Shown in pieces: positions 1 through 21,467 of a DNA stretch of 21,467 nt. The DNA is from Promethearchaeota archaeon (GTDB taxonomy: Archaea > Asgardarchaeota > Lokiarchaeia > Sigyniarchaeales > SOKP01), in NCBI GenBank assembly GCA_048938895.1, contig JBHLLU010000050.1, forward strand, positions 1 through 21,467, read 5' to 3'. The notes under the pieces are model-generated. The model had not been told where the DNA came from, ran no database searches, and saw only the letters and a program-made list of their open reading frames with translations. Within the stretch, counting starts at the first letter, position 1, and each line of letters starts with the position of its first letter. Both the position numbers and the translations under genes were made by a program.

Positions 1-2273
1 GGAGTAAAAGCAAAGTTAGCTGCTTTTAAGGCATTGTATCCAATTAATAATCCTTTTTTACGGTCAGTGAGTGCCATCCATCCATCAGATACATTTGCGA
101 CTAGACAAGCGATATCGGAATTTCGAGAATCTACCTTATCCATATCCAGATCAAAATGAGATATCCTCCCAAAGTAATTTTTTTTCCATATTCTTAGAAA
201 GTTTTCATTTCCAATCAACTTCGGTTTGATCTCACAGGGCATAACCTCACGCCAACGAACATCATAGGTTGTATACACTGATGAGGTATCATTTACAAAA
301 AAATCTTCTCCTTGAATATCACAAAATTCTATTTCATTTTCAATAAATAGATATGATTGATGTGCATAAAGAGTCAATTTTTTATGTGAGATAACCAGAA
401 ATCCTTTAAGAATCTCAAATTTACTACTTATAGCTACTGCTGCGGAAAACCCATCGCTACCATCCCTAAGTACTTTTAATTCATTCTTTGTTGATGCATA
501 CCTGCTTGGATTTTTTTTATTTCCAAAAGAGACCGCAGTTTCAAGGAAATCTTTTTCCCCGTATTCTTCACTATTGAATTTAAATGATATTACCTTGCTT
601 TGATTATCAAATGTAATTTTAATAAAACTATTAGAGAGTGAATGATTGTTAGCTTGAAGATTATCATCCCTTTCAAAATCTGATTTTGAAGAGAGATTTA
701 GATTTAAATTTAACCATTGTTTATCGGTTTTAAATTTTAATTTTGGTATAATAAATTCAAGCGTAAATACAGATTCAGATCTATTATCTTTATAAATACC
801 ATATTGGATATTTTCATCAATGGAAATAGCTTTTTGATTTTTTGAAATTTCTGAACTTAATTCTTTAGGTAGTTTAAATTTAAGAAGCAAATCCGAATCA
901 ATAATTAACTTTTCCTCTTCTGAGAGACCACGGTTGATGATTGGAAAAATTTGGAGAGAATACTGACCTTTTTGTTCCAATTCATTTAATTTTTTGTTAG
1001 TTTCATCAAACGCTATTTCAAATGCTTTCCTTGAAGCTTCATGAGCTCTATAAACATATGATATTGCAGTTTTAATCCTTTGCGGATGCAAACGAGGAGT
1101 TGATAAGCCAAAATTTGTTGTTGAGGAGAAAAGACATTGATTTTTAATATAGGATTCTGCTAAATCTGATTTATCTCTAATTAATTTATGGATAGGAGTA
1201 GCTTTTTCTTTCGCAAATCTATTGGAAACTAATGTATCACATACGCATTTCAACCAACGAGCTTTTTGAGCGTATGTCCAAAATCGTGTGTTATCATACT
1301 TTTGTGCCCAACTATAAAATCCATTCCAAAGACCATCAGCAACGTCGGGATAGCATGTACATTCACCATGAATGGGTAATTTAGGTATAATATCTATTAA
1401 ATTGGCGAATTCGACATATTGCAATTTATCAACTGCTTTAGCAAATTCCCTTAATCCACCAGTTTTAGGCATCCAACGTAGAATTCTTGGTAATTTAATA
1501 CCAGTCCAATAATGAGCATCCATGTCAAAATTTATAAGAACTAGTGCATGACCATCAATTTCTCCCTTTTCCTGCATTCTTCTTATGAGTTTAAACCAAT
1601 GTTTAATAGAGAAATAGTCGACAATATCCCCAAAACCATAGATCGGAATTAAAAGTGTTGATGAATTTGAAACTGATGAATTAAGTTTCACTAATCCGTA
1701 TCTTTGATTTGCTTTTAGACGAGGAAAAAGAAAAGGGCGTAAAGAATCAAAAGCATATGTTGAATAATACATACAAATTCCTTTTATCCCCATTTCATTA
1801 TATAATTCAATAATCCCTTGAGTAAACATTGTTTCTTGAGTTCTTGCATATGGGGCAACTCTACCTGGAAATAGTTGGTTCAAACCGATTCCCATTTCAT
1901 TTTCTAAATACCAAGCATGATCATGTAAAAATTCTTCAGTATCGAGCATTGCTTGTCCTACATTAGCCCAAGAACCTATAATTACTTCATCCTTTTTTTG
2001 CTTACACCTTTCTATAACCCGATCCAAAACACTTTCCTGAAATTCCCTTTGCAGCTGGATTGACCAGAAAGTATCGGCGTAATCCCATGAGATTTTCATT
2101 GAACCGAAAGAAAAACCCTCATCTTCAATCATATCAAGAGTATCCAAAATCATCTCCATTATCTCAATATCTTTACCAAATCCCGCTACTCCTTTTGAAT
2201 CACCTCGATAAGAATGATAATAATTAATATGAGGAGACAACGCAAAATAGATTTTTTTATCCTCTAATTCCAA
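1..2273 (-). CDS. GH57/GH38-like glycoside hydrolase/deacetylase-barrel protein, at least 757 aa, truncated at the window edge (not in ORF track)
   Basis: Manual translation from TTG at 2273 gives MELEDKKIYFALSPHINYYHSYRGD...DEVIIGSWAN...ARTQETMF...VLINFDMDAHYWTG...DVADGLWNGFYSWAQ. The same frame is still open at the left edge (...KKGLLIGYNALKAANFAFT). Motif order resembles GH57 conserved regions: His motif, nucleophile Glu (TQE), acid/base Asp (FDMD) and a S-W motif. Confidence 0.7.
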   Translation of the reverse strand, partial: MELEDKKIYFALSPHINYYHSYRGDSKGVAGFGKDIEIMEMILDTLDMIEDEGFSFGSMKISWDYADTFWSIQLQREFQESVLDRVIERCKQKKDEVIIGSWANVGQAMLDTEEFLHDHAWYLENEMGIGLNQLFPGRVAPYARTQETMFTQGIIELYNEMGIKGICMYYSTYAFDSLRPFLFPRLKANQRYGLVKLNSSVSNSSTLLIPIYGFGDIVDYFSIKHWFKLIRRMQEKGEIDGHALVLINFDMDAHYWTGIKLPRILRWMPKTGGLREFAKAVDKLQYVEFANLIDIIPKLPIHGECTCYPDVADGLWNGFYSWAQKYDNTRFWTYAQKARWLKCVCDTLVSNRFAKEKATPIHKLIRDKSDLAESYIKNQCLFSSTTNFGLSTPRLHPQRIKTAISYVYRAHEASRKAFEIAFDETNKKLNELEQKGQYSLQIFPIINRGLSEEEKLIIDSDLLLKFKLPKELSSEISKNQKAISIDENIQYGIYKDNRSESVFTLEFIIPKLKFKTDKQWLNLNLNLSSKSDFERDDNLQANNHSLSNSFIKITFDNQSKVISFKFNSEEYGEKDFLETAVSFGNKKNPSRYASTKNELKVLRDGSDGFSAAVAISSKFEILKGFLVISHKKLTLYAHQSYLFIENEIEFCDIQGEDFFVNDTSSVYTTYDVRWREVMPCEIKPKLIGNENFLRIWKKNYFGRISHFDLDMDKVDSRNSDIACLVANVSDGWMALTDRKKGLLIGYNALKAANFAFT

Positions 2274-2418
2274 AATTTCCCAATCTCTTAAATTTAGAAT
2301 TAATGTAAGATAAAATATTAAAAAATTTAATAAGGTTTATCAATCTTTTTAATTAGTTAGCAATTCTGTGTTTTATATGAATATTATTTATATAGGATAA
2401 TTTTATATAATCAATAAT

Positions 2419-3510
2419 ATGGTGGGTAAAATTAATGTAGCATTAATTGGCGTTGGTGATGTTGCATGTGCATTAGTTCAAGGTGTTGAGAATTATAAGA
2501 GGAATAATGATAAGATTATTGGCATATTACCAGAAATTACACAATATAGTATTAATGATATAAATTTTGTCCTAGGTATAGATGTAAATTCTAATAAGGT
2601 TGGAAAGGATTTAAGTAAAGCAATTTTTGCTAGTCCTAATTGCAATATGAAACTCTATGAACCTGAATTTTTAAATGCTCCCGTTATCAAAGGTCCTATA
2701 ATGGATGGATTAGATAGTAATATAAAGAATATAATTCCAGTTGAGAATGAAAGTAAACCTGCAAATATTACTGAAGAATTAAAAAAGCATAATGTCGATG
2801 TTTCAGTCATTCTCCTTCCAACAGGTGCTCATCAAGCAGTCAGATTTTATGCTTTATGTGCTCTTGAAGCGGGATCATGTGTAGTAAATGGAATGCCATC
2901 TCCTGTTGTTAATGATCCTGATATTGTGAAAAAATCAGAGGAATTAAATTTATCCTTAATCGGAGATGATGTTAAATCTCAGATAGGGGCAACAATAATT
3001 CATAGAGCTTTAACTAATCTATTCCCTATGAGAGGTGCAATCTTAGACAGAACCATCCAATTAGATTGGGGTGGATGTAGTGATTTTTGTAATTTACTCA
3101 CTCCAATGCCTAGTGGAGAATTAAGATATGAACAAGGAAAAAGACAATCAAAAACAGAATCTGTGATCGCTAATCTTCAAAATAAAGATAATATCGATTG
3201 CCAAATTTCTGCTGTTGATTACATCCCATTTCTAAAAAATCAAAAAGAAGCTTATATGAGATTGGAGGGGAGAATTTTCGGAGGTGCTCCTGTGAGAGTT
3301 GATATTACTATGTTTGTTGAAGATGGTAATAATTCGGCAGGAATCATAACAGATTGTATTAGAATAAGTAAAATTGCCAAAGATAGAAACATCGGTGGTA
3401 TCCTTCATTCCGCTTGCTCTTTCTTTACTAAACATCCTCCTGAACAATTGGAGGATTATATTGCTAAAGAACGGCTCATAGAATTTATAAATAATAATTC
3501 AAGGTCTTAA
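2419..3510 (+). CDS. ino1: myo-inositol-1-phosphate (inositol-3-phosphate) synthase, archaeal/actinobacterial type
   Basis: Rossmann motif IGVGDVA; GDDVKSQIGATIIHR; GGxxDFxNL; SKTESV; D-x-x-NSAG; C-terminal KHPP. Confidence 0.92.
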   Translation: MVGKINVALIGVGDVACALVQGVENYKRNNDKIIGILPEITQYSINDINFVLGIDVNSNKVGKDLSKAIFASPNCNMKLYEPEFLNAPVIKGPIMDGLDSNIKNIIPVENESKPANITEELKKHNVDVSVILLPTGAHQAVRFYALCALEAGSCVVNGMPSPVVNDPDIVKKSEELNLSLIGDDVKSQIGATIIHRALTNLFPMRGAILDRTIQLDWGGCSDFCNLLTPMPSGELRYEQGKRQSKTESVIANLQNKDNIDCQISAVDYIPFLKNQKEAYMRLEGRIFGGAPVRVDITMFVEDGNNSAGIITDCIRISKIAKDRNIGGILHSACSFFTKHPPEQLEDYIAKERLIEFINNNSRS

Positions 3511-3546
3511 TATTTAGTAGAAAGTAATCCTTTCTTAAAATAAAGA

Positions 3547-4461
3547 TTAACCTTGTACTTTGGCAGGAGCACGATATATTTGCCTTCTGATAAAGAGAAT
3601 GTTATAAATGTAATCAGATATTAAACTAACTGCTTCTGGGACACTTCTAAAACTTGGAAAATCGTTGACATCAACGATATATGGTACTCCATCTTTATTT
3701 AAGATATAATCAATCCCAAAAATAGTCATACCCAATTTTCTTCCTAATCTTAATATTCTTCGTTTAAGCTGTTTATCAATAGGAACTCTCATATGAATAA
3801 GATCCAATGGGGATATTTCCGCTTTTTCTTGGATTCGGTTATGAGAAGTAATGGAGACAGCCCAACGGTCGATAATATAGATTTTATAGACGATTTCATA
3901 TTCTCCTATGTATTCTTGGAAGAATAAATTGTTGCCTTTAAATTCTGTTGTTATTTCCTTAAAATCAGGTATAGTTTCGGCGACTCCAAGAATTCTATCA
4001 TTTCTTGGAAGATAAGGAATGTTATGTGTATCTAATTTAATTATAATACTTTTTCCATTCTTACATGCTTCATACGCATCATTAAAGGAAGGATAAATCT
4101 TTGGTATATTCAATTTTTTACATTTTTGATTGAGAAAGCTAAAAGTATCTTTTCTACTTTCACAAATTTTAACTGAATCTAAGCTGTTTAACAAAGGGAT
4201 ATTAGGAGCATATTCTTTAATTGCATCATAAATAACTTGATTTGATCTTTCTGAATATAATTTCACAATTATTAAAGAAATTGGATACTTCTTTAACTTT
4301 TTTCTAAAATATTTAACATTAAATATATCTGGACCGTTCTTAAATAGGTTTACAATGGATATGTTATAGTTTTTACTACAAAATTTCTTGATCTTTTGAA
4401 AAATCTCGAGATCACGATTGCAAATAGCTCCAACGTAAATTCTATCGAGCTTACTTGACAT
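3547..4461 (-). CDS. ATP-grasp protein, ITPK1-like inositol phosphate kinase (copy A)
   Basis: IIVKL, FFQEYIG-x4-YKIYII, FGIDYI and YIVDVNDFPSF match the ITPK1 pattern HKL / VQxFI...YKVF / FGIDII / VIDINxFPGY. It has D-x-N where RimK has E-x-N. Confidence 0.8.
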   Translation of the reverse strand: MSSKLDRIYVGAICNRDLEIFQKIKKFCSKNYNISIVNLFKNGPDIFNVKYFRKKLKKYPISLIIVKLYSERSNQVIYDAIKEYAPNIPLLNSLDSVKICESRKDTFSFLNQKCKKLNIPKIYPSFNDAYEACKNGKSIIIKLDTHNIPYLPRNDRILGVAETIPDFKEITTEFKGNNLFFQEYIGEYEIVYKIYIIDRWAVSITSHNRIQEKAEISPLDLIHMRVPIDKQLKRRILRLGRKLGMTIFGIDYILNKDGVPYIVDVNDFPSFRSVPEAVSLISDYIYNILFIRRQIYRAPAKVQG

Positions 4462-4530
4462 AGTAAAAACCCTTTATTTTGTTAAATTATGAGTAAATTA
4501 TGTTATTTAAATATATTGATTGAGTATTTG

Positions 4531-4551
4531 AGAAAATTGTCTCAATTTTCT
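4531..4551. promoter_or_regulatory. 9-bp inverted repeat (AGAAAATTG-tct-CAATTTTCT) in the divergent intergenic region; candidate operator
   Basis: Perfect arms at 4531-4539 and 4543-4551, between divergent kinase genes A and B. Function is inferred only. Confidence 0.3.
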
Positions 4552-4688
4552 ATATAGATTAGATTTATATTTCAGTTCCATATTAAATAATTGTTAATTT
4601 AGTAAGAATTGGATTTAAATTAAGAAATTTTTAATACATAATTATAGATCATTTAAATTTTAAATAAAAAGCATCTAAGGTAAAGTCT

Positions 4689-5504
4689 GTGAAAAAAGTA
4701 GGAATCATTATTGATAGGTACCATTTAAAGTATAAAGTTACAGAATTTCTAAAGTACCTAAAAAGTAAAGCGGAAGTTAGAATTTATATTGAGGAAGATT
4801 TTCTGTTCAATAGTTCTGACTTATTGTTTGATGAAGACATCTTTTTTGTTAAAGGAAAAGGAGATCTAATATTAGCTCTTGTTAAATTAATAGAAGAGCA
4901 AACTGATATTCCTGTTATTAACTCTTACAAAGGTACTTGGTTAGCTATTAACAGATTTTTGAATAGTGTATTCCTAAAAAAAGCGGGTATACCGATTCCA
5001 GATTTTTGTTTAAATCCTAAAGGAATTATCCCTCCTTTTAAAGATTATATTATAAAAAATATTATTGATCAAAAAAACTATAAATTTAAGCCAATAGTGC
5101 ATAAAGAAAATGGGCAATTGAGAGTTGCTGATGAAAGAGCTCTTGATGAAGTTGATAAAACTGACCCAAAATATAATTATCTATATTATCAAGAATTTAT
5201 AAAAAGCAAGTGGGAATATAAGATTTATGGTATTGGGGAACAGGTTCTTTTCAACAGACAATTACCAATTCTAGTTAATCCCAATAAAATGGAGTCGAGA
5301 ATTGAAATAGAAGAGATTCCAGAATTGCGGGAATATTGTTATAAAGCAATGGAAACTATTGATTTAGAAGTCACGTCTCTCGATTTTTTAAAGTCAAAAG
5401 ATCAATTTTACTTAACCGATATAAATTGCACACCTAATTTTAATTATCTTAAGAATGGTCCTGAAATTGTAGCAAATTATTTATTAGAACAAGCAAAAAA
5501 ATAA
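4689..5504 (+). CDS. ATP-grasp protein, ITPK1-like inositol phosphate kinase (copy B), GTG start
   Basis: FFVKG, INS...NR, AGIPIP, YYQEFIK...YKIYGIG, SLDFL and LTDINCTPNF (D-x-N). AAGGT lies upstream of the GTG. Confidence 0.75.
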   Translation: MKKVGIIIDRYHLKYKVTEFLKYLKSKAEVRIYIEEDFLFNSSDLLFDEDIFFVKGKGDLILALVKLIEEQTDIPVINSYKGTWLAINRFLNSVFLKKAGIPIPDFCLNPKGIIPPFKDYIIKNIIDQKNYKFKPIVHKENGQLRVADERALDEVDKTDPKYNYLYYQEFIKSKWEYKIYGIGEQVLFNRQLPILVNPNKMESRIEIEEIPELREYCYKAMETIDLEVTSLDFLKSKDQFYLTDINCTPNFNYLKNGPEIVANYLLEQAKK

Positions 5505-5511
5505 TAAAGGG

Positions 5512-6315
5512 ATGAATATGAGTATTGGAATCCTCTCAAAAAGAAAAACCATGATGACGGCTAAATTGAAATCCTGTTTAAAGAAGAAAGGATTTAAGGT
5601 AGCAATTTACACTTTAGAAAACCTAATCATAGATGATTCACTTCTTAAGCACGACTTTTTTATATTGAAGTCAAAAAATCTATTTTTTCTATATGCAGGC
5701 TATTTCTTAGAAGCAAATAATATTCCTGTGATCCCAAAGCCAGATGTTTCATTAATTCAAAAAAATCGTATACAATCGCATTTTTTGATGAAAAAAATAC
5801 GTTTATTGTGCCCGGAAATATATTTAGGGACGCCAGAATCACTCAAAGCCAATTTAAATGAGTTTCCTTACATCCTAAAACCAATCATGGGATCAGGAAG
5901 TAAGGGTGTACGATTAATCAGATCAAAAAAAGATTTTATAACTTATCATAATGGGATTTTGTATGTGGAAAAATTTATCAATGGCATTCATTATAACGTT
6001 TATTTTATTGGAAATGAAATATGTACATTGGTTAAACCTCCTTTATCAAATGAGCATGTTGATATGAAAAAAATAAAGACTCCCGACGATATTCATAAAT
6101 TAATTGATATATGGAAAGATAGTTTTAAGGGAAATCTTTTATTTGGACACTTAGATATTGTGAGAGAAGAATTTACTGATAAATTATATGTAGTAGATCC
6201 TGGGTCATTTCCAGAATTTACAAATTGGAAGTGTGATGGTTCACCCCCCGAAAAAATCTGTGATTTGATACTAGAAAATGTGAAAAAATTATATCCTGCC
6301 ACAAATTTAAATTGA
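5512..6315 (+). CDS. ATP-grasp protein, divergent ITPK1/RimK-like (copy C)
   Basis: FPYILKPIMGSGSKGV loop, YVEKFING, FGHLDIV and YVVDPGSFPEF. It starts 7 bp after copy B, so they are probably co-transcribed. Confidence 0.7.
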   Translation: MNMSIGILSKRKTMMTAKLKSCLKKKGFKVAIYTLENLIIDDSLLKHDFFILKSKNLFFLYAGYFLEANNIPVIPKPDVSLIQKNRIQSHFLMKKIRLLCPEIYLGTPESLKANLNEFPYILKPIMGSGSKGVRLIRSKKDFITYHNGILYVEKFINGIHYNVYFIGNEICTLVKPPLSNEHVDMKKIKTPDDIHKLIDIWKDSFKGNLLFGHLDIVREEFTDKLYVVDPGSFPEFTNWKCDGSPPEKICDLILENVKKLYPATNLN

Positions 6316-6327
6316 GTAGAAGGTAAA

Positions 6328-7296
6328 ATGAGTACTCAAAAAGATATTGAAAAATCAAAGATTTATGGTGAAAAACAAAAAGTTAGATTATATAAAATAA
6401 AGCACTTTATCTTCGATTTTGGAGGGGTAATAGTAGAAAAAACATTTGTAATGAAAAACCTATTTGATATGCTAGATGCTGACTTAAATTTTAAATTACC
6501 TCGATTGGAAAATTCATACGTCAGGAAAATTAAACGGAGTTTAAGTTCAGGAAGGATTTCTTCTTATGAATTTTTAGAAAAAATATTTGATAAATTTTAT
6601 TATCCTTTCCAAAAAACTGGTGGTGCTTTACCTACAAAAAAAGTAAATATAGAATATTACGTAGAATTATGGTTTGATTTATACTCTCAAGTCACTAATA
6701 TTTCCTCAGATATGGCGGAGATTGTTGAAAGATTGCATCAAGCGGGATATATAGTGAGTTTGATGTCAAATACTCATGATATTCATGCTAAATCAAATAT
6801 GGTGAAGGGATTTTATGATATCTTTGATAATGTATTTCTCTCAAATGAAATAGGGTTAATTAAACCAGATATGGAGAAATATAAATACGTAATAAAGAAA
6901 CTTGATACATCTCCAAAAAAATGTATATTCATTGATGATAAAATTAAAAACTTAGTTCCTGCTAGAGAATTGGGAATCATAGTTATTAGATTTGAATCAT
7001 TCAAAAAATTTAAAGAAACATTAAACGAATTAGGGATTGGAAATATCAGTAAAGATCTTCGGCAGCAAATAAAAGACAAATACAAGAAATACAAAAAGAC
7101 CAAAAAAAAATATAAAAAAATAAAAAAAGAGTATAAAAAAGCAAAGAAAGAGTATTTAAAAAAGAAAGGGATTTCTCTCAAAAGGAGATTAGAATTTCAA
7201 CGGAAAAGAGCACGATATCATAAGATAAAATCAGAATATAAAAAGGAACGAGAAATTAAAAAAGAAGAACTTGTGTCCAAACTAAAAGTTACTTAA
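6328..7296 (+). CDS. HAD-superfamily phosphatase (YihX-like, subfamily IA) with a Lys-rich C-terminal extension
   Basis: Motif I FDFGGV, motif II MSNT, motif III KPD, motif IV FIDD. The last 74 aa contain 30 K and 6 R. It starts 12 bp after kinase C. Confidence 0.85.
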   Translation: MSTQKDIEKSKIYGEKQKVRLYKIKHFIFDFGGVIVEKTFVMKNLFDMLDADLNFKLPRLENSYVRKIKRSLSSGRISSYEFLEKIFDKFYYPFQKTGGALPTKKVNIEYYVELWFDLYSQVTNISSDMAEIVERLHQAGYIVSLMSNTHDIHAKSNMVKGFYDIFDNVFLSNEIGLIKPDMEKYKYVIKKLDTSPKKCIFIDDKIKNLVPARELGIIVIRFESFKKFKETLNELGIGNISKDLRQQIKDKYKKYKKTKKKYKKIKKEYKKAKKEYLKKKGISLKRRLEFQRKRARYHKIKSEYKKEREIKKEELVSKLKVT

Positions 7297-7312
7297 ATAA
7301 ATATTCTTCGAT

Positions 7313-8419
7313 TTAACTATCATCTGTTTGTTCAGTTTCTTTATTGAAGTCTTCTATTTTTTGCATTACAGAATCAGATGGTGTTGGTGGTAATGGAATT
7401 TTCTCATAAACTTCAATAAACTTCACATCATCAATTTCATTTGCCATATAGGCCTGTAAATCCATTGCTAACCCAAATTTTACGTAAGTCAGGTTTTGAA
7501 AGAGAAACATCTTTGGAATGGTGATTTCGAGTGTTTTACTCTTAGGAATATAACTAACTTGAAAATCTGAAACATTTTCAGAAGGAATACCTTTGTTAAT
7601 CATAAAATATTCTATCTTTTCATTGAAATCTTCGACTTTATCTATTATTTCTAGATTATAATCAATACTTTGCCCCGCTAGGGGATGATTATAATCGACA
7701 ATAACTCTTCCCTGAACAACATTTGTTACTGTCCCTCTTTGCATTTGTCCTTGAGATTGTTTAACGAATTCCTTACCAATCTCAGGATTCTTTCCTTCAT
7801 TTAATCGCCTAAATTTTGCAATACCTATTCTTTCAATTTTCTGTGGATCACGTTTACCATAGGCTTTATTGGGTGGAATTCTAACAGACTTCTTCTCAAA
7901 GAATTTCATATCTTTAATGACTTCAGTTAATCCTTCATTTAAAAACCCTGGTTTGCCTACAATTACAAATTCAGGGGTGTACATTCCTTGCTTAGCATTA
8001 TTCTCATCATAAATACCTGCTTTTTTAGCATCTTCTTCTGAAGAAACTCTAAATATCGTTCCTTTTTGAGTGCGTGCAGTGATTTTGAGTAATATAAAAT
8101 CACCATCATTCACCTGTTGACCTTGTAATTTCTTCTTCTTCTCTTCAATTCTTTTTTGTTCTTCTTGAAACTTCTCTAATTCTTCTTTATCGTTTTCTAG
8201 TTCCTCAGTAGTGGTTGATGAATCATCTTTCACTGTACTGTCTAATAAGATTCTGGCGCTTTCAATAAATTTTTCAGCACTTGCTTTCCCAATACCTTTA
8301 AGAGATACTAATTCATCAACATCTGCGTTTGCTAGTTTTTCAACAGAATCTATCCCAGCTTCTTTAAGAGTATCTTCCTTCTTACCCAGACCTTTTATAT
8401 CACTTAAATTATAACTCAT
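7313..8419 (-). CDS. Long-type archaeal FKBP (SlyD/FKBP26-like) chaperone with an N-terminal helix-hairpin-helix domain
   Basis: IKGLG and LKGIGKASAEK are HhH motifs, followed by an acidic linker. FKBP motifs are AKKAGIY, IPPNKAYGKRD and VDYNHPLAG, and the C-domain ends in VKFIEVY. ATG at 8419 follows AGGGG (the track uses TTG 8425). Confidence 0.85.
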   Translation of the reverse strand: MSYNLSDIKGLGKKEDTLKEAGIDSVEKLANADVDELVSLKGIGKASAEKFIESARILLDSTVKDDSSTTTEELENDKEELEKFQEEQKRIEEKKKKLQGQQVNDGDFILLKITARTQKGTIFRVSSEEDAKKAGIYDENNAKQGMYTPEFVIVGKPGFLNEGLTEVIKDMKFFEKKSVRIPPNKAYGKRDPQKIERIGIAKFRRLNEGKNPEIGKEFVKQSQGQMQRGTVTNVVQGRVIVDYNHPLAGQSIDYNLEIIDKVEDFNEKIEYFMINKGIPSENVSDFQVSYIPKSKTLEITIPKMFLFQNLTYVKFGLAMDLQAYMANEIDDVKFIEVYEKIPLPPTPSDSVMQKIEDFNKETEQTDDS

Positions 8420-8515
8420 AATCAACCCCTTATATTTATATTAAAAGATTTAGAATAAAGAGTTAGGATGTTAAATATTATATTACTTTTAGATTTTTCT
8501 AATTACAAAGTGCTA

Positions 8516-9628
8516 TTATGATACAGGTTCATAAAGAATTCCTAAATCATCAGCATACTTTTTTACTTCATTCATTTCATTTGCATTTGGGCGACGGTTT
8601 ATCTCAGAAAACTGATAGGCTTTATATTCTGGTCTATATTGGCCCATGATATTTACTACTGATTTAGGGATTTCTTTAGCAATATAGTTTAATATTGGTT
8701 TTGAACAACATTCGATATGATTTGGCATAACTAGGTGTCGTATGCAGATCTCTCCACTACCTTCATCATGAATTCTTTTTAAATTCCTAGTTAAAATATC
8801 ATAATAGTGATCTATACCGGAATACTTTTTAGCGCAAATATTATTACCATATTTGAAATCAGGTAACCAGAAATCCATGAAGTCTATTATCAACGAAAGA
8901 GATTTATCAGTTAGAAAAAAATTAGAATTCCATAATTGACAGATGTTAGATTCTTGGAAATTTAAACTACCGATTATAGTGTGAATATTTGGAATAGGGT
9001 CTCCTCCAACATAGTTAATATTTATCGCACCTCTATCTACTAGCTTTTCGGCAATAGTAGCTAATTTTTTTGGATCTACTTTTTGAGCTATATCATCTAA
9101 AGCTTTCTTTCCTTTCCAGGCTTGTGAAATATCGTAATTTTGACAGAAGACACAACCAAAATTGCATCCCTGAAAAAAAATTGTCCCGCTCGGTATTAAG
9201 ACACTTTCCTCTCCCATATGAAGAAACGCTGAAGTAACGTATGAGTCTTTAGATATCAAACAGAATCCTTTTTCCCCAGCAATTCGATTTACTTCACATT
9301 TGCGTTCACAAAAAATACAGCTCTCTAAGTATTTTTTTGCTATTGTCTCGATTAAAGAGATATAATTGTTTTTTTCAATATGACGGTTTTCTAAATCAGA
9401 AGTTTCATACTTAAGAAGTTCGTTAAATAAATGTGATTTCTCCTCTAATAAATTCTCTAAGATTTCAATGGGATCATTGAGATCGAATTTACATTCTATG
9501 GTTTGAGCAATTAAATACCTTGCTAAATGAGTTCCCTCAATAATTCCTCGATATCTTGAATAACGTTTGAGAATTTCCTTATTCTGCCAAACTGTCTCTG
9601 AATCTGGTCTAAGGACTCTAAAAACCAT
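8516..9628 (-). CDS. Radical SAM protein, PflX-like (COG1313)
   Basis: CIFCERKCEVNR-x4-KGFC auxiliary Cys motif, HMGEE, SGTIFFQGCNFGCVFCQN (CxxxCxxC), DFKYGN, RHLVMP and NIMGQYRP. Confidence 0.88.
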   Translation of the reverse strand: MVFRVLRPDSETVWQNKEILKRYSRYRGIIEGTHLARYLIAQTIECKFDLNDPIEILENLLEEKSHLFNELLKYETSDLENRHIEKNNYISLIETIAKKYLESCIFCERKCEVNRIAGEKGFCLISKDSYVTSAFLHMGEESVLIPSGTIFFQGCNFGCVFCQNYDISQAWKGKKALDDIAQKVDPKKLATIAEKLVDRGAININYVGGDPIPNIHTIIGSLNFQESNICQLWNSNFFLTDKSLSLIIDFMDFWLPDFKYGNNICAKKYSGIDHYYDILTRNLKRIHDEGSGEICIRHLVMPNHIECCSKPILNYIAKEIPKSVVNIMGQYRPEYKAYQFSEINRRPNANEMNEVKKYADDLGILYEPVS

Positions 9629-9655
9629 AATAAATTAATAAAAATTATTGAGTAG

Positions 9656-10387
9656 CTAAACCTCAAATGATAACCATTCAATGATATTTGTTAAGAATTT
9701 TAAATTATCACCAGCATCTAAGCCAAAATCACCATCTTCTGTAAGCCAATCAGATGATCCTATAGTTACGCAACGGCCTTCATAAAATTCAGAAACAGCA
9801 CATACGGGAACAGGCCCAAGAGCGCCTAAATCATCATCCACGTAATATTTAAATTCAGCTTTTTCAGAAGTTATAATTATATCATCTACATCCTCTTCTG
9901 AGATTGTAAAGAAAGTACAATTAGGTAAAACTAATTCAGTAATCCCTTCTGTGATGGGATGATTAAATAATTCTGTAACTAATAAATTCCTTTTCTTGAC
10001 CAAAAAGTTTGATGGTGCTTCTTGGATGATCCCATTCCAAAACCTACGAACTCCAGTTATCTTATAGAGAACTCTTATTGAGCCTTGTTTCATGGGTATA
10101 TCTCTATCTCCCCCATCTCCACTAGTCAAAAAAAGACTTCCTCCTTCACCTATAAATTTCTTAATAGCTTTTAATTCCTCTTGAGTAAATTTATCGGATT
10201 TTCCACTTTGAGAATGTTGGATATTTCCAATAAATAAGATATCAAAATCTTCAAGCATATCAAAATCTATAGGACCTTCATTCTTGTCAATATATTCAAC
10301 CTCATAATCATCCTCTGTTAATGAAAACTCTGGAAATTCCTCAATTTTTTCCTTATGAGATAAGTCTACTACAATTCTATAGCTCAA
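9656..10387 (-). CDS. Stand-alone GIFT/DUF4350 (IFT52/GldG-like, class I glutamine amidotransferase-like fold) protein
   Basis: IVVDLSHKE, FTQEELKAIKKFIGEGGSLFL, HPITEGI, GRCVTIGSSDWL and DNLKFLTNIIEWL. TTG start preceded by GGGTGA. Confidence 0.65.
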   Translation of the reverse strand: MSYRIVVDLSHKEKIEEFPEFSLTEDDYEVEYIDKNEGPIDFDMLEDFDILFIGNIQHSQSGKSDKFTQEELKAIKKFIGEGGSLFLTSGDGGDRDIPMKQGSIRVLYKITGVRRFWNGIIQEAPSNFLVKKRNLLVTELFNHPITEGITELVLPNCTFFTISEEDVDDIIITSEKAEFKYYVDDDLGALGPVPVCAVSEFYEGRCVTIGSSDWLTEDGDFGLDAGDNLKFLTNIIEWLSFEV

Positions 10388-10469
10388 TTTAATCTCACCC
10401 CAAGTTTCAATTTCGCTTCTGTTTATACTAGTGATAATCGTTATTTCTTAGATCCTATACGAGGTTTTG

Positions 10470-10503
10470 CTATCTTAAGATAGAATAATTTATTTTTATA
10501 AAC
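10470..10503 (-). promoter_or_regulatory. Candidate TATA box (TTTATAAA, about 10496-10503) with a downstream 14-bp palindrome CTATCTTAAGATAG (10470-10483)
   Basis: The perfect palindrome sits near the expected transcription start upstream of the GIFT gene. Confidence 0.3.
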
Positions 10504-10646
10504 GGTTGTAAATTTTATAAAGTTTATCTATTTAATTTCTAATTCTTAATTCTCTCTTATAAATTTTATTAAATAAGTAATACAAAGGATAAAACTTAAA
10601 TAAGAAGAGAGTAAATTAATAAGGATCGGATTAGTAAAAAATAAAT

Positions 10647-11351
10647 TTATATTGGTATAAATTCACGCTCAGCTTTGCCTTCTTTTCTTACAACTGCGAT
10701 ATCAATCCCATTTCCACTAGCCATATCTCTTATAATACTACTGGTTACAGCTTTTTTGACAATCTCCTTCCCTTCTTCAACAGATAAATCATCTTTATAT
10801 TTTGCTTCTAAAACACCATATGAGAAATTTTGTCCACTTCCAACTGCACAGTATTTTTCTGGAAGGATAGACCCATAGGCTCCTATATCTAAAAGTACAG
10901 ATCCTTCTTCTTCTGTAACTCCCCCCAATATAAGACCTACTTCAAAAGGAAACATTTTGTTAGAATAAAGTATATTTGATAATAATTTTCCAGCAGATTT
11001 TACCATTATCTGTTTATTATCATGTGCTAGTTGATATATAGTAGTTTCTGCACGTAACACATCCACTAGGTACTGATTATCAGCTACGCCTCCTGCAGTA
11101 GTCATCCAAAGATGATCCTGAATTTCATATAATTTTTCTGAAGTTTTACTGGCAACAAAATAAGCCATCGAAGCTCTTTTATCTGTTCCTAGAACAACAG
11201 CATCTTTGCATGTCAAACCAACTGTAGTAGTCCCAGTTTTTAAGTAGTTAGAATTAGAGTTATCCTTTGTTTGAGAAGATTTTTCAAAATCAATCTGAAA
11301 TTTCTTCAATACCTCAGAATTATAGGATTTTAATAATTCTTCTTTTCTCAT
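10647..11351 (-). CDS. psmB: 20S proteasome beta subunit
   Basis: KTG|TTTVG autocleavage site (Thr41), with Asp17 and Lys33 in mature numbering; AVGSG and RDMASG. Confidence 0.95.
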   Translation of the reverse strand: MRKEELLKSYNSEVLKKFQIDFEKSSQTKDNSNSNYLKTGTTTVGLTCKDAVVLGTDKRASMAYFVASKTSEKLYEIQDHLWMTTAGGVADNQYLVDVLRAETTIYQLAHDNKQIMVKSAGKLLSNILYSNKMFPFEVGLILGGVTEEEGSVLLDIGAYGSILPEKYCAVGSGQNFSYGVLEAKYKDDLSVEEGKEIVKKAVTSSIIRDMASGNGIDIAVVRKEGKAEREFIPI

Positions 11352-11445
11352 ATTTTATATGAGAAATTTATAATTTAATAAATTTCCTCTAATTTAATAT
11401 AAATATTAATATATGGTATCAAGCATAGAAATGTGATTTTTAGGT

Positions 11446-12633
11446 ATGTATGATGTATTAATTTCAGGTGCAGGACCTGCTGGTTCAAGATGCGCGGAGG
11501 TTATTGCTAAAAAAGGATTTAAGGTAGCATTATTAGAACGAGATTGTAAGTGGAGAAAACCATGTGGAGGGGCAATAAGTTCAAGGGTCTTAAAGTATTA
11601 CCCTCAATTACGGAATTTGAATTTTAACCCCATTACAGGTATAAATATGTATTCCTCAGATTTTTTAAATTTAGAATATTCATGGAGAGAAATTAGAGAG
11701 CCCTCTTTTACAGTAGATAGATTAGAATTTGATAACATTATTAGGAATATAGCTGTTGATAATGGTGCTGAACTATTTGACAATAACTATTCCTATGATT
11801 TCATTTATAAACAAAATCGTAAAATTGGGATAAAGACTAAAACTCATATGGGAACTAAAGAATATTTGGGACGTATTCTAGTTATCGCTGATGGGATGAG
11901 CTCAAAATTGGCTTTTAAATCAAAAATGAGAGAAAAGTGGAATATTGATGAAATAGGTATAGCTAAATGTGCAATAATGAAAGGGAAAAACTTTATTGAC
12001 CAGTCATCAATTTCGCTTTTTTTTCAAAAATACAAAGGGTATGGTTGGATCTTTCCTTTAAGTGAAAATCGTTTTAATATCGGTTTGGGTACATGGTTGG
12101 AGGCTAATCGGATTTATGATATCAATCAAGTTTATTTAAATTTTCTAAATGAACCTTTCCTGAAGAAATTCTTCCCTAATCGTGAATATAAAGAAATTTG
12201 GGAAGGATCTTACCTTCTACCTGCTCTAGGTGTAAAAGAAAATAGCCTTTTTAAAGATAACATTATGATGATTGGTGATGTTGCGGGATTTGTTTCACCT
12301 ATTAGTGGCGAAGGAATACATGCAAGTATAGTATCTGGTCAAGCTGCGGGAGAAATAGCTATTCTTGCTCTTGAATCTGGTACCATTTCTGATCAAACAC
12401 TCAAAAGGTATAAATCCTACCCAAATATTAAAAAAATTAGAAGAAATTTTAAAATAATGGCTTCGATGGTAAACTTTTTATATGAGGACGATGGTAGAAA
12501 TGTTTCTAATATGTTTTCCTTAGCGAAATATGAAAAAATGGTCAGGGAAATAGTTATTAATATGTTTTTATTTGGACAACCTCCGCCTAAAGATTTTCTA
12601 TTAAAATTAAAATCTTTACGTCAAAAGAAATAG
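11446..12633 (+). CDS. Geranylgeranyl reductase family FAD oxidoreductase
   Basis: GAGPAG, KPCGG, DRLEFD, IADG, GYGWIFP and GDVAGFVSPISGEGI. Confidence 0.9.
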   Translation: MYDVLISGAGPAGSRCAEVIAKKGFKVALLERDCKWRKPCGGAISSRVLKYYPQLRNLNFNPITGINMYSSDFLNLEYSWREIREPSFTVDRLEFDNIIRNIAVDNGAELFDNNYSYDFIYKQNRKIGIKTKTHMGTKEYLGRILVIADGMSSKLAFKSKMREKWNIDEIGIAKCAIMKGKNFIDQSSISLFFQKYKGYGWIFPLSENRFNIGLGTWLEANRIYDINQVYLNFLNEPFLKKFFPNREYKEIWEGSYLLPALGVKENSLFKDNIMMIGDVAGFVSPISGEGIHASIVSGQAAGEIAILALESGTISDQTLKRYKSYPNIKKIRRNFKIMASMVNFLYEDDGRNVSNMFSLAKYEKMVREIVINMFLFGQPPPKDFLLKLKSLRQKK

Positions 12634-12664
12634 TTTTAAAATTATTTTAAATAATAATTTTTAG

Positions 12665-13597
12665 ATGGTTAACTTAATTGGTTTAATTTTTACATTTTAC
12701 GCTGTATTTACATGGGCAATAGCTTCCCTTGTTTATAAAGCGGGTTTAAAGAATACTGAACCTAAAGCAAATTTATTTTTTAGGTTATGTTGCGTTTCTT
12801 TTGGAACATTAATTTTTTCATTAATTTTTGGGAATTATCTTTTATTCACTAGTTTAACTAAAATCAATTTAGTATTCTATTTATTATCTTCTCTTATTTC
12901 AGGTTTAAGTGTCACTGTAGGAGATTTACTTTATTATATGTCATTGAAAAAAATTGACGCTTCTCGAGCATATCCTCTTGTCCAGCTTTCATTGATCTTT
13001 GTTTTTCCATTTAGTATATTGTTATTTGGTGAAGAATTAAGGATTTCAATAATTATAGGGGGAATTTTATTTCTGTTAAGTGTGTTTATATTAAGTTCTA
13101 AAGATAAACTTGAAAAAGTGGGTTCAGATGTATCAATAGATAAAGGTTCAGAACATATTATTATTGGTGTTATATTCGCTCTAAGTGCTGCTTTTTTATG
13201 GGCAATCGCAATAATTTCCTTTAATCAAGCAAGAATCCTTTCTGATGATGTTTTTGTCACCAATTTTTTAAGGGTTTTGATGGCGTGTATAATATTTTCC
13301 CCGTTAGGGATAATTTATCCTGTATATTACTCAGGATTTAAAAAGGAAAATAGAAAACACTTAAGATCATTTATTTATATCGGAATAGCAGGAATATTAT
13401 CTTTGGGTTTTGCCGATACGTTATATTATAAAGCGGCAGAATTAAATGGTTTAATTTTAACATCGGTTATTTCTATAAATACACCTATATTAAACCAAAT
13501 ATTTTCAATTATATTTTTGAAAGAAAAATTTCGTAAACGGTTTTTTATTGCTGTTTGCTTGATTATTTTAGGAAATTATTTAGTTCTATTCTTTTAA
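12665..13597 (+). CDS. EamA/DMT family transporter
   Basis: About 10 hydrophobic segments in two repeats; GDLLYYMSLKKIDASRAYPL; LLFGEEL and IFLKEKF. Confidence 0.88.
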   Translation: MVNLIGLIFTFYAVFTWAIASLVYKAGLKNTEPKANLFFRLCCVSFGTLIFSLIFGNYLLFTSLTKINLVFYLLSSLISGLSVTVGDLLYYMSLKKIDASRAYPLVQLSLIFVFPFSILLFGEELRISIIIGGILFLLSVFILSSKDKLEKVGSDVSIDKGSEHIIIGVIFALSAAFLWAIAIISFNQARILSDDVFVTNFLRVLMACIIFSPLGIIYPVYYSGFKKENRKHLRSFIYIGIAGILSLGFADTLYYKAAELNGLILTSVISINTPILNQIFSIIFLKEKFRKRFFIAVCLIILGNYLVLFF

Positions 13598-13733
13598 CTA
13601 AGGAAGAAATTTCTCTAATTCATATTTGTTCGATATATTGACGGCTTAGAATCTAAAGAGTAATAAATAAAAAGGAAATAAATCATTTAATAATTTAATA
13701 GATATTCTATTTGTTTTTTAAAGTGGGAAATTT

Positions 13734-14408
13734 ATGATAGACATTGACCTAATACATAAGAATAAGATACGCGCAGATAATTATATTACAGGGTTTATTC
13801 TAATATTTTTTTTGGTATTTGCTGTGTTTTTTAGATTAGAATGGATTATGTCGGTTATCGTGTATCCTTTTGTGGCGTTATTTTTCTTCGGTTTAATAAA
13901 AATAATCAATGGAGCCAATAAAAAAAATCGAGGAGATGAAAAAAATTTAAATCGAATCCTCCTTGGTAGTCTCTCAATAATTTTTTCTGTGTTGTTCCTC
14001 TATTTCATTTTAACTCGACCAGATGTAAGACCGCAAAATATAATTGTGCTCATAGCTTATCCTATGTTGATTGTAGGTATTGCCGGTATTGTTAAGGGAT
14101 CACTTATAAATATTTATTCTATTAAATATCGTATAATTAATATTATAATAGGGATCACTACAATAATCATCTGTTTCATAGCTTTTACTTTTCCCTTCTT
14201 AACTCCATCATATTTAAACTGGATTCATTTTGTCACGCTCTCAATTGCGCTCTTAATTAATATATTAGGAAGAGCTGCCCTATATTTAAGCGAATTTGGT
14301 TTATCACTCACACATTTCAGAAATTTTATACTGTTCTTATACATTATTTCTGATTATCTAGTTTTCGTGGACAATGATGGGAATGTTATCTTGGAAAAAA
14401 TAAAATAG
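13734..14408 (+). CDS. Polytopic membrane protein (possibly DUF308/HdeD-like)
   Basis: About 6-7 hydrophobic segments with repeated G-x-x-x-I-I patterns. The family call is tentative. Confidence 0.6.
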   Translation: MIDIDLIHKNKIRADNYITGFILIFFLVFAVFFRLEWIMSVIVYPFVALFFFGLIKIINGANKKNRGDEKNLNRILLGSLSIIFSVLFLYFILTRPDVRPQNIIVLIAYPMLIVGIAGIVKGSLINIYSIKYRIINIIIGITTIIICFIAFTFPFLTPSYLNWIHFVTLSIALLINILGRAALYLSEFGLSLTHFRNFILFLYIISDYLVFVDNDGNVILEKIK

Positions 14409-14519
14409 AATAATTCTATATTTGTAATTATTGAATTTATGAGTTAAAAAGCAAGAAATACTAAACTTAATTAATTTTTCAAATTTAAAAATCTCAATTA
14501 AATTAAAAATGTGAAAATT

Positions 14520-15632
14520 ATGACTGATCTTCATTTTAATAAGAAAAGTGGTTCTCAATTAACTTTATTTACACCTGGACCTGTTCATATCCCAGAAAGA
14601 GTTCTCAAGGAATTAGCAAAACCAAATGATACACATAGATCAACAGCATATTCAGAAATGCATCAAATAGCTACTGAAGGACTTCAAAAGTTATTGTTTA
14701 CAAAAAATGAATGTTTAATATTTACTTCAAGCGCTACAGGCATCATGGAGGCATGTGTTAGAAATTTAGTTAAAGATGGTGAAAAGGCATTATTTTTATC
14801 AATTGGAGCTTTTGGGGACAGATGGTATGACATAGGAATATCCAACGGGAAGAATTCCATCAAAGAGGGTGTAGAATGGGGACATGCAATTACTGGTGAC
14901 TTTACTAAAAAAATCATGGAAAAAGAAAATTATTCTGTTGTTTTTATCCAAGCAAACGAAACTTCCACAGGAGTTTATAATCCGATTAATGAAATTGTTC
15001 CTATAATTAAAAGTTTCAACGCACTTGCTTGTGTTGATGCCACATCATCTATGGCAGGTATAAAAGTTGAGGTTGACAAACTAGGCATAGACGTTTGCTT
15101 AGCATCGGTTCAGAAGTGTTTTGCATTACCACCAGGCTTAGCTGTTTGTTCAGTTTCAGATGCTGCATTTGAAAAAGCTGAAAATGTGAAAAACCGAGGT
15201 TTATATTTCGATTTTATAGAGTTAAAGAAAAGAAATGCTAAACATCAGACTCCAACAACACCACCTATACCACAAATAAGAGGCTTAACTGCTCAATTAG
15301 ATTATATGTTAAATGAAGAAGGATTAGAAAATAGATTTAGAAGACATGAACAACTAGGTAAACAAACACGAGAATGGGTCAATAAGGTAAACCTTAAAAT
15401 GTTTCCCGAGAAAGGATATGAATCAAATACAGTCTCCACTATTAGAAATTCATTGAATCTTGATATACCAAAGATGGTTTCTATGCTTTTAGAAAAAGGT
15501 TATCGAATAGTTAATGGATACGGAGATCTTGTGAATAAAACTTTTCGAATTGGTCACATGGGAGAAATTCAAATTTCTGACCTTGATAAGATGTTAAATG
15601 TACTTTCAGATATCATAGCAAAGCTATCCTAA
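14520..15632 (+). CDS. Class V PLP aminotransferase (serine-pyruvate/alanine-glyoxylate or archaeal phosphoserine aminotransferase type)
   Basis: LFTPGP, HRS, SSATGIME, NETSTGV, VDATSS, SVQK (PLP Lys) CFALPPG, TPTTP and FRIGHMG. ATG 14520 is preferred over GTG 14511. Confidence 0.92.
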   Translation: MTDLHFNKKSGSQLTLFTPGPVHIPERVLKELAKPNDTHRSTAYSEMHQIATEGLQKLLFTKNECLIFTSSATGIMEACVRNLVKDGEKALFLSIGAFGDRWYDIGISNGKNSIKEGVEWGHAITGDFTKKIMEKENYSVVFIQANETSTGVYNPINEIVPIIKSFNALACVDATSSMAGIKVEVDKLGIDVCLASVQKCFALPPGLAVCSVSDAAFEKAENVKNRGLYFDFIELKKRNAKHQTPTTPPIPQIRGLTAQLDYMLNEEGLENRFRRHEQLGKQTREWVNKVNLKMFPEKGYESNTVSTIRNSLNLDIPKMVSMLLEKGYRIVNGYGDLVNKTFRIGHMGEIQISDLDKMLNVLSDIIAKLS

Positions 15633-15750
15633 TTAGGTTTGGTAAATTAAAAAACCCATCAAATTCCCTCATTTTTTTCAAAAACTCTTTAAAGATTTGT
15701 AACCTAAAAACACATATTCAATTACAGTATTATAAATCCAAGTGATCTTG

Positions 15751-16683
15751 ATGAAAATATTAATTAGTGATAAACTTCAAGATGAGGGCATCAAAATATT
15801 TGAAGATAACGGATTTGAGGTAATAAAGGATTTTACTATAAGTCATGACAAATTAAAAGAAGAAATAGCGAATTATGATGGCATAGTAATCCGCTCTAGA
15901 ACAGAATTGACCTCTGACATATTAGAAAATGCTAAAAATTTGAAAGTTATTGGTCGAGCAGGAGTGGGGTTAGATAATGTAGATCGTCAAAAAGCTGAAG
16001 AATTGAATATAGAAGTCTTAAATACTCCTGAAGCCCCTGCAATTTCAGTAGCTGAGTTTGCTTTAGGACTGATTCTAGCTTTGGCACGAAAAATTTCTTA
16101 CGCAGATCGCACCACTCATGAAGGAAAATGGAATAAAAATGAATGCTTAGGCTATACTTTAAATGGTAGAAAACTTGGTTTGATAGGATTCGGAAATATA
16201 GCGAAACATTTAGCTAAAATTGGACTGGGACTGGGTATGAATGTGGGAGTTTATTCAAGATTCAGCAAAGGTCAGGTTGCAATAGATGAAGCTAAAAATA
16301 TAGGTTGTTCTATTTACACCTCTATTGAAGAGTTATTAAAGGATGCTCAAATAATATCGTTACATCTTCCTGCGACACCTCAAACCGAAAATATTATCAA
16401 TCAAGAGCGTTTAAAGCTTATGAGAAATGACGCTATTCTTATAAATACTGCAAGAGGCAACTTAATTGATGAAGAGGCACTCCTTAAAGCTTTAAAAAAC
16501 AAAACTATAGGAGGCGCAGCACTCGATGTCTACCGTGAGGAACCTTTAAACAATGAAGATTTAATTTCCTGGAATGAGAATTTAATTATTACGCCCCATA
16601 TTGCCAGTCAAAGTATTGAAAATCAGGTTGATGCTGCTATAATGATTGCAGTAAAAATGTCTGATTATCTAAAAAAAAATTAG
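15751..16683 (+). CDS. D-2-hydroxyacid dehydrogenase, SerA-like (no ACT domain)
   Basis: GRAGVGLDNVD, SVAEF, GLIGFGNIA, INTARG, LDVYREEP and TPHIAS. ATG 15751 is preferred. Confidence 0.88.
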   Translation: MKILISDKLQDEGIKIFEDNGFEVIKDFTISHDKLKEEIANYDGIVIRSRTELTSDILENAKNLKVIGRAGVGLDNVDRQKAEELNIEVLNTPEAPAISVAEFALGLILALARKISYADRTTHEGKWNKNECLGYTLNGRKLGLIGFGNIAKHLAKIGLGLGMNVGVYSRFSKGQVAIDEAKNIGCSIYTSIEELLKDAQIISLHLPATPQTENIINQERLKLMRNDAILINTARGNLIDEEALLKALKNKTIGGAALDVYREEPLNNEDLISWNENLIITPHIASQSIENQVDAAIMIAVKMSDYLKKN

Positions 16684-16692
16684 TTAAATTTT

Positions 16693-17895
16693 TTACTTTT
16701 CTTTTAAATCATGTAAAATTAATCCTGATAGTAATTTTGGATCAAACCAAGTTGATTTAGGAGGCATTACTTCTCCATTGTTTGCAATCGATTCTAAATC
16801 TCTTATGTGAACGGGAAATAAATTAATAAATAAATCATTTCCCTTTTCAGTTATATATTTCTCCATTTCTTTGGGATCTTTGATACCTCCGACGAAGAAA
16901 ATGTTATTGTCAGCACGAGGATCTTCTATACCTAGAATTGGTTCTAATATATTATCTTGAATAAGGACTACATCCAAAGAATCTCTTTTAGTTTTGAACT
17001 TCTTATTCTTAACCTCTAATTTATACCATGTACCCATAAGACAAATAGCAATTTCATTTTTTTTCATTGGATTAAAAGCATGTTCTTTTAATTCTAAATA
17101 AAAAAATTGCTCCAATTTCTTAAGAAAATCACTTTCTGGCAAAGGAAGTCTTTTAATTACACGATTATATGGTAGTATACGAATTTGATCATCCGAAGCT
17201 AGATATGTCAAGAGAAATTGCCATGGCTCCTCAAGGTTTTCACTTTTTTCGGCCTTTTGTAGTTTCATTCTACGATACTCAGCAGCACTTGCCGCTCTGT
17301 GATGTCCATCGGCAATATATACTTTTTCTTTCTTAAATAGGTTTTGAAATTTACTAATAACTTTTGAATCTGTTTCTTGCCATAAAATATGGTGATAATC
17401 ATATTTTTTAAATTCGAATTTTGGTTTTTTTGTTTTTATTTTCTCAATAAGCTGATTTATCTTGTTGTTAGATTTAAAAACTGTCCAAACTAAACCAGCA
17501 GCTACATTAGTTTCAACAATATGATTTATTCTGTCTTTCAGTGGTTTCTCCCTTGTATGTTCATGTTTAACAATATTCCCATCCTCATAATCTTTAAGAG
17601 CTATTCCAACAATTAGTCCCTGATGGCCGAAATTTTCTGATTCTTGACGGTATACAAAGATGCTTAGTTCATTCTCTCGTATAATTATTTCTTTATCTTT
17701 AAATTGATAATATGCTTTCGCACCATTCTTATAAATTTCATCTCCTTTTCCATCTGGTAAAATAAGATGTATCAGTGAATCAGGGATTTTCTTTAATTCT
17801 AGTTCTTCCTCTTTGCTAATAATATCATAAGGATTAGTACAGAATTCTTCTGGATTCACAGGAATAAAAGGTCTAATTGGAGATACATGTACCAT
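16693..17895 (-). CDS. DUF1015 family protein (ParB/Srx-like DGHHR motif)
   Basis: PYDII, KHEHT, YIADGHHRAASA, ILPYNRV and MPPKSTWFDPKLLSGL. ATG at 17895 (MVHVSPIRPF) is the likely start. Confidence 0.9.
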   Translation of the reverse strand: MVHVSPIRPFIPVNPEEFCTNPYDIISKEEELELKKIPDSLIHLILPDGKGDEIYKNGAKAYYQFKDKEIIIRENELSIFVYRQESENFGHQGLIVGIALKDYEDGNIVKHEHTREKPLKDRINHIVETNVAAGLVWTVFKSNNKINQLIEKIKTKKPKFEFKKYDYHHILWQETDSKVISKFQNLFKKEKVYIADGHHRAASAAEYRRMKLQKAEKSENLEEPWQFLLTYLASDDQIRILPYNRVIKRLPLPESDFLKKLEQFFYLELKEHAFNPMKKNEIAICLMGTWYKLEVKNKKFKTKRDSLDVVLIQDNILEPILGIEDPRADNNIFFVGGIKDPKEMEKYITEKGNDLFINLFPVHIRDLESIANNGEVMPPKSTWFDPKLLSGLILHDLKEK

Positions 17896-17920
17896 AATAT
17901 TTATTAGAAGATACAAGTTC

Positions 17921-18496
17921 TTATATTAATTTCGATTGTACAAACGTGGAGTTCTTCCCCCGATAACCTTCTATTTTCAATAATTTTTTTTTAAGACTAG
18001 TTTCCCATGTTTTTTTTGATTTTCCCATAAAACCACCAATATTCCCATCTTTCCTTAGTACACGGTGACATGGGATAATTAAGGGTATTGGATTTGATTT
18101 ACATACATTTCCTATAGCTCTGAATGCTTTTGAGCCAATTTTATTACCAATTTGCGAATAGGTTGATGTTTCACCATGTTTAATATTAAGAAGGCTTTTA
18201 GCAACATTTTGAGAAAAATTTGTTGGAAATATTTCTTGAATTTCTACCTTAATACCTAACTCCGTTATTTTCTCAAATAACTCTATTTTTTCACCAGAAA
18301 AGTACCTATTAATTAATTCCATCAAATTTTGAATAATAACTCTTGACAAAATTTCTTTATTATCTAAAATTTCTAACTTTTCTCTTTCAATAAAGTTCCT
18401 AGTATCATTTAAGTTCTTGAAAAAGTGTAAATATCTTAATTTTATTGTTATATTTTTATTTATTGGTTGAAAACCTATAAGTATAATAATTTTCAA
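17921..18496 (-). CDS. ogt: Methylated-DNA--protein-cysteine methyltransferase
   Basis: TYSQIG, RAIGN, NPIPLIIPCHRV active-site motif and KKKLLKIEG. The start codon is uncertain. Confidence 0.92.
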   Translation of the reverse strand: MKIIILIGFQPINKNITIKLRYLHFFKNLNDTRNFIEREKLEILDNKEILSRVIIQNLMELINRYFSGEKIELFEKITELGIKVEIQEIFPTNFSQNVAKSLLNIKHGETSTYSQIGNKIGSKAFRAIGNVCKSNPIPLIIPCHRVLRKDGNIGGFMGKSKKTWETSLKKKLLKIEGYRGKNSTFVQSKLI

Positions 18497-18705
18497 ATGA
18501 GTAGGCTTAAAATAGAAAGATAATATTTTTTAACACCTTGTAGAATGTGATAATAGAATATAAGAACTACTTAAAATTTCGAAAATTATATAAAACTAAT
18601 CTATTTTAATAGTTATAGGTTCTTATTAAAAATTATAATAAGTTTTACATTATTCCAATTTATTACTATTCAATCTTAATTTGAAAAAGTGAGAGTGAAC
18701 TAATT

Positions 18706-19710
18706 ATGTCAAAGGATTTAAGAGATGTTTTAGATGGTATTGAATCTAACGAAAAACAAACTGCTATTTTGCAATCGAAAGTAGATAAACTAACAGCATT
18801 AGTAGAACGTCAAAAACGAGTTGTTAGTGAACAAGAAGCAATAATCGAGGAACAGAAAGCTAAAATTTCCAAAATGAGCGATATTCCGGAAGATATACTC
18901 GAATTGAAAGAGCTAATTGGTGCCCAAAGACAACAACTTAATGAAAAAGAACTTGAGTTAGAATATGCGAAGGGAGAAATTGCTCAATCACAAAAAGAAT
19001 TAGAACTAGTAAAAAAACAAATTATTCCCACTCAAAAAAAACTAGAAGAATCGTATGAAACTATTGGAAATTTAAGAGCAGAAATAGCCGAAAAAACTTC
19101 AGAATTACTTCTACATAAAGAAGCTAGGAAAGGATTAGAAAATAAAGTACAAGAACTTCAAGCTTTTACAGATAAATTTAAAGAAGAGCAAGTTAAAATA
19201 ATTTCCGAAATGGAGGCAAAACGCTTGCAAGAAACACAAGAATTGAAATCTAAACTTAATCAACTCGATCAAATATTATTGGATAGCAAATTGGTTTCCA
19301 CAGAGAGAGACTCAGAAGCAAAAGATGCAGTTTCGAGATTTGAACAGATGAGGAAAAAACATGAAGAATTGATCAATAAAGTAGGAGAATTAAGTGATCA
19401 GAATAGAGAAGCAAATCAAGAAAATAAGCATTTAAAGCTCGAGATTAAAAAAATTTATGAAGACCAAAAAGAAAATATTAATAAGATTCATTATTTTGAC
19501 AAACTCAAACCGTTAATGGAAAAAGAAGTACTTTTCAAGACGTTTCTTATAGTAGAAGAAGTAGGGGCAATAACCATAGATGATCTTCGAGCAGCAATTG
19601 GTTCACCAATAGTTCTTGTTAGACGGCATGTTCAAGATTTAGAAAATGCTGGATTACTCGAAACTAATGAACAAGGAAAAATAACTGTTAAACATAGTGA
19701 AGAGGATTAG
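18706..19710 (+). CDS. Long coiled-coil protein with a C-terminal winged-helix-like domain
   Basis: About 260 aa of E/K/Q/L-rich heptads, followed by LIVEEVGAITIDDLRAAIGSPIVLVRRHVQDLENAGLLETNEQGKI (wHTH pattern). Confidence 0.75.
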   Translation: MSKDLRDVLDGIESNEKQTAILQSKVDKLTALVERQKRVVSEQEAIIEEQKAKISKMSDIPEDILELKELIGAQRQQLNEKELELEYAKGEIAQSQKELELVKKQIIPTQKKLEESYETIGNLRAEIAEKTSELLLHKEARKGLENKVQELQAFTDKFKEEQVKIISEMEAKRLQETQELKSKLNQLDQILLDSKLVSTERDSEAKDAVSRFEQMRKKHEELINKVGELSDQNREANQENKHLKLEIKKIYEDQKENINKIHYFDKLKPLMEKEVLFKTFLIVEEVGAITIDDLRAAIGSPIVLVRRHVQDLENAGLLETNEQGKITVKHSEED

Positions 19711-19730
19711 AAAAGGAAAATTATTTTTCT

Positions 19731-20108
19731 TTATACCTTGGCTAATTGATTATAAAGTGCAGGTAATACCTCCTTAAAAGCATCATCTGGAATTTTTTCT
19801 AAAATTTCTGCTGCAATTGTCTTTAAGACTTCTCGGTATTTACCTGGTTTTTCATCTCGTCGAAGTATAAGAGCTACAACATAATTTTCAACAGAAATAA
19901 AATCTTGTCCCACTCCTGAGAAGAAAGATACAACTTTATTGTTCTTAAGAGCAATACTTGCGAATCCAGGTTTAAGAGATTGATAACGATGAGAACTATA
20001 AACTTGTGTGAGTAGATTATTAGTAATTTTTAAAGTTTCTGGATAAAATCCTTCATTTATTGGACCAATTTCATTATCCCAGCGAATTACAAGAATACCA
20101 ACAGGCAT
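19731..20108 (-). CDS. Stand-alone longin/uDENN-like domain protein
   Basis: N-terminal GILVIRWDNEIGP-x5-YP resembles the uDENN/NPR2-type beta1-beta2 signature. The beta-beta-alpha-beta-beta-beta-alpha-alpha pattern fits in 125 aa. Confidence 0.65.
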   Translation of the reverse strand: MPVGILVIRWDNEIGPINEGFYPETLKITNNLLTQVYSSHRYQSLKPGFASIALKNNKVVSFFSGVGQDFISVENYVVALILRRDEKPGKYREVLKTIAAEILEKIPDDAFKEVLPALYNQLAKV

Positions 20109-20384
20109 GATTTTTAACCATTTTATTTATTTATTTTAAGATAATAATCCAATTCTAAAAGTATAAGTTGATATATTGTGAGTATGATATTATTCTTATA
20201 TTTTACAATTATTTATTTCTTTTTGTTTTTTATGTAAGCATTATCTAATCTTTAATATTCTTCTTTTTCATATTTAATGTCTATAAAATCTTCAATAGCA
20301 ATCATTATTTTCCATCTGTTTCCTAATTACAATTAATATTTTTATTATATTGCCAAATTGAAAACGAGTATTTAATTTTGTCAA

Positions 20385-20446
20385 AAAAAAGAAATAAGGA
20401 AAGAAATTTGTTTTATTTAAGGAAATCTTATCTAACCATTTATATA
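20385..20446 (+). repeat. Degenerate direct repeat, copy 1 (ends in a TATA-like TTTATATA)
   Basis: AAAAAAGAAATAAGGAAAGAAATTT (20385-20409) and CTTATCTAACCATTTATATA (20427-20446) recur at 21316-21380. Confidence 0.7.
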
Positions 20447-20517
20447 AGAGATCAAAAATTATTTAAAATCTTAGGTATAACTAGAAATCGTGAGGAACCA
20501 TAAGGAAGAGAAAGAAA

Positions 20518-20853
20518 ATGAGTTATAATTATTTATATGAATGTAACGATTGTGGTTTTTGCTGGAAGGACGTGTCTCCAAAGGCTGGTCGGGGGTTCAT
20601 TAAGTGTATACAATGCGGATCGGAAAATGTTAAATTTCTAACGGACAAAAAATATCACGGTTTGAAACTAGAATGGTGGATATACCTAATAATTTCAACA
20701 GTTTCAAGCATAGTGGGAGGAGGTTTTTCGATTTATTTGTATAACAAATTCGATTTAGATTCATGGGTTATACCTGTTGGATTTATTGTTGGTTTTTTTC
20801 TTCCCGCTATTTTTTACTATTGGCATGAGATTCTAGATTTCTTTAATATCTGA
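20518..20853 (+). CDS. Zinc-ribbon protein with two C-terminal transmembrane helices
   Basis: YECNDCG and KCIQCGS (two CxxC motifs), followed by two hydrophobic segments. Confidence 0.7.
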   Translation: MSYNYLYECNDCGFCWKDVSPKAGRGFIKCIQCGSENVKFLTDKKYHGLKLEWWIYLIISTVSSIVGGGFSIYLYNKFDLDSWVIPVGFIVGFFLPAIFYYWHEILDFFNI

Positions 20854-20986
20854 GAAATACAGCTAATAACCATATACTAATTGTTTTAATCAGTAGAAAG
20901 ATATAATAATAAAATAGATAATATAATTCTTGGTTATATATAGTTAACTTGAATATAACAAATATAGGCTGTGGAGATTGCATATA

Positions 20987-21307
20987 ATGGATGATAATTT
21001 GGAAAATGACTTAGAGACAGGAAAAAAAAAATGCGTAGAAAGGGAAATTGGAGAGAATTATAGAATCAATGAGATTTTACGGGAAATATTCAAAAAGGAG
21101 AAAAAAGTTGAAATTCTAAAGATTTCTGAAAGAAAAAAGAAAGAAATAGCATATCGTAGAGAATTTAAAATAAATAAACTCAAGCTTAATGAACCTAATT
21201 ATTTGAATAGTCATCCTTATTGGGATCAGCCATTTTCACCGCTTCCTCTTCTTTTTCGTGTTATAGAATGGATATTCCAGAAAAGAGTTCTTAGATCAGT
21301 AGAATGA
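20987..21307 (+). CDS. Hypothetical protein
   Basis: Open frame with GGAG upstream of ATG 20987. The N-terminus is charged and the C-terminus is amphipathic and aromatic. No family recognised. Confidence 0.45.
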   Translation: MDDNLENDLETGKKKCVEREIGENYRINEILREIFKKEKKVEILKISERKKKEIAYRREFKINKLKLNEPNYLNSHPYWDQPFSPLPLLFRVIEWIFQKRVLRSVE

Positions 21308-21315
21308 AAATTAGG

Positions 21316-21380
21316 AAAAAAGAAATGAGGATAGAAATTTATTTTTGTTTTTAGCTAATGCTTATCTAACCATTAATATA
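21316..21380 (+). repeat. Degenerate direct repeat, copy 2
   Basis: AAAAAAGAAATGAGGATAGAAATTT (21316-21340) is 23/25 identical to copy 1. CTTATCTAACCATTAATATA (21361-21380) is 19/20 identical. Confidence 0.7.
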
Positions 21381-21467
21381 GGCAGATTAAGTAAAATTTA
21401 AATTAAAATTATAACTTTGAATTATTGGTCACCCTTAGAAGCTAAAGAGAATATTTTTTAAGCTTTT

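Follow-up and report, generated by a model that had tools for sequence, protein, structure and literature searches.

The window (the whole stretch analysed here, 21,467 nt on the forward strand of contig JBHLLU010000050.1, Promethearchaeota archaeon assembly GCA_048938895.1) was read as a cluster for soluble, lipid-independent inositol phosphates belonging to one Lokiarchaeia-type Asgard family, in which the gene gB likely encodes a phosphotransferase. We put the probability of this reading at roughly one half. The core of the cluster, an inositol-phosphate synthase (MIPS) with ITPK1-family kinases, was already known, whereas its gB-gC(-HAD) extension appears to be undescribed.

Layout of the window and the ITPK1-family kinases

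Six open reading frames were found in positions 1..7296. They are given here with the intergenic region and the protein tail discussed below.

3..2273, minus strand: GH57-like gene, N-terminal 757 aa of a GH57/GH38-clan-like protein of ~929 aa, continuing on contig C85
2419..3510, plus strand: ino1/MIPS, myo-inositol-1-phosphate (inositol-3-phosphate) synthase; PF01658 71 bits, cut-off 27
3547..4461, minus strand: gA, ITPK1-family ATP-grasp kinase, convergent with ino1; motif DVNDFPSF
4462..4688, no strand: intergenic region between gA and gB-gC-HAD, 227 bp, AT-rich, divergent
4689..5504, plus strand: gB, orphan ATP-grasp protein with LysX/ArgX/RimK- and PPIP5K-like predicted fold; motif DINCTPNF
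5512..6315, plus strand: gC, gB paralogue with ArgX/LysX-like predicted fold; motif DPGSFPEF
6328..7296, plus strand: HAD, HAD-IA phosphatase, relative of YihX and of the N-terminal phosphatase domain of sEH, last gene of the predicted operon
7045..7293, plus strand: Lys-rich tail of HAD, residues 240-322, KKEYKKAKKEY-type repeats, net charge +28

The window starts at a contig end, and the 77 nt with which it opens also close contig C85. Past this overlap the GH57-like frame continues on C85, where an MFS transporter comes next and then gD, the fourth ATP-grasp gene. MIPS turns glucose-6-phosphate into Ins(3)P; its gene was present as a single copy according to tblastn against the whole genome, and it matched TIGR03450 with 293.9 bits over residues 5-357 of 363, under the equivalog cut-off of 638.

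An earlier note on this DNA had described ino1 as immediately followed by three ITPK1-like ATP-grasp genes. The positions and motifs were right, with the metal-motif Asp present in all three, but gA lies on the minus strand, convergent with ino1, and therefore does not follow it in one transcription unit. Family membership was narrower than claimed: Pfam Ins134_P3_kin was passed only by gA (27.5 bits, cut-off 23, covering the C-terminal 67 residues only) and by the off-window gD (47.2 bits), while gB gave no match and gC stayed under the cut-off with 18.8 bits. The best solved relatives of gA were human ITPK1 structures 2q7d/2qb5 (E 1e-5). An hhalign comparison linked the two kinases (probability 98%, E 2.3e-13), and the best nine PDB matches of their joint profile were all ITPK1 or ITPK4, with E from 7.5e-13 to 2.2e-10. 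By Pfam and best solved relatives, gA and gD are the sole predicted ITPK1-family members among gA-gD. In a six-frame search with Ins134_P3_kin no genome had more than two matches, and the listed ones were of gA or gD type wherever the locus was mapped. The lysine claimed to correspond to that of the ITPK1 HKL motif was confirmed in all three window genes (gA K67, gB K55, gC K53); LysX and ArgX have Arg at this position, and a basic residue there is thus not diagnostic.

The gaps of 7 bp between gB and gC and of 12 bp between gC and HAD were as previously reported. They indicate that gB, gC and HAD form a tight predicted operon, transcribed divergently from gA, and 4462..4688 was presumed to be a shared promoter region, a putative role.

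The two further ATP-grasp genes

In gB, kinase-type residues meet a fold shared with amide ligases. The model (pLDDT 91.7) was placed by VIA nearest to ArgX/LysX (Z 22.7/22.7), followed by RimK (22.0), PPIP5K2 (20.9) and ITPK1 (18.9), and Foldseek gave LysX/ArgX at 1.2e-14 and PPIP5K2 at 7.4e-14 (TMq 0.74). The predicted fold thus ties with the inositol-pyrophosphate kinase domains of PPIP5K2/Asp1/Vip1, yet amide ligases rank best. For gC the model (pLDDT 92.0) leaned further to the ligase side, with ArgX/LysX at Z 25.6/25.6, RimK at 22.6 (rmsd 2.3-2.6; ArgX 2.3 over 253 residues) and ITPK1 at 19.3 on rank 19; by Foldseek ArgX was found at 7e-17 and ITPK1 not before rank 50. The earlier note had named grouping with RimK/LysX ligases as the outcome that would speak against its model. 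This came about in part, since gB and gC fell short of every threshold for ITPK1 and their folds lie nearest ArgX/LysX/RimK; gB nevertheless keeps its kinase motifs and the tie with PPIP5K.

These folds raise the possibility that gB and gC are RimK/LysX-type carboxylate-amine ligases, perhaps as a heteromer, that attach glutamate or another amino acid to a protein or small molecule. Inositol would then be handled by gA and gD alone, and gB-gC-HAD would make a different product, perhaps inositol-linked, or be an unrelated operon. We regard this as a possibility to be taken seriously, albeit an unlikely one. It agrees with the top fold matches of both proteins, with the weak best NCBIfam matches of gB (MptN 47.7 bits, rimK_fam 38.2 bits), with the canonical ligase-type K-P-x-x-G-S-G-S-K-G loop retained in gC, and with the RimK clusters that are Atlas neighbours of gC. 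Moreover, a profile of the nearest relatives of gB matched LysX at 3.8e-28 and ITPK1 at 1.7e-14, and within its own genome the gB profile scored a RimK paralogue highest (41.9 bits), above gD (28.3) and gA (26.7). Orthologues of gB carry the NCBI label "RimK family alpha-L-glutamate ligase".

Against ligase activity, both proteins fell below the RimK cut-offs of Pfam and NCBIfam (gB 15.4 bits against the Pfam cut-off of 21), and gB misses the Gly-rich loop. The catalytic positions differ as well. LysX and RimK have D-I-R and E-x-N, whereas gB has Lys (K178) and D-x-N (D244, N246), like ITPK1 with its F-K-V-Y-V-V-G and D-I-N. Among the 38 closest full-length relatives of gB, the Lys was present in 33 and D-x-N in 30; in the RimK-rich lower tier, Arg occupied the K178 position in 52/95 and E-x-N was found in 49/95. 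In the same genome the gA+gD profile scored gB (40.0 bits) above the true RimK (29.8 bits). Ins134-positive bridging homologues resembled gB, gA and gD about equally. A bona fide RimK is already encoded on contig C99 (131.5 bits), and no LysW carrier was found in the source genome (98.7% complete) by a search whose control was positive in 4/14 genomes. PPIP5K is itself an example of the same fold serving as an inositol-phosphate kinase, and the gB-gC pair co-occurs strictly with MIPS-gA, always adjoining it wherever the contig reaches. From motifs and modelled fold, the most likely role of gB is that of one more phosphotransferase with an inositol phosphate as substrate; it would combine a compact LysX/RimK/PPIP5K-like fold with Lys and D-x-N at the catalytic positions.

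The relationship of gC to gB was detectable by hhalign (E 1e-4, probability 58%), and its Pfam match was ATP-grasp_3 with 29.6 bits. Its metal motif reads D-P-G, the Asn of D-x-N being replaced by a Gly invariant in 27/27 orthologues, and the strand Lys is lost. The lack of these two catalytic residues makes a kinase role of gC doubtful. It would be a duplicate of gB minus two canonical catalytic residues, and, judged from its sequence, would most likely act as a partner with a non-canonical or regulatory role.

Distribution and gene order

The order MIPS-gA-gB-gC was kept in 17/19 loci of the same genus, the two exceptions being a locus whose contig runs out after gA and another that breaks off within gB. 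In the family's other genera it was kept in 16/17 loci, and the remaining one ends with its contig. Since the order recurs across both sets, the arrangement is not due to chance. In a phylum sample of 301 genomes, orthologue-level matches of gB and gC were confined to family f1: gB in genera g1 (20/22), g14 (24/27), g16 (5/5) and g17 (2/2), and gC in g1 (20/22), g14 (23/27), g16 (5/5), g17 (2/2) and g19 (1/1). Orthologous MIPS, gA and gB were jointly missing from genomes G012 (99% complete), G018 (98%) and G013 (92%), and G012 was also without gC. The joint absence could be a single deletion.

Gene order by itself has to be read with caution. The family is colinear over 15-20 kb, including isochorismatase, LMW-PTP, UppP, FKBP, radical SAM and an IFT52-like gene, so synteny does not set gB, gC or HAD apart. 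The order may be simply inherited, a common function being limited to MIPS, gA and gD, and gB, gC and HAD would then be conserved neighbours in the way the FKBP and radical-SAM genes are. In line with this, flanking housekeeping genes were equally colinear at nearly all 36 family loci examined, and in family f2 this FKBP gene has an ITPK-like neighbour but no MIPS, gB or gC beside it. We consider it improbable, as the short gaps point to one operon and the putative divergent promoter region is common to gA and gB. Genus g15 misses exactly the MIPS-gA-gB-gC-HAD block with both flanks retained, the three genomes above lack orthologous MIPS, gA and gB together, and in G026, from another family, only a gA-like gene and a gB-like one stand side by side, in other surroundings. 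In the favoured reading, the gB-gC-HAD operon has been passed on with MIPS-gA throughout the family.

Phosphatase, GH57-like neighbour and known systems

The earlier note joined all these genes, three ITPK1-like kinases with a polybasic HAD eraser and the GH57-like enzyme, in one module that makes, phosphorylates and erases. Adjacency of all genes in the source genome, the metal-motif Asp of the three ATP-grasp genes and the predicted co-transcription of HAD with gB and gC fit such a module. It was found very improbable, gB and gC lying outside the ITPK1 family and gC missing the metal-motif Asn, and the two remaining components weakened it further.

HAD matched Pfam Hydrolase (56.7 bits) and TIGR02247 (87.5 bits, cut-off 125), and in a PDB profile search the sEH phosphatase (3.5e-12) and YihX (4.5e-12). 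Its motif I, F-D-F-G-G-V, aligns with FDLGNV of YihX and has Gly at D+2, so that the general-acid Asp is missing. Across 22 sequences D30, G32, K179 and D203 never varied and D204 hardly did. Without the general acid, substrates with good leaving groups (glycosyl-1-phosphates, phosphoanhydrides) would fit better than plain inositol monoesters. The 83-residue tail holds 38 K+R against 10 D+E, orthologues have 28-43 basic residues among their last 85 in 22/22 cases, and the +28 tail would bind polyanions. The proposed synteny of HAD held, as it did for the whole neighbourhood, but the gene was missing at 6/17 other-genus loci of the family, and no orthologue was found anywhere in 5/5 kinase-keeping genomes of 99-100% completeness. 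We infer a putative dispensable accessory phosphatase.

The GH57-like protein had no Pfam match at E<=0.1. Its nearest named Atlas clusters were GH57 (score 0.96) and GH38N, and PF03065 was matched by 2/16 aligned homologues (best E 3.9e-5). Homologues of ~930 aa numbered 137, mostly from Promethearchaeota. Its divergent orientation relative to MIPS, seen here and in 6/17 other-genus loci, favours inclusion in the module, but the gene was found in 0/20 loci of the genus sample. It also occurs without MIPS, gA, gB and gC in genus g15 and families f2 and f26, keeping its MFS and Zn-dehydrogenase neighbours. By this distribution it is not part of the inositol module; together with the MFS transporter it would form a separate carbohydrate module, placed between gD and MIPS at a site whose content varies.

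MIPS beside ITPK1-family kinases in an Asgard genome, as noted earlier, is already in print. The 2019 paper describes four ITPK1 homologues flanking two IPS genes in Lokiarchaeum, names Arg156 in LcIKC, and reports partial recovery of IP6 by LcIKC in yeast plc1-delta (PMC6900528). R156 was invariant across all 31 aligned gA- and gD-type sequences, and gA is probably of the type published as LcIKC. The divergent kinases gA and gD, flanking MIPS, presumably phosphorylate InsP1 stepwise to higher InsPs, as that paper reports for a Lokiarchaeum homologue in yeast (PMC6900528). The known Lokiarchaeal lipid-independent InsP cluster here carries two further ATP-grasp enzymes and a lysine-tailed phosphatase.

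Gene arrangement and distribution of the MIPS locus

Region 1-7296 of the window is filled by six ORFs, as judged by ORF calling.

3..2273, (-) strand, GH57-like gene, frame open at the window start
2419..3510, (+) strand, MIPS gene (ino1)
3547..4461, (-) strand, ATP-grasp gene gA
4689..5504, (+) strand, ATP-grasp gene gB
5512..6315, (+) strand, ATP-grasp gene gC
6328..7296, (+) strand, HAD hydrolase gene

The intergenic gaps of 7 and 12 bp in gB-gC-HAD and the three C-terminal motifs of the ATP-grasp genes had been quoted correctly in an earlier note, made from the sequence alone. The same note placed gA in line with ino1; in fact gA lies on the opposite strand, convergent with ino1 and divergent from gB over a 227-bp AT-rich spacer, so that the transcription units read GH57-like <-> ino1 and gA <-> gB-gC-HAD. 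A sigma-70 promoter and terminator scan, whose model does not apply to archaea, found no terminators. The sequencing runs listed as containing this DNA were 11 DNA runs from five studies, with no RNA run among them. The MIPS product matched PF01658 with 71 bits (cut-off 27) and the mycothiol-type model TIGR03450 with 293.9 bits over residues 5-357, short of its equivalog cut-off (638); it belongs to the MIPS catalytic-domain family over its full length.

The genome of the window comprises 4.65 Mb in 174 contigs, of which C81 begins with the window. Close homologues carry public names that point to Promethearchaeota, the Loki-type Asgard archaea. The end of contig C85 (G000:C85, L001 17924-18000) is identical to window positions 1-77, and by this 77-nt identity the two contigs very probably join. 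The GH57-like frame runs on over the overlap to a total of about 929 aa, and beyond it on C85 follow an MFS transporter (MFS_1, 156 bits) and the fourth ATP-grasp gene, gD, which encodes 298 aa and matched Ins134_P3_kin with 47.2 bits. Past gD were found UppP/BacA, a low-molecular-weight (LMW) phosphotyrosine phosphatase and an isochorismatase. The genome holds one MIPS gene and the four ATP-grasp genes gA-gD.

Nineteen loci around gA orthologues made up the same-genus sample. The order isochorismatase-LMW-PTP-UppP-gD-[gap]-MIPS-gA-gB-gC-HAD-FKBP-radical SAM-IFT52-like was kept wherever the contig reached, with 60 bp to 9 kb in the gap between gD and MIPS. MIPS and gA were present in 19/19 loci, gB in 18/19, and gC, HAD and gD in 17/19 each. 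Of the exceptions, one is cut short by the contig end behind gA, and another breaks off inside gB. In the latter (L029, G006:C1, 11053-11517), from a single-contig genome, gB stops after 155 codons, and the following 8 kb gave no match to gC, HAD, FKBP or radical SAM; a rearrangement may lie behind the break, or else a fault of assembly or masking. Seventeen further loci from other genera of the same family, f1, were chosen around gC matches. All of these contained gB, and 16 contained gA and MIPS (the remaining one ends at a contig end); HAD was found in 11, three of them with a duplication, and was absent from six. MFS genes occurred in 12 of the 17, and a full-length GH57-like gene in six, plus one 90-aa remnant. 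In the 301-genome sample, orthologue-level matches to gB and gC were found only in family f1, related genomes in such presence/absence counts being non-independent observations.

Occurrence of gB and gC by genus (g1, genus of the window; related genomes are not independent)
g1: gB 20/22, gC 20/22
g14: gB 24/27, gC 23/27
g16: gB 5/5, gC 5/5
g17: gB 2/2, gC 2/2
g19: gB 0/1, gC 1/1
g13, g15, g18: gB none, gC none

In genus g15 the flanks and gD-MFS-GH57-like stay in place and precisely MIPS-gA-gB-gC-HAD is gone. Three genomes (G012, G018, G013) are without orthologous MIPS, gA and gB, and G012 is also without gC; the sole MIPS kept in G012 and G018 is a 40-43% identical paralogue of ~386 aa. In one genome of another family (G026) a gA-like gene adjoins a gB-like gene, without MIPS. 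These patterns argue for MIPS-gA-gB-gC as one unit, yet with contiguous genes each of them could equally stem from one insertion or deletion event. The MIPS and kinase locus as observed is real and conserved. In another locus (L070, G240:C9, 4481-7953) three tandem MIPS-like genes, 33%, 40% and 78% identical to the MIPS of the window, lie upstream of gA-gB-gC.

The GH57-like gene had also been counted into the inositol module, a placement which the wider sample shows to be wrong. It occurs in 24 of the 301 genomes, namely in 14/68 of f1, 2/7 of the sister family f2 and 7/21 of family f26, and in 0/22 of the window's own genus apart from the window's genome. Among 11 loci around GH57-like genes, only two had MIPS in the stretch and seven had an MFS gene nearby. 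In the three loci checked, one each from g14, g15 and f2, a Zn-dependent MDR dehydrogenase stands between GH57-like and MFS (~337 aa, glucose-dehydrogenase-like; L068:17362-18375, L086:7295-8308, L091:7602-8621). This dehydrogenase is missing from the three-gene sugar-type module in the window's genome. The name of the gene is itself a reasonable but unproven label. Pfam, PF03065 included, gave no match to the window protein, and its neighbours in a language-model atlas were GH57 and GH38N clusters (scores 0.96). There are 137 homologues of ~930 aa, mostly from Promethearchaeota and one named from Ca. Lokiarchaeum ossiferum; two of 16 aligned reached PF03065 (3.9e-5), and a PDB profile search with the alignment returned no matches. 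The GH57-like gene is part of a sugar-type module in the variable slot between gD and MIPS, a slot taken up in congeneric species by an unrelated ~810-aa ORF or by different cargo. This ORF, of about 800-810 aa and with no Pfam family, was seen in many species of the genus (L030:6194-8626, L019:12175-14622, L017:6140-8575, L026:2353-4734 and 7585-9972), and the L017 slot also holds a 1322-aa SBP_bac_5 protein. It was considered as a diverged GH57-like gene and discarded, there being no similarity (best E 0.27).

Several neighbouring genes of the window were also recorded. The 243-aa product of 9656-10387 (-) has a match to the GIFT domain of IFT52, known from eukaryotic intraflagellar transport (PF23355, 28.9 bits, cut-off 27.2, over 36 residues only); its conservation within the genus is 80-95%, and the whole family keeps the gene in synteny. 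At 7313-8425 (-) an HhH domain is fused to an FKBP26-like peptidyl-prolyl isomerase, IF and C-terminal domains included, and in f2 (L098, L101) the same gene adjoins a single ITPK-like ATP-grasp gene. A DUF1015 protein (16693-17916, -) lies beside a class-V aminotransferase and a D-2-hydroxyacid dehydrogenase (14511-16683, +), which form a serine-pathway-like pair. Housekeeping genes make up the remainder of the window (a proteasome subunit, an EamA transporter and MGMT).

The ITPK1-family kinases gA and gD

Membership in the ITPK1 family was judged by the Pfam model Ins134_P3_kin (PF05770, gathering cut-off 23 bits) and by the best solved relatives, and on both counts gA and gD belong to it. 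The match of gA (27.5 bits) covers the last ~67 residues only, and its best solved relatives are human ITPK1 structures (E 1e-5). With the gD profile 9/9 PDB matches were ITPK1/ITPK4, and with a joint gA+gD profile the nine best PDB matches were again ITPK1/ITPK4 (E 7.5e-13 to 2.2e-10), RimK reaching only 2e-6. The two are related to each other with an hhalign probability of 98%. Inositol-phosphate contact residues of human ITPK1 are H167, K199 and R212, according to the text of PMC6900528. In the HMMER alignment, which covers the C-terminal part only, the column of plant His192 (Zm H192; human His167) holds Glu in gA and Cys in gD. R156 was invariant in all 31 gA- and gD-type sequences aligned.

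A six-frame search with PF05770 through 301 genomes of the phylum and 14 control genomes gave matches in 66 genomes, never more than two per genome: 64/68 in f1, 1/7 in f2, 0/225 in 28 other families and 0/14 in the controls. Wherever a locus map exists, the matches are gA- or gD-type genes. The choice between Pfam RimK and Ins134_P3_kin was rejected as a decisive discriminator, since many small bacterial ATP-grasp proteins match both models and the Ins134 matches rest on the C-terminal ~60 residues.

The text of Desfougeres et al. (2019, PNAS, PMC6900528) describes four ITPK1 homologues, LcIKA-D, in Lokiarchaeum, with the IPS (MIPS) genes flanked by pairs of LcIK genes; LcIKC partly restored IP6 in yeast plc1-delta, and Arg156 is named in it. 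Since R156 is invariant in the gA and gD types, gA is probably of the LcIKC type. By analogy with the published LcIKC complementation, and through this deduced identity, the gA type would presumably phosphorylate inositol phosphates. Five same-genus loci (L014, L015, L018, L023, L024) have gD-MIPS-gA with little between the genes, an order that fits the LcIK pairs described in that text. LcIKA-D probably include no gene of the gB or gC type, because both types fail the ITPK1 models, and the mapping of LcIKA-D onto gA-gD is an inferred one as well. The MIPS and ITPK-kinase core of the locus is thus already known from PMC6900528; the earlier reading of MIPS with ITPK1-family kinases was in this part correct, and not new. 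No mention of gB- or gC-type genes, HAD or GH57-like was found in that text, on which its Fig. 2C and SI may bear, and no description of the extended cluster (gB/gC, HAD, GH57-like) was found in the text consulted of the literature on Asgard or archaeal ITPK1 and inositol phosphates.

gB and gC between kinases and amide ligases

The locus had been credited with three ITPK1-like kinases; by Pfam, PDB profile and fold, gB and gC are not members of that family. gB gave no PF05770 match at E<=0.1 and only sub-threshold RimK/MptN-type matches (RimK, PF08443, 15.4 bits against a cut-off of 21; rimK_fam 38.2 against 143), and ITPK1 was in 0/4 of its PDB profile matches, so neither the Pfam cut-off nor the nearest solved relative places it in ITPK1. 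gC scored 18.8 bits with Ins134, below the cut-off of 23, 29.6 bits with the generic ATP-grasp_3 and 26.5 bits with rimK_fam; it falls outside ITPK1 by the Pfam cut-off, the D-x-N motif and the strand Lys alike. Both proteins also stayed below the cut-offs of the RimK/LysX/ArgX models (PF08443, TIGR00768, TIGR02144). By hhalign the two have a weak relation (E 1e-4), and neither is specifically related to gA (probability 1-2%).

Diagnostic motifs of the ATP-grasp proteins
gA, gD, gB: strand K-(I/V)-Y-x-(I/V)-(G/D); metal D-x-N-x-x-P-x-F; Gly-rich loop after the ATP-binding Lys absent
ITPK1: strand F-K-V-Y-V-V-G; metal D-I-N
LysX/ArgX/RimK: strand D-I-R-x-F-V-V-G; metal E-x-N; Gly-rich loop K-P-x-x-G-S-x-G
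gC: strand Lys replaced, variable; metal invariant D-P-G; Gly-rich loop canonical K-P-I-M-G-S-G-S-K-G

In gB the ITPK1-type metal motif D-x-N and strand Lys (K-x-Y-x-x-G) are present, as D244-I-N246 and K178, invariant in 28 sequences. In gC, across 27 sequences, D229-P-G231 is invariant and the position of the strand Lys is variable (the residues seen include N, L, T and I, with N in the copy of the window). The strand Arg (D-x-R) and E-x-N metal motif of the ligases are found neither in gB (K, D-x-N) nor in gC (D-x-G). The gB profile, searched against 1.84 billion representative proteins, retrieved no more than 305 relatives at E<=1e-3, of which 52 reached E<=1e-10. Among the closest full-length relatives (E<=1e-10) Lys was present in 33/38 and D-x-N in 30/38, and among the weaker full-length ones Arg in 52/95 and E-x-N in 49/95. 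Pfam was run on 37 of the 38 closest, leaving out the cluster representative of gB itself: 21 matched no family, seven had Ins134_P3_kin as best or only match, and nine had RimK as best. Within the genome, the gA+gD profile gave gB a higher score (40.0 bits) than the true RimK encoded on contig C99 (29.8 bits), and the gB profile scored the C99 RimK (41.9 bits) above gC (31.5), gD (28.3) and gA (26.7). The single Ins134-positive ATP-grasp genes of f2 match gB, gA and gD about equally. From the mixed profile scores, the motifs and these bridging genes, gB takes a place between the two named families, ITPK1 and RimK-type, and its chemistry is not settled by sequence alone.

The predicted structures (gB, pLDDT 91.7, pTM 0.89; gC, pLDDT 92.0, pTM 0.88) were compared with 48,161 PDB representatives by VIA-align, with Foldseek as second comparison.

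VIA-align matches of the predicted gB and gC structures
ArgX 3vpb: gB Z 22.7, rmsd 3.0, 252 aligned; gC Z 25.6, rmsd 2.3, 253 aligned
LysX/ArgX 5k2m: gB Z 22.7; gC Z 25.6
RimK: gB Z 22.0; gC Z 22.5-22.6
PPIP5K2 kinase domain 3t54: gB Z 20.9, rank 4; gC Z 19.3, rank 20
Human ITPK1: gB Z 18.9, rank 8; gC Z 19.3, rank 19

By Foldseek, LysX/ArgX (1.2e-14) tied for gB with PPIP5K2 (7.4e-14, highest TMq 0.74), Asp1 and Vip1, with ZmITPK1 next (6e-13); for gC the best were ArgX (7e-17) and LysX (3.5e-15), the first ITPK1 standing at rank 50. In these models the overall fold of gB and gC groups with the small amide ligases. The earlier note had named grouping with RimK-type ligases as what would speak against its kinases, and by overall fold this is what gB and gC do, though for gB the fold of PPIP5K is an equally good match.

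That gB and gC are both ligases would agree with this grouping; the strand and metal motifs of neither protein are those of the ligases, and we hold it to be rather unlikely. A LysX/ArgX role through the LysW carrier was set aside, LysW (TIGR01206) having given no match in the window's 98.7%-complete genome while it was found in 4/14 control genomes. The PF08443 search of the same genome returned only genes on C99 and C88, of which that on C99 is a genuine RimK. We favour an extended cluster in which gB would act as a phosphotransferase, at a probability of about one half.

The HAD phosphatase, the extended cluster and known systems

The HAD-IA protein matched Pfam Hydrolase with 56.7 bits and TIGR02247 with 87.5 bits, below cut-off; among solved structures it is nearest to the phosphatase domain of soluble epoxide hydrolase (sEH) and to E. 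coli YihX (E 3.5e-12 to 5e-12). All four superfamily motifs are present (I, nucleophile Asp; II, Ser/Thr; III, Lys; IV, acidic pair): across 22 sequences D30, S147/N148, K179 and D203 do not vary, and D204 hardly does. Motif I reads F-D-F-G-G-V, with the nucleophile Asp30 and without the D+2 general acid/base Asp, Gly32 being invariant in 22/22. In HAD enzymology, loss of the D+2 general acid favours substrates with good leaving groups, and the protein may be suited to such substrates. Its last 83 residues, 240-322, contain 38 K+R against 10 D+E in KKEYKKAKKEY-type repeats, and the Lys-rich tail is kept in 22/22 orthologues. In genus g16 (L065, L066, L080) the tailed HAD is tandemly duplicated downstream of gC, with the tail in both copies, which are 56-62% identical to the HAD of the window. 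Five 99-100% complete genomes without HAD at the locus have no orthologue elsewhere in the genome, their best matches being 23-33% identical and without the tail; whatever the kinases do thus does not require HAD, and its place in the module, as the earlier note had it, is unproven.

A more specific version of the kinase reading, which we consider quite improbable, is a pyrophosphate branch like that of PPIP5K within one Asgard family. Here gB, possibly together with its degenerate paralogue gC, would be the archaeal counterpart of the PPIP5K/Vip1 kinase domain, a RimK-fold kinase acting on highly phosphorylated inositols and making inositol pyrophosphates. HAD, co-transcribed with gB and gC, would serve as the corresponding pyrophosphatase, its missing general acid suiting phosphoanhydride leaving groups and its +28 tail sensing or binding the polyanionic product. 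On this reading a complete G6P -> InsP -> PP-InsP cycle would exist in one Asgard family, drawing on two distinct ATP-grasp kinase lineages that local duplication had produced earlier than, or independently of, eukaryotes.

Inositol polyphosphates and pyrophosphates are usually regarded as eukaryotic signals, and the main argument for a soluble pathway predating eukaryotes is the presence of ITPK1 homologues in Asgard archaea. In the genomes searched, ITPK-like genes are nearly confined to f1 (64/68, sister family 1/7), and most members of this family add to the published MIPS/ITPK core an operon, inherited with it, that encodes two uncharacterised ATP-grasp enzymes and often a lysine-tailed phosphatase as well. 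The predicted fold of gB is as near to the eukaryotic inositol-pyrophosphate kinase as to the amino-acid ligases. Should gB prove to be a kinase, the archaeal pathway would go beyond what has been reported and would offer small enzymes (about 270 aa) for dissecting the change from ATP-grasp ligase to kinase. If gB and gC are ligases, the product of the cluster is something other than plain inositol phosphates and the reading as eukaryote-like signalling has to be tempered.

Among known systems, Lokiarchaeum LcIKA-D/IPS, as given in the text of PMC6900528, is likewise MIPS flanked by ITPK1 homologues in a Lokiarchaeal genome. ITPK1 (human 2q7d/2qb5, Entamoeba 1z2n, plant 7tn5/8oxe) has the ATP-grasp fold in common with gA, gD and gB, as well as the D-x-N-x-x-P metal motif and the K-(V/I)-Y-x-(V/I)-G strand, but the match with gA and gD is confined to the C-terminal third, and these two are of about 300 aa without the eukaryotic insertions. 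YihX, an alpha-D-glucose-1-phosphate phosphatase, has the same unusual Gly at D+2 of motif I as HAD, although neither YihX nor the sEH N-terminal phosphatase has a counterpart of the 83-residue Lys-rich tail. The kinase domain of PPIP5K/Vip1/Asp1 (3t54, 3t9b, 8e1h, 9gr8) has a RimK-like ATP-grasp fold, yet is an inositol (pyro)phosphate kinase; its likeness to gB is one of fold and not of sequence family, PPIP5K2 being reached only at 1.1e-11 via the profile of gB's relatives, its fused histidine-phosphatase domain is absent from gB, and gC is not close to it (rank 20, Z 19.3). LysX/ArgX/RimK (3vpb, 5k2m, 3vpd, 4iwx) differ from gB and gC in the strand Arg (D-x-R) and E-x-N, which both lack, in the LysW carrier, which was not found, and in family scores far below the cut-offs, whereas they are the best fold matches for both, of similar size (270-290 aa), and have the Gly-rich ATP loop in common with gC.
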